64,000 nucleotides of DNA from Kiritimatiellia bacterium (GCA_050949565.1 JBMNFY010000010.1:352611-416610), one strand, 5' to 3'; positions 1-64,000 are shown, counted from the stretch's first letter. The notes: generated by a model not told the origin, from the letters alone. Numbers and translations: made by a program.

Positions 1-458
1 GTGTCGAAGTAGACGCGGGAGAGGCGCACGAGGGCTTTGCGCCCGACGGGGTTGCCGCGCTGTTCTTCGGCGAGGCGCGCGAGGATGGCCTCGGCTTCGG
101 TGTGCTCGCCCCTGAACTTGTGGTAGCAGGCGACGTGCAGGTCGGACTCGCCGCGCCACGGGTCGGCGGGGTGGGCGGCGGAGAAGGCGAGCATGGCGGC
201 GCGGGCCTCGTCCCAGCGGTGGGCGTTCCAGAGCGTCATGCAGGCGCCGAAGGCTTCGTTGCCGACGGCCGAGAAGCGGGCGGGGTCTTCGGTGGTCGGG
301 CTGAGCGCCCCGCCGTGCTCGCCGGACTCTTTCACGGCGGCGGTGGTGAAGTGCCCGGGGCGCGCGGTGCGGGCGAGCGCGCGTTTGGGCTGGGCGGCGG
401 ATGAAACGCCGGCCAGCAGCAGTGACGAAACAAGGACGAGTGTGTTGATTGATTTCAT
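1..458 (-). CDS. Secreted TPR-like protein, 5' part only (runs off the window start; not in the ORF track)
   Basis: ATG at 458 overlaps the TGA of the upstream gene (ATGA). Translation MKSINTLVLVSSLLLAGVSSAAQ... is signal-peptide-like, followed by helical TPR-like segments (WDEARAAMLAFSAAHPADPW, EAEAILARLAEE, ALVRLSRVYF). Frame is open to base 1. Confidence 0.7.
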   Translation of the reverse strand, partial: MKSINTLVLVSSLLLAGVSSAAQPKRALARTARPGHFTTAAVKESGEHGGALSPTTEDPARFSAVGNEAFGACMTLWNAHRWDEARAAMLAFSAAHPADPWRGESDLHVACYHKFRGEHTEAEAILARLAEEQRGNPVGRKALVRLSRVYFD

Positions 459-2947
459 GGCAGGGTGGCTCCTTGGGCCGGATGGATGATTGTAAAAGCG
501 GCTGAACTTTGGACGGGGGTAGCGGGATCGGCGGGGGCGGGGTCGAGTATGTCCAGCAATCCGTCGCCGTCCGTGTCGGCCATACTGTCGTGGATGTTGG
601 GATCGGTGCCCATGGCCGCTTCTTCGTTGTCCGGTATGCCGTCGCCGTCGGTGTCGGCGATGCCGTCCGCCGGGTCGAACGGGTCGGTGCCGTGGACAAG
701 GATTTCATCGCCGTCCGGTATGCCGTCGCCGTCGGTGTCCGGTGTTGTCGGGTCGGTGCCGAGAAACCATTCTTCCCGGTCTCCGACGCCGTCATGGTCG
801 CTGTCGGGGTCATGCGGGTTGGTGCCGATGTGGTATTCCTCAAGGTTCGTCAGCCCGTCGCCGTCCGGGTCGAGGCCTGCGTCGGACGGATCCAGCGGGG
901 CCAGGCCGTGCCTGCTCTCCCAGCCGTCGGGCATGCCATCGTTGTCGGTGTCCCATTTCAGGGGATTGGTGGTCGTGCCGAGGCAATAGGTGATCACGTC
1001 GCCGGAAACGGCTGCATCTTGAGTGTTGAAAGCGACCGGCAGATTGCATTTCCGGCCTCCGGTTTGGGCGCCGAGGGTTGCGCCGCGCCCGTCCGCAATG
1101 CCGCGCATATCGGTGTAATGCACTGACACAATGTTTGAAATTCCTTGGGGGATGGCGATCTGTAGGGTCAGCAAATCGTTTGTAGTGGCCGCCCTGATTT
1201 TCAAATTACGGTATTCAATGACACAGTAACGGTTGCCGTTGGTCATCACATCGGCAACGGTTATTTGCGAGCCCAGTGTGGACGGGTCGGCGGAAAGATC
1301 GTCCCAATAGGCGGCGATATAGGTGTGCGCCGTGGAAATCCGCCAATTAGTCAGATTCTGGTTGTTGTTGCCCGGCATGTCAGCATAGTATGGCCGGATG
1401 GGATTGAGCAGGCCGACGATGCCGTTCACGCTGACGGCGGCGTTTGTAGAGGTCACCCCCGCGATGCGGACGGGGAACGGCAGGGGAACGGTAAAATATT
1501 GGTCGTTATAGGTCATGGTGGCGGACAGCAGGTTCGTTCCGTCGGAAACGTCGAACCGAGCGGCTTGACCGTGCGCGACGCCGAACCACCCGATCTCGTC
1601 GCCGTCCGTTAGCCCGTCGCCATCGGTGTCGGGGTCGTGCGGGTCGGTGCCGGCACGGAACTCGGCAATGTTGGGCAGGCCGTCCCCGTCTGGGTCACCG
1701 TCTGCGCCGTCATTGCCAGAAGCGGAAAGCGGGTCTAGAGCGTTGTCAACCTCCCACTTGTCCGTCATGCCGTCGCCGTCGGTGTCGGGGTTCGTCGGCG
1801 AAGTGCCATGTACCCACTTCTCATTGGCGTCGGTCAGCCCGTCGCCGTCGGTGTCGGCGAGGTCGGCGAGGCGGAAGAAGCCGGTGTCCGTCAGCCAGAC
1901 GGCATTGGTGCAGATGGTGTTGGTATGCGTGACACCGGGAGCGTAGGCAGAGGGCGCGGTGTTTGTGACGCACGCGGGTGCCGGGGCCGCCGGCGGCGGG
2001 GGCAGGTCAGCGCGGGGGATGACAAGATCGACCCCGGCCGCATCGGGATCGACCGCGACCCGCCACGGGTTCGTCCAGGCGGACGCAGTCAGGGACGGGG
2101 TGAAGAAGATGTCCAGCGCGCCGCCGGCGAGCACTGTGCCCGTGGGCCATGCAGCGGAGAGCGCGACGCCGTTCGTGCCTGAAGCGATGCCGGTAAAGGC
2201 CAGCCCGGTCAACGTGGTCGGCGAGCGCGTCGGCGCACCGGCCGCCGTGCTCTGCCGGTCCGCCGCCATGCCGGAACGGTAGTCATCGAGATCTTCGCGG
2301 AGGAGGAAAACGAACGTCATCTCGGTGTGCGACGGCAGAAAATACTGCCGCGTGGACAACCACGCTGAACGGTAAAAGCCCCAGTCCGGCGTCTGCGCGC
2401 GGCGGGAGGGCCTTGCCAGCAAATCTTGATACACCCGCTCGGTATCGAAGAAGTCTGGAGCCGTGCCATCGACGCTGTGAAGTTTGGCGATCCAGTCCGG
2501 CGTGTAGACGGCGGCGTCGGCGGTGACCGACCAGAAGGCATCCCCGGCCGCGTTGTAAAAGAGCACGTCGCCGCTGAGGTCGTCCGCGCACAGGGTCGCG
2601 CGCCACGCCTCGACGCCGTTGACCTCTTCCGGCAGGAGCCCCGCGAGAAATTCTGGCGGGAACCCTGGCGCCGCAACGTCCAGAGGAATGACGCCGCCGT
2701 CCAGCCTGACCCGCCGCTTTGGATCCGGCATGAGCATGCCCGCGCCTCGCGCCAGCTCACGCTCCAGCTTCAGCACCATCTCTAGCGGCGTGGCGGGCGT
2801 CTTGTGCGCAGAAGCGGGCCGGGAGGCGGGTGTCCCCGCCGGAGTCGCGCTCTCTTCGCCCTGCGCCACAAACCAAAAGCTCAAGGTAAACAACGTGCAG
2901 GAAATCACTGCGTATCGAGCCAACACAAAACCGTCCGTCTTTTCCAC
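455..2947 (-). CDS. Large secreted protein with many Ca-binding DTDGDG (thrombospondin type-3-like) repeats and a central nidogen-like domain
   Basis: 830 aa ORF; hydrophobic N-terminus; >10 D[TS]DGDG[LMI].D..E repeats in two blocks; central LPFP...NG...IAAYWDDL segment typical of NIDO-like domains. Confidence 0.8.
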   Translation of the reverse strand: MEKTDGFVLARYAVISCTLFTLSFWFVAQGEESATPAGTPASRPASAHKTPATPLEMVLKLERELARGAGMLMPDPKRRVRLDGGVIPLDVAAPGFPPEFLAGLLPEEVNGVEAWRATLCADDLSGDVLFYNAAGDAFWSVTADAAVYTPDWIAKLHSVDGTAPDFFDTERVYQDLLARPSRRAQTPDWGFYRSAWLSTRQYFLPSHTEMTFVFLLREDLDDYRSGMAADRQSTAAGAPTRSPTTLTGLAFTGIASGTNGVALSAAWPTGTVLAGGALDIFFTPSLTASAWTNPWRVAVDPDAAGVDLVIPRADLPPPPAAPAPACVTNTAPSAYAPGVTHTNTICTNAVWLTDTGFFRLADLADTDGDGLTDANEKWVHGTSPTNPDTDGDGMTDKWEVDNALDPLSASGNDGADGDPDGDGLPNIAEFRAGTDPHDPDTDGDGLTDGDEIGWFGVAHGQAARFDVSDGTNLLSATMTYNDQYFTVPLPFPVRIAGVTSTNAAVSVNGIVGLLNPIRPYYADMPGNNNQNLTNWRISTAHTYIAAYWDDLSADPSTLGSQITVADVMTNGNRYCVIEYRNLKIRAATTNDLLTLQIAIPQGISNIVSVHYTDMRGIADGRGATLGAQTGGRKCNLPVAFNTQDAAVSGDVITYCLGTTTNPLKWDTDNDGMPDGWESRHGLAPLDPSDAGLDPDGDGLTNLEEYHIGTNPHDPDSDHDGVGDREEWFLGTDPTTPDTDGDGIPDGDEILVHGTDPFDPADGIADTDGDGIPDNEEAAMGTDPNIHDSMADTDGDGLLDILDPAPADPATPVQSSAAFTIIHPAQGATLP

Positions 2948-3010
2948 GACAAACCTCCGCCTCAGGGCTGAAAGAGAAAAACGCCACCATCGCTGAGTTA
3001 ATTCACTAGA

Positions 3011-3038
3011 AGTTTACGCTATTCGCGGGAGGTGTCAA
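3011..3038 (-). promoter_or_regulatory. Putative sigma70 promoter for the DTDGDG-repeat gene
   Basis: Minus strand TTGACA (3038-3033), 16 nt, TAAACT (3016-3011). Confidence 0.5.
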
Positions 3039-3070
3039 CCGATATGCCCGGGAGCAAAATCACAGTGCCC

Positions 3071-3100
3071 TTGATTCTTTGCGTCCTTTTCCCGTATACT
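3071..3100 (+). promoter_or_regulatory. Putative sigma70 promoter for the beta-helix gene
   Basis: TTGATT-N18-TATACT, then a GGAGG RBS before GTG 3126. Confidence 0.5.
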
Positions 3101-3125
3101 AGAGCTGCTAAGTTATCAGGGAGGC

Positions 3126-5726
3126 GTGGAGCGTCGGATGAAACGGTTTCGAAGAAAAATGGTTTGCGGAGTGGCAGGGGTTCTGTTGTTCGCGGGGTGT
3201 CGGTCTGACAAGGGTGGGGACTTTCAGGCGGATGCGCTTAAGGACAGTGTCACGTTTTATGTCTCAACCAAGGGCAATGATGCCTGGTCCGGCAGTTTGC
3301 CCAAGCCGAACTGGACGGGAACGGATGGGCCATTCGCCACAGTGACCCGCGCGCGTGATGCCGTCCGTGCGCTGAAAGCGTCATCAGGACCGCTCTCGGT
3401 ACCGGTGACGGTTCTGTTGCGCGGGGGCCGCTACTACGTCACCGAACCGCTCCGGTTCGGGGCTGAAGACTCGGGAACCGAATCGTGTCCGGTCACGTAC
3501 GCCGCATACCGAAGGGAAATGCCCGAGCTGATCGGCGGTCGGCAATTGACTGGATTCCAACCGACGGAAAATGGACAAGTGTCGCTCACGCTGACTGAGG
3601 TCAAGGCCGGGACGTGGACGTTCCGGTCGCTGTTCGTCAACGACGAGCGGCAGGTCCGGGCACGCTTTCCGAATATCGACCCTGCCGACCCATATCGGCG
3701 GGGCTTCTTGTACAACGGCGTCCGCAGTGGGTTGGGGAATGTGGTCGGTTGCATCCATAACGCCGGCGATTGGATGGAGTACAAGATGACGGTTCCTGCC
3801 GCTGGCGATTACACCTTCTGGATGTTTTACGCGGCGATGAACAACAACCCTTCAATGAAGGCAGGCATGTCGGAGCGCACCGAATTGATCGTGGACAACG
3901 GCACGCCGATCCCGCTGCGGAACCTGCCCGATACGGGTGGGTGGAGCACCTTCAAATGGAGCGCCGTCGCGACCGTCACACTGACGCCCGGTGAGCACGT
4001 CATGCGTTGGCGGAATGTGAAGGGCGGGGGGCTGAATCTGGTGGCCTATGCGTTCTGCAACGATCCGGCCTGGAAACCCGTAGACGAGACTCCGTCAGCC
4101 GTCGACGCCGGACGCCATCTCATTTTGGTCAGGGCGGCCGATTTCGTCGCCTCGCAAGGGAAGCAGTTGGCGGTGAGTGGCTTCAGTGGTAAGAAATCGG
4201 CCACCCTGATCTCGTGTCCGCCCGATGTCTTCAAGCCCGCTTGGTTGGCGCCCGACGTTGAACTCCACATCTACCAGTCTGGCTCGTGCCGGGCGTTCAT
4301 GGAGATTGTTTCGATCCAGAGCTATGATCCTGTAACCCATGACATCAAGCTGCAGGGCCCGGAGTGTCTGGCACCGCTGGCGGCGGGGGACCGCTATTAC
4401 GTAGAAAATGTCTTTGAGGAACTCGACAGCCCCGGCGAGTGGTATTTGAATCGGCAGACCGGCGTTCTAAGCTACATGCCCAAACCGGGCTTCACGGAAA
4501 AATCCGAAGTGATCGCGCCGACAGTGAAGCGGATTTTTGACATTCAGGGAGTAGACGGGAAGACGCCGGTGACGTACCTGCGCCTATCCGGACTGACTCT
4601 CCGCTGCACGGATTGGGAACTGGGTGATGGTAGTGCCGGGTACGGCATGGGCAGTGACGGGGTGGTCTGTCTCGGAAATGCCGAGGGTTGCGTAGTGGAA
4701 AACTGCGAGTTCCGCAATACCGGGAAATATGCGGTGTGTATCAAGGGCGGTCGCAGAAACCGTGTCGAGGGGTGCGAGATCGCGCACAGTGGTAGCGGCG
4801 GTGTGCTGATCCTCGACAGTTCCGGCAACACGGTGACCGACAACCATGTCCACCACTGCGGCGAGGGTTATAAGCACAACGGCGGCGTAGTCTTGCAAGG
4901 CCCCCAGTCATCCGGGAATACGGTCTCTCACAATGCGATCCATGACACGTCGCGCTACGGCATTTCGCTGAAGAACGCCGGGAGCACCAACGTGGTGGAA
5001 TACAACCGGGTTCAGAACACCAATCTGGAAACGTACGACACCGGCGGCATCGAAGTCACCCAGGGGAACCGCGACTTCCGCTCCGGCAGCGTCATCCGCG
5101 GTAATCTGGTCGCCGATACGATCGGGTATTCCTCAACCGGCGACAAGCCCTGCTTTATGTCGTGGGGTATCTATCTGGATTCGTTCGCCGGCGGATACGA
5201 GGTGACCGGAAATATCACCTACCGGAATTCGCACGGCGGAATCATGCTGCAGGGCGGTAAGGACAATCGCGTGACGAACAACATTTTCGTGGACAGCCGT
5301 CAGATGCAGGGGCTCCTCGCCAACTATATCGACAACTCACGCGGCCAAGTGTTGGAGCGCAACATCTTTTACTGGGCCATCCCTGACGCCGTCTTGTATG
5401 CCACCGGCAAGCTCGTGACCCCGGAGGTCGTCCGAGTCGACCGCAACCTGATTTATCAGGTCGGTGCCGCAGAGCCGCGTGTCGGGTGGGGTGGGGGGAT
5501 GTCCTTCGCCGACTGGCAGGCGCGCGGGTTCGACAAGCACTCGGTGTATGCCGATCCGCTCTTTGCCGATCCGGCCAAAGACGATTACGCGCTGCGTCCC
5601 GACTCCCCGGCGTTCAAACTGGGGTTTGTGCCCATCGACGTCAGCAAAATCGGCCCGGTCAAGCGGCGCTGTTCCTGCTCGACCATTCCGGCGGGGCCGC
5701 TGTTCTGGCCGAGAGAGAGTGAATAA
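3126..5726 (+). CDS. Lipoprotein with a right-handed parallel beta-helix (GH141/pectin-lyase-like) and an inserted CBM6/35-like module
   Basis: Lipobox FAGC; FYVS..GND.WSG...DGPFAT N-terminal motif; GDWMEY...TGGW...GEH CBM signature; ELDSPGEWY; repeated N..HN/GIYLD beta-helix turns. Confidence 0.8.
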   Translation: MERRMKRFRRKMVCGVAGVLLFAGCRSDKGGDFQADALKDSVTFYVSTKGNDAWSGSLPKPNWTGTDGPFATVTRARDAVRALKASSGPLSVPVTVLLRGGRYYVTEPLRFGAEDSGTESCPVTYAAYRREMPELIGGRQLTGFQPTENGQVSLTLTEVKAGTWTFRSLFVNDERQVRARFPNIDPADPYRRGFLYNGVRSGLGNVVGCIHNAGDWMEYKMTVPAAGDYTFWMFYAAMNNNPSMKAGMSERTELIVDNGTPIPLRNLPDTGGWSTFKWSAVATVTLTPGEHVMRWRNVKGGGLNLVAYAFCNDPAWKPVDETPSAVDAGRHLILVRAADFVASQGKQLAVSGFSGKKSATLISCPPDVFKPAWLAPDVELHIYQSGSCRAFMEIVSIQSYDPVTHDIKLQGPECLAPLAAGDRYYVENVFEELDSPGEWYLNRQTGVLSYMPKPGFTEKSEVIAPTVKRIFDIQGVDGKTPVTYLRLSGLTLRCTDWELGDGSAGYGMGSDGVVCLGNAEGCVVENCEFRNTGKYAVCIKGGRRNRVEGCEIAHSGSGGVLILDSSGNTVTDNHVHHCGEGYKHNGGVVLQGPQSSGNTVSHNAIHDTSRYGISLKNAGSTNVVEYNRVQNTNLETYDTGGIEVTQGNRDFRSGSVIRGNLVADTIGYSSTGDKPCFMSWGIYLDSFAGGYEVTGNITYRNSHGGIMLQGGKDNRVTNNIFVDSRQMQGLLANYIDNSRGQVLERNIFYWAIPDAVLYATGKLVTPEVVRVDRNLIYQVGAAEPRVGWGGGMSFADWQARGFDKHSVYADPLFADPAKDDYALRPDSPAFKLGFVPIDVSKIGPVKRRCSCSTIPAGPLFWPRESE

Positions 5727-5820
5727 TTAATAACGAATAGCGAATAACGGAGTGAAAAAACTCCTAACTCCTAACTCCTAACTCCTAAATGGTAACCCCG
5801 TGCATCGCGCGGCGGTTACC
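5727..5820. repeat. Heptamer tandem repeats (ACGAATA-like, CTCCTAA x4) plus a GGTAACC...GGTTACC hairpin between convergent genes
   Basis: ctcctaactcctaactcctaactcctaa at 5761-5788; inverted repeat at 5791-5820. Confidence 0.75.
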
Positions 5821-6595
5821 CCTTCACGATGCCGACCTTGTGCAGGTCGAAATCCTTGGGAGCGATCGGTGAGAGCGAGTCGGGCCGGTGGGTCTTTGGG
5901 AAGGGCATGTCCACTGTGGGCTTGAGCCAGCGGATGCCGTTCGCCAAAACCTTGAGCACCTCCGCTTGATGGAAGGTGGGAAAGGCTTCATGGCCGGGAC
6001 GGAAGTAGAACATGCGTCCGAAGCCGCGCTGCAACGTGAAGCCGCTGCGGAACACCTCGCCGCCCTCGAACCACGACATGAAGATCACATGCGCGTCACC
6101 GGCGATCATAAAGGGCTCGCCGTACATCTCCTCGTAGGGGATGTCGAAGTGCTCGGGTATGCCGGCGGCGATCGGGTGCGCGGGATCGACGCACCAGACG
6201 CGCTCCAGTTCCCCGACCTCCCGCCAGTGCAGTTTGCCGCTGGTGCCGTTCAACTCGCGGAAGATCTTGGACATATGTCCCGAGTGCATCACCAGCAGCC
6301 CCATGCCGTCCCACACGCGCTGGCGCACCCGCGCCACGATGGCGTCATCTACCTTGTCGTGCGCCGCGTGTCCCCACCAGAGCAGCACGTCCGTGGCATC
6401 CAGCACATCCTGCGTGAGGCCGTGTTCCGGCTCCTGCAGCGTGGCGGTGCGGATCACGAGATCCGGCGCGGCCAGACTTTTGGCAAGGCTGCCGTGGATA
6501 CCGCCGGGATAAAGCACAGCGACCGACGGCTCTTGCTGTTCGTGAACATTCTCGTTCCAGATTGTGACTCGGATGGGGGTAGTTGTTTTCTGCAT
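5816..6595 (-). CDS. thuA: ThuA-domain (trehalose utilisation) protein
   Basis: [54 protein letters not shown] motifs. Confidence 0.88.
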
Positions 6596-6895
6596 GACAG
6601 GCTCCTTAGCTTGATGTGGTCATTGTGACACAAGCGCGACACATGGGCAAGTCGTGTTTTGACTTTCCCAAAACTGCCTTTCCGGTTGCCTTTTCCGGCT
6701 TGCCTCAAAACGTAAATCTGGTTACGCTCCTCTTTAGTCGCGCGTGTGCAAGATACGTTTGTCTCCCTCCCGTTTTTCCACATGAAGGAAGTGTACTTCA
6801 ACGCGTGGCCGCTTTCAAAACTTTAGGTGTTGCGCTGGCCGGTCGTGCGCGCGGCGTAATCTGCGGATTCAAAAGGAGCAATCCTGGGAGGGGAC

Positions 6896-9136
6896 ATGCC
6901 TAACATGTCACGTGTTTTGTTTGTCGGTATTTTGGTCGTGGGCTTCGTCGTCCTGTTTGCAGCGTGCAAGGATCTCGAAAAACGGGAGCAGGTGACAACG
7001 CGAAGCGGTGTGCGCGAGGAGACCGCTGTCAAAGAGGCAGAGACGACTGCGGAGCAAGAAGGACCTGCCGATACCGGTGCCGACACACTGCCACCGGTCG
7101 AGACGTTAACGCTCTGGCCGTCCGATCTGTGCGACGTAAAGCCGACGGGCGGCGGCAGCGTCGAAGTCGATGCAGACCGGATCGTGCATGTTGTCACCGG
7201 CGCCAGCAAAAGCAATCCTTGGACGGGTGCATCGGTGTTCTTCAAAGCGGGTGAGATGGATCTTGCGGAGTACGGCCCGCTACGTGTCACGGTCAGCAAC
7301 GCTGCAGAGCGTGCGCTGACCATCCAACTGGGTGTTAGAAACCGCAATCAGAAGGGCAGTTCACCGCACAATTGCACAAGGCTGGCACCGGGAGCGGTCG
7401 GCGTGATCAAGATCAACCTGCGCAAAATCCCTTGGGTACTCGACCGCCCGCTTGAGTTGGTCGGCATGCAGGACTATCCCGCCGCGTTTGAGGGCGGTTC
7501 CTTCAATGTGCGCAAGACCGCCTCGCTACATATCTTCCTCTACGCGCCTGAAACGCCGACGCATTTCGCGATCCTCAGGGCCGAAGTGGACAAAGTGCCG
7601 TTGACCTTTCTTAAGGCCGATACCTTCCTGCCGTTCGTCGACCGCTTCGGCCAGTTCATCCACGACGATTGGCCGGGAAAAATCCATGACGAGGCTGAGC
7701 TTCAGCAGGCCAAGGAGCGGGAGGCGGCATGGCTCGCCGCCAATGCCGAAGGGCCGACCAAGAATCGCAACGCCTGGGGCGGATGGACCGCCGGCCCGCA
7801 ACTCAAGGCGACCGGGCACTTCCGTACTGAGAAAATCGACGGCATGTGGTGGCTGGTGGACCCTGTCGGACGGCTCTTCTTTTCGCACGGTGTCGATTGC
7901 GTGACGGTGACGTATGGCGGCGATGCCATGACCCCAATCACGCACCGCGAAAACTACTTCGCGTGGTTGCCGGAAAAGGGGGCGCCTTTTGAAGCGTTTT
8001 ACGCCAAAGACACCTCTTCAAGCGGCTTCTACAAGGACAAAGGCACTTTCCAGACTTTCAATTTTGCCGGAGCAAACCTGCTACGCAAATATGGCGAGAC
8101 TTGGGCTGACCAGTATGCCGATCTAGCGCACCGCCGCCTTCGCGCTTGGGGGCTGAACACAATGGGCAGTTGGTCCGACACCAGGCTTTCCTGCCAACGT
8201 CGCACGCCCTACACTGTGAGTCTGGGCTCCGGCGGCCCGCGCATCCACGGAACCGGAATCCCGGATCCATTCGCGCCTGAATTTGGCGGCAAAATCCTGC
8301 GGCAACGTACCTCGCACAGCGATCCATGGTGCATCGGGTATTTTGTGGACAATGAGCCGCCTTGGGGCCAGAATGACCGCGCCATGGCGTTAGCCACCTT
8401 GCGCTCACCCGCCACGCAGCCGGTCAAGATCGCCTTCCGCGACTGGCTGGCGGGGCGATATGCGACAGTCACCGCGCTGAACGCTGCATGGGGCACCACC
8501 TTCGATACGTGGGACGCCTTTCTCGCCAGCACCAACTCACCCCCATCAGGGCAAAGTAGCGACGCGGACCTGGAAGCCTTCAACACCCAGATCGCCGAGC
8601 AGTATTTCCGCGTCATCCGCGAGACACTCAAAGCGGTCGCGCCGGACAAGCTCTATCTCGGCTGCCGTTTGTTGCGTGATACCAGTGTTCGGGCGCCGGG
8701 TGTTTTCCGCGCTGCCGCAAAGTATTGCGATGTCGTGGGCATCAACTGCTATGGGCGGCAGGTGGGCGAAGACCTGCCCGAGGGGAGCGAGGACAAGCCG
8801 ATGATCAACGGCGAGTTCCACTTTGGTGCGCTTGACCGCGGCGGATTCCATGCCGGTGTGTTCTCCGCCCGGAACCAAGCGGAACGCGCCGCCTGTTATG
8901 TCGCTTACGTTGAATCGTTCCTGCGCCATCCGCGGTATGTCGGCACCCACTGGTTCCAATGGCGCGATCAGGCGCTGACCGGGCGCATTGCCGGCGCCGA
9001 AAACTATCAGTGCGGCTTCTTGACGGTCACCGACCAGCCCTACCCCGAGTTAGTCGAAGCCGTCCGCAAGATCGGCGCGACGATGTATGCGACACGGACG
9101 CGCTTCAGCACAAACCGCAAGACAGCGGCGCCGTGA
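6896..9136 (+). CDS. GH50 beta-agarase-like glycoside hydrolase, lipoprotein
   Basis: Lipobox FAAC; VDRFGQ..DWPGK, ATGHFRTEK..WWLVDP, GYFVDNE, GEFHFGALDRG, VGTHWFQW.DQ, ENY..G motifs. Confidence 0.85.
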   Translation: MPNMSRVLFVGILVVGFVVLFAACKDLEKREQVTTRSGVREETAVKEAETTAEQEGPADTGADTLPPVETLTLWPSDLCDVKPTGGGSVEVDADRIVHVVTGASKSNPWTGASVFFKAGEMDLAEYGPLRVTVSNAAERALTIQLGVRNRNQKGSSPHNCTRLAPGAVGVIKINLRKIPWVLDRPLELVGMQDYPAAFEGGSFNVRKTASLHIFLYAPETPTHFAILRAEVDKVPLTFLKADTFLPFVDRFGQFIHDDWPGKIHDEAELQQAKEREAAWLAANAEGPTKNRNAWGGWTAGPQLKATGHFRTEKIDGMWWLVDPVGRLFFSHGVDCVTVTYGGDAMTPITHRENYFAWLPEKGAPFEAFYAKDTSSSGFYKDKGTFQTFNFAGANLLRKYGETWADQYADLAHRRLRAWGLNTMGSWSDTRLSCQRRTPYTVSLGSGGPRIHGTGIPDPFAPEFGGKILRQRTSHSDPWCIGYFVDNEPPWGQNDRAMALATLRSPATQPVKIAFRDWLAGRYATVTALNAAWGTTFDTWDAFLASTNSPPSGQSSDADLEAFNTQIAEQYFRVIRETLKAVAPDKLYLGCRLLRDTSVRAPGVFRAAAKYCDVVGINCYGRQVGEDLPEGSEDKPMINGEFHFGALDRGGFHAGVFSARNQAERAACYVAYVESFLRHPRYVGTHWFQWRDQALTGRIAGAENYQCGFLTVTDQPYPELVEAVRKIGATMYATRTRFSTNRKTAAP

Positions 9137-9212
9137 GTCATTAAAACGCCGAAAGCTGAACGCTCAACTTCTGGTAGAATCGTGGCCGATCTGCTATGGT
9201 TGATCCCCATCT

Positions 9213-10715
9213 ATGAGACAGAGTAGGCCTATTCGCAAAACGTTTCCGATCAATGCGATGCTGGAGGGGCGTCCCGTTGTGGTCGTGGGAGGGGGACGTG
9301 TCGGACAGCGGAAAGTGGAGTTGCTGTTGGATGCCGACGCCGACGTGACGTTGGTGTGTCCGGAGTGTGTCGAAGAACTGGCAGCCCTGGCGCGCGCGGG
9401 ACGCATCCGCCACACCTGCCGCCCGTTCCAAGATGCGGATGTTACGACGCAGGCACTGGTATTTGCCTGTACCGACGACAAGCATGTCAACCGGCGTGTC
9501 TTGGAAGTCGCGCAGGCAGCACGCGTGCCGTGTTGTTGCGCGGACGGTAACTGGGCGGACGGTGACCTTGTGACACCGGCAGTTCTGCGCACTGGCGATA
9601 TTACAATCGCGGTCTCCACCAGCGGCAAATCATGCCGGCAGTCGCGCCTGATCAAGGATAACCTGCGTAAGCATCTCGACTCCATCGAAAGCTCGGATCT
9701 GCTGGTGCTCGGTACCAGCCACGAGTATCTCGCTGCGGAGGAGCGCGCACCTTATCACCTTGCAACCCGCGAGCGTGAACTGCTGGGCGGCATGATCCGT
9801 CAGGTCTGGGGGGTGCATGAGTTCCTGATCCTCAACACCTGCAACCGCATTGAGATCGTGGCTGCGGTTTCGCGGGAGGTTGCGACCAGTGGCATTCTGC
9901 ACCGATTGTTGCGCTTGGATCAACTCCGCCCCGATCTCTATTACATGAAACATGGTTTCGATGCTTTTGCGCACCTCTGCTTGGTGACAGCCGGCATGGA
10001 TTCGCAGACCCCCGGCGAAAGTCACGTGGTATCGCAACTGAAAGAAGCGGTCGATGAGGCCGTCACGTTCGGCTGGGCTGGTTCGATCATCCGCGAATTG
10101 GCCGACGCCGCGCTGCACGTCTCCAAGGACATCCACCACGAGGTCGATCCGTTGATGGACATCGCGGAGATCGAAGAGGTGGCGCTACGCTATCTCGAGT
10201 ATAAGCTGCCCGGTTTGTCGCGCCGCCGCGTGTTGGTGATCGGCAGCGGAATGGTCGGGCAGGGGGTCGTCGCGGGGCTACTCGCGCGCGGCTGCGACTG
10301 CGACTGGGCCTACTTCCGCAATGCACCCGCAGTGAGTGGGGAGGAGGCGCAACGCGTACGGGTGGTGCAACTCGACCAGTTGGGCGACGTGCTTCCAGAA
10401 GCAGAAGCGATCGTGAGCGCGGTGGATGTGCGCGAGCCGGTTCTTACCGTTGCCAAACATGCCGCACGCCTGAATCCCCAAGGCGTTGTGATGGTCGATC
10501 TCGGCATGCCGCATAACATTGATCCGGCTTTTGACCGGTGTGGTGGCGCCATCCATGTGGCCGATCTTGATGTCTTGAAGCACTGGTACCGCTCCGCGAA
10601 CGGTACGCTCGACAAAATCCTGGAGGCCTGCCGCGCGATCCTCGCCGATCACCGCAGCATTTACGAACGCATGCGCCTCAGCATCCAAGGAGAGGCCAAT
10701 GGGAGAAATTGTTGA
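9213..10715 (+). CDS. hemA: Fusion of precorrin-2 dehydrogenase/ferrochelatase (SirC/CysG N-terminal) and glutamyl-tRNA reductase
   Basis: N-terminal VVVGGGRVGQRK, ACTDD..VN, IAVSTSGKS (CysG-B); C-terminal LNTCNRIE (catalytic Cys), GESHVVSQLKEA, VLVIGSGMVG, DLGMPHNID (GluTR). Confidence 0.85.
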   Translation: MRQSRPIRKTFPINAMLEGRPVVVVGGGRVGQRKVELLLDADADVTLVCPECVEELAALARAGRIRHTCRPFQDADVTTQALVFACTDDKHVNRRVLEVAQAARVPCCCADGNWADGDLVTPAVLRTGDITIAVSTSGKSCRQSRLIKDNLRKHLDSIESSDLLVLGTSHEYLAAEERAPYHLATRERELLGGMIRQVWGVHEFLILNTCNRIEIVAAVSREVATSGILHRLLRLDQLRPDLYYMKHGFDAFAHLCLVTAGMDSQTPGESHVVSQLKEAVDEAVTFGWAGSIIRELADAALHVSKDIHHEVDPLMDIAEIEEVALRYLEYKLPGLSRRRVLVIGSGMVGQGVVAGLLARGCDCDWAYFRNAPAVSGEEAQRVRVVQLDQLGDVLPEAEAIVSAVDVREPVLTVAKHAARLNPQGVVMVDLGMPHNIDPAFDRCGGAIHVADLDVLKHWYRSANGTLDKILEACRAILADHRSIYERMRLSIQGEANGRNC

Positions 10716-10729
10716 AAAGGGGAGCAGAG

Positions 10730-11161
10730 AGTCGGGAGCGCGGGCGTCCCCGCCCGCAACAACGTGTCTTGCGAAAGACTGATGCGCAGATTCCCCCGTT
10801 GCGATTTATGTTTTGACCTGATTTCCCGCTGCGCGGGCGCATAAACGACATGACTGACCTGATTGACATGATTTGGAGGGCGAGTGTCCCCACGAGCCGC
10901 CGGAGCAAAACAATGGAGGGCGAGTGTCCCCACGAGCCGCTTTCCGCTGTGCGGAAAGATGGTTTCGGGTTCCATTGCGGAGCAACGGGAGGGACGAGCG
11001 TCTGCTCGTCCGCGGGCAAGCAGACGCTTGCCCCTCCCGGCGGCGGTCACGCCGCCACCCCAAAAACCTCTGCGTCTCTGCGTCTCTGCGTTAAAAAAAC
11101 GTTCAACTCTCAACGCTCAACGCTCAACTTTCTGCGGGCGGGGACGCCCGCGCTCCCGACT
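10730..11161. repeat. Mosaic intergenic repeat block bounded by a perfect 29-bp inverted repeat
   Basis: agtcgggagcgcgggcgtccccgcccgca (10730-10758) and its exact reverse complement (11133-11161). Inside: 27-bp direct repeat (10874, 10914), 49-bp REP doublet (10987-11035, identical at 57575-57623), CTCTGCGT octamers, CTCAACG heptamers. Confidence 0.85.
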
Positions 11162-11252
11162 GCGCATACACAAAACACGCTCTCGACTTGCATGCCCCTT
11201 GTCACCAACGATTACGAAAGGTCTGCATCAGACAGACACAATACGCCGCAAC

Positions 11253-13397
11253 ATGTGTAAAAATACAACCTTAAAAACAGGGACACGCGGTAGTGCGTTG
11301 GCGGTGTTGCAGACGCAGAGCGCGCTCGAACGCCTCGCCACGTTGTTTCCGGCGCTGACCTTTGAGACGGTCACGGTTGACACCCCCGGCGACCGTGATT
11401 TGGCGACCGACCTGCGCGTCAGCCCGCCGGATTTTTTCACGCGCGATTTGGATGACGCTTTGCGCGAGGGGCATATCGATCTGGCCGTACACAGCGCCAA
11501 GGACCTGCCCGATCCGTTTCCTGATGATCTTGATTGGTTTTGGTTGCCCTGGGGTGAGGACCCGCGCGATGCGTGGGTTCTGCCGCAAGGTAAAACGTGG
11601 ACTGACCTGCCGGAGAAGCCGGTGGTGGGGGTCAGTAGCGAGCGTCGCGCGGCCTGTACGCTGCGCCGCTTTCCGCAAGCGGTGCTCAAGCCGATCCGCG
11701 GCGCGATCCCTTCGCGTCTGGAGCAGCTCGACGCCGGCAGCTATGACGCCCTGCTGATGGCTGGCGCGGCGCTGAACCGGCTCGGCCTGGAAGCACGCGT
11801 GAGCGAGTGGATACCGCTTTCAGAACTGCCGGTGCCCGCCGGCCAGGGACGGCTGGCGGTGACCTTCCGACTGGGCGATCCGGTGCTGTCTGCGCTGCGC
11901 GCCTATTTCGTCAAAGCCGTACGCTTTGTCGGCGCGGGTGTGGGGTCGGCCGATTATTGCACATGGGGCGGCATCAAGGCGTTGCGCCATGCGGAAGTAT
12001 GCCTGTATGACGTGCTGATGGACGATCATCTGCTGACCTTCCTACCGGAGAATGCGGAAAAGATTTTCGTGGGCAAGCGCTGCGGCGAACATACCGTGCG
12101 TCAGCCGGACATCACCGCGCTGATCGCGGATTTTGCCAGACAGGGCAAGCGGGTGGTGCGTCTGAAAGGCGGTGACCCGGGGCTGTTCGGACGGCTGGCC
12201 GAGGAGACCGACGAGTTGGATCGGCTCGCGCTGCCCTACCGTGTGTTGGCGGGGGTCAGTGCCTTGACGGTGGCCACCACGCCGACCGGCATGCTGTTGA
12301 CGCGGCGCGGTGTCGCACGCGGTTTCACGGCCTTGACGCCGCGCGCCGAGGGCGGCGCGGTGGCGGGCGTTTCCCAAGACGTGCGGCAGAAATTGCCGCT
12401 GGTGCTCTTTATGTCGGTGCGTGTCGCGGACGCGATGGCCGGTGATCTGTTGGAGGAGGGCTGGGATGCCGATACACCGGTCGCGGTCATCTTTAACGCG
12501 GGCGCGGATGACGAGACGGTCTGCCGCACCACCTTGTCAGCTCTGCGTGCGGGTACCGCAGAACTGCCGCAGACCGATGCCCCCGGACTGCTGGTGATCG
12601 GCCCGCCTGCCGCTACCGCCTTCCGTCGCGACACCGGCGCATTGCGCGGGTGCCGGGTCTTGGTGACGTGTAGCGAGGCGCTGCTTGAAAAGGCGGCCGT
12701 GCGGATCATCGATTTCGGCGGTGTGCCGCTCTTGAAGCCAATGATCCGCCTCACACCCTGCGCGGCGGCGACGACGGCCGTTGAACGGCTGGCGACCTAC
12801 GACTGGCTGGTGCTGACCTCGCCCTCCGCCGTCCATTTCCTGGTGGCGATGGCGCGTGACGTCCGTCTCGACTGGCGATGCATGCCGAAGCTGATGGCAT
12901 GCGGCCCCGGCAGTGCCGCAGCATTTGAAAGCCATGGTTTCACGCCGGAGTTGACTCCGCCGATGGATTACAGCGCCGAAGGGTTGACGGCGCTCCTGCG
13001 CGAGTATGATTTTACCGGACAGTCGGTGTTGCGCCTGCGTTCCGCGAAGGCGGGGCCGCTACTGGCGGAGGTCTTGCGCACTCAGGGTGCTCAGGTCGAT
13101 GACGTGCAACTCTACACCAACGAACCGATCGTCTATCCACAGTTGCCAGCGTTCGACGCCGTCTTCTTCGCCAGCGCTTCAGCCGTGGAGGCGTTCATCG
13201 CGCAGGCGGGAGTTGCCGCCTTAACGGACAAGACGGTGGTGACGATCGGCAAGCCCACAGCCGCCGCGCTGACGGCGCATGGACGCGCACCCGACGTGGT
13301 GGCCGCCGAGGCTACGGTCGACGGCGCGATCGAAGCGCTGGCGAGGGAAGAAGTAATAGGTGATAGGCAAGAGGTGAATTTAGGATTTAGGAGGTAG
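11253..13397 (+). CDS. hemC: Triple fusion: hydroxymethylbilane synthase (domains 1-2 only), uroporphyrinogen-III C-methyltransferase (CobA) and uroporphyrinogen-III synthase (HemD)
   Basis: Start reassigned to ATG 11253 because the upstream ORF extension is repeat DNA. HemC: GTRGSALA..Q, VHSAKDLP, EDPRD, GQG. CobA: VGAG.G, VGKR, RLKGGDP.LFGR..EE, GVS. HemD: WLVLTSPSAV, G...A, V.LY, FASASAV, IG..TA. Confidence 0.85.
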   Translation: MCKNTTLKTGTRGSALAVLQTQSALERLATLFPALTFETVTVDTPGDRDLATDLRVSPPDFFTRDLDDALREGHIDLAVHSAKDLPDPFPDDLDWFWLPWGEDPRDAWVLPQGKTWTDLPEKPVVGVSSERRAACTLRRFPQAVLKPIRGAIPSRLEQLDAGSYDALLMAGAALNRLGLEARVSEWIPLSELPVPAGQGRLAVTFRLGDPVLSALRAYFVKAVRFVGAGVGSADYCTWGGIKALRHAEVCLYDVLMDDHLLTFLPENAEKIFVGKRCGEHTVRQPDITALIADFARQGKRVVRLKGGDPGLFGRLAEETDELDRLALPYRVLAGVSALTVATTPTGMLLTRRGVARGFTALTPRAEGGAVAGVSQDVRQKLPLVLFMSVRVADAMAGDLLEEGWDADTPVAVIFNAGADDETVCRTTLSALRAGTAELPQTDAPGLLVIGPPAATAFRRDTGALRGCRVLVTCSEALLEKAAVRIIDFGGVPLLKPMIRLTPCAAATTAVERLATYDWLVLTSPSAVHFLVAMARDVRLDWRCMPKLMACGPGSAAAFESHGFTPELTPPMDYSAEGLTALLREYDFTGQSVLRLRSAKAGPLLAEVLRTQGAQVDDVQLYTNEPIVYPQLPAFDAVFFASASAVEAFIAQAGVAALTDKTVVTIGKPTAAALTAHGRAPDVVAAEATVDGAIEALAREEVIGDRQEVNLGFRR

Positions 13398-13586
13398 GAT
13401 TTAGGAGGTATGTCTACCAACTCCTAATTCCTAATTCCTTGCCTATAACTTGAGCGTTAAAAGTTGAGCGTTGAGCGTTAAACGTTTTTTTAACTCTGAA
13501 CGCTGAACGTCGAACTCTGAACGCTGAAGTCGAAAACTCCTAACTCCTAAATCCTAAATGCTAACTCCGCGCGTAGCGCGGCCGCG
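13350..13586. repeat. Nested inverted heptamer arrays (TAGGA../..CTCCTAA; TTGAGCG/CTGAACG) between convergent genes
   Basis: taggatttaggaggtaggatttaggagg ... ctcctaattcctaattcc; tgagcgtt..gagcgttgagcgtt ... ctgaacgctgaacg; ctcctaactcctaaatcctaaat; ends with ccgcgcgtagcgcgg. Confidence 0.8.
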
Positions 13587-15566
13587 CTAGTGCGCTTGTC
13601 GTACATTAAGCAGCAGTACGCCGTGTCCCGGAAGTTCCGCCGTGAAGGTATCGGCGGTGATGACGCCGAGGTCTTTCTGACGCCAGAGGTCCCGCAGGCG
13701 CTGCGGGCCTTTCAGCCCGAGCGATGCAAACGGCAGCGTGACGGTGCGGGTCAGGCAACCTCGGTTGAAGAGCCCTGCGACGGTACTGCCGTCCGACATT
13801 GTTTTTGCCCAGATTTCCTGTGCGTCGTCGTGCTGCACGCACACCGCTTGCCGCCCCAGCGGATCTTGGTTGACCTCCAGTACTTCATCATTGGTCAGCA
13901 GGTTTAGGGTGAAGGGATCGAGTTGTGTCAGGTCGCAACCGAGCAGCAGCGGCGAGGCGAGCAGGCACCAGTATGAGATGTGGCTGTACTGTTCGTTTGG
14001 CGTGAGGCGTGTCGGGTGCGGCGTTCCCCATCCGACAGTGCCGACCACCAGCATGTCGAGATCATTCCAAGCGCCGGGCTCGGCGAACAGCTCGAAGCCC
14101 TCCTGCGCTCGCACGATCCCGATCACGCTCTCCCACGTGTCCACGATGTCGTGCGTGGTGCGCCAGCACTGCCCGCCGACTCTTGCGCCCCAGGCCGGCA
14201 CATGCCCCATGCCGTACTGGCAGAGGCTGAATAGTAGATCGCGTGGCTGTGCGCGCAACGCCCGGTTCATCACGCGATAGGGACGCATCAACTCGCTAAG
14301 CGAATCGTCGCGGGCGCGTTGTGCATAGCTGCACCAATCGTACTTCAAATAATCAAAGCCCCATTCGGCATAAGTTTGCGCATCCTGCACTTCGTGACCC
14401 CAGCTTCCAACACATCCGCCGCATGTGGTTGAGCCCGGCGACGAGTAGATGCCGATTTTGAGGCCGAGCCGATGGACATCGCGGCAGAGCGCTGCCATGT
14501 CAGGAAAACGTGCGTTGGGCAGGATGCGTCCGGCGCTGTCGCGTGCCGGTCCCATGAGCGAGGTGTCGGTGCGTTCGCCCGGCGAGGTCTGCCAATAGTC
14601 GTCGATATTGACATAGCTCCAGCCGTGTCGGATCAAGCCGCTTTCGACCATGGCCTGCGCGGCGGTGCGGATGTTGGCATCCGAAACCGTGTGCGCGAAA
14701 CAGTTCCACGAGTTCCAGCCCATCGGCGGCGTGAGTGCGATGCGTTCACCGACCTCCAAGCGCCACTCGCGTTCGGCGGTGCCGTGCGCATTGGTGGCGC
14801 GGAAGGTCACGCGGTAGCTGCCCGCCTCGGCGACCGATCCTGTGATCAGGCCGCGCGTGCCATCCAGCGCAAGGCCCTCCGGCAGTCCGTCCACCGTCAG
14901 GGTGAAGGGCGGCTCGCCGCTGACCGGGATGGTGAAGAGCACGGGACGGCCGGGACGTACGCCGAAGACGCGCGCGCCGTTGATGCGCGGTACCTTTGAC
15001 GGTTTCGGCGTCAGGATGCCCATTTGCTCCGTCGGCGGACGCGGCAACGGCTTCAGAACCGCGCCGTCACGCACCGTGAAAAAGGCGTCGCACCAGTCGG
15101 CGTGATCGTGTGTGCTGCCGTCGCCGGCGTCTGAGACCTCCAGCACGACCACCTTGGCACCAGCCAGTTCCGCCGTCAAGTTGTGCGCGGGCTGCCGGGC
15201 ATGCCGTACGCCGGAATCGGCCACGAGCCGGCCGTCGGCGTACACGCGGAAAATGGCGGAACCCCGACCGCGGATCAGTGCTTCGTCATCCATGCCGACC
15301 TGTGCCTCGAAGCGCAATGCCTCGCCGCCGGTCTCGATCGCGAACCAACTCGGCGCGTGCGTGCCGACACCGCGCTCAAACTTTTTCCGTGCGATTTTCA
15401 GGGGACTGCCGCCGACCGCCTGGCGTGCGAGGGGATGCTCCCAACCGCAGCTCATATAGGCAAGATCCAGCTCGTCAAGCCAGACGCGCGTCTGCGCCCT
15501 GACAGCCAAGCCCGGCACGAGCATGAGAGCGAGAAGCATGAAACACGAAAAGGGACTCTTTAACAT
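13587..15566 (-). CDS. GH27 alpha-galactosidase with NPCBM/NEW2 and Ig-like domains, secreted
   Basis: GVGTHA...HADW (NPCBM); TPPMGWNSWN, YVNIDD.W, GIYS, DYLKYDWC, WRTT.DI, WNDLDML.VG, LASPLLLGCD, NQDPLG. Confidence 0.92.
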   Translation of the reverse strand: MLKSPFSCFMLLALMLVPGLAVRAQTRVWLDELDLAYMSCGWEHPLARQAVGGSPLKIARKKFERGVGTHAPSWFAIETGGEALRFEAQVGMDDEALIRGRGSAIFRVYADGRLVADSGVRHARQPAHNLTAELAGAKVVVLEVSDAGDGSTHDHADWCDAFFTVRDGAVLKPLPRPPTEQMGILTPKPSKVPRINGARVFGVRPGRPVLFTIPVSGEPPFTLTVDGLPEGLALDGTRGLITGSVAEAGSYRVTFRATNAHGTAEREWRLEVGERIALTPPMGWNSWNCFAHTVSDANIRTAAQAMVESGLIRHGWSYVNIDDYWQTSPGERTDTSLMGPARDSAGRILPNARFPDMAALCRDVHRLGLKIGIYSSPGSTTCGGCVGSWGHEVQDAQTYAEWGFDYLKYDWCSYAQRARDDSLSELMRPYRVMNRALRAQPRDLLFSLCQYGMGHVPAWGARVGGQCWRTTHDIVDTWESVIGIVRAQEGFELFAEPGAWNDLDMLVVGTVGWGTPHPTRLTPNEQYSHISYWCLLASPLLLGCDLTQLDPFTLNLLTNDEVLEVNQDPLGRQAVCVQHDDAQEIWAKTMSDGSTVAGLFNRGCLTRTVTLPFASLGLKGPQRLRDLWRQKDLGVITADTFTAELPGHGVLLLNVRQAH

Positions 15567-15571
15567 AGCAA

Positions 15572-17044
15572 TTAAGTTACTGGGGGAAGACAATGCGGTA
15601 GAAGCGCGAGGGGGTCAGGGTCGATGAAGTCGAGGGTGCCGGAGGCGGGGATAACGGTGTCGGAGAGGGGGAGCCAGTGGGGGGACATGAGGCTGTCGCT
15701 GGCTTGGATGCGGACGGGGATGCTGGCGTTGCCGGTGAGCGTAAAGGCAAATACCCCGGAGGCGAGTGACGTCGAACTGAAGGCGGGGTTCCAGCAGACG
15801 GCGGGACGCCCGGCAAAGGAAGATGACCAGCCAGTTGTACCGGGAAGGTAATAGAGCGTGGCGGGGGCACTGTAGAACACGGTGGTATTCATTGCCGGGG
15901 CATTGCCAGTGAAGAGAACGGAAGTGAGGGATGTGCAGTGTTCGAAGGCGTAACTGCCGATGGATGTGACACTGTCGGGGATGGTGACGGAGGTAAGGAG
16001 GGCGCGGGAGACGAAGGCGCCGTCAGCGATGGCGGTGACGAGAAGTCCGTTTAATACCGCTGGAAGGGGAAGGTGGCCGGTATACCCCCACCCATCATCA
16101 TTGAGACCGGTGATCGTGATTTGTGTACCATTGGAACTGTACAAGAGCGGGACCAGTTTGGTTGGGAGCCCTGCGGCGGTCTCAGACCACCCGGTGGTGT
16201 CGGGAAGGTAATAGAGCGTGTTTGTGGCGTGAGTGTTGTCGAATGTGTTGTCTTGAATGGTCGGGAGGTCGCCGGTGAAGAGGACGGATGTGAGGTTGGT
16301 GCATCCAGCGAAGGCGTAGCTGCCTATGTTTGTTATATCACTGGGGATAATGATGTCGGAGAGGGCGGAGCAGTCGTAGAAGGCTTCGTCGCTGATGTTT
16401 GTGAGACTCTCTGGAAGAGTGACGGATGTGAGGTTGATGCAACCATAGAAGGCTCTGGGGCCGATAGATGTGACGGGACATCCGTCCAATATCGTCGGGA
16501 GAGGGATGTGGCCTACGTACCGATGATCAAGATCCGTGATTGTGATTTGCGTACCGTCCGAACTGTACCAAAGCGGAATCAGTTTGGTTGGGCGCTCCGC
16601 GACGGTCTCCGACCATCCGGTGGTTTCGGGAAGATAGTAGAGTGTAGCGGGAGTGTTATCGAATGAGTTGTCTTGGATGGTCGGGGCGTTGCTGGTGAAA
16701 AGGATGGTGGTGAGATTGGTGCAACCGGCGAAGGCGCAATTACCGATGTTTGTAACGCTGTCAGGGATGGTGACATCGGTGAGGGCGGTGCGGTTGCGGA
16801 AGGCATCGTCGCCGATGGAAATGACAGGACAACCGCCCAGTTCGTTGGTGATGGATAAATTGCCCGAGCAGGTGCTGTCGAAGTCAGTGATGGTGGCTTG
16901 GCCGTCGCTGACGGTGTAGGTGTAGGGGCCGAAGGTGTCGGCGGGTAAGACAAAGGGGATGAGCAACGCGAGATGCGCAAACGCCAAGCTGCGAATGCGC
17001 AGTGAACGGAGCGAGCATGTGAAGCGGGATGCTGTGTGTTTCAT
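15572..17044 (-). CDS. BspA-type leucine-rich repeat (LRR_5) surface protein with three internal repeat units; C-terminal frameshift likely
   Basis: Start ATG 17044 with GAAAGGA RBS; LT.VTIPDSVTSIG..AF..C repeats; three units ending LYYLP.TTGWS; RFYRIVFPQ* lies in an alternate frame ending 15577. Confidence 0.85.
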   Translation of the reverse strand: MKHTASRFTCSLRSLRIRSLAFAHLALLIPFVLPADTFGPYTYTVSDGQATITDFDSTCSGNLSITNELGGCPVISIGDDAFRNRTALTDVTIPDSVTNIGNCAFAGCTNLTTILFTSNAPTIQDNSFDNTPATLYYLPETTGWSETVAERPTKLIPLWYSSDGTQITITDLDHRYVGHIPLPTILDGCPVTSIGPRAFYGCINLTSVTLPESLTNISDEAFYDCSALSDIIIPSDITNIGSYAFAGCTNLTSVLFTGDLPTIQDNTFDNTHATNTLYYLPDTTGWSETAAGLPTKLVPLLYSSNGTQITITGLNDDGWGYTGHLPLPAVLNGLLVTAIADGAFVSRALLTSVTIPDSVTSIGSYAFEHCTSLTSVLFTGNAPAMNTTVFYSAPATLYYLPGTTGWSSSFAGRPAVCWNPAFSSTSLASGVFAFTLTGNASIPVRIQASDSLMSPHWLPLSDTVIPASGTLDFIDPDPLALLPHCLPPVT

Positions 17045-17074
17045 GGCCGTCCTTTCGATTAGTGGATGTATGGT

Positions 17075-17104
17075 ATGGTAAGACGGGGGGACGGGGGGAT
17101 GCAA
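17075..17104 (-). promoter_or_regulatory. Putative promoter for the BspA-like gene
   Basis: Minus strand TTGCAT-N18-TACCAT. Confidence 0.35.
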
Positions 17105-17214
17105 GGGGAAAAGAACGAAAGGACGCCGAGCAGGAACAGCCAATGAGTTTATTAGTGCCTTATTGGCTTTATCGGTCGGCACGGCACTAATGAACTAAAA
17201 CAGGGTGTTTGCGC

Positions 17215-17243
17215 TTGAAGAATGGGGGGGCGTTCATTATAGT
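17215..17243 (+). promoter_or_regulatory. Putative sigma70 promoter of the two-component operon
   Basis: TTGAAG-N17-TATAGT. Confidence 0.5.
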
Positions 17244-17278
17244 GTGTGTCAAATAGACACAGAAGTGAAGTGGCGTGC

Positions 17279-18505
17279 ATGGCTTCCGGTTTTTTTGATA
17301 GATTGGTCGCGCGGATCGACAAGTTGAACCCTGAGAGTCTTCAGGCGCAGATGGTGCGCCTGGTGCAGGAACGAGGGTTTCTGGAGACTATTTTCCAGAC
17401 GATCCAAGAGGGTTTGGTGGTTATCGATAACGACGGCCATCTGCTCTACGCCAACCATGCTGCTGAACGGCTCGCGGGGTTTGATTTCAAACGGACCAAG
17501 GGGCGTTCGATCATGCGTGTTTTGCGCGATTGGGACTGGGAGCACCTGTTGGAGGTGCCGGCCTCAGACAGCGGCTGGGCACGGATGGTGACGCGCGAAA
17601 TCGAAATCACCTATCCCGAACACCGTTTCATCAGTGTGTACGCAATGCCGCTGCATGAGGAAGGCCTTGTCGAAAAGGGCGTTCTGGTGATTCTGCGTGA
17701 TGTCACGCGCGACCGCAAGCAGGAAGCCTCGACGCTAGAGAGCGAGCGCTTTAACGCGGTCAAGCTGCTGGCGGCGGGTGTGGCGCACGAGATCGGCAAT
17801 CCGTTGAATGCCCTCAACATTCACCTGCAGCTTCTTGCACGCGAACTGCAGGATCTGCCGGATGACACGCGCGAGCCGCTGGCCAATCTGGTGGGTGTGG
17901 CCCGCGCCGAGGTGGAGCGGCTGGATACGATCATCCGGCAGTTTTTGCGTGCGTTGCGTCCGACGCAGCCAGTGATGCGGACAGAGCAGGTGACCGATGT
18001 GTTGCGGGAAACGTTGGCACTGCTGAAAACTGAGTTTGAGAATCGCCGCATCACGGTGTCGGTGGACATCACGGATACGATCCCGACGGTGCAGCTCGAC
18101 CGGTCGCAGATCAAGCAGGTGTTTTTCAATCTCATCAAAAACGCGCTGGAGGCGATGCCGGACGGTGGTGCGCTTCGAATCGAGGTGAGCGCGGGTGACG
18201 TGTATGTGGATATCGCCTTTGTCGATACGGGAAAGGGGATTGCGCCGGAAGAGTTGCAGCGCGTGTTTGAACCTTACCGCACATCCAAACAGACCGGCAG
18301 CGGGCTGGGTTTGATGATTGTGCAGCGGATTGTCGATGAGCATGGTGGCGAAATCGAGTTGTCGAGCAAGCAGGGCGTGGGAACCTGTTTTAAAGTGCGC
18401 CTGCCGCGTTCCGAACGGCGGGTTCGTCTGCTCACCCCTCCGGCCGCCACGAAAAAAAATAAATCGCAGACGCCGTTCGACGGCACTCCAGAAGTGGTAG
18501 AATGA
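17279..18505 (+). CDS. Cytoplasmic PAS-domain sensor histidine kinase (NtrB/AtoS-like)
   Basis: PAS (EGLVVID...YANHAAERL.G); H-box AHEIGNPL; N-box NLIKNALEAM; DTGKG, GSGLGL, HGG boxes; no transmembrane segment. Confidence 0.92.
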   Translation: MASGFFDRLVARIDKLNPESLQAQMVRLVQERGFLETIFQTIQEGLVVIDNDGHLLYANHAAERLAGFDFKRTKGRSIMRVLRDWDWEHLLEVPASDSGWARMVTREIEITYPEHRFISVYAMPLHEEGLVEKGVLVILRDVTRDRKQEASTLESERFNAVKLLAAGVAHEIGNPLNALNIHLQLLARELQDLPDDTREPLANLVGVARAEVERLDTIIRQFLRALRPTQPVMRTEQVTDVLRETLALLKTEFENRRITVSVDITDTIPTVQLDRSQIKQVFFNLIKNALEAMPDGGALRIEVSAGDVYVDIAFVDTGKGIAPEELQRVFEPYRTSKQTGSGLGLMIVQRIVDEHGGEIELSSKQGVGTCFKVRLPRSERRVRLLTPPAATKKNKSQTPFDGTPEVVE

Positions 18506-18509
18506 TGGC

Positions 18510-19916
18510 ATGAAACGAAACGGCAAACCAGTGGTCCTCGTTGTGGACGATGACAAGAATACGCGCGATGGCTTGCAGCGTGCGTTACAACGTCATTATA
18601 CAGTGTTGACGGCGGAGAGTGCCGATGCGGCGTTGTCGTTGATGGGCAGCGGACAGCAGGTGGACTTGCTGCTTTCTGACCTGCGCATGCCGGGTACGGA
18701 TGGTCTGGGATTGTTACGGCGTGTGATGGCGCAGTATCCCCGTACGGTCTGCATCTTGTTGACCGCCTATGGTTCGGTTGAGACGGCCGTTGACGCGATG
18801 AAGCAGGGTGCCTACGACTTTTTGACCAAGCCTGTCAACCTCGACCATTTGGACATGCTGGTGGCGCGCGCACTCAAATCGCGTGATCTTGAACACCGCG
18901 TCGAAACCCTTGAGAGCCAGCTCAACGAAAAATACGGCATGGAAAACATCGTGGGCGAGTCGGACGCGATGAAACAGGTGTTCGATATCATCCGTCAGGC
19001 GGCACCGACCCAGGCGTCGGTTCTGATCCAGGGGCCGAGCGGGACGGGCAAGGAACTGGTGGCGCAGGCGATCCACCGTCTCAGTACGCGCGCCAAAGGG
19101 CCGTTCGTGGCGGTGCACTGCGCGGCACTCTCCGCGACGCTGCTCGAGAGCGAGTTGTTCGGCCATGAGAAGGGGGCTTTTACCGGCGCCACCGTGCAAC
19201 GCAAGGGGCGCTTTGAACTGGCGGATGGCGGCACGCTTTTTCTTGATGAGATTTCTGAAATCGATCCCTCCATTCAGGTTAAGCTCCTACGCGTGCTTGA
19301 GGAGCGCACGTTTGAGCGAGTGGGTAGCGAAGAGACGATCGAGGTCGATATCCGCGTGATCGCGGCGACCAACCGCAATCTGCGTGATGCCGTGCTTCAG
19401 GGCAAGTTCCGCGAAGACCTCTACTTCCGGTTGAATGTCGTGGACATCACGCTGCCGCCGTTGTCGGAGCGCGCCGGTGACATCCCGTTGTTGGCCAGCC
19501 GTTTCTTGAAAGAGTATAGCGAGAAGAACGGCAGACAGATCGAAGGGATGACGCCGGATGCCCTGAATATCCTTGAGGCCTACGCTTGGCCGGGCAATGT
19601 GCGTGAACTGCGCAATACGATCGAGAAGATGGTGGTGCTGTCGCGTTCGGAGCGGCTTACGGCACGTGATGTTCCAGCGAATATCCGCGATGCCGTTAAG
19701 AGCGGTGGCGGAGTGACGCTTCGGACGCCGGTGTTGGCGTCGGGATCGCTGGCCGAGACTGAGCGCCGCAAAATCATGGCGGTACTGGAGAAGAACGGCG
19801 GCAATCGCACACGGGCGGCGGAGGAGTTGGGCATCAGTCGCCGCACGTTGCACCGTAAGCTGCGTGAATACAAAGCTGCTGAAGAAGGTGAAGGAAAAGA
19901 CAAAGGAGGTCAGTGA
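18510..19916 (+). CDS. Sigma54-dependent response regulator (NtrC family)
   Basis: Receiver VVDDD/DLRMP/TAYG/KP; Walker A GPSGTGKE; ESELFGHEKGAFTGA; LFLDEI; WPGNVREL; Fis-type HTH. Confidence 0.95.
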   Translation: MKRNGKPVVLVVDDDKNTRDGLQRALQRHYTVLTAESADAALSLMGSGQQVDLLLSDLRMPGTDGLGLLRRVMAQYPRTVCILLTAYGSVETAVDAMKQGAYDFLTKPVNLDHLDMLVARALKSRDLEHRVETLESQLNEKYGMENIVGESDAMKQVFDIIRQAAPTQASVLIQGPSGTGKELVAQAIHRLSTRAKGPFVAVHCAALSATLLESELFGHEKGAFTGATVQRKGRFELADGGTLFLDEISEIDPSIQVKLLRVLEERTFERVGSEETIEVDIRVIAATNRNLRDAVLQGKFREDLYFRLNVVDITLPPLSERAGDIPLLASRFLKEYSEKNGRQIEGMTPDALNILEAYAWPGNVRELRNTIEKMVVLSRSERLTARDVPANIRDAVKSGGGVTLRTPVLASGSLAETERRKIMAVLEKNGGNRTRAAEELGISRRTLHRKLREYKAAEEGEGKDKGGQ

Positions 19917-21049
19917 TGGCAAGCGTATGGCGGTGTTTGAGCATGTCGTTGCTGGTTGCGGGCGTGCTCTGGGCGCAGGGTTTGATTGTGTGCGGGAAGT
20001 GCGGACGCGAGGCGCGGGCCGGTGATGCGGTGTGCCGCCATTGCAAGGAAGCCCTGCCCAAGCCGAAGGCCGATACGCCGACCGCGGTCGAACAACCGAC
20101 CGCACAGGCTGATGACAAGGCGGAGGTGGGGCGTCTGGCAGCAGGCATTGTGGAGGCGAATGTGCGTCTGGCCCGGGAGTTAGAGGCAAAGCAGCCGGAG
20201 TTGGCACTGTGCTATTATCAGAATGCCATGGCGCTGATGCGGCTCGTGCCGGCAGGAACCTTCCCGGACACTGTGAGCGAAGCGATTCTGACGGGCAGTG
20301 CGCGTGCACTGAGCCTTGTGCAGCGGGGAACGGTGCCTTGCAAGCGGTGCAACGGTAGCGGACGTTATCAGCTCGATCTCAGCAAGGTTGATTCCAGCAA
20401 GGGGCTCAAGTCTGTTTCCGGCGTGCCCTGCCCCACGTGCAAAGGGGCTGGCACGCTCCCCGGGCTTAAGGAGGTGTCGAAGGCTAAGATGCAACTCTTG
20501 CAGGGGCGGACGGAGTTCGAGCAGCGGCAGATGGTGGCCGGCGATGTCAAGGTCGGGCGCGTCTTGGTGCCGCCCGCGCTGGACAAACTGCTTTCCAATC
20601 AGCAGCGCGCGTTGATTATGACCGGCATGCCGATGCCTTGCCGCGAATGTCAGCAAACGGCACGCCAAGCGTGTACGGCTTGCCGTGGAAGCGGTTGGAA
20701 ACCGTGTGATTTTGAGGGGTGTACGCAAGGTGTGCTCAAGGAGACGCGCCGAACCGGCGCGCGAAAAGAGAGACGGCTGAATGAAGAGGCGGTCAAAAAG
20801 TGTCCGCGTTGCGACGGGTTGGGAGAGATTCCGTGCCCGGTCTGCAAAGGTAGCGGAAGTGTGGCCTGTTCGAAGTGTGACGGTAGCGGTTTGGCACCGC
20901 GTTGCACGCGGTGTACGGGGACCGGCCTGATGCCGTGTAGAAGATGCAGGGGAACGGGCGACGTGAAAGGTGCGCCGTGTCCAGAATGTAAAGGAGAAAC
21001 CCAGGTGCTGTGTCCAGCATGCCGGGGGGAAGGAGCACAATCCCGATGA
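19913..21049 (+). CDS. Exported cysteine-rich protein with about 14 Cys pairs (DnaJ-type CxxCxGxG zinc-finger repeats), no J domain
   Basis: Signal-like N-terminus; CGKC/CRHC ribbon; CKRCNGSG, CPTCKGAG, CTACRGSG, CPRCDGLG, CPVCKGSG, CSKCDGSG, CTRCTGTG, CRRCRGTG, CPACRGEG and others. Confidence 0.8.
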   Translation: MMASVWRCLSMSLLVAGVLWAQGLIVCGKCGREARAGDAVCRHCKEALPKPKADTPTAVEQPTAQADDKAEVGRLAAGIVEANVRLARELEAKQPELALCYYQNAMALMRLVPAGTFPDTVSEAILTGSARALSLVQRGTVPCKRCNGSGRYQLDLSKVDSSKGLKSVSGVPCPTCKGAGTLPGLKEVSKAKMQLLQGRTEFEQRQMVAGDVKVGRVLVPPALDKLLSNQQRALIMTGMPMPCRECQQTARQACTACRGSGWKPCDFEGCTQGVLKETRRTGARKERRLNEEAVKKCPRCDGLGEIPCPVCKGSGSVACSKCDGSGLAPRCTRCTGTGLMPCRRCRGTGDVKGAPCPECKGETQVLCPACRGEGAQSR

Positions 21050-21945
21050 GCGAAATACCCGCATTCAAATTGCCCAATTTCGAGGTGCTGGGTCTTCTAG
21101 GACGCGGCGGTATGGCGTCGGTCTGGAAGGCACGTCAGGTCTCGCTTGACCGCTATGTGGCGGTCAAAATCCTCTCCTCGTCCTTTGCCACGGATCCCGA
21201 CGATATTCAGCGTTTCCGCGAGGAAGCGCGCGCTGCGGCGCAGTTGAAGCATCCGGGCATTGTGCAGGTCTATGACGCGAACTTTTCTGATGGCGTCTAT
21301 TACTTCGTCATGGAACTGGTGGACGGTTACACCCTTGGCGACTTGCTGCGACGGAAAGGCCAAGTCTCCGAAGAAGACTCCCTGATCGTCGCAGAAAGCG
21401 TCGCGGTGGCGATGGACTACGCCTGGACGCATTACCAGATGGTGCATTGCGACATCAAGCCCGACAACATTATGGCTGATGCAGACGGGACTGTGAAGGT
21501 CACTGATCTCGGGCTCAGCCGGTCGGTTACGCTGTTGGCCAGCGAAAGAAAGAGCCAGTCCGATGAGATCCTCGGTACTCCCGCTTATATGTCGCCCGAA
21601 CAGGTCTATGGCAGTGATAAGTTGGATTGCCGTTCGGATATCTATGAGTTGGGCGCTACGTTGTATCACATGATTACAGGACGTATGCTCTTTCAGGGCA
21701 AGAGCGATGACGAGATGTTGCGTTGCCATGTCGGCAACGAGCAGGCACCTGATCCGCGGGGCATCGCCAAGGATCTGGGAACTCCCTTCGCACTGCTGTT
21801 GGAAAAACTGACGGCCAAGGATCCTGACAACCGCCATCGCGACTGGAAACTCGTGCTCGCCGATTTGAATCGCGTGCGCGAGGGACGTCCGCCGTGGCCG
21901 GCCTTGCCGCCTGCGTTCGGAAGTTCGATCAAGCTGGATCGGTAA
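21046..21945 (+). CDS. Hanks-type Ser/Thr protein kinase (kinase domain only)
   Basis: GRGGMASV, VAVK, HPGIV, HCDIKPDN, DLG, GTPAYMSPEQ, DIYELG; ATG overlaps the upstream stop (ATGA). Confidence 0.92.
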   Translation: MSEIPAFKLPNFEVLGLLGRGGMASVWKARQVSLDRYVAVKILSSSFATDPDDIQRFREEARAAAQLKHPGIVQVYDANFSDGVYYFVMELVDGYTLGDLLRRKGQVSEEDSLIVAESVAVAMDYAWTHYQMVHCDIKPDNIMADADGTVKVTDLGLSRSVTLLASERKSQSDEILGTPAYMSPEQVYGSDKLDCRSDIYELGATLYHMITGRMLFQGKSDDEMLRCHVGNEQAPDPRGIAKDLGTPFALLLEKLTAKDPDNRHRDWKLVLADLNRVREGRPPWPALPPAFGSSIKLDR

Positions 21946-21959
21946 AGCCCGGGGTGGTT

Positions 21960-22346
21960 GTGGAATATGGTTGCATGATGCGCGGGGACGAGGTCTGGGT
22001 GCGGCGGACTGCGCGTGCCGCGACGTGGTTCACGCGGTTGCGCGGCCTGCTGGGATGTCGTGCATTGGGTCCGGACGCGGCGTTGCTGATCGAGCGTTGC
22101 CGTGCTGTGCATACCGTCGGCATGCGGTTTGCGATCGATCTAGTGTTTTTGGATCGGGCTTGGCTGGTGACACGCGTGGTCCAGAATGTGCCGCCCGGCA
22201 GATTGATGGTCGGGGGGGGATGGCACGCAGTACGCGTGCTAGAGAGCGAGGCCGGATGTCTTGATGTCGCCGCGCTGCGAATTGGCGAAACGCTGACGTG
22301 GCGGCCGGACACGGCCGCGCCGGGCATGCGAGGATCGGTGGTTTGA
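21960..22346 (+). CDS. DUF192 family protein
   Basis: A...TRLRGLLG, VHTVGMRFAIDLVFLD, VLE...G motifs; start uncertain (GTG 21960 or ATG ~21975). Confidence 0.8.
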   Translation: MEYGCMMRGDEVWVRRTARAATWFTRLRGLLGCRALGPDAALLIERCRAVHTVGMRFAIDLVFLDRAWLVTRVVQNVPPGRLMVGGGWHAVRVLESEAGCLDVAALRIGETLTWRPDTAAPGMRGSVV

Positions 22347-22381
22347 GGAGGGTGGTGGCATGACCGCAAGTGTGACGAAAG

Positions 22382-22517
22382 AATTTGGAGTGCGGCGGCA
22401 AGCGGTATTCCGCGCGACGCCGCTTTTTGAGGCAGGAGTGGGGAGTGTTTCCGCGCGTAGCGCGGAGAGAAAGCGGTGCCGCGACCCGCGCACAGCGCGG
22501 TTCTTGTCACTGCATCC
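22382..22517. repeat. REP-like TTGGAGTGCG/AAAGCGG palindromic element; homologous to copies at 39615-39740 and 57283-57436
   Basis: tttggagtgcggcggcaagc...gccgcttt and gaaagcggtgccgcgacccgcgc...cttgtcactgca. Confidence 0.8.
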
Positions 22518-22532
22518 GATTACATGACAGGC

Positions 22533-23756
22533 ATGAATCGAGTTACAGTTTTTTGTATATGTCTGGTGTTGGCGGCGTTCCAGTCGCTCCGCGGCGGGCC
22601 GGTCGGTCCTTGGGACCGCGCGGCACTCTATCAGACGCCACGACTTTTCGAGGCCACTGAGTTTGTCACCAACGAGGTGAAGACCGTCTTTTACGAAGGC
22701 GAGCCGTATCAGGGGCGCCCCACGCGCGTGTTCGCTTACTACGGGCTTCCCGCTGGGGCCTCATCCACGAACAAGGTGCCGGGCATCGTATTGATCCACG
22801 GTGGCGGCGGTTCGGCCTTTGTGCGCTGGGTCAAGCTCTGGAACAGTCGCGGCTACGCGGCGGTGTCGATGGACACCTGTGGGGCGGTCAGCGGAAACGC
22901 CTACGGCGAGGAGCAGAAGGGCCATCGGCGGCATGCTTGGGCCGGGCCGCCGGGGTGGGGGGGCTTTGACAATTACAACGATCCGATTACCGACCAATGG
23001 ACCTATCATGCGGTGGCGGCTGCCGTGCGCGGTCACTCGTTGTTGCGTGCGCTACCGGAAATCGATACGTCGCGGATCGGGGTCACCGGCATTTCGTGGG
23101 GCGGCTATCTCACCTGCATCGCGGCTGCGGTGGACGACCGGTTCGCGTTTGCCGTGCCTGTGTACGGATGCGGTTTCTTGGGGGAGAATTCCGCATGGCT
23201 TGACCGGTTCCAAGGCATGACCAAAGTGAACGCCGAAAAATGGCTGGGGTTATGGGACCCCTCGGTCTACCTGCCGCACGCCAAGATGCCGTTTCTCTGG
23301 GTGACCGGCAGCAATGATTTCGCCTATCCGATGGATTCGCTCCAGAAGAGTTACTGCGCGCTCAAGGTGCCGCATACGCTCTGCGTGCGGCTGCGTATGC
23401 CGCACGGGCACGGCGCCGCCGGCGAGAACCCTGCCGAGATCTTGGCGTTTGCCGACAGCGTGACGCGAGGCGGCCAGCCGTTGCCCGCTTTTACCCGCGC
23501 CGCGCGCGAGGGCCGGACCGTAAGGGCCGCCTTCGTCGCGAACGGCCGCACGGTCGCGAGGGCAGAACTCAATTCCACGACGCATACAGGCCGGTGGCAA
23601 GAGCGCGTCTGGCAGGCCGATCCTGTCGCTGTCAAAAGGAGTGAATCGGGTGATGGGACGTTGGAGGCTGAACTTCCCGAAGGCTCAACGGTCTGGTTTT
23701 TCAATCTTTTCACTGATGATGGTTTGTGTGTCAGCAGTCAGCACGAAGAGCGATGA
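22533..23756 (+). CDS. Secreted alpha/beta hydrolase (acetyl xylan esterase/peptidase S9-like)
   Basis: Signal peptide; LIHGGGG oxyanion motif; GISWGG nucleophile; GSND acid; HGH. Confidence 0.85.
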   Translation: MNRVTVFCICLVLAAFQSLRGGPVGPWDRAALYQTPRLFEATEFVTNEVKTVFYEGEPYQGRPTRVFAYYGLPAGASSTNKVPGIVLIHGGGGSAFVRWVKLWNSRGYAAVSMDTCGAVSGNAYGEEQKGHRRHAWAGPPGWGGFDNYNDPITDQWTYHAVAAAVRGHSLLRALPEIDTSRIGVTGISWGGYLTCIAAAVDDRFAFAVPVYGCGFLGENSAWLDRFQGMTKVNAEKWLGLWDPSVYLPHAKMPFLWVTGSNDFAYPMDSLQKSYCALKVPHTLCVRLRMPHGHGAAGENPAEILAFADSVTRGGQPLPAFTRAAREGRTVRAAFVANGRTVARAELNSTTHTGRWQERVWQADPVAVKRSESGDGTLEAELPEGSTVWFFNLFTDDGLCVSSQHEER

Positions 23757-24508
23757 TGGAAGACGTTTTGCAAAACATCCGCGTGGTGCTGGTGGGAACC
23801 CTTTACCACGGCAATGTCGGTTCGGTGTGCCGCGCGATGGCCAACATGGGGTTGCGCGAATTGGTGCTGGCTAGACCGCGGCTTTGCGATGATCCTAGCG
23901 ATGCGTCGCGGATGGCTGTGCATGCGGCCGACATTTTGAACGCGCGGCGCGAGGTCGCCACGCTGGCCGAGGCGGTGGCGGACTGCGCCTTTGTGGCGGG
24001 GACCACCGCGCGCGGCGGGCTTTACCGGCAGCATGTGAAGACTCCGCGCGAGTTGGCGCCGGAACTGTTGCGCCTGGCGGCGAACGGGATGGTGGCTTTG
24101 GTTTTCGGGTGTGAGGATAAAGGACTATCCAATGAGGAGATCGGGCTTTGTACCCATCTCATTCGCATTCCCGTGCATCCCGATTACACTTCACTGAATC
24201 TGGCGCAGGCGGTCTTGCTCTGTAGCTACGAGTTATACGGCGCGGTGGGTTCCTATGAGCCGCCAGTGGAAAAATCCGCGCCCGCCTCCGCCGCGCGCAA
24301 GCTCAAGTTGGCGGAGATGTGGCGCAAGATGCTGCTGCAGATCGGGTTCATGAAGGAAGATAAAGCCGATCACATGATGCAGGGCGTGCAGCGGATTTTT
24401 TCACGTGGCGTGTACTCGGATGATGACGTCGCGATTATGATGGGCGTAGCGCGACAAGCCGACTGGGCGGCACGGAGAGAGAAGCAGGAAGTAATAGGTA
24501 AGAGGTAA
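23753..24508 (+). CDS. trmJ: SPOUT tRNA/rRNA methyltransferase, TrmJ/LasT family
   Basis: IRVVLV...GNVGSVCRAMANMG, GTTAR, LVFG.E..GLSNEE, SLNLAQAV. Confidence 0.85.
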   Translation: MMEDVLQNIRVVLVGTLYHGNVGSVCRAMANMGLRELVLARPRLCDDPSDASRMAVHAADILNARREVATLAEAVADCAFVAGTTARGGLYRQHVKTPRELAPELLRLAANGMVALVFGCEDKGLSNEEIGLCTHLIRIPVHPDYTSLNLAQAVLLCSYELYGAVGSYEPPVEKSAPASAARKLKLAEMWRKMLLQIGFMKEDKADHMMQGVQRIFSRGVYSDDDVAIMMGVARQADWAARREKQEVIGKR

Positions 24509-24552
24509 TAAGTCAATCTCGTCAGTCCCGTCAGTCCCGTCAATCTCGTCCA
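24488..24552. repeat. GTAATAG-type heptamers and 9-mer repeats at the convergent trmJ/ruvA junction
   Basis: gaagtaataggtaagaggtaataa; gtcaatctc gtcagtccc gtcagtccc gtcaatctc. Confidence 0.7.
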
Positions 24553-24581
24553 AAAACAAGCCCCGCCAGCCACCCGCTCAC

Positions 24582-25175
24582 TTACCTGCTCAAAGCCTTA
24601 CGCAGAAGGGCTTCGGTGTCGGTTATGGCGGGGTCGGCATCGAGCGCGGCCTGCACCATCTTGCGCGCTTGGTCTTGCGGGAAGCCCAGTTGGCCGAGAG
24701 CCAGAATGGCGTCGCGCAACATGGCGTTGCGGGCATCGCCACCGCCTGCTGTGCGCCCGGCAAGCGCCTCCAGCGGATCCACTTTGTCGCGAAGCTCCAC
24801 GATGATGCGTTCGGCGGTCTTTTTGCCGATACCATGTACGGAGCTGATGCGCTTGACGTTGCTTTCGGCAATCGCGGCGACCAGTTCGGCCACGGTCAAA
24901 CCACTCAACACGCTAAGGGCTAGCTTGGGCCCGACTCCGTTGACGTTGATCAACCTTTCGAACATCTGCTTTTCTTCAGTCTGAGCAAAGCCGAACAGCA
25001 CTTGCGTGTCCTGGCGGACATGATAATAGGTCAGCAGACGGCACTTACTCCCCGTGGCCGGCAGACGGTCATAAGTGCTCAGTGAGATGAAGAGTTCATA
25101 GCCGACGCCCTGCACGTCGAGTACGACGGTGGAGGGCGTCTTTTCAGCCAGCGTGCCATGCAGGAATGCGATCAT
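24582..25175 (-). CDS. ruvA: Holliday junction branch migration protein RuvA
   Basis: MIAFLHG, GVGYE, LFGF, NGVGPKLAL, GIGKKTAERI..EL, AL..LGF. Confidence 0.96.
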   Translation of the reverse strand: MIAFLHGTLAEKTPSTVVLDVQGVGYELFISLSTYDRLPATGSKCRLLTYYHVRQDTQVLFGFAQTEEKQMFERLINVNGVGPKLALSVLSGLTVAELVAAIAESNVKRISSVHGIGKKTAERIIVELRDKVDPLEALAGRTAGGGDARNAMLRDAILALGQLGFPQDQARKMVQAALDADPAITDTEALLRKALSR

Positions 25176-25190
25176 GGGGCACCCGGCACC

Positions 25191-26471
25191 TCAGGCATCT
25201 TCTTCCAGACGCGGGGCGTGGGTCAACACGTACTGTTCGGCTTCAGTGCACCACAGTCCGTTGTTGCGTCCGCAAATCTCGGCCAGTGCCGCAAAGTACG
25301 GGTCCTTCTCGCCGAGTTTTGCGAAGTCCTCAATCGCCGTCATGGGCATAGAAACGTGAGTGTAGAGCAGTTTCTTGCTGCCGGCAATTTCCGGCAGATT
25401 CTTGGTGGTCTCGGCCGCGGAATCGATGCCGCCCACATGGGTGACCATGACGGATGGCGTGACCAAGCCCTGCGCCGCGTAGTTCATGGAGTCTTGCAGG
25501 TCTTTGGTGTTGCCACCCGAAGAACCCACGACATGGTGCCCCATGTAATGCACGTCGTAGAAGTTGATGGCAGCCATGAAATCCGTACGAGCCGGACCTG
25601 CGAAAAAGTTCAGGCATCCCAGATACCCGAGTAGTGCTGAGCCCTGTTCAATCAGGGCGGGTACAGGCGCGAAGACCATCACGTCGTTGAAGCCCTTGTT
25701 TTCATTCAATGACTTGAGATACGCGACTGGATCGTCCAGCCCCGCCGTGTTCACATAGTGCAGGTCAACGCCACAGGTCTTGGCGTGTTCGACTGGGAAG
25801 AGCTGCGCCGCGCGGTCGAGCCGCGCCTGGTCGATGTCCGTGATCACGAGCCGTCCAGGACGATGCTCGGGACCGTGTAACGCGAGGTCGATCGCGCTCA
25901 GTCCCATCGGGCCGGCACCCGCGAGGATGATCATTGAGCCGCCTTGCTTGATGCCCATCTGGTGGTCATATTCGCCCGGCCTGAAGTGATAGCTGCAGCG
26001 GAAGGCCCCGACGATGCAGGAGACCGGCTCGGCAAGCGACGACTTGTAGTAGGCGTCACCGTCATAGGTCAGCAGGCAGTCGAGCTCCATCACTTCCTTG
26101 GGGATGACGATGCGCGTGGCATTGCCGCCGATCCAACGGAACGAGTAGCCCGGTGCCCAGTGCTCGCGTCCGGGGATGTTGAGTTGCGGCTGGATCCCGT
26201 ATTTTTGGCCGGCGCGGAATTTATGTTGCCAGTTCTTGCCGACCTTCAAGATGTTGCCGCAAAATTCGTGTCCCATGATGATGGGTTTTTCTGCAATGTC
26301 TTTAGGAACGCGTTTGTGTCTGGCACCTTGGATCGTCGCCTTGTAATCGGACATACAGATGCTGTTCGTAATGATGTCCGCCAAGATTTCATCATCGGTG
26401 ATTTCCGGCAGGTCAAACCGTTCGAGCCGCAGATCGTTTTCGCCATAAAGTCGCAGTGCCAAAGATTGCAT
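25191..26471 (-). CDS. Zinc-binding dehydrogenase, L-sorbose-1-phosphate reductase-like
   Basis: LRLYG..DLRLE.F.LP, SICMSDYK, GHEF, LAEPVSC, GAGPMGL, NFYDVHY, VTHVGG. Confidence 0.85.
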   Translation of the reverse strand: MQSLALRLYGENDLRLERFDLPEITDDEILADIITNSICMSDYKATIQGARHKRVPKDIAEKPIIMGHEFCGNILKVGKNWQHKFRAGQKYGIQPQLNIPGREHWAPGYSFRWIGGNATRIVIPKEVMELDCLLTYDGDAYYKSSLAEPVSCIVGAFRCSYHFRPGEYDHQMGIKQGGSMIILAGAGPMGLSAIDLALHGPEHRPGRLVITDIDQARLDRAAQLFPVEHAKTCGVDLHYVNTAGLDDPVAYLKSLNENKGFNDVMVFAPVPALIEQGSALLGYLGCLNFFAGPARTDFMAAINFYDVHYMGHHVVGSSGGNTKDLQDSMNYAAQGLVTPSVMVTHVGGIDSAAETTKNLPEIAGSKKLLYTHVSMPMTAIEDFAKLGEKDPYFAALAEICGRNNGLWCTEAEQYVLTHAPRLEEDA

Positions 26472-26637
26472 CAGGGTATCCTCGCATGAGAGTTTTCGAC
26501 AATTTTTAATGGTTAAAACTTTAGCGTTTCCAGTGGCGGAGTGACAAGGCAAAAGTGGAAGTGGAGAACGGCTTAACGCCGAAGTGGAACCATGAAGCCT
26601 GGAGTGCCGAGGGCCACGTCAAGTTTTGCGGCCTGCG

Positions 26638-29520
26638 TCACGGCTTGGCTGGCGGCTGCAGATGGAACCAGCGGGTCTCGCCGCGTTTCATGGGGAAAGT
26701 CAGCCGGTCGGTGTCACGCGAGATCAGCTCACCGGTTGCCAAGTCGGTCACTTCGGAACGTTCCAGCAGGCGCACCTCTTTATTGCCGGGATAAAGCGCG
26801 TGGATGGTCAGGAAGTTCTGACTGCCGTAGACCGCGTTGCCCGCCGGTGCCGCAACCCATGCGCCGGCGTAGTGTGCTAGCGCGTTAAGGAAGAACTCGT
26901 TCATGGACACGCCGCCGAAAAACAAGCTTTTCCATTTCCCAAAGTCCTTGAACGCCACGGCGATCTGGCCATCCGCGTAGGCCGCGACGGGCTTGGCTTC
27001 CGGATCATCCACGGCGAAGACAGGGGCCTTGAGGTTGATCTGGTTGATCGGGGTTTCCATGATACCGTTGCCGGGCAGTGTGTGGAGCTGCAGGGACTGC
27101 TCTCCGCCGTTTTTGACGTGGATGCCGGTGATGCGCGTCACCGCGTCTGCCGCGTCTGTAGCCTCTGGGATGCTTCCCGCCACGATGCCCGGAGCATGCA
27201 CGAACGCGAGCATCCGGCCGTCACGCCGCAGCGATCGGATGGCGTTCCACTCCTTGTCCGAAAGATGGTAGGGATTGAGGAAGAGATAGAGCTTGTAGGG
27301 CGGCAGGCGGCGGTTGGCCACATCTTCCTGAAGATAGAGGTGATAGGGGACTCCGGATGAGTTGAGCAGCACGATTTGCCGGTTGATGCCCGCGTAGTCC
27401 AAATACGCCGCGTTGGCTGAGGCGACATGGTTGAGACTTCGCTCGTCGATAAAAACCGCCACGTCGGATTTCGGCAGGGCGGGGTTCTTCAGATCCGCGC
27501 GGAACCCGTTTACCGTCTCGGTGATCGTTCGCATGATGGCCGGGTCGCTGAACCATCCACCGCTCATGTCGTACCACCAGATGCCTTGACCTACGGCGAG
27601 CATGTGCCCGGCGTCGCGGCGGATCATCGCGCTGCTTTCCGCCTCGGTTTCTACGCGTGCAACGTGGTAATTGTTTTCCGGTGTGCCGGGATACGTTTTC
27701 CAGGAGCGGAAGTCAGCCTCGGAGAGTCCAAAGGTGTCGTGGAGGAGCAGCGATGACCATGCCTGATGGGCCTTGCCGGTTCCGCCGGGCCATCGAATCG
27801 CGTCATAGGTCAACACCGACGTTACATAGTTGAACATGTTTTTCTTCAACAGATAACCGGTGGCGCGGTGACTTATCACGCTCGCGGCTGGTCCTGCGTA
27901 ATAGGTTCCGATCAGGATGGGCGATTTGTGTGTGTCGCGCAGGATTTGACCGTACCCGGCGAGCGTGTCAATGGTTCCCTCGCTACGGAAAATTTTGTAG
28001 TCGACGATGTCCATGTCTTCGGGACGGTCCCAAAAGAACCGGTCGGTTCCAATCCGTTCGGGCACGGGAAATTCAGCCGTTTCGAAGGTCACATTCGGTT
28101 GACGCCAAGCCTTTTTCAGTTCGGTCTCTCTCCGGTATTTTGTCCGGAGCCAGTTCCGGAAGGCGCGCAGGGAGGCGGGGCTGTAGTCGCCGCACCGGTT
28201 CCCGTGGAAATCGTTCCACTGGAACATCTGGCCGTCGTTTCCTCCGATCACATGGTACCCGATCACCGCCTTGCCCGGAAGCGAATTCCGGATGTGCCCA
28301 GCGAACTGGCGGAGAACCTCTCCGGTGTCCTTCCGTAACCGCTCCGAGGCATATACGTAGCCGTAGCGCTCGATGTACGAGGATTTTTGGGCGTCCGGTT
28401 TCGGCGGCGGCACCTTGTCCCAGCGCAGGAAGTGCATGTTGACAATGGCCTTGTTGCCGTCCCAATCGGTCACGACATCCTCGAGGTTGTTTTCCGCGGC
28501 CCATTCCGAGTAGGGGTCGGTACACAGGTAAAACATGATGTACATGTTCGGATCCGCCCGGAGCACCCGCCACAACATCTCATCAACCTCGGAGAAGTCG
28601 GTCTGCCCCGGCCCTCTCCAGACCCCAAAGGGACCGTACACGCCGCGTCCCAGAATGTAAGGGATGAAGGTGACCTTTACGCCCGCCATGCCGAATTCCC
28701 GCACCTGGGAGTTTTGGGCGCGCCACGCGTTGCCGACGTAGAAATCGGGGAAGCTCTCTTTGCCGTCCAGAAAGAGGCGCGGCCGCTGACCCACCCGGCG
28801 GACTTCGGCGGTTGCGCGCGGTCTGGCCGCCACGATCTTCTTTGCCTCTTCGAGCGGCATCAGTGTTTCGGGCACAGGCCGTTCATACCGTGGCTTGTAG
28901 TCCTTTTTGTTTCCCAGTCGCGTCAGTTTGAGGTCGTCCATCAAGATATCGATGGCGTCTTGTGCGAAAACCAGACTGATGCGCACGCGGTCGATGTCCG
29001 GCCCGGTCGTGAAGGACATATCGAGTTTTTCCCACTGGCTTCCAGAGGAGAAAAACGGGCGGGTCGGCCCGAAGATGTTCGAATGGGATGCACCGGTTTT
29101 TTTTGAACTGGAGGGGCTGATCATAAAGTAGACGGCGGCGGCCGTGGTCGTCCCGTCTTTGGACTTGCGGTCCGAGTGGAGGGTGTTCAGCCAGGCGGAG
29201 ACCCGATAGGTGGTCGCGGTTTCGACCGGGATAGGCACGGTTTCCCACTGGACATACCCCTTCACATTGGTTTTTTCCACGCGTAGCGAACGCCCTTTTC
29301 CTGCTCCGGCTTCCAAGCGGATGGAGGCCTCCGCACCGCCCAGAGGTTTCGCGGTCCACAAATTGGCGGCTTCGACTTCTTCGAACCCCACTGAAAAGAG
29401 CGCGGGGGCGTCGTCTTCTATGCCCCTTTGCGGCTCGGGTCCCGCATACGCTACGCTGAACATCAAAAACGCTATCCACCTCACATTCCGAACGCACCGT
29501 TTCCTCCGACTCCGTATCAT
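26638..29520 (-). CDS. Secreted glycoside hydrolase (GH42/beta-galactosidase-like TIM barrel) with an N-terminal CBM-like domain
   Basis: Start ATG 29520 with GGAGG RBS; signal peptide; DYS...AFR.WL..KY....L..AW motif; WWYD..GGWF; C-terminal trimerisation-like domain; family assignment tentative. Confidence 0.7.
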   Translation of the reverse strand: MIRSRRKRCVRNVRWIAFLMFSVAYAGPEPQRGIEDDAPALFSVGFEEVEAANLWTAKPLGGAEASIRLEAGAGKGRSLRVEKTNVKGYVQWETVPIPVETATTYRVSAWLNTLHSDRKSKDGTTTAAAVYFMISPSSSKKTGASHSNIFGPTRPFFSSGSQWEKLDMSFTTGPDIDRVRISLVFAQDAIDILMDDLKLTRLGNKKDYKPRYERPVPETLMPLEEAKKIVAARPRATAEVRRVGQRPRLFLDGKESFPDFYVGNAWRAQNSQVREFGMAGVKVTFIPYILGRGVYGPFGVWRGPGQTDFSEVDEMLWRVLRADPNMYIMFYLCTDPYSEWAAENNLEDVVTDWDGNKAIVNMHFLRWDKVPPPKPDAQKSSYIERYGYVYASERLRKDTGEVLRQFAGHIRNSLPGKAVIGYHVIGGNDGQMFQWNDFHGNRCGDYSPASLRAFRNWLRTKYRRETELKKAWRQPNVTFETAEFPVPERIGTDRFFWDRPEDMDIVDYKIFRSEGTIDTLAGYGQILRDTHKSPILIGTYYAGPAASVISHRATGYLLKKNMFNYVTSVLTYDAIRWPGGTGKAHQAWSSLLLHDTFGLSEADFRSWKTYPGTPENNYHVARVETEAESSAMIRRDAGHMLAVGQGIWWYDMSGGWFSDPAIMRTITETVNGFRADLKNPALPKSDVAVFIDERSLNHVASANAAYLDYAGINRQIVLLNSSGVPYHLYLQEDVANRRLPPYKLYLFLNPYHLSDKEWNAIRSLRRDGRMLAFVHAPGIVAGSIPEATDAADAVTRITGIHVKNGGEQSLQLHTLPGNGIMETPINQINLKAPVFAVDDPEAKPVAAYADGQIAVAFKDFGKWKSLFFGGVSMNEFFLNALAHYAGAWVAAPAGNAVYGSQNFLTIHALYPGNKEVRLLERSEVTDLATGELISRDTDRLTFPMKRGETRWFHLQPPAKP

Positions 29521-29561
29521 CCGCTTGTCCTCCCTGATTCGTTTCACCAAGCTCCTTGCCT

Positions 29562-30836
29562 TCAAGCGTCTGGTGTCTTGCGCAGGTGGTTGGCAAGAGC
29601 CGCGCGGACGGCGGCGGTATCGAGCCGTTGTTGTTCTGGTGAGGCGTCGGTATCCAGCGCGGCGAGGGTGGCGCGGTGGGTCCGGTACAGGTCGCGTGCC
29701 CGACAGATCCAAGCCCACGGCACACCCACCAGTACACGCGCGCAGGGGTAGCGCTCGGCCAGAAACGCTCGGGGCATGAAGATTCGACTCAGTACCAGCC
29801 GGGCGCGTCCTAACAAACCAGCTTGGCGATAACTGAGCATCGTCGATTCCGCCCCGCGCTCTGACCCGTGCGGCAGGCGGGCGAGGGCGTGAAGCACGGC
29901 GTCACGCCAAGTTGCCTCGATTTGCGGTGCGCTGCTCGTCAAGGTGGCGGGCAGGGGTATGTCAAACAGATCCGCAACGAAACGCAAGATGAACGGGATA
30001 GCCGTTCCGGTTTGCCAGCGCGTGCCAGCGGCAGTGATCGCCTCGGGCGTGAGCGCATCGCCTCGTGTGCGCATGAGCAGCGCGATATCCAGATAGGAAC
30101 GCAGCGGAACCGCGAACAGATGGTGCAGCATGTGGTGTACAAGATGTGCGAGTTGATCGGGGACCGACAAGGCGAAGCAGGGAAAACCGTAGAGCCGTGT
30201 CGGTTCAACATGCCGCCATATCGCTGCCATATCCGCTTCTGGTGAGTCGGTCTCCCGCTCGCTGGAGACCGCCCAGTGCATTTCCACGGCGTAAGGGTAC
30301 TGGGGGTGGCGGTAACCTTGATCGTAGGCGAAGCGGCTGTGCAGGGTGTCTGCGGTGGCGGTGTAGCCAAGTTGCAGCATCACGGCATGGCTGCGGTCGC
30401 GCTGGTCGGTACGGATCAGCACGTCGATGTCAGTCATGCTTCGCAACACCGGATTCGCGTACACTGATTCGGCGAGCCAAGCGCCTTTCAACATGACCAG
30501 ATTCAGACCAGCGCGTTCGAAACCCGCCGCCATTTCGGCAAGCTGCCGCTGCCGCAGGGTCGAACGTTGTAGCTCTCGCAAGGTGCGCATGCGCCACGCG
30601 CCTGGCACGCTATCGGGCGGGGCGGCTGACGCAGCGAAATGTTCAGGGAAATGGGCGGTCAGCCACGGAAAGAGAAAGGTATCCACGCCTTGTTCGCATG
30701 CCGTGCGATAAAGCAGCGGCCACGGTGGCTCGTCTGCGCCGGTCGGCGGCGACCGGTCGTGCAGGGCGTCGCGCATGCACGCGACCAGCATGCGGAGCCT
30801 GCTCAACGGCGACATGGGTGTGGTTTCAAAATCCAT
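29562..30836 (-). CDS. Nucleotidyltransferase family protein (NTP_transf_5)
   Basis: LKGAWLA..VY...LRSMTDIDVLI, VEMHW, HL.HH, YLDIALL. Confidence 0.85.
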   Translation of the reverse strand: MDFETTPMSPLSRLRMLVACMRDALHDRSPPTGADEPPWPLLYRTACEQGVDTFLFPWLTAHFPEHFAASAAPPDSVPGAWRMRTLRELQRSTLRQRQLAEMAAGFERAGLNLVMLKGAWLAESVYANPVLRSMTDIDVLIRTDQRDRSHAVMLQLGYTATADTLHSRFAYDQGYRHPQYPYAVEMHWAVSSERETDSPEADMAAIWRHVEPTRLYGFPCFALSVPDQLAHLVHHMLHHLFAVPLRSYLDIALLMRTRGDALTPEAITAAGTRWQTGTAIPFILRFVADLFDIPLPATLTSSAPQIEATWRDAVLHALARLPHGSERGAESTMLSYRQAGLLGRARLVLSRIFMPRAFLAERYPCARVLVGVPWAWICRARDLYRTHRATLAALDTDASPEQQRLDTAAVRAALANHLRKTPDA

Positions 30837-30884
30837 GACGTAAGTGATACCACGAGATGCGGGGCAGGGCAAGTATCCATTCTG

Positions 30885-30960
30885 TGAACGCTGAACATCG
30901 AACGCCGAACGTCGAACTCAGAAGTGAAAAATCCCCAATCCCAAATCCTAAATCCTCAAT
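30885..30960. repeat. Heptamer arrays (TGAACGC, AAATCCC/T) in a divergent intergenic region
   Basis: tgaacgctgaacatcgaacgccgaacgtcgaac; aaatccccaatcccaaatcctaaatcctc. Confidence 0.7.
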
Positions 30961-31023
30961 GATAACTCTCGCAGGGTGATCGGCATTGCGGGAGCCGGGG
31001 GGTTCTGTTAATCTACAGGCCAC

Positions 31024-31524
31024 ATGTCCACGCTTCTTCATAGATGGGTACGGCGTGTCCGGTTGAGTCACCTGTCGGCTGTCATTGCCGGCCTTTGTCT
31101 GCCGCTTTTGGTCTGGTGGGCGGGCTGCTTGACTGCCCGTATCCGGCCGCCTGCCGGACGAACACCGGTGGTGATGACGATGGAGGTGACCGGGTACTGC
31201 AACTGCGGAGTTTGTTGTAGTTGGGAACGGAGTTGGTTTGGGCTGGGGCCTCCGGTGATCAGCAGCGGACCCAACAAGGGCAAGCCGAAGGAGGTCGGCA
31301 TCACGGCCAGCGGCACGCGTGCGGGTCGGGGTACGGTCGCGGCTGATACCTCGGTGTTGCCGTTCGGAACCATTGTGGAGGTGCCGGGTTACGGCTTTGG
31401 ACGTGTAGAGGACCGTGGCGGCGCGATCAAGGGTAACAAGCTTGATCTCTGGTTCCCTTCTCACGACGCAGCGTTGCGGTGGGGCCGCCAGAAGGGTGTG
31501 CGTGTGCGCGTGTGGAAGCCTTGA
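31024..31524 (+). CDS. 3D (Asp-Asp-Asp) domain protein, membrane-anchored
   Basis: VTGYC.C..CC, GITASG, VAAD..VLPFGT, VEDRGGAIKGNKLDLW. Confidence 0.88.
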   Translation: MSTLLHRWVRRVRLSHLSAVIAGLCLPLLVWWAGCLTARIRPPAGRTPVVMTMEVTGYCNCGVCCSWERSWFGLGPPVISSGPNKGKPKEVGITASGTRAGRGTVAADTSVLPFGTIVEVPGYGFGRVEDRGGAIKGNKLDLWFPSHDAALRWGRQKGVRVRVWKP

Positions 31525-31566
31525 GTTTTTTTGGAGTGAACGCATTTAACAGAGACCTGAATAGTT

Positions 31567-33333
31567 ATGAGTGACGAGAAGACTAAGTGTGATCGACTAA
31601 GTGTTGAGACTAAGTGTGAGGGGCCAAGTGTGGAGTCGGATACCAGTCGGCATTTCCTCAAGCAGTGGATCGCCGAGGATGTAGCGGCTGGACGGACTGG
31701 CGGACTGGTTGTGACGCGGTTTCCGCCGGAGCCCAACGGTTATATCCACATCGGACACGCCAAGGCGATCTGCATCGATTTCGGCATGGCGCAGGAGTTC
31801 GACGGGCGGTGCCACCTGCGCATGGACGATACCAATCCGTCAAAGGAGTCCGACGAGTACGTCGAGAGCATCAAACGCGACATCCGCTGGCTCGGGTTTG
31901 ATTGGGGCGAGTGGTTTTTTAGCGCGGCCGACCGCTTCGACACGATGTACGAGATTGCCGAAAACCTGATTCTTAGCGGACATGCGTATGTCTGCGAGTT
32001 GACGCAAGAGGAGTGGAAGGAGTACCGCGGTATCCCGACCGTTCCGGGCAAGGAGAGCCCGACGCGTAACCGTGCGCCCGAGGAGAATCTCGCGCTCTTC
32101 CGTCGCATGCGGGCTGGTGAGTTTCCTGACGGCTCGCTTTGTCTGCGGGCCAAGATCGATATGGCGTCGCCCAACATTCATTTCCGTGATCCAGTGCTCT
32201 ACCGCATCATGCATGTGCCGCACTATCATGCAGGCGATAAATGGTGCATCTATCCGATGTACGACTTCGCGCATCCGATCGAAGACGCGCTCGAAGGGGT
32301 GACCCACTCGATGTGTACGTTGGAGTTTGAAGTACACCGTCCGCTTTATGACTGGGTGGTTGATCGCATGGACGAAATGGGCATGCTGGTCGTGCGCAAC
32401 GGTGTCAAGATCCGTCCGCAACAGCGCGAGTTCGCGCGACTGAATCTTACTTACACGGTAATGAGCAAGCGCCGGTTACTGCAATTGGTCGAAGAGGGGC
32501 ATGTCAGCGGATGGGACGATCCGCGCATGCCGACGGTATGCGGGTTGCGGCGTCGCGGTTACACGCCGGAGGCGATTCGTGATTTTGGCGAGCGTATTGG
32601 CGTGTCCAAATACGAGAGCGAGACTGATGTGGCGCTGCTGGAGTACTGCCTGCGCGATGATCTCAACAAGCGTGCGCTGCGGCGTATGGCTGTGCTCGAT
32701 CCGGTCAAAGTCGTGATCGACAACTATCCCGAGGGGCAGGTAGAATACGTCGAAGTGCTGAACAATCCCGAAGATCCCGCAGCCGGCACACGTCAGGTGC
32801 CGTTCAGCCGGGAGGTGTATATCGAGCGTGAAGACTTTATGGAGGTGCCGGTGAAAAAGTTTTTCCGCATGGCACCCGGTCAGGAAGTGCGGTTGCGCGC
32901 CGCGTGTCTCTTCACCTGTACGCATGTCGTCAAAGATGACGCGGGCGTCGTGACCGAAATCCACGGCACCTATGACCCTGCTTCCAAAGGCGGCAACGCC
33001 GCCGACGGCCGCAAGATCAAGGGCACCATGCACTGGGTGTCGGCGGCGCATGCAGTGCCGTTCGAGGTGCGGCTCTACGACCGGCTCTTCACGGTGCCCA
33101 ACCCGATGGCGGATGACACACGCGACTTCACCGAGTTCTTGAATCCCGACTCGCTGACATGCGTGACCGCATGGGGTGAGCCGGTCTTGGCGCAAGCACA
33201 GCCGGGCGAGCGCTTCCAGTTTGAGCGCATTGGGTATTTCTGCGCCGATACCGAGGATTCCCGGCCCGGCAAGCCGGTTTTCAATCGCACGGTGCCCCTC
33301 AAAGATTCTTGGTCTAAAGCGGCCCAAAAATAA
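31567..33333 (+). CDS. glnS: Glutamine--tRNA ligase
   Basis: [64 protein letters not shown]. Confidence 0.97.
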
Positions 33334-33346
33334 GGATGGACTTATT

Positions 33347-34231
33347 ATGCAGACGACAGTCAAAGTGAACGGACAGGTGATTTCGCGAGAGGCGATCCAG
33401 TTTGAATTGGAGCGACTGGTGCGCTTCTACGCTGAACACGGTATGTCTCAGGAGGAAATCAGGGAGCAGCTTCCTGATCTGGTGAAGAAGGCGACCGATC
33501 AGGCCATCGGTGCTAAACTGTTGATGGATGAGGCCGCCAGGCTTGACCTTCAGGTCACTGATGAGGATCTCGATGGAGAGGTGGCAAAGATTGTCGATCA
33601 GGTCGGCGGCGAGGAGGCCTTCCAGCGCGCGTTGCAGCAGCAGAACACATCCGTGAAGGTGTTCCGCGAACAGCTTAAGCGCGGTCGGCGCGTGGACAAG
33701 CTCATCGAGCAACTCGTTGCGGATATCGCCGATCCTACCGATGCCGAGGTCGAGATCTATTTTAACGAACACAAAGACGAATTCACCAAGGGCGAGCGCG
33801 TGCTTGCGCAGCACATTCTGATTTCGCCGGACGGCGACACGCAAGTATCTAAGGACGAAGCCCGCGCCAAAATTGCCGCGATTCGCGAACGCGTGCTGGC
33901 GGGCAAAGATTTTGCCGACGAGGCAGCCGCGCACTCCATGTGCCCCAGCGGCAAAGAGGGGGGCAGCCTCGGCTGGTTCAGTCGCGGCATGATGGTGCCG
34001 GAGTTTGACGAGGCCGCTTTTTCGATGAAGGTCGGGGACGTGAGCGATATCATCGAAACGCAGTTCGGCTACCATATCATCTACAAGACCGACCACGAGC
34101 CAGCCGGTGAAGCCGATCTTTCACAGGCAAGCGACAAGATCCGCGACCTGCTGCGTCATGCGCGTCGCGGTGAAAGAGTAGGTGCCTTGGTGAGCGAGCT
34201 GCGGGACAAAGCGAAAATCGAGTTCGTATAG
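33347..34231 (+). CDS. Parvulin-type peptidyl-prolyl isomerase (PpiC/SurA-like)
   Basis: AQHILI, FA..A..HS.CPS...GG.LG.F.RG.MVPEF..AAF, TQFGYHII. Confidence 0.92.
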   Translation: MQTTVKVNGQVISREAIQFELERLVRFYAEHGMSQEEIREQLPDLVKKATDQAIGAKLLMDEAARLDLQVTDEDLDGEVAKIVDQVGGEEAFQRALQQQNTSVKVFREQLKRGRRVDKLIEQLVADIADPTDAEVEIYFNEHKDEFTKGERVLAQHILISPDGDTQVSKDEARAKIAAIRERVLAGKDFADEAAAHSMCPSGKEGGSLGWFSRGMMVPEFDEAAFSMKVGDVSDIIETQFGYHIIYKTDHEPAGEADLSQASDKIRDLLRHARRGERVGALVSELRDKAKIEFV

Positions 34232-34283
34232 GCGAAAAGTCGCATTTACTTTGACAAGTGAGCGAAAAAAATGATCCTCCTAC

Positions 34284-34312
34284 TTGACATTCGTTCAAAG
34301 ATTCAGTCAAAT
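34284..34312 (+). promoter_or_regulatory. Putative promoter of the aroF leader
   Basis: Consensus TTGACA (34284-34289); weak -10 (TCAAAT) 17 nt downstream. Confidence 0.35.
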
Positions 34313-34326
34313 GGGAGCGCTTTCAG

Positions 34327-34401
34327 ATGAAAACCAACCGAATCAGTTTTTATTTTAGCACCTTTAGGTCGCCGGACACACGGTTCGGGTCGGCCCGTTG
34401 A
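34327..34401 (+). CDS. Phe/Tyr-rich attenuation leader peptide MKTNRISFYFSTFRSPDTRFGSAR
   Basis: GGAG RBS-like site upstream; 24-codon ORF with F-Y-F-x-x-F cluster; directly upstream of DAHP synthase and overlapping the antiterminator arm. Confidence 0.8.
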   Translation: MKTNRISFYFSTFRSPDTRFGSAR

Positions 34402-34472
34402 GCTATTGTGATTCGGGAATAGACTTTAAATGAACCGCGTGTCCGGCTGAAGGACCCGCGGTTTTTTGTTTT
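34371..34472 (+). terminator. Attenuator with mutually exclusive antiterminator and intrinsic terminator
   Basis: gccggacacacggttc (34371-34386) pairs with gaaccgcgtgtccggc (34432-34447, 1 mismatch); alternative hairpin aaccgcgtgtcc/ggacccgcggtt (34433-34463) followed by a T-tract. Confidence 0.85.
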
Positions 34473-34504
34473 CTAATTCTCCAATTCTCAACGAAAGAAA
34501 TAAC

Positions 34505-35530
34505 ATGATTATTGTTTTGAAACGGCACGCTTCAGAGACCGACATCGCGACCATCAGCGATCTGGTCTGTTCGTTGCGTTATCAGCCGCGCATCATCCGT
34601 GGCGTCGAGCAAACGGTGATCGCCTGTATCGGCGATGAACTCAGTAACCGCTCGCTTGAGGTGCTTAGTAGTCTGCCCGCAGTGGAATCGGTTTTCCCGG
34701 TGCAGAAAAAGTTCAAGCTGGTATCGCGTGAGTACCATCCCAATGATTCAGTGGTCAATGTGGGTGGAGTGTTGATCGGTGGTGGTAATATTCAGATCAT
34801 CGCTGGGCCTTGCGCGATTGAAAGTTACGACCAGTTGCGCGCTGCGGTGAAGGATCTCACGGCATGCGGCATGAAAATCATTCGTGCCATGCCGTTCAAG
34901 CCGCGTACTTCACCCTATGATTTCCAAGGGCTGAAACTCGACGGCGTCAAGATCATGCGCGATGTGAAGGCGGAATTCAACGTCGCCATGGTGGCCGAAG
35001 TGCCGGGACCGGCGCAGATTGAGATGATGCGCGACGTGGCCGACATGTTTCAGGTCGGAGCGCGCAACGCGCAGAATTACGATCTGCTGGAACATCTCGC
35101 GCACGCCGGCCGGCCGGTCTTGCTCAAACGCGGCATGGCCAGTACGGTCGAGGAATGGCTGACCGCAGCGGAATATCTGGTGGTCAATGGTTGTCCGCAA
35201 GTGGTGCTTTGCGAGCGCGGGCTCCGTTCGTTCGACAAGGCGACGCGCAATCTGCTGGATCTCGGAGCCGTGGCGGTTGCTCGTCAGCTTTCGCATTTGC
35301 CGGTGGTCGTGGATCCCAGTCACGCCGCTGGCGTGCGTAACCTGGTTCCGGCTTTGGCACGGGCAGGGCTGGCGGCGGGTGCGGACGGTCTTCTCATCGA
35401 AGCGCATCCCGATCCAGTGAATGCCTTCAGCGACGCCCCGCAGCAACTTGAATCCGCGTCCTTCGGCGAGTTCCTCAAGGAACTAGAACCGTGGATCGAG
35501 TTGGCGAAAGCCACACGTAAACGGGTTTGA
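34505..35530 (+). CDS. aroF: 3-deoxy-7-phosphoheptulonate (DAHP) synthase, type I-beta with N-terminal regulatory domain
   Basis: IAGPCAIES, FKPRTSPYDFQG, QVGARN.QN, LLKRG, LCERG, VDPSHA.G, GADGLLIE.HP.P..A.SD. Confidence 0.95.
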   Translation: MIIVLKRHASETDIATISDLVCSLRYQPRIIRGVEQTVIACIGDELSNRSLEVLSSLPAVESVFPVQKKFKLVSREYHPNDSVVNVGGVLIGGGNIQIIAGPCAIESYDQLRAAVKDLTACGMKIIRAMPFKPRTSPYDFQGLKLDGVKIMRDVKAEFNVAMVAEVPGPAQIEMMRDVADMFQVGARNAQNYDLLEHLAHAGRPVLLKRGMASTVEEWLTAAEYLVVNGCPQVVLCERGLRSFDKATRNLLDLGAVAVARQLSHLPVVVDPSHAAGVRNLVPALARAGLAAGADGLLIEAHPDPVNAFSDAPQQLESASFGEFLKELEPWIELAKATRKRV

Positions 35531-35565
35531 ATCAGGAGACGCTGAACCAACAAAGACGCGCGTTT

Positions 35566-36414
35566 ATGGATATTCCCGTTCTTTATCTCGGTCCGGAGGG
35601 CACGCATTCGCACGAGGCCGCGTTGCGGCACTTCGGCAGGCGGTGCCGGCTGTTGCCGTGCCTCTCGCACTTTGACGTGGTCGACCGGCTTTGCGCACGG
35701 TCTGCGCGACCGCGACCATTGGCGGTCATGCCGGTCGAGAATTCGAGCGAGGGTCCGGTTACGCAGACGCTGGATGTGTTCCCCGCGCATCCGGAGATTG
35801 CGATCCTCGAAGGCTTTTCAATGCCGGTCCGCCATCATCTGCTGGCGGATCGCGCATTGAGGCGACCAGAAGCAATCGAGCGTGTCTACAGTCATCCGCA
35901 GGCATTGGGGCAGTGTCGTGCCGCGTTGCGTAAGCTGGTGCCGCAGGCCGAGTTGCTCGCCGAGTCCAGCACAGCCGCTGCGGCGCGGCGTGTGGCAACC
36001 GAGTCTGGCAGCGCGGCGGTGGCCACATTGGCGGCCGCACGCGTTTACCGCCTGGCTGTGATTGCCCGCGATCTACAGGATAGTGCTGCAAACGTCACGC
36101 GCTTTTTCGTGATGCGGGCCAGCCGACGGAATCCGCAGTCGATCGTGTCGCGTACCGCCGAAATGCGCTCCCTGCTCTATCTGGTGCTCGGTAACCGTCC
36201 CGGCGCACTTCTGCGCGCGCTTGCGCCGTTCGATGCCGCCGGGCTCAACCTGACCTTTATCCAGAGCCGACCGTTGCCGGGACGGCCGTGGGAGTATGGT
36301 TTTTTTATCGAAGCGGCTACCGACTGGAAAACACCCGCTGCCGAGGCCGCCTGGCGTTTAGTGTTGGCACTGGCAGAATCAGGGCGTAAACTAGGCACCT
36401 ATTCGGTCAAATAA
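35566..36414 (+). CDS. pheA: Prephenate dehydratase with ACT domain
   Basis: YLGPEGT.S..AA, PVENS.EG.V, YSHPQALGQC, STA.AA, N.TRF, NLT.IQSRP. Confidence 0.9.
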   Translation: MDIPVLYLGPEGTHSHEAALRHFGRRCRLLPCLSHFDVVDRLCARSARPRPLAVMPVENSSEGPVTQTLDVFPAHPEIAILEGFSMPVRHHLLADRALRRPEAIERVYSHPQALGQCRAALRKLVPQAELLAESSTAAAARRVATESGSAAVATLAAARVYRLAVIARDLQDSAANVTRFFVMRASRRNPQSIVSRTAEMRSLLYLVLGNRPGALLRALAPFDAAGLNLTFIQSRPLPGRPWEYGFFIEAATDWKTPAAEAAWRLVLALAESGRKLGTYSVK

Positions 36415-36433
36415 TCCTTAGCACACCAGATAC

Positions 36434-37039
36434 ATGAACAAGCTGACACAACTGCGAACGATCATTGCGTCCCTTGACGAAACGTTGGTCAAGGCGCTCT
36501 GTGGGCGCGCCGTCTTCAAGGTGAATGCGGAGCTCTACAACGAGATTCGGCGCCCGCTTCCTATCGTGGAAACCGCGAACCTCTTTGGCGCAGCATCGAC
36601 CATTGCCGGACGCATCCACATTTTGCGACCGTTTTATGTCAATACGTTACTGCCCGCGTTATGTGAGGCGGGGGAAGACGCGGATTGCCGCAAGTGCGTG
36701 ACGGCGGACGCCAGTTGCATGACCGCGCTGGCCCAGCGCCTCAACCTCTCGGTACATGTGGCCGCGTTGAAGTTGGGGGAGATTCCCGAGGCGTTGCGGC
36801 AACCGCTGATCGAACGTGACCCCGTGCTGTTGGAAACTGCAATTACTAACCATACGGTGGAGACCGAGGTGATCAAGCGCATCCTCGCCATGTCGCATGA
36901 ACAACATGCGGACGACACGTTGTCTGAGAAGATCGCCCTCATCTACAAGAGGTGGATCATCCCGATTTCGCGGAAGATCCAGGTGCATGATTTGCTGGTC
37001 AAGTATCGGCAAGAGGAGCCTTATCAAGGAGGTTCTTGA
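36434..37039 (+). CDS. Chorismate mutase, eukaryotic-type (AroQ-beta-like)
   Basis: L.QLR..I..LDETLV..L..R..F..N..LY, AD..C..AL..R, VA..K, ITN..VE..V..R, IYK.WIIP....QV..LL resemble recalled yeast/plant CM blocks; operon context with aroF and pheA. Confidence 0.72.
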   Translation: MNKLTQLRTIIASLDETLVKALCGRAVFKVNAELYNEIRRPLPIVETANLFGAASTIAGRIHILRPFYVNTLLPALCEAGEDADCRKCVTADASCMTALAQRLNLSVHVAALKLGEIPEALRQPLIERDPVLLETAITNHTVETEVIKRILAMSHEQHADDTLSEKIALIYKRWIIPISRKIQVHDLLVKYRQEEPYQGGS

Positions 37040-37047
37040 AAAACCAT

Positions 37048-37165
37048 CGTGGCATGGGCGTCTCGCCCATGAAACACGGGCAAGATGCCCGTACCACATC
37101 TCGAAACACGGGCAAGATGCCCGTGCCACATCTCGAAACACGGGCAAGATGCCCGTGCCACATCT
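37048..37165. repeat. REP-like palindrome array: one inverted copy plus three 32-bp tandem units
   Basis: gaaacacgggcaagatgcccgt(a/g)ccacatctc x3 from 37071, preceded by cgtggcatgggcgtctcgcccatg. Confidence 0.88.
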
Positions 37166-37184
37166 ACCCTCCAAGGAGAGAGCC

Positions 37185-38126
37185 ATGGCAATATTTGATG
37201 ACAATTCGTTGACGATCGGAAATACGCCGCTGGTACGTTTGAACCGGCTCGCGCGCGGTTTGGGTGCGACGGTGGCGGTGAAGATCGAGGGGCGCAACCC
37301 GGCCTATTCGATCAAGTGCCGCACGGCGGCGTCGATGGTCTGGGAAGCGGAACGTGACGGCAGGCTCACGCCCGGCATGGGGATTGTCGAACCGACCAGC
37401 GGTAACACTGGGATCGCGCTGGCGATGGTCGCCGCCGCGCGCGGGTACACGGCCACGCTGACGATGCCGGAGAGCATGAGTCTTGAACGGCGTCGTGTGC
37501 TGGCCGCGCTGGGGGCCGATCTGGTGTTGACACCTGCCGCTGCGGGTATGGCCGGCGCGGTACAGCGCGCCGAGGAGATGGCGCGCGAATCGCCCGAACG
37601 CTTTTTCCTGCCGGATCAGTTTTCCAACCCCGCGAATCCCTTGATCCATGAGCGGACAACCGGCCCGGAAATCTGGGCGCAGACCGATGGCAAAGTCGCT
37701 GCCGTGGTGGCCAGCGTCGGGACGGGCGGCACGGTCGTCGGTATCGGCCGTGCCTTCAAAAATCTCGGTGCCACCGTGCAGATGGTTGCCGTCGAGCCGA
37801 CCGAAAGCCCATTGTTGACGCAGTACAAGGCCGGTGATGCACTCAGGCCGGCACCGCACGGCATTCAGGGCATCGGCGCGAACTTCATTCCGAAGGTGGT
37901 GGATTTCTCGGTGATCGACCGTATCGAGACGGTCGGCACGGATGAGGCATTCGAGGTGTCGCGCCGACTGGCGCGCGAAGAGGGGGTGCTTTCGGGAATC
38001 TCTTGCGGCGCGGCTGTGGCGGCGGCGTTGCGGCTTGCCGCCGAGGACGCATTTGCCGGCCGGTTGATTGTCGCGATCCTGCCGGATTCGGGTGAGCGCT
38101 ATCTTTCCACGTCGCTCTTTGACTGA
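37185..38126 (+). CDS. cysK: Cysteine synthase A
   Basis: IGNTPLVRL, NPAYSIKCR (PLP Lys), EPTSGNTGIALA, TTGPEIW, VGTGGT, HGIQGIG, GISCGAA, PDSGERYLST; AAGGAG RBS. Confidence 0.96.
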   Translation: MAIFDDNSLTIGNTPLVRLNRLARGLGATVAVKIEGRNPAYSIKCRTAASMVWEAERDGRLTPGMGIVEPTSGNTGIALAMVAAARGYTATLTMPESMSLERRRVLAALGADLVLTPAAAGMAGAVQRAEEMARESPERFFLPDQFSNPANPLIHERTTGPEIWAQTDGKVAAVVASVGTGGTVVGIGRAFKNLGATVQMVAVEPTESPLLTQYKAGDALRPAPHGIQGIGANFIPKVVDFSVIDRIETVGTDEAFEVSRRLAREEGVLSGISCGAAVAAALRLAAEDAFAGRLIVAILPDSGERYLSTSLFD

Positions 38127-38143
38127 GTGGCGGAGGAGTCGGC

Positions 38144-39418
38144 ATGCGGACTGTCGCCTTTAAAACGTTTGGTTGCCGCTTGAATCAGGCCGAGACGGTT
38201 GCCTTCGAACAAGCCTTTGCCGCAGCCGGATTCCGCCGCGTGCGATTCGGCGAGCCGGCCGAGGTGGTGGTGGTGCACTCCTGTGTCGTGACGCAGACTG
38301 CGGAGAACGAGTGTCTGCGTCAGTTGCGGACGCTCCGTCGTAAGTGGCCGACGGTGCGGCTGGTACTCTCCGGTTGCGCGGCCGAGGCGGTACCGCAGGA
38401 GCGTTTGCTGGCGGCTGGCGCGGATCTGGTGGTTGGTCGTGCGCAGCGTGAGGTGCTTGTGCAGCGGGTGCTGGAACGCTGGCCGACGCCGCCGGAAGGT
38501 TTGGAGCGGCAAATGCCGGTTACACGCGCCTCCCCGCCGCGCCGGTCGCATCGTGCGCTTTTGAAGGTGCAGGACGGCTGTGATTTTTTTTGTGCGTACT
38601 GCATTGTGCCACATACGCGGGGCGGGCCGGTCAGTCGGCCGCTTGAAATCTGTCTGCGTGATGCGGCGGCGATGATCGCGGAGGGCTATCGCGAGATCGT
38701 GGTGACCGGCTGTAATATCGCGTGCTACGCCGACGGCTCGCGCGGTTTGGTCGATCTTCTCTCTGCGCTCTCCGCGCTACCGGGGCTGGGCCGCTTGCGG
38801 TTGGGATCGATCGAACCTGGCACCGTCGAGGGTGCGGTGGCCGAGTGGATGGCGTCGTCAGAAAAGATCTGCAAGTTTTTGCACCTGCCGATTCAAAGCG
38901 GAGACGACGGCGTGCTGGCGCGTATGGGACGACGTTACACGTCAGCCCAAGTGATCGATACCGTGCGGCGTGCACGGGCACTCATGCCGGATGCTGCGTT
39001 CGGAGCGGATGTGATTTGCGGCTTTCCGGGCGAAAGCGACGACGCCTTTGAACGGACGCTGCATGCGGTGGCTGAAGCAGGCTTCAGCAATCTGCATGTC
39101 TTCCCGTACAGTGAAAGGCCGGGAACGCCCGCCTGCACATTTGACGGGAGCGTACCGGTCGCCGTGCGCCGTCAGCGAGCTAAGCGGTTAATCGCGCAAG
39201 GTGACGCGCAGCGAGAAGCTTTCGCGCACCGGTTTCTCGGCCAGCGTGTCGAGGTGTTGGTGGAGCGTTTCGATCGCGAAGGACGCGCCTGCGGCTGGAG
39301 CGGGGAGTACCTGCCCTGCGCGGTCAGCGGCGTGCCTCGCGAACGGGTGGGCGACCTGTGCGTGTTTACAGTTGAAAAGGTGTGCGGTACGACACTGGTC
39401 GGGTCGGCAATCGGGTGA
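38144..39418 (+). CDS. mtaB: Radical SAM tRNA methylthiotransferase, MtaB-type
   Basis: TFGCRLNQ.E, SCVVT, GC, LKVQDGCDFFCAYC, RLGSIEP, HLPIQSG, GFPGE, HVFPYS.RPGT. Confidence 0.85.
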   Translation: MRTVAFKTFGCRLNQAETVAFEQAFAAAGFRRVRFGEPAEVVVVHSCVVTQTAENECLRQLRTLRRKWPTVRLVLSGCAAEAVPQERLLAAGADLVVGRAQREVLVQRVLERWPTPPEGLERQMPVTRASPPRRSHRALLKVQDGCDFFCAYCIVPHTRGGPVSRPLEICLRDAAAMIAEGYREIVVTGCNIACYADGSRGLVDLLSALSALPGLGRLRLGSIEPGTVEGAVAEWMASSEKICKFLHLPIQSGDDGVLARMGRRYTSAQVIDTVRRARALMPDAAFGADVICGFPGESDDAFERTLHAVAEAGFSNLHVFPYSERPGTPACTFDGSVPVAVRRQRAKRLIAQGDAQREAFAHRFLGQRVEVLVERFDREGRACGWSGEYLPCAVSGVPRERVGDLCVFTVEKVCGTTLVGSAIG

Positions 39419-39436
39419 TGAGGGGCATGGCGAAGG

Positions 39437-39740
39437 TTTTTTTAACGCAGAGACGCAGAGTTTTTTAGGCATGGTCAGGGGGGGTCTATCCACAGATTTT
39501 TTTGGAGGCGGGAAGGCGATTATTGCTACCACGTAGTGGCTCGCAATCTTGAGAGTAAAAGCGCTGCTCTTTCGCCGCGAAGCGGCAAATTCGGTCATCG
39601 GGCTTGGGTGTGTTCGACTAAGAGTTAGGACTAAGAGTGTCTCCGCGCCGTGCGCGGAGGGAAAGCGGTGCCGCGACCCGCGCGTAGCGCGTCTCTTGTC
39701 ACCGCACTCCAAATTTTCCGCCGCGCTACGCGCGGCACAA
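39437..39740. repeat. Mosaic intergenic repeats including a ~125-bp composite element (39615-39740)
   Basis: ttttttaacgcagagacgcagag (inverse of 11068-11100), atccacagatt, gactaagagt x2, gaaagcggtgccgcgacccgcgc...ccgcactccaaa, ccgcgctacgcgcgg. Confidence 0.8.
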
Positions 39741-39822
39741 AATACTTGTTCTCTGCGGCTATTATTCCCGCAACCATGCTAAAAATGTGTATACTGTGGG
39801 CATGAACCCGGAGGAGCTTAAG

Positions 39823-41295
39823 ATGGTCAAATATGTGGGTATTGTATGCGTGATGGTAGCGTTAGTGTGCAGTGGTGCGGATGAGCGCCCCTCTGTCCGA
39901 TGGCGCGGCTTCAATCTGCTTGGGATGTTTATCAACCATGGACAGACCCCGCACTTTGAAGAAGAGGACTTCAAGCTCATCAGTGAGTTGGGCTTCAACT
40001 TTGTGCGGCTCCCGATGGACTATCGGTTCTGGATTAAAGACAAGGACTGGACCGTCATTGACGACGAACGGCTGGCGCCGGTGGATCAGGCGGTAGCGTA
40101 CGGCAAGAAATACGGGTTGCATGTGCAGCTCTGCTTCCATCGCGCGCCGGGTTACACCGTGGCCAAGCCGCCGGAACCCCGCGATCTCTTCACCGATCCA
40201 GAAGCGCTGCGGGTCTGTTCGATGCATTGGGCGCATTTTGCGCGGCGCTACAAAGGCATTCCCTCCAGTGAACTGAGCTTCAATCTGTTCAACGAGCCGG
40301 GCGATGTCTCCGAAGAGGCGTATGAGCGCGTTGCCACGGCGTTGGTCGCCGCGATTCGCGAAGTGGATCCTAAGCGCTTTATTGTCGCGGACGGTTTACG
40401 TTGGGGCGGACGCCCGGCAGAAAGCCTCTTTAAACTTGGTATTGGACAAGCCATGCGCGGGTATGCGCCGATGTCGATCTCGCACTACATGGCGAGCTGG
40501 GTCGGCACGCCTTCGGACGATCCGGTCTGGCCGCCGCCACAAGCGGTGAGCCCACTCTACGGGCCGGGCAAGAGGCCGTGGAATGTGCCGCTTGTCATCG
40601 AGCAGGTGCCGGCGGGCACACTGTCCGTGCAGCCGGGCATGGTGTCGGGCAAGGTGCGGCTCTGTGTCGATGCTGACGGCACGCGCGTGCTCGACCAAGT
40701 GCTGGAGCCGCTTCAAGACGCGCCCGGCTGGACCAACGTGGTCTACAAGAGCGAGTGGAAGATCAATCAGGGACGTTGCGTGCGCACCTTCAACGCCACG
40801 TTGCCGCGTGATGTGCGTCGGTTGCTGATCAGCCTGCCGGAGGGCGACTGGGCGCAGCTTTCAAAACTCACGCTGACCGGTCGTGACGGTCAGACCGCCA
40901 TCATGCCCTTTGAACAGACGTGGGGCCGCACGAATGAGTTGTTCCGTTTCACGGGGTTTGGCCCAGGCAAGGGATTTCAATCCGCGCAGGGCCGTCTGGA
41001 CGGACCTGCCTACTTGAAGAAGACATTGATGGATGCGTGGCAGCCCGCGTTTGATGCCGGTGTCTTCACAATGGTTGGCGAGTTCGGCGCCTACAACAAG
41101 ACACCGCATGCGCTGGTACTGGTCTGGATGGAAGACTACCTGCGCCTCTGGAAAGAGCGGAATCTCGGCTGGGCGCTCTGGAACTTCCGCGGTTCGTTCG
41201 GCGTGCTCGACAGCGGCCGCGAGGATGTAGAGTACGAGCCGTTTCACGGCCATCAACTCGACCGCAAGATGCTTGATCTGTTGCTGAAGTTCTAG
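39823..41295 (+). CDS. GH5 family glycoside hydrolase, secreted
   Basis: Signal peptide; WRGFNL, GFNFVRLP.DY, HRAPGY, FNLFNEP (acid/base), VGEFG (nucleophile), GWALWNFRGSFG. Confidence 0.92.
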   Translation: MVKYVGIVCVMVALVCSGADERPSVRWRGFNLLGMFINHGQTPHFEEEDFKLISELGFNFVRLPMDYRFWIKDKDWTVIDDERLAPVDQAVAYGKKYGLHVQLCFHRAPGYTVAKPPEPRDLFTDPEALRVCSMHWAHFARRYKGIPSSELSFNLFNEPGDVSEEAYERVATALVAAIREVDPKRFIVADGLRWGGRPAESLFKLGIGQAMRGYAPMSISHYMASWVGTPSDDPVWPPPQAVSPLYGPGKRPWNVPLVIEQVPAGTLSVQPGMVSGKVRLCVDADGTRVLDQVLEPLQDAPGWTNVVYKSEWKINQGRCVRTFNATLPRDVRRLLISLPEGDWAQLSKLTLTGRDGQTAIMPFEQTWGRTNELFRFTGFGPGKGFQSAQGRLDGPAYLKKTLMDAWQPAFDAGVFTMVGEFGAYNKTPHALVLVWMEDYLRLWKERNLGWALWNFRGSFGVLDSGREDVEYEPFHGHQLDRKMLDLLLKF

Positions 41296-41375
41296 GGCTG
41301 TAAGGCTGTGAGACCGTGAGGCAGTAAGTTCGCTCCGCCGCCTTAACTCCCTACAGCCTCACAGCCTTAACACCA
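41296..41375. repeat. Inverted octamer arrays (GGCTGT.A / .ACAGCC) forming a hairpin between convergent genes
   Basis: ggctgtaaggctgtgagaccgtgaggcagtaag ... cttaactccctacagcctcacagcctta. Confidence 0.7.
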
Positions 41376-41382
41376 ACGCCGA

Positions 41383-44013
41383 CTACTTGAACTCTTTGAT
41401 CCGCAGATTGCGGTACTGAATCTTCATCGGCGGTCCGGCATGCATCTGCAGGGTGATGAAGCCTTTCGTTGGCATCATCGCGGGCCGATGGTCAGTCAAC
41501 TCGCAGGTCTTGATACCGTTGACGAAGAGCGTCATCGTCGGGCCTTTGGCGATGATGGTGTATTCGTTCCAGTCATCCCGCTTGAAGACCCGGTTGCCCA
41601 ACTCCTTGGCATCGGCAAAGCGGTCGACGGTTTTCTTGCCGTCAGCCGCGATCGTGACCTTGGCGCCGCGCTCGCCGACCAGATGCTGCTTGGGGTGATA
41701 GAGGAAGCCGACGTAGTTGCCGCCGCCATCCATGTCGGCCTGATAGCCGCTATCGCCAAACTCCTGATCAAGTGCGCGGAGCTGAATGCCCGAGTTGGCC
41801 GTGGGGCTGAGCTTAAACTCGGCGCGCAGTTCAAAGTTAGCGGGCTGACTGGCGGTATAGATCAAGTGGCTGTTCTTTTTGCACGGCTTTTCTGTAGAAC
41901 TCTGAGCCTGCAAGATGCCGTCCTTAACCTCCCACCAACCATCGCCGCCCTTCCAGTTTTTCAGGCTGACACCATCGAACATCGGCGTGAATCCCTTCTC
42001 CGCCATAAGTCCCTGCGTGGCCTTGATGGATGCGGCAAGCAGTGCCTTGTCTTCATCGCGCAACGCCCAGGCCTGCGCCTGTTCGAGACGTGCGAGCTGC
42101 GTCTTGAGCGGAATCGTGAAGCTCTGTTCAAGCTGGCGCACGAAGCCGCGCAACGCCAGAATCTTCAGGCGGTCGCTCGGTGCGTTCTGCGCAAAGTTTG
42201 CGGCATCCTCAAGCGCGTCGGGTGTCCGCCAGTCTGCCAGTGCGCGGATGGCGGCCTCGCGCAAGGGAGCGTCGGCCGTCTGCTTGGAGGCGGCACGCGC
42301 CACGGCGAGTCCTTGGTCGTTGCCGAGCGAGGTCAGCACTTGGAAGAGCGCCAGTTTTTCTGCGCCGGCAGCGCTGTCATAGGCAGCCTGGATCGGGGTC
42401 ATCGCTGACGGCAACAGCGTGACGCCACTCAGATGAACCGAGTCGTTTTCACGCACCTGCACGCTCTTTTCCACACCGTCAAAGGTGTAGACCATGCGCA
42501 GCGTCTTGACCTTGCCCGGCGCGGGGTCTTCACTAAAGCCGTCCCGCTTGCAGAGTCGCCCCGAGGACTGGATGGTGATGGAGCCCGCGTCCACCAGCTT
42601 CTGAACGTTGTCGGTGACATCCTTGACCAGTTCGTTCTCGAAGCTGCCATACACGGCGCTATGGATCACGGTCTTGCCGGCGCGGGGCCGCGCGTAACGG
42701 GTACAGAGTGATGACAACGCACGTATCGCGGTCTCGCTCTGCGGGGTCTTTTTGATTACGGTTAGTAGCGCGGGAATCTCCTTGTCGCTGCCGAGGTCGC
42801 CCAATCCTCTGACGGCGGCGTCGAGAACCTTCGCATCGCCGTCGTTGGTGAGCTTGACCAGCGCCGGGACAGCCACTGCCATGCGGCGGCGCATCGCCAT
42901 GTCAATGCCGGCCAGCCGCGTTGCGGCATCGCCGTCAGCCATCATGCCCAGCACAGCGTCATCAGCCGCCTTGCCGGCAAATCCCATGATCTCATTCTTG
43001 GCGGCGTTAGCGATCGTACCGTCAGCATGCTTGGCCAGTGCCATCAGCGGCGGCAGAGCGGCCGGGTCATCAAGGGTGGCCAACGCGGCAGCGGCGGCCA
43101 GACGGTTCGCAAGCGTGACCTTCTCGTCCTTGGCCAGGGCGGCCAATGCGGGCACAGCGGCCTTGTCGCCACGCAGACCAAGCACTTTGGCTAGACGCGT
43201 TTGGACGGTTGGATGTTTGGCCAGCGCGGCGGCGAAAGTTTGCGTGGCCTTCGCGCCCTTGGGCGTATCGAGCACTGCGCGCAACGCGGCGTCAACAGTA
43301 TCACTGTTGGTTGCGCCGATCGCTTCCTGCCAGAGTGCCAGGCCGGCGTCGCCGCCGGTTACGATCGCACCGCGCAGGGCTGCATCACGCACAGCCGGCG
43401 AAGCCGCTGATGTGGCGCTGCGCAGGTCGGCATAGCAGGCTGCGGCGCGGGCCGCATCGGTGCAGGCCAGCTTTCCTGCGCCGTTGAGATATGCCACCGC
43501 CACGTCGGGCGACGTGTTGAGTTTGGCTTTGAGCGCAGCCATCGCCTCGGGCGTCGCCAGTTTGCCCAGCGATTGCACGGCGGCTGCGGCAACCGCTTTG
43601 TCGGCATCGGTCATGCGGCTGATGAGCACGGTGACCGACTGCGCGTTACCGCGGTTGCCCATCGATTGCAACACGCCCACAAGCGCGGGGCCGGAGAGCT
43701 TGCCCGCCGCTTCGCACAGCGTGGTCTCGACGGCGGGGTCGGAGATCATCTCCAGCCCGTAGCGCGCCGCGTGGCGCAGGTGCGCCTTGTCGCTCGACAA
43801 CAGCGCAGCCAACGGCGCGATGGCTATTTTCGTACCGCACCAGCCGAGGTTTTGGCAGGCGGTGACCTTATCATTGTCAGTGGTGTCAGCTTTCTGGATA
43901 ACCTCGATCAACTTGGCTTCATCCATCAGGATCGCTTGATCCAACTCGGCACGCACGGTGAGACCGGCCGCTAAGGCAAGAAACAACAGAACATTTTTTT
44001 TCATTTTTTGCAT
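41383..44013 (-). CDS. Secreted HEAT-repeat protein with C-terminal DUF1080 (3-keto-disaccharide hydrolase) domain
   Basis: Signal peptide; many HEAT repeats (AA..ALG.L, AVPAL..L); small YG...DP.PG..K.L insert; C-terminal FDG..L..W, NFEL..EF, NSGIQ.R, GYQAD, WNEY.I, G.I.LQ.H, YRN.RIK. Confidence 0.88.
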   Translation of the reverse strand: MQKMKKNVLLFLALAAGLTVRAELDQAILMDEAKLIEVIQKADTTDNDKVTACQNLGWCGTKIAIAPLAALLSSDKAHLRHAARYGLEMISDPAVETTLCEAAGKLSGPALVGVLQSMGNRGNAQSVTVLISRMTDADKAVAAAAVQSLGKLATPEAMAALKAKLNTSPDVAVAYLNGAGKLACTDAARAAACYADLRSATSAASPAVRDAALRGAIVTGGDAGLALWQEAIGATNSDTVDAALRAVLDTPKGAKATQTFAAALAKHPTVQTRLAKVLGLRGDKAAVPALAALAKDEKVTLANRLAAAAALATLDDPAALPPLMALAKHADGTIANAAKNEIMGFAGKAADDAVLGMMADGDAATRLAGIDMAMRRRMAVAVPALVKLTNDGDAKVLDAAVRGLGDLGSDKEIPALLTVIKKTPQSETAIRALSSLCTRYARPRAGKTVIHSAVYGSFENELVKDVTDNVQKLVDAGSITIQSSGRLCKRDGFSEDPAPGKVKTLRMVYTFDGVEKSVQVRENDSVHLSGVTLLPSAMTPIQAAYDSAAGAEKLALFQVLTSLGNDQGLAVARAASKQTADAPLREAAIRALADWRTPDALEDAANFAQNAPSDRLKILALRGFVRQLEQSFTIPLKTQLARLEQAQAWALRDEDKALLAASIKATQGLMAEKGFTPMFDGVSLKNWKGGDGWWEVKDGILQAQSSTEKPCKKNSHLIYTASQPANFELRAEFKLSPTANSGIQLRALDQEFGDSGYQADMDGGGNYVGFLYHPKQHLVGERGAKVTIAADGKKTVDRFADAKELGNRVFKRDDWNEYTIIAKGPTMTLFVNGIKTCELTDHRPAMMPTKGFITLQMHAGPPMKIQYRNLRIKEFK

Positions 44014-44036
44014 CCTCGATCGTGTACCGTTACCGT

Positions 44037-45368
44037 TTAACAGATCTGCCAGCCTTCACGGGCGGCACGCGAACGCAGGCGGTTGGCCTGCTCGTCGTTG
44101 ACAAATTCTTCCTTCACCGGATCCCAGGTGAGGTCGCGCTTCAACCACTGCGCGATGTTCGCGCAGTGCACGGTGCTCATTGAGCGGTGCGTGAGCGTCG
44201 GATTGGCGACCGTGATGGTGCGGTTTTTGACACTGGCGAAGAAGTCTTTCATGTGGCCGACCAGATGCCCGGTACGGGTCAGGTAGTCCTGCAGGATCTT
44301 GTTGTAGTCCGCCAGCATCGCCGGGTTGGAGACCTCCGGGCGCGCATAGCCGTCGGCGCATGCGCACCAGCCTTCGCTGCCCACGTAGCGTATGCCGCAG
44401 GTGCCGCGCCAGCCCTCCTGCTTCTGGATCATAGTGACACCGTTGGCAAACGGCATTTCCATGCCGTCCGCTGTGGGGGTCGGCACATACGGATAGCGGA
44501 TAGGGGAGGTGTCCTGCATGCCAAGTGCGTCATGACACTGCGCGAAGGTATGCGAACCCCACTCACCGATCACGCTGGTGTAGAAATCGTGCTGGTGGTG
44601 CCAGCCGCCGTGTACGTAGGATTTGTTGTATGGACGCCAGGGGCAGGGGCCCAGCCAGCGGTCCCAATCCAGTTCCTGCGGATCGGGCAGCGGCTGCTCC
44701 GGAAGCCACTCGCGGTTCATGTTGACATTGCCCCACGGCGCGAGATGCGCATAGACCGTCTTGACTTCGCCCAGACGACCGAGACGCAGGAGTTCGTTAC
44801 AGACAATGAAATTCGCCTCGCTGAGGCGCTGCATGCCGGCCTGATAGACACGGCCGTACTCACGTGCGGTGCGCACGACGACCTGCCCCTCGGCAATGGT
44901 CATTGTGGCCGGTTTCTCAGTGAAGACATCCTTGCCCGCACGCATGGCGCGGATCGAGATCGTGGCGTGGAGCCGGTCACTGGTGGCCGTGATGATCGCG
45001 TCGATGTCCGGGCGCGCCAGCACATCCATCATCTCGATGTAGGTCTTGCAGTCTTGATTGCCGTAATGTTTGTCGGTCATGGCCTTGACCGTGTCGCGCC
45101 GATCGCGGCGGACGTCACAGATCGCCACGAACTGAGCTTGGGCGTCCGGCAGGATCCAACTCCGCAGATCGCCCATGCCGCGCCCGCCCAAACCGATGCC
45201 GGCCATGACGATACGCTCGCTTGGCGCCACCGCGCCATTCAATCCTAACGCCGACCCCGGCACGAGCGTCGGCATGGCAACTGCCGCAACGCCCGCCTGG
45301 GCCATCCCCCTCAGAAACTGCCGCCGGCCAATGCCTTGCCGTCCTGATTTCGACTGCCGATCCCTCAT
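44037..45368 (-). CDS. Tat-exported Gfo/Idh/MocA family oxidoreductase
   Basis: GRRQFL twin-arginine motif; APSERI...IG.GGRG; AICDV; H.......AGKDVFTEKP; WD.WLGP.P. Confidence 0.92.
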   Translation of the reverse strand: MRDRQSKSGRQGIGRRQFLRGMAQAGVAAVAMPTLVPGSALGLNGAVAPSERIVMAGIGLGGRGMGDLRSWILPDAQAQFVAICDVRRDRRDTVKAMTDKHYGNQDCKTYIEMMDVLARPDIDAIITATSDRLHATISIRAMRAGKDVFTEKPATMTIAEGQVVVRTAREYGRVYQAGMQRLSEANFIVCNELLRLGRLGEVKTVYAHLAPWGNVNMNREWLPEQPLPDPQELDWDRWLGPCPWRPYNKSYVHGGWHHQHDFYTSVIGEWGSHTFAQCHDALGMQDTSPIRYPYVPTPTADGMEMPFANGVTMIQKQEGWRGTCGIRYVGSEGWCACADGYARPEVSNPAMLADYNKILQDYLTRTGHLVGHMKDFFASVKNRTITVANPTLTHRSMSTVHCANIAQWLKRDLTWDPVKEEFVNDEQANRLRSRAAREGWQIC

Positions 45369-45501
45369 CTTCGTTCCTCCCTAATTGGTTAACTGATCGT
45401 TCCTCAGTCCTTTTACAATCCGCAACAATACACTATCCATAATACGCCGATCTTCCGCATCTGTCTTGTAAAGCGCCCCTAAAAATGTGTACACTATAAG
45501 C

Positions 45502-46248
45502 ATGAATCCGGAAACACTCCAGAAACGATTCCTTGCGCAGATCGGGGATTTGGCCTCGATCCGCCGACTGCTTGACCTGCTGCCGGATGTCGGGTTCTTC
45601 ATGAAGGACAAACATGGGCGCTTCATGTTGAACAATCAGCGGGCCTGCCAGTTCTGCAACGCGGAAAACGAACAACAGACGATCGGCAAGACCGATTACG
45701 ATTTCTTTTCCAAGGACCGCGCCGATTTTTATGTCCGCGGCGACCACGAGGTGATGGAGAGCGGTGTCCCGGTCATTAACCAGATCGCGCCCGCGCCCGA
45801 ACATTCGGACCGCCTGATGATCCATTCCAAGCTTCCGCTCTACGACAAACAAGGCCGCGCGATCGGAATTGTGGGGTTTCACCGCATCATCGATGACCTG
45901 CGCGACACGCCCCGCTGGCACGGGCGCTTTGCACAGGTCGTGACGCACATCCACAAGCATTACGGGCAGAATCTTGAAATGAAGAAGCTGGCTCAGTTGG
46001 CCGGCGTGTCGCAAAGTCAGTTCGAGCGTCGCTTCAATCGCATCTTCGGCACCACGCCCTACGAATACCTCCTGCGCGTGCGCATCACGGCTGCGCGTGC
46101 CCTGCTGGAAACGACCGAGCGGACAATCGCGGACATCGCCTGCGAGACCGGCTTTTACGACCACAGCCACTTCACGCGTACCTTCAAGCGGGTCGTGGGA
46201 CTTTCGCCCGGCCGCTACCGCAAGCAACATCTTGATGCCGGATTGTGA
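45502..46248 (+). CDS. AraC family regulator with N-terminal PAS domain
   Basis: FFMKD..GRF, IGKTDYDFF (PAS); C-terminal AraC HTH with IA...GFYDHSHFTR.FK...G.SP..YR. Confidence 0.93.
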   Translation: MNPETLQKRFLAQIGDLASIRRLLDLLPDVGFFMKDKHGRFMLNNQRACQFCNAENEQQTIGKTDYDFFSKDRADFYVRGDHEVMESGVPVINQIAPAPEHSDRLMIHSKLPLYDKQGRAIGIVGFHRIIDDLRDTPRWHGRFAQVVTHIHKHYGQNLEMKKLAQLAGVSQSQFERRFNRIFGTTPYEYLLRVRITAARALLETTERTIADIACETGFYDHSHFTRTFKRVVGLSPGRYRKQHLDAGL

Positions 46249-46254
46249 GGTTCT

Positions 46255-47265
46255 GTGACCACCCCGCTTACCCGTTATCTCGAACTCATCCCGCACATCG
46301 GTGCCGGGCGCGCCCGCGCTTTGCAACGTGAAGGATGTCTCTGTTGGCGCGACCTGCTGGATGCCCCGCGCCCGCTCGCCGGACTTGATCCGACGCTCTG
46401 GGACACCGCGCGTGCCGCCGCCGAAGCGGCGCAACGCGCACTCGATGCCGACAATGCCACCTACTTCACGACGCGGCTCCCGCCCCGCGAGCAGTGGCGT
46501 GTGCTCGTCCAATGGCTCGACCGCGCTTCGTTCTTCGACATTGAAACCAGCGGGCTTGAGGCCGACAGCATTGTCACGCTGATCTGTTGTTACCATCGGG
46601 GCCAGTCACTCTGTTTTCTGGCCGATGAAAACCTTGATGATTTCTTGGAGTTGCTCGATGAAGTCCAACTGCTGGTCTCGTTCAACGGATCGAGCTTCGA
46701 TGTGCCGCGCGTGCTCGACCGCTTCCATATTCCTCAACTGCCCTGCGCCCATGTGGATCTGCGCTGGCTCTGCCATCACGCCGGTTGGCGCGGTGGCTTG
46801 AAGGCGATCGAGTGCGCACTCGGCATGCGGCGTCCGCCGGATCTCGAAGGCCTCGGCGGCGCGGAGGCGGTCTGGCTCTGGCAGGCGTGGCGCGACCACC
46901 AAGACGTGAAGGCGCGCCGCACGCTAAAACGGTACTGCACGGCCGATACCGTCACGCTCTACATGCTGGCCGCCCATCTCTGCCGCCACCACGGTGCCGA
47001 CGTGACGTTGCCGGTGGAGGCCGATCTTTGGGACTCGGTTCATGCGGCATTGCCGGACCTAGGCCGCCCGGACGTCTGCGCTGAGTTTGCCGATCACGCA
47101 CAGGCGGTGGCCGAGCCGCCACCACCCAAACCCGCGCCCGCACCGGTTGTCGCGGCTGACCTCTTCTCCATCGCGCAAATGGTCGGCGGCATGACCGATG
47201 GCCTGTCGCGCGCGGAAAAGCAGGCGCGGCTGCGCGAACGCTGGCGCGCTTTCCGAATGGAATAG
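46255..47265 (+). CDS. RNase H-like (YprB/RNase_H_2) exonuclease domain protein
   Basis: IP.IG HhH-like start; FFDIETSGL, LVSFNGSSFDVP, HVDL, GGLKAIE, Y...D. Confidence 0.85.
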   Translation: MTTPLTRYLELIPHIGAGRARALQREGCLCWRDLLDAPRPLAGLDPTLWDTARAAAEAAQRALDADNATYFTTRLPPREQWRVLVQWLDRASFFDIETSGLEADSIVTLICCYHRGQSLCFLADENLDDFLELLDEVQLLVSFNGSSFDVPRVLDRFHIPQLPCAHVDLRWLCHHAGWRGGLKAIECALGMRRPPDLEGLGGAEAVWLWQAWRDHQDVKARRTLKRYCTADTVTLYMLAAHLCRHHGADVTLPVEADLWDSVHAALPDLGRPDVCAEFADHAQAVAEPPPPKPAPAPVVAADLFSIAQMVGGMTDGLSRAEKQARLRERWRAFRME

Positions 47266-47458
47266 GGTTGCTAACCGATTGCCGCGACTCTTGTCATCGC
47301 ACTCGACAATTCGTGGCCTGAGTGTTACATTCGATCCAACTGATCTGACGAATCCGGCTGATCCGGCAGAACGGTGGAGAAGACAAGAAATCAAAAATGA
47401 CAGGCATGACCGGTTCGTGTCGGCCTGGTGCGTGCGAAACGCCTGATGAACATCGAAA

Positions 47459-47917
47459 ATGGAGGGACAAAACGTGGCTACACCAATCAATGAGGTTCTG
47501 GCGCAAAAGGGACGCATATTCATCACCATAGCCCCGTCGGCGACGGTGTTTGAAGCGGTTCAGCTTATGGACGCCAAAAACATCGGGTCTCTCCTCGTGC
47601 TGAATGCTCAGGGGAAGATTGCGGGCATCTTTACCGAGCGCGACTGCTTCCGCAAAGTGATTTTGGCGGGCAAATCGCCCCAAGAAGAGCAGGTCAAGGC
47701 GGTAATGACCAAGAAAGTCTTCTATGCCACCCCTGACATGACGGTGGACGAGTGCATGGCCCTGATGACAGAGACGCGCACCCGCTATATGCCGGTGCTC
47801 GATGAAGACGAAAAGATTCTGGGGATCATCTCGCTCGGCGATCTTGTGAAATTCGTGGTCTCTGAGCGGGACGCGATGATCCGGGACCTTGAAAAGTACA
47901 TCGAGGGCTCGTTATAA
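47459..47917 (+). CDS. CBS domain pair protein
   Basis: TVFEAVQLM..KNIGSLLV, GIFTERD, VMT, TV.ECMALMT..R.R..PV, GIISLGDLVK. Confidence 0.9.
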   Translation: MEGQNVATPINEVLAQKGRIFITIAPSATVFEAVQLMDAKNIGSLLVLNAQGKIAGIFTERDCFRKVILAGKSPQEEQVKAVMTKKVFYATPDMTVDECMALMTETRTRYMPVLDEDEKILGIISLGDLVKFVVSERDAMIRDLEKYIEGSL

Positions 47918-48004
47918 GCCTGAGAGAAGATGTTGGAGACTTTGGCGAAGCTCGACGCCTACACCAAATTAGCTCTGAAAGGGCGTGACATAAAAGGAGG
48001 ATCG

Positions 48005-48277
48005 ATGATGACACCTGTCTTTGTCCTGTTGATTGTCTTCGGTCTTCTGGTGGCGTACGGCATGGTTTCGTTTGCGCGGGCGGGATTTCACATGAGAGCA
48101 GCTCCAAAAACCGCCTTGCCGTTTTTCAAAGATCCAAGGGGGGCACTGGCAGCATTACTGATATCAGGAGGGACAACGTTCAGAAGGTGTCTGGTGCATG
48201 GTGCCGTGGCTACATTGCCAGCGTTTATTTCTCTTGTGGGCATCTTGATTTACGTTTTGATGACACACCACTCGTAA
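48005..48277 (+). CDS. Small hypothetical membrane protein
   Basis: AAGGAGG RBS before ATG 48005; two hydrophobic segments; no recognised family. Confidence 0.45.
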   Translation: MMTPVFVLLIVFGLLVAYGMVSFARAGFHMRAAPKTALPFFKDPRGALAALLISGGTTFRRCLVHGAVATLPAFISLVGILIYVLMTHHS

Positions 48278-48374
48278 AAGCAGGGCCAAAGACATTTGGG
48301 TTCACGACAGCGTGACAAGGAGTATCCAGAAGAAGCGTCAACCCTTGGCCAATACATCGATTCTCTCGACCGCT

Positions 48375-51029
48375 TTAATCTGTCTGATCTGTCCGCTCTG
48401 ACTGATTGGCGGCCTTCTTGAAGGCCGCAATCCTTGTGATGTTGAGATAGTTGTTTCCGCCGGTCCATACGGTGAGCAGGATGTACTTCGCTTGGCCGCA
48501 GCCGGGCATTGTGATGCTCCAGGTCGCGCCTTTCGGTTCGGCGTCAACGCCAAACGCGGCGGTCGCCGGAGTGAACGTCATGGCATCGGGGCTGCCCCTC
48601 AATTCGGCGTGTGAAACCGTGTACATTTTGCTGTGGTTGAGGCCGTCAATCTTTACGGCGGCCACCTCGGTTTCTTCGTTCAGCTCAGCCAGGATGGCGA
48701 TATAGCTTTCGGCCGGGTCAGCACGCCAGAAGTTATAGCAGAGCGGCGTCTGCGTCAGGGGCTTATCCGTTTTCTGCGTCAGCAGTCCCAAACGCTTTTG
48801 CGCATCGCCGGCATCAAGCCAATCACGGTCAGCGCGATTCCAATACAGTTTGTAGATATTGCCGGGATAGACCTCGTAGTTTTTGATTTCAATGGGTTCC
48901 AACCCCGCAGTCAGATGAGGTTGGCCGGGCACAATCTTCGGCTCATAGGGCGCATCGACCGTCCTGGCCGACATCTGTCGGGGCTGGTAGCCGTCGCGCT
49001 GCAACGCCAAAGTCATTTCCTGTCGCCACCCCGCCAGTTCTTCGGCAGAAACATTCAGCAGGGTCTTCACCTGCGGCAATTGGATGTCCGGTCTCAATTT
49101 TTTGAGCGTCAGCCAGTATCGTGTGTCCTCTATTCCCGCGCTCAATAGTTCCCAGGCGTAGGTGCTGCCGCACTTGCCATTCTCTTCCGGATAGGGCCAG
49201 GCGATGTACCAATCCTTTTGGTTCCAGTGGTAAGCAAAGCCCCAAACGCCCCTAAGGTTTGCGGCATCCGCCGCCAGACCATAAAGCAGTCTGGCGCTTC
49301 GCCCATCGTAGGCGCGCACCTGGGTGTAGACATACCTGATGTTTTCTTTGATCCATGCTGGCTCAGCGGCTCCCCACTGCGGGAAAAATGGATTGCCGTA
49401 CGCGGTCTGCGAGGCCAGGGCCGGATAACCGCTGTTGCAGATGTTCACGTCCAACAACCGCCCGAAATGCTTCTGTCCGCTGGCGCTGACATTGCTGGCG
49501 ACCTTCAATCCCGGTATGGATTTCAAGGCTTGGCAAAGCTGCGTGAATGAAGCGGTGATTTTGGGGTGCACATCCGGCTCATCATACGGATGCAGGTAAA
49601 AATCAAACCCTTCTTTGACGGCAAGCTCCTGCATGGGGCGGAAAATCTTACTGGCCAATTCTCGCCAAGCGGCATTTTCCGGATCTGCCGGTCCCGCTCT
49701 TTCTTCAATAGCTTTCAGCAAGGGTTCAAGAACACCGTAGATGAGGATTTTTTGATTCATATCCTCTTTTTTCAGCCATTGCAGAGCCTCACGAAAGCGT
49801 TGCAGATTCGGACTGCCGTCCGCGTTGAGTTTCACCGGCACTGTCCAAGGATCCAGGAAAAAGGTATTGATGCCGTGTTCGCGCAAATCTTGGCACTGTC
49901 TGTTTCTTGCCTCCGCATCACTTCCGGGCAGCGAATTCGTCCAGAGCCCGTAGATGCGCTCGCTTTTCAACAGCTTTATCGGCAGAATCTCCAGTTCCAA
50001 AGGTAAGCTTATGGTGTCGCTGAGCTTCAAGGTACTTCGATATTTATCCGGCACCGTCCCCTCGGGGATTTTCGCGATGATCCACATCAGGCTGCATTGT
50101 TTGGCGGGGATTTTCCACTGCTTGCTCACAATCAATCTGTCGGGTTGTTCCGCCGCGGCATCGCCAAACGAGGGATAGTGCAGGTAGTCCAGCGGGATGT
50201 GCGACTTCTCGGCCCCTTTGTGGCTCAACATGCGTATGTCGAAAAACGTTGCGGCGATACTCGTGCCGCTTGCGCTTGTCCAATCACTCATTTCATAGGC
50301 AAAGTGTTCTTCATTTTCGAGGGTTCTGGCCGCCACCAAGATGGCCAGGCGTTCTCCCGGACAGGCCTGCCACTGTAAACGGCCGCGCATTTCCTCCGGC
50401 GTGGGGAAAGAGCTGCGTTTGATGACCCTGCCGGGCACGGGGGTGAAAAACAGACAGTTTTTGTCTCCGATTGGCGTGAAGTCAACCTGCACATGCATGG
50501 CGTTGCCGCGCGCATCATTACGCAAAGTCAACGTGCCGTCCGTCTGCTTGGCAGACAAGCGGAAGACTTTGTCATAATAGGCATTTTGGTAGTTGCTGAC
50601 TTCGTTCAGTGAATTGGCATTGCCTAAAAAAGCTTCGCGCCTGTAAAGCGTGCCCGGCGTCTGGGCATTGAAGGGGATGTAATCGCTATCCGCCCGCACG
50701 AACCAACGTTGCCGTTCAGCCGCATAGAGCGGGGTTTTTACGGCGGGCAAGCGGCAGAGGTTAACCAGATAAGCCGGAGTGTTGATCGCCTCGGCCAGTT
50801 CCTTGCCGTTGAGGCGCATGCCCAGAAAGTAGCCGCCCCAGGCTTCGTTACCCGCTGGCAATTGCAGTCTGGCCCGTACGCGCAAGAGCGCGGTTTTGCC
50901 CCGAACCGCTTCCGGTATTGTTATTTCCACATTGCTACGGGGCGTAATAATCAACTCGCCGGCCAGACAGAGACCGGCTCCCCAGATGCAACCCAGCATA
51001 ATAGCGAGTTGTTTTTTTAGTTGTTCCAC
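48375..51029 (-). CDS. Large secreted hypothetical protein, probable glycoside hydrolase (GH123/DUF4091-like) with accessory beta-sandwich domains
   Basis: Start GTG 51029 with GGAGA RBS; signal peptide; PGE, W....IP....P..Y, DL.EHG.N, YDEP, WE....GIED.RY motifs. Confidence 0.6.
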   Translation of the reverse strand: MEQLKKQLAIMLGCIWGAGLCLAGELIITPRSNVEITIPEAVRGKTALLRVRARLQLPAGNEAWGGYFLGMRLNGKELAEAINTPAYLVNLCRLPAVKTPLYAAERQRWFVRADSDYIPFNAQTPGTLYRREAFLGNANSLNEVSNYQNAYYDKVFRLSAKQTDGTLTLRNDARGNAMHVQVDFTPIGDKNCLFFTPVPGRVIKRSSFPTPEEMRGRLQWQACPGERLAILVAARTLENEEHFAYEMSDWTSASGTSIAATFFDIRMLSHKGAEKSHIPLDYLHYPSFGDAAAEQPDRLIVSKQWKIPAKQCSLMWIIAKIPEGTVPDKYRSTLKLSDTISLPLELEILPIKLLKSERIYGLWTNSLPGSDAEARNRQCQDLREHGINTFFLDPWTVPVKLNADGSPNLQRFREALQWLKKEDMNQKILIYGVLEPLLKAIEERAGPADPENAAWRELASKIFRPMQELAVKEGFDFYLHPYDEPDVHPKITASFTQLCQALKSIPGLKVASNVSASGQKHFGRLLDVNICNSGYPALASQTAYGNPFFPQWGAAEPAWIKENIRYVYTQVRAYDGRSARLLYGLAADAANLRGVWGFAYHWNQKDWYIAWPYPEENGKCGSTYAWELLSAGIEDTRYWLTLKKLRPDIQLPQVKTLLNVSAEELAGWRQEMTLALQRDGYQPRQMSARTVDAPYEPKIVPGQPHLTAGLEPIEIKNYEVYPGNIYKLYWNRADRDWLDAGDAQKRLGLLTQKTDKPLTQTPLCYNFWRADPAESYIAILAELNEETEVAAVKIDGLNHSKMYTVSHAELRGSPDAMTFTPATAAFGVDAEPKGATWSITMPGCGQAKYILLTVWTGGNNYLNITRIAAFKKAANQSERTDQTD

Positions 51030-51226
51030 TTTGGTTCTCCGTCGTGGGCCTGCACGGCCTGTCTGTGTGCATATCCGTACAGGCAGATGTCGCGCTGTGC
51101 CTGAAATTGGGTAGGGGCAGTATCTCACATTCCGCGGTGCTTGCCATCCCCCCTTTTTCGGTGAAGCGGTTGTGCCCTTGATAAAGTGAATGTGGCCGCA
51201 TCGCCGAGTTCTGGTATACTTTGGGT

Positions 51227-52957
51227 ATGAAGTGGGGTTTGGCGATTCTGTTGGCGATTGTGGTCGTCGCGCTGCCGTTCCTTTTTCGGCGCGTGCCGGA
51301 GGCGGAAATAGGGGCGGACGCTGCTGAGTTGATTATCATCTCGCCGCACAATGAGGCAATCCGTCAGGAGTTCGCCGAGGGGTTCTCGCGTTGGCATCAG
51401 GCGCGGTTCGGCTCTCCGGTCCGTGTCGATTGGCGGGTGATCGGCGGCACGACGGAGATCATGCGCTATCTGACTTCGGAATATGCGGCGTCGGCGCGGC
51501 GTTTTCTCAAAACTCAGGGTATGGAGTGGCCGGCGGATGGTGCGCAAGCCGTGCTGTCTGGCAAACGGCCGGATGACGAGGCGCGCGGGGCTTTGTGGCA
51601 GGCTTTTCGTGCATCTGACGCACCGGATGAGATTACTTGCCGCATCGATCTCTTTTTTGGCGGCGGTGTGTATGACCACTCGACGGCGGAGCGGCGGGGA
51701 CTGACCGTGCCGGCTTGGGGTGCCGCAGGTCCGCCTGTGGGACTTTTTGAAGACGCCGAAGGGCGCGTGCTGATTCCCACAGCCATGAACGGCGAGGTCT
51801 GGCGCGGTAACGCCTACTACGGGTGCGTGTTGAGTGCCTTCGGAATGTGCTACAACATGGATCGTCTCGCCGATCTCGGTATCGACCGGCCTCCGGTGGC
51901 ATGGGAAGACCTCACCGATGCACGATATGCCGGTCATTTAGGACTTGCCGATCCCACCAAGAGCGGCAGCGTGGCCAAGGCGTATGAGATGATGATCCAT
52001 GCCCGTTGCGCGCAGCATGTGGCGGAGGCCGGATTCAGCCGCGAGCAGGTGCGGCGCTACGAAGCCATGTTTGAGCAAGCGACAGCGTTGACCAACGGAT
52101 TGCCGGAAAATGTGCCGTCCACCTACCAACAGGCGGTGGAGCAGGGGTGGCTGGAGGGGCTCAACTTGGTGCGGCGTATCGGTGCCAACGCGCGCTATGT
52201 GACGGATGCGTCTGCTAAGGTGCCGAATGACGTCGGGATGGGCGCGGCGGCGGCTGGCATCGTGATCGATTTCTATGGCAGGATGCAATCGGAACTCTCC
52301 ACGCCGCCCGGCCGCACACCGGTCATGACCTATGTGACACCGGTCGGGGGAACGAGTGTGACGGCCGACCCGGTGAGTCTGCTGCGGGGTGCGCCGCACC
52401 GCGAGTTGGCCGTGCGCTTCATCGAATATCTGCTGGGCGAAGAAGGGCAGCGCCTGTGGAATTACCGCGCCGGAACACCCGGCGGTCCGACGCAGTTCAC
52501 CTTACGCCGCCTGCCGATCCGGCGCGACTTTTATCCGTCGTCCGATCCGGTGTTTCAGGCTGCGCATGAGCGGCACCGGCCCTATTTGAGCGATCCGTTG
52601 TGGCAGCCTGACGTCGATGCCTATCGGCTGGGTGAAGCGTTTCACTATGAGGCGCGCTGGACCGGCCGCCACTTCGGCATTCAGCGTGATCTAATCCGTG
52701 CCATGTGTCTGGATGCAGGCGACGAACTCAGACGCGCCTGGCGTGTGATTCAAGAGAACGGCGGGCCTAATGCCAATCCCGAGGCTATGCGTCTACTGGA
52801 GGCGATGCCCGACACGCCGGTTCCGCTGACTTGGACCAGCGCACTCGCCTACTACGCACGCCAGCCACGGCTGGATGTGCTGAGCGCGTGGACGGCTTTT
52901 TTCCGTAAGCACTACCGGCTGGCCGAGGCTGCGGCCCGCCAGCGAAAAGAGGAGTGA
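51227..52957 (+). CDS. ABC transporter extracellular solute-binding protein (Fe3+/SBP_bac_6-like)
   Basis: N-terminal anchor; LIIISPHNEAI..EF..GF, IDLFFGGG, WEDL, LADPTKSGS, GIVIDFYG, ADPVSLLRGAP, F...L...GQ. Confidence 0.8.
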   Translation: MKWGLAILLAIVVVALPFLFRRVPEAEIGADAAELIIISPHNEAIRQEFAEGFSRWHQARFGSPVRVDWRVIGGTTEIMRYLTSEYAASARRFLKTQGMEWPADGAQAVLSGKRPDDEARGALWQAFRASDAPDEITCRIDLFFGGGVYDHSTAERRGLTVPAWGAAGPPVGLFEDAEGRVLIPTAMNGEVWRGNAYYGCVLSAFGMCYNMDRLADLGIDRPPVAWEDLTDARYAGHLGLADPTKSGSVAKAYEMMIHARCAQHVAEAGFSREQVRRYEAMFEQATALTNGLPENVPSTYQQAVEQGWLEGLNLVRRIGANARYVTDASAKVPNDVGMGAAAAGIVIDFYGRMQSELSTPPGRTPVMTYVTPVGGTSVTADPVSLLRGAPHRELAVRFIEYLLGEEGQRLWNYRAGTPGGPTQFTLRRLPIRRDFYPSSDPVFQAAHERHRPYLSDPLWQPDVDAYRLGEAFHYEARWTGRHFGIQRDLIRAMCLDAGDELRRAWRVIQENGGPNANPEAMRLLEAMPDTPVPLTWTSALAYYARQPRLDVLSAWTAFFRKHYRLAEAAARQRKEE

Positions 52958-54675
52958 ATGGCAGGATGATGCGAGAAATCAGAATAATCGGAGCGGCTGT
53001 GTTGGCTGCCGGCGTCGTGTGTGCGCAACCCGCTGCGCAGCCGCAGATGGAGCGCATTGAGGTCCCGGCCAAAGGTAGCTTCATGGGGGAGGCATTCACT
53101 TACACGCGGTTGCTGCGGGAACGCAACCCATCGCATGAGCGGTATGACATCACCTATCCCTCGCCGGAGGTGACCGATTTCGAGCCGAACAACACGGTGC
53201 CAGCCGAACTTTACTTACCGCCGGGCATGGGCCGCGACCGCGTGTTTCCGGCGGTGGTCTGTCTGCACATCTTCCACGGCAGCTTTGACTTGGAGCGCAT
53301 GCTCTGCGCGCGGCTGGCACAGAGCGGAGTGCCCGCGCTCTTTTTCAAACAGCCGTACTACGCCGAACGCGGCGGAGCGGAAGGCAAGGCGCGGTTGGTC
53401 ACGGACGCAGAGGTTTTCGTGCGCGGCTTGGAACAGGGTTTGCAGGACGCTCGGCGCGCGGTGGACATCATGCAGAGCTTGCCCGGGGTAGATCCGGCGC
53501 GGGTCGGCATCACCGGCGTGAGCATGGGCGCTATTCTGTCGGCCACCGTCTGCGGCGTTGAACCGCGCATCCACAAGGCCTTCCTCATGTTGGGCGGAGG
53601 CGACGTGCGCGAGATCATCATGACGGCGCATGAGACGCGCAAGCTGCGCGCCTTTATCGAAAAGCTGTCGCCCGAGGCGCGCGAACGTGTCTTTGTCTGC
53701 ATCGACCGGCTCGATCCCATCCGCGCGAGTGACCGGCTGAAGCTTTTGGCACAGGCCGACCGCCTGCGTATGATCTGCGCCGAACAGGATCAGGTGGTGC
53801 CGCCGGTGTGCAGTCGCCGTTTGGCAGAGGCCGCCGGATTTGCGGACCGCATCACTTGGCTCAAAGGCATGGATCACTATTCGGCGATGGCGGGTTTCCC
53901 GAAAATCATGGAGGATGTGGTCGCCTTTTTCGGCAGCGACGTTCCGGCCTCATGGCAGCCGCCCCCGATGATCGGCGAGAAGAGCGCGTCCCAACTGCTG
54001 GGAGGATTTTTGGCCGGCCTCTCGACCTTGCTGGGCGGTGAACCGACCGAGGATCGCGCACACATGGCGGGCGTGACGGCCGAGGTTCGGGTCAACGGTA
54101 AGCAGTACACCGCCGCGTTCGATATGCTGCGCGGCACACGTGGGCGCTTTAAACTGACAGGCACTTTCCCCGAAGTTGGCAAGGCCGGTCTGGGGCAGGG
54201 GACATATCCGTGGTTGATTGGGGCGGGTAAGCGGGTCTTCTGTGGCACTGAAGCGCGTCGCGATGATCTGTCCGTCACCGGGTTGGTCAATCCGCAACGC
54301 TTGATGAAGATGCGGGTGGCGGTGGGGGCGCTGGCCGCGGCCTCGTTCACACCCGAGGCACTCAAGCAATACTACACGCTGGGCGAAGTGAAAAACGCGA
54401 ATGGCAAACGCTTGGTCGAGGTCAAGGTAAACCACAAGAAGACGCGCGGCAATCTCGATCTGGCCTTCAGCGTCGACGGCACACCGCTCTCGGCGTCTTG
54501 GGCTTTCGGCGATGTGACAGGCACGGCACGCTTTAGCCACTGGCGTCTTAACGCGGTCTCAGACGATGCGTTGTTTGAGCCGCCGCCCGACTTGCCGCGT
54601 CAGCCGGTGCTGCATGAGGATGTGTTGCGGATGTTCGCGGCAGTTTTTGAATATCTGGTGGAGGCCACAGAATGA
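52954..54675 (+). CDS. Secreted alpha/beta hydrolase with an uncharacterised C-terminal beta domain
   Basis: Signal peptide; VVCLH, GITGVSMG nucleophile elbow, D.VVP, DH triad; GTGA overlap with the upstream stop. Confidence 0.8.
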   Translation: MNGRMMREIRIIGAAVLAAGVVCAQPAAQPQMERIEVPAKGSFMGEAFTYTRLLRERNPSHERYDITYPSPEVTDFEPNNTVPAELYLPPGMGRDRVFPAVVCLHIFHGSFDLERMLCARLAQSGVPALFFKQPYYAERGGAEGKARLVTDAEVFVRGLEQGLQDARRAVDIMQSLPGVDPARVGITGVSMGAILSATVCGVEPRIHKAFLMLGGGDVREIIMTAHETRKLRAFIEKLSPEARERVFVCIDRLDPIRASDRLKLLAQADRLRMICAEQDQVVPPVCSRRLAEAAGFADRITWLKGMDHYSAMAGFPKIMEDVVAFFGSDVPASWQPPPMIGEKSASQLLGGFLAGLSTLLGGEPTEDRAHMAGVTAEVRVNGKQYTAAFDMLRGTRGRFKLTGTFPEVGKAGLGQGTYPWLIGAGKRVFCGTEARRDDLSVTGLVNPQRLMKMRVAVGALAAASFTPEALKQYYTLGEVKNANGKRLVEVKVNHKKTRGNLDLAFSVDGTPLSASWAFGDVTGTARFSHWRLNAVSDDALFEPPPDLPRQPVLHEDVLRMFAAVFEYLVEATE

Positions 54676-55829
54676 AACGGCAGACGCTATTGACGGTGTT
54701 GGTGGCGGTGACGATGGTCTCCGTCTGTATGGCGGTGCGCGCGCAAGAGACGCTGCAGGTGGTCGCGCGCGATCCGGACGGTCAGGGCTTGCTGGCCAAA
54801 GTGAACGGCAAGCGGGTGCTGTTTGTTAGCGGCACGCCGGAACAGATGGGGCGCGCCCACGGTCGCCTGCTCGCCGAGTTGGTGCCGAATGTGATGCCCC
54901 GCACGATGGCGCTGGTCGGCGCGGGGCTCGCTGTCAAGAAGGGCGAATGGTTCTATGACCGGATCGAAGAGATCTACCGGCGTGCGGGACCGCACACGCC
55001 CGAGCGCTTTCTGCGCGAATGCCGTGCGATGGCGGCGGCTGCCGGCATCACAGAACGGGCGGCGCTCAGCGGCAATTTCTTTCCTGAACTCTTCCATTGC
55101 AGCGGGGTCGCTGTGCGCAATACCGCCAGCACCGACGGCCGCGTGATACATGCGCGCGTACTGGACTACATGCGCGACATCCACCTGCAAAATTACACCG
55201 TGCTGCAGGTGTTCCAGCCCGCGGACGGTATCCCGTGGATGTCGGTGGGGTATGCCGGCTTCTTGGGGACGGTCACTGCCATGAATCTCAAGGGGGTGGC
55301 TATCGGCGAGATGGGGGGCAAGGGCGAAGGGGATTGGGACGGCATGCCCATGACCTTCCTGATGCGCGAGGTCGCGGAACGCGCCGAAAACGTCGAGCAG
55401 GCACTCGCGATCATGCGTGCGGTGCCGCGCTCCTGCGAGTATTATTACGTTATCAGCGACGCTTCACGCAACATGGTCGGTGTCTATGCCACGCCCAGCG
55501 TGGTGGAGGTGCTGGGCCCCGGCCAGCAGGATAAGCGTCTGCCGCCTGTGCCCAAAGACACGGTGATGCTTTCGGCTGGTGGACGCGCCAAAGCGCTCTC
55601 CGAACGGCTCCACGCGCGGTTCGGCACGATCACGCCGGAGGTGATGATCGAGATCATCAAACGTCCGGTGGCGATGCGTTCCAATCTGCATAATGCCGTG
55701 TTCATGCCGGAGACGCTCGACATGTGGTTCGCCGACGCCGGCAAGAAAACGCCAGCCTGCGACGAGCCGTACACGCGGGTCAATTTGCGCACGTTGCTTG
55801 ACTTTTACGCGAGTCAGCGCGCACCGTGA
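54672..55829 (+). CDS. C45-family Ntn hydrolase/acyltransferase (acid-ceramidase-like), secreted
   Basis: G....MG..HG, HCSG.A autoprocessing Cys, HARVLDY, GF.G.VT.MN, GMP..F.MR; ATGA overlap. Confidence 0.82.
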   Translation: MKRQTLLTVLVAVTMVSVCMAVRAQETLQVVARDPDGQGLLAKVNGKRVLFVSGTPEQMGRAHGRLLAELVPNVMPRTMALVGAGLAVKKGEWFYDRIEEIYRRAGPHTPERFLRECRAMAAAAGITERAALSGNFFPELFHCSGVAVRNTASTDGRVIHARVLDYMRDIHLQNYTVLQVFQPADGIPWMSVGYAGFLGTVTAMNLKGVAIGEMGGKGEGDWDGMPMTFLMREVAERAENVEQALAIMRAVPRSCEYYYVISDASRNMVGVYATPSVVEVLGPGQQDKRLPPVPKDTVMLSAGGRAKALSERLHARFGTITPEVMIEIIKRPVAMRSNLHNAVFMPETLDMWFADAGKKTPACDEPYTRVNLRTLLDFYASQRAP

Positions 55830-55994
55830 GGTTGAGAAATGTGTGTCAGAATGGTGACATGTGAATCTGGCACACCCGTAAAAGCGAAGATGCGCCGCTT
55901 TGGAATTGCGTGTTTAGCGTCCTGTTGATACACTGCAACAATCTTCAAAAAGCATAGTGTACAGCGGTGGTTTCGGGTATGACGGGCGAGGTTT

Positions 55995-57224
55995 ATGCGT
56001 AAAGCGAAAATCAGGCGAATTGAGCGGATCGAACATTATCTGGTCCGTATTATCCAGCAACCCGGTGCCGATCAGGGTCATCCTTGGGCGATTCGTACAC
56101 TGCTGAGGCTGCTCAAGGGGATTTCCCATGTGTTCAAAAGCGTGGTGCTGACGCGGCTCTTTCTCTATGAGGTCGGCATCCTCCGCCGTTATCCGCTGGG
56201 GTGTCAGGTGATCAGCGTCGGCAACATTACCGCAGGCGGTACGGGCAAGACGCCGGTGGTAGAAATTTTTGCGCGTGAACTGCAAAAGTCGGGGCGCAGG
56301 GTCGCGATTCTTAGCCGTGGCTACCGTAAAAAGGAATTGCCTTGGTATCAACGCATTTTCCGCGAGGCGATTGAGCCGCCGCGCGTGGTGAGCGACGGCA
56401 AGCGGCTGCTGCTCGACAGCGAGATGGGGGGAGACGAGCCCTACATGCTGGCCAGCAACCTGCCGGGCGTCGTGGTGCTGGTCGATAAGAACCGGGTGAA
56501 GAGCGGCCGTTACGCCGTCAAGCACTTCGGTTGCGACACGCTGATCCTGGATGACGGCTTTCAGTATCAAAAACTGCGCCACCGGCTGGAGATCGTGCTG
56601 GTCGACAAGACCAATCCTTTCGGTAACACTCATCTGCTGCCGCGTGGCGTGTTGCGCGAGCCGATCCGCAACCTCAAGCGCGCGGACTTCATTTTCATCA
56701 CCAAGTCGGACGGAAACTCTGAAGCGTTGCGTCAGCAGATCCGTGAATTGAACGATCACGCTGAGATTATTGAGTGCTGCCACCAGCCGCGTTACTTGCA
56801 GAATGTCTATACGGCGGAACGGATGCCGCTGGACTGGCTCAAAGGACGTACGGTGACTTCGCTTTCAGGTATCGCGGTGCCGCAGAGCTTTGAAAATTCG
56901 CTGCGCCTGATGGGCGCGCGCGTGATCCATTGCGAACGCTATGCCGACCATCACCGTTACCACGCGCAAGAGATTATCGACGCGGTCAACCGCGCGGCCG
57001 ACCTGCATGCCGACGCGCTGATGACGACGGAGAAGGACGCGGTGCGCTTTCCGCGGCTGGAGACCACGCCGGTGCCGATTTATTATGTGCGTGTAGAGAT
57101 CAAGCTGTTAGACGGCGCGGAAAACTTCCACGATGCGGTGGAGCATATCTGCTTCCGCAAGGGGGCTTCGAAAAAGGCTGCGTCGGCAGGATCGGCTGAG
57201 ACAGCGTATCTTGCAAGAGGTTGA
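55995..57224 (+). CDS. lpxK: Tetraacyldisaccharide 4'-kinase
   Basis: [51 protein letters not shown]. Confidence 0.95.
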
Positions 57225-57249
57225 CGCGCATGCGTGTTCGGTTTTATTT

Positions 57250-57628
57250 TTGACATGATTGGCATGATTAACAACATGATTGTTGTGCCGTGCGCGGCGT
57301 GGCGGCGAATTTTGGAGTGCGGTGACAAGAGCCGCGCTGTGCGCGAGTCGCGGCACCGCTTTCTCTTCGCGCTATGTGCGAAGACACACTTAGTCGCCAC
57401 ACTTAGTCGGTTACACTTAGTCCCCACTCTTAGTCGATTGCGCCAACGACGAAGTGTTTCGACGAAGTGTTTTCGACGAAGTGTTTCGACGAAGTGTGCC
57501 TTGCGCTTTCTGGTTTTATCCACAGATTTACGCAGATTACGCAGATTTTTCTTTTTTGTCTTTGTCCGCAGGATGGGAGGGACGAGCGTCTGCTCGTCCG
57601 CGGGCAAGCAGACGCTTGCCCCTTCCGG
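57250..57628. repeat. Mosaic intergenic repeat block between lpxK and murJ
   Basis: GACATGATT 9-mers; composite element 57283-57436; ACACTTAGTC x4 facing CGACGAAGTGT x4 (57447-57497, near reverse complement); CGCAGATT repeats; 49-bp REP doublet identical to 10987-11035. Confidence 0.85.
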
Positions 57629-57695
57629 CGCTCCGCGAGACCGAGGCTCACCCCCGACTGCTCAGACCGGGCGCACGCGGGAGCCTGCTCCGCGC

Positions 57696-59288
57696 GTGTT
57701 GCGATCGGTCTCAGTCGTGAGCCTGATGACGGCAGTCAGCCGCGTGCTGGGGCTGGTGCGCGAGATCGCGATGGCGTATTTTTTCGGTACGTCGGCACTC
57801 AAGTCCGCTTTTGATCTGGCCTTCATCGTCCCGAACTTGTTCCGCCGTCTGTTTGGCGAAGGGGCGCTGTCGAGTGCGTTTATCCCGGTCTTCAGTGAGT
57901 CGCTGGTAAAGGAGGGCCGCGAGAGCGCGTTGCGGTTTGCGGTGCGTGTGATCAGCCTGCTGGTGATGGTGTTGGGCGTGGTGACTCTTTTGGGCATCTT
58001 GTTGACGTGGCCGCTGGAGCGCCTGCTGCCGCCCGACAGCCGCTGGCTGATCCCCTTGCCGATGTTGCGCATCATGCTGCCTTATGCCTTGCTGATCTGC
58101 GTTGCGGCGTTGTTGTCAGGCATGCTGAACACGTTCGGACGCTTTGCGATTTCTTCACTGACGCCGTTCTTGCTGAATCTCATTTGGATTGTGACGCTCT
58201 GTGTGGCGTGCCCGTTGCTGCGCGGCCTGCCGGAGAAGCAGATCATTGTGCTGAGCTGGGCGATTCTGGCCGCTGGACTGGCACAGGTGCTGTTCCAATT
58301 GCCGGCGCTCGCCAGTGAGGGGTTCCGCTTCAAGCTGCGGTTCCGCGCGCTGCTGTCCGATTCCAAGGTGCGCCGCGTGCTGGCACTGATGGCACCAGCG
58401 GCACTGGGCATTGGCGTCATTCAGATCAACGTGTGTCTCGACAAACTGCTGGCGTTCTGGGCTGACCCTGCCGCACCGGCGGCGCTGGAGTATGCGGAGC
58501 GGATTGTGTATCTGCCGCTGGGCATGTTCGGCACGGCGTTCATGACCGTGCTGCTGCCGACCTTCTCGCGTCAGGCTGCAGCCGGCGACACCGCGCTGAT
58601 GCGCGAGACGCTTGAACGCGCCATCCGCAATCTGGCTGTGATTATGGCTCCGTGTTCCGCCGCGTTGCTGGTCTTGGCGTTGCCGGTGATCTCGTTGATC
58701 TACAATTTCAAAGGCGGGCGCTTCGACGAGACTTCGGCGATGCTTAGTGCGCGGGCATTGACTGCTTATGCGCCGGGCTTGCTGGTGTTCAGCTTGCAAA
58801 AGGCGTTAACGCCGGTCTTTTACGGTTTGCAGGATCTCAAGACGCCGGTGCGCGTGAGCATGGTCGGACTGGTGTTGAATGTGACGATGAATGTTTCGAG
58901 CGTGATTGGGCTGCCGCACGGTTGGAAGCATGTCGGTATCGCGGGGTCGACCGTGATTACCAGTCTGATAAACGGGATCATGCTCGCCGTGTTGTTGCGG
59001 CGGCGCGGGGACTTTTTGCGCGCGGCGGGGTTTGCCGGTGCCGTGGTGCGCGCAATGCTTTGCGCGGCGGCGATGGCGGTCGCCGCGCTGTCCGTGTACA
59101 TGCTGTGCCAGCGACTGCTGGGGCGGGGGGGGGATGGCCTGACCAAGGGGGCTGAGATCGTAGCGATGGCGGTCACCGTCGTATCCGGCGTGGTCGTGTA
59201 CGTCGGTGCCATGGCAATTGTAAGCCGCAACGAGCTACGCGAGATGCTCGGTGATGTGTGGCGGCGCAAGACAAAGAAGGGGGCGTGA
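57696..59288 (+). CDS. murJ: Lipid II flippase MurJ
   Basis: T..SRVLGLVRE, AF..PNLFRRLFGEGALSSAFIPVF, YAERI..LP.G.FG, LLP..S, FY...D.KTP; start uncertain because the upstream extension is repeat DNA. Confidence 0.93.
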   Translation: MLRSVSVVSLMTAVSRVLGLVREIAMAYFFGTSALKSAFDLAFIVPNLFRRLFGEGALSSAFIPVFSESLVKEGRESALRFAVRVISLLVMVLGVVTLLGILLTWPLERLLPPDSRWLIPLPMLRIMLPYALLICVAALLSGMLNTFGRFAISSLTPFLLNLIWIVTLCVACPLLRGLPEKQIIVLSWAILAAGLAQVLFQLPALASEGFRFKLRFRALLSDSKVRRVLALMAPAALGIGVIQINVCLDKLLAFWADPAAPAALEYAERIVYLPLGMFGTAFMTVLLPTFSRQAAAGDTALMRETLERAIRNLAVIMAPCSAALLVLALPVISLIYNFKGGRFDETSAMLSARALTAYAPGLLVFSLQKALTPVFYGLQDLKTPVRVSMVGLVLNVTMNVSSVIGLPHGWKHVGIAGSTVITSLINGIMLAVLLRRRGDFLRAAGFAGAVVRAMLCAAAMAVAALSVYMLCQRLLGRGGDGLTKGAEIVAMAVTVVSGVVVYVGAMAIVSRNELREMLGDVWRRKTKKGA

Positions 59289-59289
59289 G

Positions 59290-60351
59290 ATGGAACCGAA
59301 ACGGATCGTGGTGGCATGCGGCGGAACCGGGGGGCATGTGTTTCCTGGACTGACGGTGGCGCAGGAACTGAAACGGCGCGGGCATGAGGTGGAGGTCTGG
59401 TTGTCCGGCCGAGATATCGAAAATGCTGCGCTGCATGGTTGGGACGGCGCGGTGTTTGCGACCGGCGCGCGCCAGCTCAAGTTACGTACGGTGCCGGCCA
59501 TGGTGCGTTCGTTCTGGACGTGTCTGGGCGGGGTGAGGCGGTTCCGTCCCGACGCGATGCTGGCCATGGGCAGCTACTCCAGCCTGCCGCCTGTACTGGC
59601 CGCGCGTCTCAAGAAAGTGCCGGTCGTGTTGCACGAGGCCAACGCTGTGCCGGGCAAGGCGGTTGACTTTCTTTCGCGGTATGCGGTGATGACCGCAATC
59701 AGTTTTGAAGAGACGAAGGAATGGTTGCCGGGACGTGTCACGCGGCACACGGGGTTGCCGGTACGCGCTGATCTGGCGGGACAGCCGCGTTTCAGCGAGA
59801 TACCGGAGGGAGCCTTTACCGTGTTGGTGACCGGCGGGAGCCAAGGCGCACGGACGATTAATAAGCTGGCATCGCAGGCCATGTGCCTGCTGAAGCAGTC
59901 AGGCGCGGAGCAGCTCTATGTAATCCATCAGTGCGGCGCGGCGGATGAGGAGCGTCTTCGGGAGACCTACGCGGCGGCCGGGGTGCCCTCCATGACGTTG
60001 GCTTTTATTGCGGAGATGGGGCGTGCGTATGCATCGGCCGACCTGGTGATTTGCCGCGCTGGCGCTTCGACTTGCTTTGAGTTGTGTCTGCTAGGCAAGG
60101 CGGCGCTCTTGATTCCGCTGCCCACTGCGGTGCGCGATCACCAGAAGGCCAACGCCACGGCGCTGGCGCGTTCTCACGGTGTGGACGTGGGCACTCAAAA
60201 GGAGTTGACCGGACGTTCGCTGATGCGTTACGTGAAGAACAAGATGGATAACCCCGTGTTGCTGAAGCGCATGAGCCAGGCAATCCGCGCCTTAGCCATG
60301 CCGGATGCGGTCGCGCGCGTCGCGGATGTGCTGGAGGAAGTGATGGGGTAA
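59290..60351 (+). CDS. murG: Undecaprenyldiphospho-muramoylpentapeptide GlcNAc transferase MurG
   Basis: GGTGGHVFPG, HEANAVPG, TG.PVR, GGSQGA, ADLVICRAGAST, LIP.P....HQ..NA. Confidence 0.95.
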   Translation: MEPKRIVVACGGTGGHVFPGLTVAQELKRRGHEVEVWLSGRDIENAALHGWDGAVFATGARQLKLRTVPAMVRSFWTCLGGVRRFRPDAMLAMGSYSSLPPVLAARLKKVPVVLHEANAVPGKAVDFLSRYAVMTAISFEETKEWLPGRVTRHTGLPVRADLAGQPRFSEIPEGAFTVLVTGGSQGARTINKLASQAMCLLKQSGAEQLYVIHQCGAADEERLRETYAAAGVPSMTLAFIAEMGRAYASADLVICRAGASTCFELCLLGKAALLIPLPTAVRDHQKANATALARSHGVDVGTQKELTGRSLMRYVKNKMDNPVLLKRMSQAIRALAMPDAVARVADVLEEVMG

Positions 60352-60352
60352 T

Positions 60353-60426
60353 ATCGAGCGATTCGAATGAATCGAACGATTCGATTCTGTCGACTACCTC
60401 GATTCTCTCGATTCCATCGACCGTTT
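60353..60426. repeat. TCGA-core 9-mer degenerate repeats between convergent genes
   Basis: tcgagcgat tcgaatgaa tcgaacgat tcgattctg tcgactacc tcgattctc tcgattcca tcgaccgtt; a related string lies at ~48356-48374. Confidence 0.75.
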
Positions 60427-60427
60427 C

Positions 60428-62098
60428 TTACTTGTCGCTCGTTTCAGGCGCTTTCTTCGATTCCATCATCTGGGCGGCGAAGATTTGAAAGAAAACCTCT
60501 TGCAGGACGGCTCGCCCTTCGCGGTTGAGGCGTTGCAAGGCGGCGATTTCATTGGCCTGCACGCGCAGTGAGGCGGTCAGCGTGCGGTCGTTGCGTATGA
60601 CCCCAAAAAGTGCGCCGTCACCGCCGCGCGGCAGTAGCCGCGCCTGCTCGGGCTTGACTTCCGGCATGATTGTGACCGTGTGCCGTATCAACTCCGCCGC
60701 GCGCAGGAGTCCGCCGAAGGTCAGGTCCGAGGTCAGTGCCGGATCTTGTCCGCCAATCCGGCGGTTGAGCGGTAGCGGACGCTTGGTAAACGTGGCAGGC
60801 GGCAACTGCTCATCGATTGCACCTTCGGGACCGAGCGCGACAACGCAGTAGCCGTTGTGGACGGCGCACTCTAGCACGGCATGTTTCAGAAGTAGAGACA
60901 GCAGAATGTGGCTGATTGCCGGTGAGGCGGTCGTCGGGGCGGTCGCCCCCCGCGCCTGCGTGGGTGGTGCCGGTTGTTGCAGGATGACCGTATACGTCTC
61001 GATGGTCGTTCCGCCCGATTCGCGTTGGCGCAGATGTTTGAACGCGACGCTGTTTGTGGTGCTGTCAGTGTCAGCGAGCGAACGGATCGCGCTGCGGGCC
61101 GCTTCCTGATTTTTAAGCGGCAGGAGTTGCACCCAACAGAGCCCCTTGCCGTTACGGGTCGGCACGATATAGTCCAGACGGTCGCCCGCCACGGCTTGCG
61201 GTGCTAGGCGACCGGCGGTCGGCGCATACAACCGATGCCGTTGTTTGCCTAAGAAGGGGGTCCAAAGACTGGGGCGGTCGATGGCTCCAAGCGACATGAA
61301 GAAAGCGTTGTCCGGTACCGCATGCCAGAGCGGTTCGGAGGGCACGCGCCACGAGGCGAGTAGCGTATCAAGTTCCGACCCCTGCTTGGCGGTGGCGCGC
61401 AGGGTAAGACCCAGCGCCGCACCCTCCAGCGTGAGCGAGAACGAAAGACTTTCACACTCGCGTAGCAGTTGGTCGAGGTTAACCGTGTCTGCCGCCTGCG
61501 CACTGCGCGCGCCAGTCAAGTCCGCTATGCGCTGTGGATTGACCAAGATACGGAAGGTTCCCGGCAAACTTTGCGGTGGTGCCTCAAGGAACTTCGAGCG
61601 GTTCTCCCAGATCCATGTCAGCGCGGGGAGTGAAACCGAAGTGAACAGATAACGGTCCGCTATCGCCACCGCTACGCGCGGCGCGCGGTTCGTGTCGGGG
61701 GGCGCTTCGTAGAGCGTGAAAGCGCCCTGCGTCTTATGCTGCGTATAGGCTGCTGTGAAAGCCTGCCGGATCAGAGTGCCATCGTCGGCCAAGGGAATGA
61801 TGGCCACACTCGCGGGATTGTCGGGGGCAGGCGGGGTGTCGGGATCGACCGACTGCACGATTCTTAGCGGGGCCGCGACAGCGATGCCGGTGTGCGCAGG
61901 CAGCAGCAACGCCTGATCGAGGCGGGTACGGACCTGCTCCTGCACGAGCGGCAGATCGGCGACGCGGCCGAACGCGGCAGTGCTGTAGTGGATGCTGCGG
62001 ATGCTGTCCGCCTCCAGGATGCCGACAAACAGACGCTCCGCCCGGCAGGAGAGGGCGGCCAGTAAGATGACACTCGCGATCAAATGATTGGCAGACAT
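60428..62098 (-). CDS. Hypothetical secreted protein
   Basis: 556 aa ORF with signal peptide; AGGA RBS; no recognised motif. Confidence 0.65.
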   Translation of the reverse strand: MSANHLIASVILLAALSCRAERLFVGILEADSIRSIHYSTAAFGRVADLPLVQEQVRTRLDQALLLPAHTGIAVAAPLRIVQSVDPDTPPAPDNPASVAIIPLADDGTLIRQAFTAAYTQHKTQGAFTLYEAPPDTNRAPRVAVAIADRYLFTSVSLPALTWIWENRSKFLEAPPQSLPGTFRILVNPQRIADLTGARSAQAADTVNLDQLLRECESLSFSLTLEGAALGLTLRATAKQGSELDTLLASWRVPSEPLWHAVPDNAFFMSLGAIDRPSLWTPFLGKQRHRLYAPTAGRLAPQAVAGDRLDYIVPTRNGKGLCWVQLLPLKNQEAARSAIRSLADTDSTTNSVAFKHLRQRESGGTTIETYTVILQQPAPPTQARGATAPTTASPAISHILLSLLLKHAVLECAVHNGYCVVALGPEGAIDEQLPPATFTKRPLPLNRRIGGQDPALTSDLTFGGLLRAAELIRHTVTIMPEVKPEQARLLPRGGDGALFGVIRNDRTLTASLRVQANEIAALQRLNREGRAVLQEVFFQIFAAQMMESKKAPETSDK

Positions 62099-62110
62099 GG
62101 CGTTCCTGAT

Positions 62111-62632
62111 TTAACGGCGGCGTTTGGGTTGTGGGCGGTAGAACATCAGCATGACGCTCTTCAAGTGCTCCGCGAGATTCGGATCACTGCCAAAAACGTC
62201 GTCCTCTGAACCGCAGGTCTTGTTCTGGATGTTGGCCGAAACGAAAATGGCTTCATTGGTATTGATGCTGTCGCCCTTGCGCCGGTCTTTAAAAAGTCCT
62301 TGGTCGACCAACATTTGGAAGATGCGGGTGACCTCTTCGCGCGGTAGCGTGATACGCGTTTCCACCACATCGTTCCAGTTCGGATCATTGTGATTCGCGG
62401 CAAAGGGGTGGGTCACCAGCAGGCTGCTGCCTTCGCGCACCGTCACCATGCCATTGCCGTCCATGCGGATGGACACGCGCTGCATCGGTTTAGTGCGGTA
62501 ACTGTAGTGGCGGATCGAGACCCAGTTGAGCCCGGACTCCTTAACGGTGAAATAGGGGTAGTCGATGAAACTTGCGCATCCGCAAACCACGGCGACCACG
62601 AGCAACGTACCCCAAAGCATTCGTTTTTTCAT
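62111..62632 (-). CDS. Hypothetical lipoprotein
   Basis: MKKR plus hydrophobic stretch and VCGC lipobox. Confidence 0.7.
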   Translation of the reverse strand: MKKRMLWGTLLVVAVVCGCASFIDYPYFTVKESGLNWVSIRHYSYRTKPMQRVSIRMDGNGMVTVREGSSLLVTHPFAANHNDPNWNDVVETRITLPREEVTRIFQMLVDQGLFKDRRKGDSINTNEAIFVSANIQNKTCGSEDDVFGSDPNLAEHLKSVMLMFYRPQPKRRR

Positions 62633-62633
62633 G

Positions 62634-63812
62634 TCAGATCAGTTCCTCGATGTACTTGTTTTTCAAGAGGCGCCAGACAACCACGATAAAGGCGCTGAGC
62701 GGAATCGCCAGCAGCACGCCCAGAACGCCTCTAAAAACTACGCCCCAGAAGAGCAACGAAAAAATGATGGCCGGATCACTCAAGCCGGTCTTTTTGCCTT
62801 GGATGCGTGGCGTGATGAAGTAGCTGTCCAGTACCTGCACGACGCAAAACACAGCGATCACCAAGATCAGCCTCACGACGCTCCCCCCCTCGCCGAAAAC
62901 GGCCATCGGTAGCGTGACGGCCAGTCCGACAACATTGCCGAGATACGGGACAAGGTTGAAGCATCCCAGAGTCAGGCCGATCAGAAATCCGTAGGGCAGC
63001 CCGACCAGCCAGAAGCCCACGCCGAACAGCAGGCCCTGGATAAAGGCGACTATAAGCTGGCCACGGAAAAAAGCTACGATGATCGTGATGAATTCATCGA
63101 CCAGATAGGCGACGTCGTGGCGCGTTCCGGGTTTGAGGAAGGGCAGGAAGGTTTCGACCTTGCACCCGGAAATGGAGGGGGCTTGCAGGAAGTAGATCAG
63201 ATAGATCGGCACCACCAGCCAGCCAACCAGCGAGGCGACATAGCGGATCGCGCCCATGCCGACCGAGAGCGCCTTGCCGCCGACTTCGTTGAACGAGATT
63301 TGTTCCGTCAGGGAAGCGATATAGGTGCTTGGGGCGGTCAATAGCGGGATTTTTCCTTCCAGTCCGTATTTGGCGAGGAAAGCCTGTAGGCTGGGATGGG
63401 CGTCGGTTATGGCGGCGGTGACGCGTTCAAAAAGTACGGGTAGGTATTCGATCAGCGATACAAACTGCGTCACAAACAGTGTGCCGAAAAAGAAGAACAA
63501 CGCCCCCAGCGGGATCAGGATCGAGAGGAAGAGCACCAGGAGTGCCAGCCAGTTGGGGAGGCCCAACCGCTCGTGTAGCCGGATGTAGTAGGGCTTGAGT
63601 AGCACGGCCAGGATCACCGCGACAATCAGCGGGGTCAAGACCACGGAGACCGCGGCAAGCAACGAGAACACGGCCCACAGGATCAACGCGATGAAACCTG
63701 TGACCAGCGTCGCGCACAACACGGTAATGCCTGCAGCAACGATACCGTTCTGCCGCTCCGTGAATACAATCACCGGCCTGCCGTCACGCGGGCGGTTACG
63801 GTAAACAGACAT
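62634..63812 (-). CDS. AI-2E family transporter
   Basis: Multi-TM; P...A.ILA.LL.P, FFRGQ, VPYLG, ITPRI.G...GL, G.LGVLLAIPL. Confidence 0.9.
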   Translation of the reverse strand: MSVYRNRPRDGRPVIVFTERQNGIVAAGITVLCATLVTGFIALILWAVFSLLAAVSVVLTPLIVAVILAVLLKPYYIRLHERLGLPNWLALLVLFLSILIPLGALFFFFGTLFVTQFVSLIEYLPVLFERVTAAITDAHPSLQAFLAKYGLEGKIPLLTAPSTYIASLTEQISFNEVGGKALSVGMGAIRYVASLVGWLVVPIYLIYFLQAPSISGCKVETFLPFLKPGTRHDVAYLVDEFITIIVAFFRGQLIVAFIQGLLFGVGFWLVGLPYGFLIGLTLGCFNLVPYLGNVVGLAVTLPMAVFGEGGSVVRLILVIAVFCVVQVLDSYFITPRIQGKKTGLSDPAIIFSLLFWGVVFRGVLGVLLAIPLSAFIVVVWRLLKNKYIEELI

Positions 63813-63842
63813 GCTGAAATCTCCTGAAAATCATTCGTCCTG

Positions 63843-63871
63843 AGTTTAGGCGGAAGACGGCGGTTTTGCAA
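63843..63871 (-). promoter_or_regulatory. Putative sigma70 promoter for the AI-2E operon
   Basis: Minus strand TTGCAA-N17-TAAACT; GGAG RBS before ATG 63812. Confidence 0.55.
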
Positions 63872-64000
63872 GCCGGTCTTGTCGGTTTTAGAGCAGGTCG
63901 CGGTAGGCGACCAGAGGCGCTCCACTCGAAGCGATGTCGTGGAAACTCATGCACAACGTTGAGCAAATCGACATTCTATGGACCTGGTTCACAGAGTTTT

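Follow-up and report, generated by a model that had tools for sequence, protein, structure and literature searches.

Gene layout of the haem locus

The window analyzed here is a stretch of 64,000 nucleotides from a Kiritimatiellia bacterium, an anaerobic-digester organism whose draft genome comprises 21 contigs and is 92.4% complete. Two neighboring haem-synthesis genes lie within it (Table 1), and the second translates, in a frame that is open and without stops, to a protein of 714 residues. Pfam recognizes three domains in this protein, namely Porphobil_deam (residues 8-210, E 3e-51), TP_methylase (residues 225-431, E 2.5e-32), and HEM4 (residues 482-693, E 4.5e-41), and the chain runs ...PAGQGRLAVTFRLGDPVLSALRAYF, then directly VKAVRFVGAGVGSADYCT. 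One gene unites three consecutive steps of haem-precursor synthesis.

Table 1. Positions of genes, modules, and selected codons, counted from the first letter of the window
Feature	Position	Strand	Basis
SirC/CysG-N (precorrin-2 dehydrogenase/chelatase type)-HemA (glutamyl-tRNA reductase) fusion, 500 aa	9213..10715	+	Pfam, upstream partner gene
Spacer of 537 nt between both haem genes, full of dispersed short repeats	10716..11252	.	
HemC(domains 1-2)-CobA-HemD, whole gene, 714 aa + stop	11253..13397	+	Pfam, NCBIfam
HemC module, residues 1-221, domains 1+2, ends at hinge preceding absent domain 3	11253..11915	+	PF01379
D60/F61 codons	11430..11435	+	D60, F61 near-universal in two-domain groups
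Asp84 codon, catalytic Asp of HSAKDLP	11502..11504	+	conservation
CobA/SUMT module, residues 222-460, uroporphyrinogen-III C-methyltransferase	11916..12632	+	PF00590
Cys236 codon (DYCT), first turn of CobA helix 1	11958..11960	+	conservation
Cys250 codon (EVCLYD), CobA strand 2	12000..12002	+	conservation
HemD module, residues 461-714, uroporphyrinogen-III synthase	12633..13394	+	PF02602

The same architecture is found well beyond this assembly. PF01379, PF00590, and PF02602 occur together in a homologue that is 98% identical over 100% of its length (P0003, 714 aa) and in 119 further listed homologues (120/120). HemC-CobA-HemD genes are likewise present at over 50 named loci, and dozens of 50% clusters contain them. 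A longer open reading frame can be drawn from a GTG at 10884. This start is probably not used, since most of the 120 listed homologues have lengths near 700 aa (603-770 overall) and their alignments begin around residue 6.

In the 500-residue product of the upstream gene, NAD_binding_7 (16-123) and Sirohm_synth_M (128-153) are followed by GlutR_N (167-310) and Shikimate_DH (331-456), and TIGR01470 matches with 100.3 bits (cut-off 62.3). The spacer between the two genes carries an 18-mer as an inverted pair at 10740 and 11134 (30 copies in the genome) and a 26-mer at 10876 (86 copies). Rfam matches to mir-612, P35, and RsmW within it reach 20-25 bits against gathering scores of 52-100 and were taken as chance. 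Metatranscriptome contigs from four libraries of four studies cover both haem genes, one of them spanning 11147-13465 without any difference; they hint at expression, and RNA-library contigs may also derive from contaminating DNA.

The HemC module keeps the active-site cage and lacks domain 3

The first module exceeds the cut-off of the NCBIfam hemC profile TIGR00212 (173.3 bits vs 164), with the match covering profile positions 1-207 of 293. A phmmer search against the PDB aligns residues 5-212 to residues 4-212 of the E. coli enzyme (1PDA), that is, to domains 1 and 2 only. For E. coli HemC, PMC3945110 gives the limits of domain 1 as 1-99 and 200-217, of domain 2 as 105-193, of the hinge as 218-221, and of domain 3 as 222-313. 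Porphobil_deamC (PF03900) is absent from the 714-residue protein even at E≤1, as is any match to a domain-3 HMM that we built from 34 canonical sequences. The preliminary description of a triple fusion without domain 3 is thereby upheld. The first residue of the CobA module is exactly the one at which domain 3 would start. No residue is homologous to E. coli C242, which carries the dipyrromethane cofactor through a thioether (PMC7242693, PMC3945110), and the cofactor turn is absent from the protein.

We compared four groups of HemC: fused, Planctomycetota-type SirC-HemA-HemC, stand-alone, and canonical. Each of the positions R12, S14, Q20, D47, F62, H80, S81, K83, D84, S129, R131, R132, R149, R155, R176, Q198, and G199 is at least 90% conserved in all four. 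D84, R131, R132, R149, R155, and R176 are invariant in the alignment of the fused family (A1). The motifs GVSSERR, RGAIPSRL, and HSAKDLP quoted in the preliminary description are all present in the translation, but its view that the first two mark lost binding residues fails, as S129, R131, R132, R149, and R155 are kept and at least 90% conserved in every group. Within A1, 46 of the 215 HemC-module columns are invariant, and the mean pairwise identity is 65% for the HemC module, 66% for CobA, and 56% for HemD.

Domains 1 and 2 of the canonical enzymes (E. coli 1PDA and 1AH5, human 7CCY, and A. thaliana 4HTG) superpose on the module over 207-218 residues at 1.8-2.0 Å (Z 22-23.5) with 36-38% identity. 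Asp84, R11/R12, S13/S14, Q19/Q20, K83, S129, R131, R132, R149, R155, R176, and the QG hinge are kept as in these enzymes. Unlike them, the fusion has no domain 3 (E. coli 222-313) and no Cys242 equivalent, and CobA is fused at the hinge.

The two-domain proteins also have features of their own, with T52, D60, F61, D67, and A82 common to their rows and D60/F61/A82 corresponding to G/L/L in canonical enzymes. Asp60 is found in 121/121 fused, 33/33 SirC-HemA-HemC, and 110/119 stand-alone sequences, the canonical residue being G in 28/36; Phe61 is found in 121/121, 31/33, and 118/119, respectively, with canonical L in 22/36. According to PMC3945110, the adjacent F62 of the E. coli enzyme sits at the base of the loop and makes a stacking contact with R11. 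By pure inference, Asp60 might have a role. No cysteine column common to all two-domain groups was found, so that these have no thioether candidate in common. The HemC domain contains no cysteine at all in 2/121 fused, 2/33 SirC-HemA-HemC, and 2/119 stand-alone sequences, and one stand-alone protein is entirely Cys-free.

CobA and HemD modules and the structure model

The two downstream modules resemble known enzymes. PF00590 scores 113 bits (cut-off 27.8) and TIGR01469 185.3 bits, barely above its cut-off of 185, while PF02602 matches the HemD module with 140.9 bits (cut-off 27.5). In the phmmer search against the PDB, CobA residues 223-454 align to CysG 218-446, and NirE is aligned as well. 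D253, K275, R303, R314, and M387 are invariant in A1 and correspond, by an alignment offset of 5, to CysG D248, K270, R298, R309, and M382, which we take to be functionally important. The SAM-binding loop reads GAGVGS, not GAGPGD, as had been noticed before.

Two cysteines set the fused CobA modules apart. The Cys of DYCT, previously placed about 40 residues past GQG, is residue 236, 37 residues after GQG (197-199), and takes the place of the Leu/Ile in LLT/LIT, the common form of this helix start. Cysteine occupies the position in 119/121 members of the fused family and at 47/56 fused loci, and I/L/V in all 12 unfused CobA genes at the examined loci, 10 of which lie directly downstream of a two-domain HemC. 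Of the two features whose conservation the preliminary description proposed to check, the truncation is present in 120/120 listed homologues, and the DYCT Cys is the usual residue in fused CobA. Cys250 is Cys in 121/121 family members, at 44/56 fused loci, and in 0/12 unfused CobA genes. Among 235 pooled fused CobA domains, 173 have both cysteines, 43 only Cys250, 11 only Cys236, and 8 neither.

The AlphaFold model of all 714 residues has a pLDDT of 87 and a pTM of 0.88. In VIA comparisons, residues 4-219 of the model match 1PDA (207 aligned, rmsd 1.8, Z 22.8), the CobA module matches CysG, SUMT, and NirE (Z ~18-20), and the HemD module, over model residues 465-705, matches Thermus UroS 1wd7_B (Z 16.6, 235 residues aligned). 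When the model is superposed on human 7ccy_C, the aligned range enters CobA (model 5-329 vs chain 19-324), and on plant 4htg it likewise reaches into CobA (model 4-267 vs 10-270), these ranges being given as first to last residues. For a Planctomycetota-type locus (L013), co-folding of the HemC domain with CobA-HemD (A3, A4) gave a score of 0.00 and a mark of 0.32, without controls, and is neutral on binding.

The fusion carries the only HemC of a genome with a probable Ahb haem pathway

The fusion is the sole PF01379 match in the genome and the only match to our own HemC, CobA, and HemD HMMs. PF03900 has no match at E≤1 in six frames, and our domain-3 HMM, run with --max on 74,577 six-frame genome segments, finds nothing (best E 0.43). 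Thus, among the observations proposed beforehand to overturn the triple-fusion description, neither a PF03900 hit, nor a truncation confined to this assembly, nor a second hemC was found.

The steps on either side are encoded. HemL scores 551 bits (cut-off 527) and HemB matches at E 4e-126. A fused AhbA/AhbB of 365 aa scores 221.1 bits with NF040707 (cut-off 125) and 152.8 with NF040708 (cut-off 140). AhbC (623.2 bits vs an equivalog cut-off of 650) and AhbD (347.3 bits vs 500) are full-length matches, and the two genes adjoin. The genome also encodes a cytochrome-c assembly protein. The genome keeps the SirC-HemA, HemL, HemB, and Ahb genes, and the putative sirohaem-route (Ahb) haem pathway, otherwise complete, needs the HemC of the fusion. 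A URO-D match is partial (profile positions 73-343, 103 bits) and was left aside. Two other purposes were considered for the pathway, sirohaem for sulfite or nitrite reductase and haem for cytochrome bd, and both were set aside on finding no PF01077 and no PF01654 match in this 92%-complete genome.

Two-domain HemCs as a probable separate lineage

We sampled 201 genomes of the phylum, including 45 HemC-bearing genomes of the same class, and 44 of these 45 have no PF03900 match. Genome G158 of this class has a canonical HemC, and genome G178 of the sample has a canonical HemC together with a fused one, so that coexistence of the two types is possible. When the best 150 representatives of 50% clusters were classified by architecture, domain 3 was present in 36. 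The others without it are 62 HemC-CobA-HemD, 18 N-terminally extended HemC, 13 HemC-HemD, 4 HemC-CobA pieces, 7 HemC alone, and 10 fragments.

An unrooted tree of 130 rows, with the 36 nearest canonical cluster representatives as the canonical set, contains a branch with 98% SH-aLRT between these 36, joined by three truncated, canonical-like rows, and the remaining two-domain rows. The two-domain side holds the Kiritimatiellia/Lentisphaerae triple fusions, the Planctomycetota SirC-HemA-HemC proteins, and the stand-alone forms of Chlamydiae and Omnitrophota. Judged from the alignments and this tree, the two-domain HemCs appear to be one lineage. The truncation is not a local one.

The preliminary suggestion that short chlamydial HemC proteins also lack domain 3 proved sound. 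Listed stand-alone homologues (120; 211-275 aa) contain PF01379 only and, where named, belong to Chlamydiales, Rhabdochlamydiaceae, or Verrucomicrobia. The suggested PVC-wide variant is borne out and, by record titles, spread wider still, with Planctomycetota/Brocadiia, Lentisphaerae, Omnitrophota, WS1, Armatimonadota, and Spirochaetaceae among the titles of records with a two-domain HemC. Outside subscription journals, our search found no paper on a HemC lacking domain 3, and the group is large and, provisionally, appears undescribed.

Gene order is a further common feature. At eight Planctomycetota-type loci, a SirC-HemA-HemC gene abuts or overlaps a CobA-HemD gene (a ninth, L016, starts within the HemC gene), the Omnitrophota loci have HemC followed by CobA, and the Chlamydiae loci have HemC followed by HemD. 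The order SirC-HemA-HemC-CobA-HemD is kept wherever SirC/HemA and CobA are encoded alongside.

Among known families, the short HemC of NF002202 (PRK01066, 241 positions) and the stand-alone HemCs have the same two-domain architecture as the fusion. The stand-alone proteins lie on its side of the 98% branch and have D60, F61, and A82 in common with it, but occur alone or preceding HemD (L031, L079) and belong to the other sub-branch of the two-domain group. The HemC of the fusion is not a member of the NF002202 equivalog: its match, over model positions 18-215 of 241, reaches 153 bits where 251 are needed; the nearest that we found are P0211 (238.5 bits), P0222 (232.7), and P0262 (217.5).

Other fusions resemble parts of the protein. 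Bifunctional CobA-HemD (SUMT-UroS) fusions occur in Desulfovibrio vulgaris, Clostridium, and Lactobacillus reuteri. As in those that follow SirC-HemA-HemC at Planctomycetota-type loci, CobA precedes HemD in one chain for sirohaem/precorrin-2 synthesis; here, in contrast, HemC is joined in front, and GAGVGS with Cys236/Cys250 stands against GAGPG and I/L/V in unfused CobA. HemC-HemD fusions in which HemC is complete (7 of the best 150 representatives; Leptospira has a hemC/D fusion gene of this kind) likewise hold deaminase and cosynthase in one chain, an arrangement that suggests hand-over of the unstable bilane. In those proteins PF03900 lies between the modules, whereas CobA takes that position here. 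CysG (1PJQ and related) is also a multifunctional tetrapyrrole fusion with a SUMT module, but joins it to a SirC-type dehydrogenase/chelatase, whereas the SirC-type module is here fused to the HemA of the neighboring gene.

Possible priming of the chain in a putative two-domain deaminase

We propose that the gene encodes an active trifunctional enzyme whose two-domain hydroxymethylbilane synthase is primed, or its product chain held, without the canonical Cys thioether, a reading to which we give a probability of about 0.65. One enzyme would convert porphobilinogen to hydroxymethylbilane, uroporphyrinogen III, and precorrin-2, which would feed the sirohaem-dependent (Ahb) haem pathway. The porphobilinogen-to-precorrin-2 channelling suggested in the preliminary description fits both the fusion architecture and this pathway. 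The first module would be a hydroxymethylbilane synthase proper, from an old two-domain lineage of its own; it retains the catalytic Asp and all of the arginine/serine cage for pyrrole side chains. Since CobA starts exactly at the domain-3 start, the cleft is probably closed on that side by CobA, and the conserved cage may hold the chain without a covalent bond, or another group may bind it. According to section 7 of PMC7242693 and to PMC3945110, all hydroxymethylbilane synthases studied so far use a Cys-linked dipyrromethane, so we infer activity without it from the genomic context; if the module is active, the chain must be primed or held in some way other than by the canonical Cys thioether. 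The AhbC and AhbD scores below their cut-offs, the incomplete genome, the canonical HemCs of G178 and G158, and the small canonical set of the unrooted tree weigh against the proposal. Of the three readings offered previously, non-covalent or otherwise non-thioether priming is, in our view, the most likely.

A stronger version is possible but rather doubtful, namely that hydroxymethylbilane synthesis in the two-domain clade proceeds with no dipyrromethane cofactor at all. The enzyme would then hold the first deaminated porphobilinogen directly, add three further units, and pass the bilane immediately on to HemD and CobA, whether fused or adjacent.

Alternatively, the anchor could have been relocated in cis, with a Cys from the module after HemC entering the cleft and bearing the thioether-linked dipyrromethane. 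Candidates would be CobA Cys236 in the triple fusion and the HemD Cys of TCSE in forms without CobA. In the sequence, CobA stands where domain 3 would be, and Cys236, with the frequencies given above, sits on the beta1-loop-helix1 element right after the hinge, 37 residues past GQG, the cofactor Cys of E. coli lying 43 residues after it. Similarly, four of five nested HemC-HemD proteins (P0136, P0138, P0154, and P0156) have an LTCSE Cys about 15-25 residues past the HemC end. However, 51/235 pooled fused CobA domains are without Cys236 and 8/235 are without both Cys236 and Cys250, and none of the 12 unfused CobA genes has Cys236. The prevalent pairing with Cys250 in the neighboring strand (173/235) resembles an intra-CobA pair more than an anchor. 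Nothing follows the HemC of stand-alone and C-terminal forms, in which a tail Cys occurs in 19/119 and 1/33, respectively, and P0175 and P0202 have no TCSE Cys. We therefore regard a relocated anchor as unlikely; as a general answer, the DYCT Cys proposed earlier breaks down at the I/L/V of unfused CobA and at the nested HemC-HemD forms, where it is missing together with the entire CobA module.

It is also conceivable, if quite improbable, that the HemC module is not a polymerase and only binds porphobilinogen or bilane as a scaffold, sensor, or carrier, hydroxymethylbilane coming from an unrecognised enzyme or from outside. The one feature regarded as indispensable is missing, and the periplasmic-binding-protein-like topology of HemC domains 1 and 2 (introduction of PMC3945110) makes a pure binding role conceivable. 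Against this, Asp84 and all cage residues are at least 90% conserved in every group, and the module is constrained as strongly as CobA. Furthermore, no second HemC is present in 44/45 HemC-bearing genomes of the class, the preceding (HemA, HemL, HemB) and following (HemD, CobA, Ahb) steps are retained, and the module is placed in pathway order within the fusion.

That domain 3, or its Cys, is supplied in trans by another protein, diverged beyond recognition, is very improbable. In its favor, many enzymes are split, and the genome is just 92% complete. The canonical domain 3 is a separate lobe on a hinge (PMC3945110). The genome searches for PF03900 and with our domain-3 HMM argue against such a protein, as do the 44/45 HemC-bearing class genomes without a match. 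No small conserved gene adjoins the two haem genes here, and our four HMMs, domain 3 included, match no further ORF at the examined loci. Finally, a frameshift or chimera merging a truncated hemC with cobA-hemD, for which the draft state in 21 contigs might speak, is already refuted in our view by the open frame, the exact match of the RNA-library contig, and the same architecture in all listed homologues, which come from many sources, and at more than 50 named loci.

Significance

Reviews (PMC7242693, PMC13564367) present the self-made covalent dipyrromethane primer on the domain-3 Cys as a constant trait of hydroxymethylbilane synthase. Human HMBS variants, too, are interpreted with reference to this Cys. 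Here, a whole lineage, reaching several phyla by record titles, manages without domain 3 as the sole deaminase in genomes that retain the remainder of the haem pathway. Either the cofactor is not strictly required, or it is anchored in a manner not yet seen, and a textbook reaction is probably run in a previously undescribed way.

Annotations name such genes “hydroxymethylbilane synthase” or “uroporphyrinogen III methyltransferase/synthase” and add no remark. The finding bears on this annotation, on pathway reconstruction for anaerobic-digester and anammox communities, and on efforts to engineer short pathways to precorrin-2, sirohaem, or B12. If the cofactor-free reading is true, a step that ranks among the most conserved in tetrapyrrole synthesis would have a second catalytic mechanism, employed by Kiritimatiellia, Lentisphaerae, Planctomycetota (anammox relatives included), Chlamydiae, and others.

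CobA takes the place of HemC domain 3 at the hinge

The 714 codons of the fusion gene encode a protein matched by three Pfam families (see table below), and all motifs quoted in the preliminary description were found in its translation. Porphobil_deamC (PF03900, domain 3) is absent from the protein in Pfam at E<=1. The NCBIfam hemC model is covered over positions 1-207 of 293, and the SUMT model TIGR01469 scores 185.3 bits (cut-off, 185). In a search against solved structures, residues 5-212 align with residues 4-212 of E. coli 1PDA, and residues 223-454 align with CysG 218-446. Excerpts of two papers (PMC3945110; PMC7242693) place the hinge of E. coli HemC at 218-221, followed by domain 3 (residues 222-313), with the cofactor carried by C242 in the turn 240-243. 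In the fusion protein, the CobA strand VRFVGAG starts at residue 223; therefore, CobA stands in for domain 3 at the hinge, without a linker.

Coordinates of the haem genes in the window and of the domains of the 714-aa protein
Feature	Position	Strand	Support
SirC/CysG-N module fused to HemA (upstream of the fusion gene)	9213-10715	+	
HemC-CobA-HemD gene	11253-13397	+	open frame, 714 codons
Porphobil_deam (PF01379)	residues 8-210		Pfam, E 3e-51
TP_methylase (PF00590)	residues 225-431		Pfam, E 2.5e-32
HEM4 (PF02602)	residues 482-693		Pfam, E 4.5e-41

An AlphaFold2 model from 58 sequences (full chain: pLDDT, 87.0; pTM, 0.88) was matched by Foldseek and VIA-align. Residues 4-219 match HMBS domains 1-2 (1PDA: Z 22.8, 207 residues, 1.8 Å), residues ~220-457 match SUMTs, and residues 465-705 match UroS. 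The alignments with plant HMBS (model 4-267 vs 10-270) and human HMBS (model 5-329 vs 19-324), delimited here by first and last aligned residues only, reach into the CobA part, with ~10 additional aligned residues. The predicted structure thus fits an arrangement in which CobA would occupy the place of domain 3.

A clade of two-domain HemC proteins with constant domain order

Residues 1-222 were compared with 1.84 billion cluster representatives, and the 150 best were classified by Pfam and custom HMMs. Domain 3 was present in 36 (26 plain, 7 followed by HemD, and 3 behind a SirC module). The other forms were HemC-CobA-HemD (62), HemC-CobA pieces (4), HemC at the extreme C-terminus behind SirC-HemA or SirC (18), HemC-HemD without domain 3 (13), HemC alone (7), and fragments (10). 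Where named, the SirC-HemA-HemC form is labelled Planctomycetota or Candidatus Brocadiia, and PF03900 is found in 0/33 of its full-length sequences. Stand-alone HemC proteins (211-275 aa) carry the names Chlamydiales, Rhabdochlamydiaceae, and Verrucomicrobia, with PF01379 as the sole domain in 120/120 listed, which bears out the short chlamydial HemC proteins mentioned in the preliminary description. The record titles of 78 loci extend the list to Phycisphaerae, Sedimentisphaerales, candidate division WS1, Armatimonadota, Omnitrophota, Victivallales/Lentisphaerae, and Spirochaetaceae.

In an unrooted maximum-likelihood tree of the HemC domain (130 rows, with a small canonical sample), a branch with 98% SH-aLRT separates the 36 canonical rows and three proteins resembling truncated canonical genes (P0264, P0268, and P0269) from every other two-domain row. 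One sub-group holds the triple fusions and nested HemC-HemD forms with CobA lost; a second holds the other HemC-HemD forms together with the stand-alone and Planctomycetota-type ones. Four HemC-HemD proteins of 511-563 aa (P0208, P0209, P0212, and P0227) have ~100-150 residues between HemC and HemD. The TP_methylase match in this spacer is weak (P0212, E 6e-7) or missing, and from its sequence the stretch looks like a decayed CobA module.

At eight Planctomycetota-type loci, a CobA-HemD gene abuts or overlaps the SirC-HemA-HemC gene; a ninth (L016) begins inside the HemC gene, its upstream modules lying outside the fetched sequence. Two Omnitrophota loci have a HemC frame of 215-236 aa and then CobA, two Chlamydiae loci have HemC and then HemD, and the triple fusion occurs at more than 50 loci. 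Thus, the order SirC-HemA-HemC-CobA-HemD is constant where CobA is present, with shifting gene borders, which argues for a conserved functional unit. At loci L013, L011, L028, L017, and other Planctomycetota-type loci, the C-terminal HemC closes with a conserved tail devoid of Cys, ...PLDLGDR(E/K)G(L/M)PW(A). Tails of this type directly precede or overlap the CobA-HemD start and could be candidate docking peptides for the next enzyme.

No cysteine is shared across the clade

We estimate a chance of roughly two in three that the fusion is an active porphobilinogen-to-precorrin-2 enzyme, its deaminase module working without the canonical Cys thioether. Alternatively, a Cys of the following module might anchor the cofactor in cis, as the preliminary description suggested for Cys236 (DYCT). 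This residue is indeed conserved in fused CobA (119/121 family members; 47/56 fused loci), but its column holds I/L/V in 12/12 unfused CobA genes. Cys250 is present in 44/56 fused loci vs 0/12 unfused CobA genes, and among 235 pooled fused CobA domains, 173 have both Cys, 43 have C250 alone, 11 have C236 alone, and 8 have neither. Therefore, Cys236 and Cys250 mark fused CobA, as does GAGVGS instead of GAGPG. The 0/12 for both residues in unfused CobA and the eight fused domains with neither rule them out as an anchor for the clade at large; within the fused sub-lineage, they may still have a local role. Moreover, no Cys column is common to all groups in the alignments: the HemC domain has zero Cys in 2/121 fused, 2/33 Planctomycetota-type, and 2/119 stand-alone sequences, one stand-alone protein is entirely Cys-free, and the C-terminal tails of Planctomycetota-type genes (consensus PLDLGDREGLPWA) contain Cys in 1/33. 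Altogether, we consider anchoring in cis unlikely.

Catalytic residues are kept in the two-domain HemC proteins

Across 121 fused, 33 Planctomycetota-type, 119 stand-alone, and 36 canonical sequences, R12, S14, Q20, D47, F62, H80, S81, K83, D84, S129, R131, R132, R149, R155, R176, Q198, and G199 are each at least 90% conserved in all four sets. T52, D60, F61, D67, and A82 form a two-domain signature that differs in canonical enzymes, where L replaces F61, E replaces D67, and L replaces A82; D60 is found in 121/121 fused, 33/33 Planctomycetota-type, and 110/119 stand-alone sequences vs G in 28/36 canonical ones. Conservation of the HemC module in the fused family equals that of CobA and exceeds that of HemD (mean pairwise identity: HemC, 65%; CobA, 66%; HemD, 56%). 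Given this conservation, we find it quite improbable that a HemC module lacking domain 3 serves as a non-catalytic binding module.

The active-enzyme reading draws on what was observed of the domain architecture, the single hemC copy, the accompanying pathway genes, the catalytic residues conserved throughout the clade, and the lack of a shared Cys; deaminase activity and the manner of priming would be its predictions. Within this reading, a chain held non-covalently in the arginine cage, or via a labile link to Asp60, would be likelier than a hidden thioether. The available portions of PMC7242693 and PMC13564367 characterise the enzyme by its Cys-linked cofactor and leave the two-domain form unmentioned, and the excerpts returned by a full-text literature search, with subscription journals outside its coverage, included no paper on two-domain HemC.

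The fusion gene is the sole hemC found in its genome, and the truncation recurs across the class

In the window's genome, a 4.66-Mb assembly of 21 contigs with 92.4% completeness, the fused gene is the sole PF01379 match. PF03900 gave nothing at E<=1, and a custom domain-3 HMM built from 34 canonical sequences reached a best E of only 0.43 against 74,577 six-frame segments. These profile searches uphold the described loss of domain 3 and reveal no second hemC, and they leave a domain 3 acting in trans very improbable. Two genomes would be useful for asking if canonical and fused HemC are interchangeable: G178 (C69:359-1222 and C74:3901-4512), from the phylum sample, combines a canonical three-domain HemC with a 721-aa fused frame, and G158 (C34:26247-27101), a member of the window's class, carries a canonical one.

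The best 120 of 1701 homologues (603-770 aa, 98-52% identity) have PF01379, PF00590, and PF02602 in 120/120 and PF03900 in 0/120; those named are Kiritimatiellae or Kiritimatiellia, apart from one Verrucomicrobiota and two "bacterium". In a phylum survey of 201 genomes, including the window's own (PF03900 threshold, E<=0.01), PF01379 was found in 121 and PF03900 in 68. No PF03900 match occurs in 44/45 HemC-bearing genomes of the window's class, whose HemC lies mostly within open frames of ~670-800 aa; outside the class, PF03900 occurs in 67/76. The truncation is hence not confined to one assembly, and an artefactual 714-aa frame can practically be dismissed.

Near-identical DNA occurs in bioreactor, anaerobic digester, biogas fermenter, activated sludge, and wastewater metagenome runs (16 studies), two entries being a possible source of the assembly itself. 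Four metatranscriptome libraries, from four studies, yield contigs over both haem genes, and one contig spans 11147-13465 with zero differences; this hints at transcription of both, bearing in mind that RNA libraries can contain DNA. Dispersed short repeats flank the fusion gene (10716-11252 and ~13440-13600), including an 18-mer inverted pair at 10740 and 11134 (30 genome copies) and a 26-mer at 10876 (86 genome copies). In these flanks, contigs from RNA libraries break off and accumulate (depth of hundreds to thousands vs 5-30 over the genes), with joints from ~11039-11098 to ~13448-13542.

Pathway context

The HemA part of the upstream SirC-HemA fusion has GlutR_N and an NADPH domain; a search at E<=1 finds no dimerisation domain (PF00745) in it, and its match to NF000744 covers only positions 3-340 of 447. 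Planctomycetota-type SirC-HemA-HemC proteins likewise list no PF00745, which unfused HemA matches from the same search do list. Dimerisation may perhaps have been taken over by the dimeric SirC module. The remaining window genes have no tie to tetrapyrroles; neighbours at 13587-15593 (-), 15572-17182 (-), and 455-2947 (-), comprising NPCBM-alpha-galactosidase, BspA-type leucine-rich-repeat, and bacterial TSP3-repeat types, are typical of polysaccharide-degrading PVC bacteria.

Elsewhere, the window's genome encodes HemB, HemL (551 bits, above cut-off), and a fused AhbA/AhbB sirohaem decarboxylase with each half above cut-off, as well as AhbC-like and AhbD-like radical-SAM genes that lie next to each other and match at full length but below equivalog cut-offs. 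A cytochrome-c assembly protein is also encoded, and no sirohaem-type sulfite/nitrite reductase was found in this 92.4%-complete genome. Read most simply, these genes would form a haem pathway that runs via sirohaem, for which the fusion protein would make precorrin-2 from porphobilinogen.
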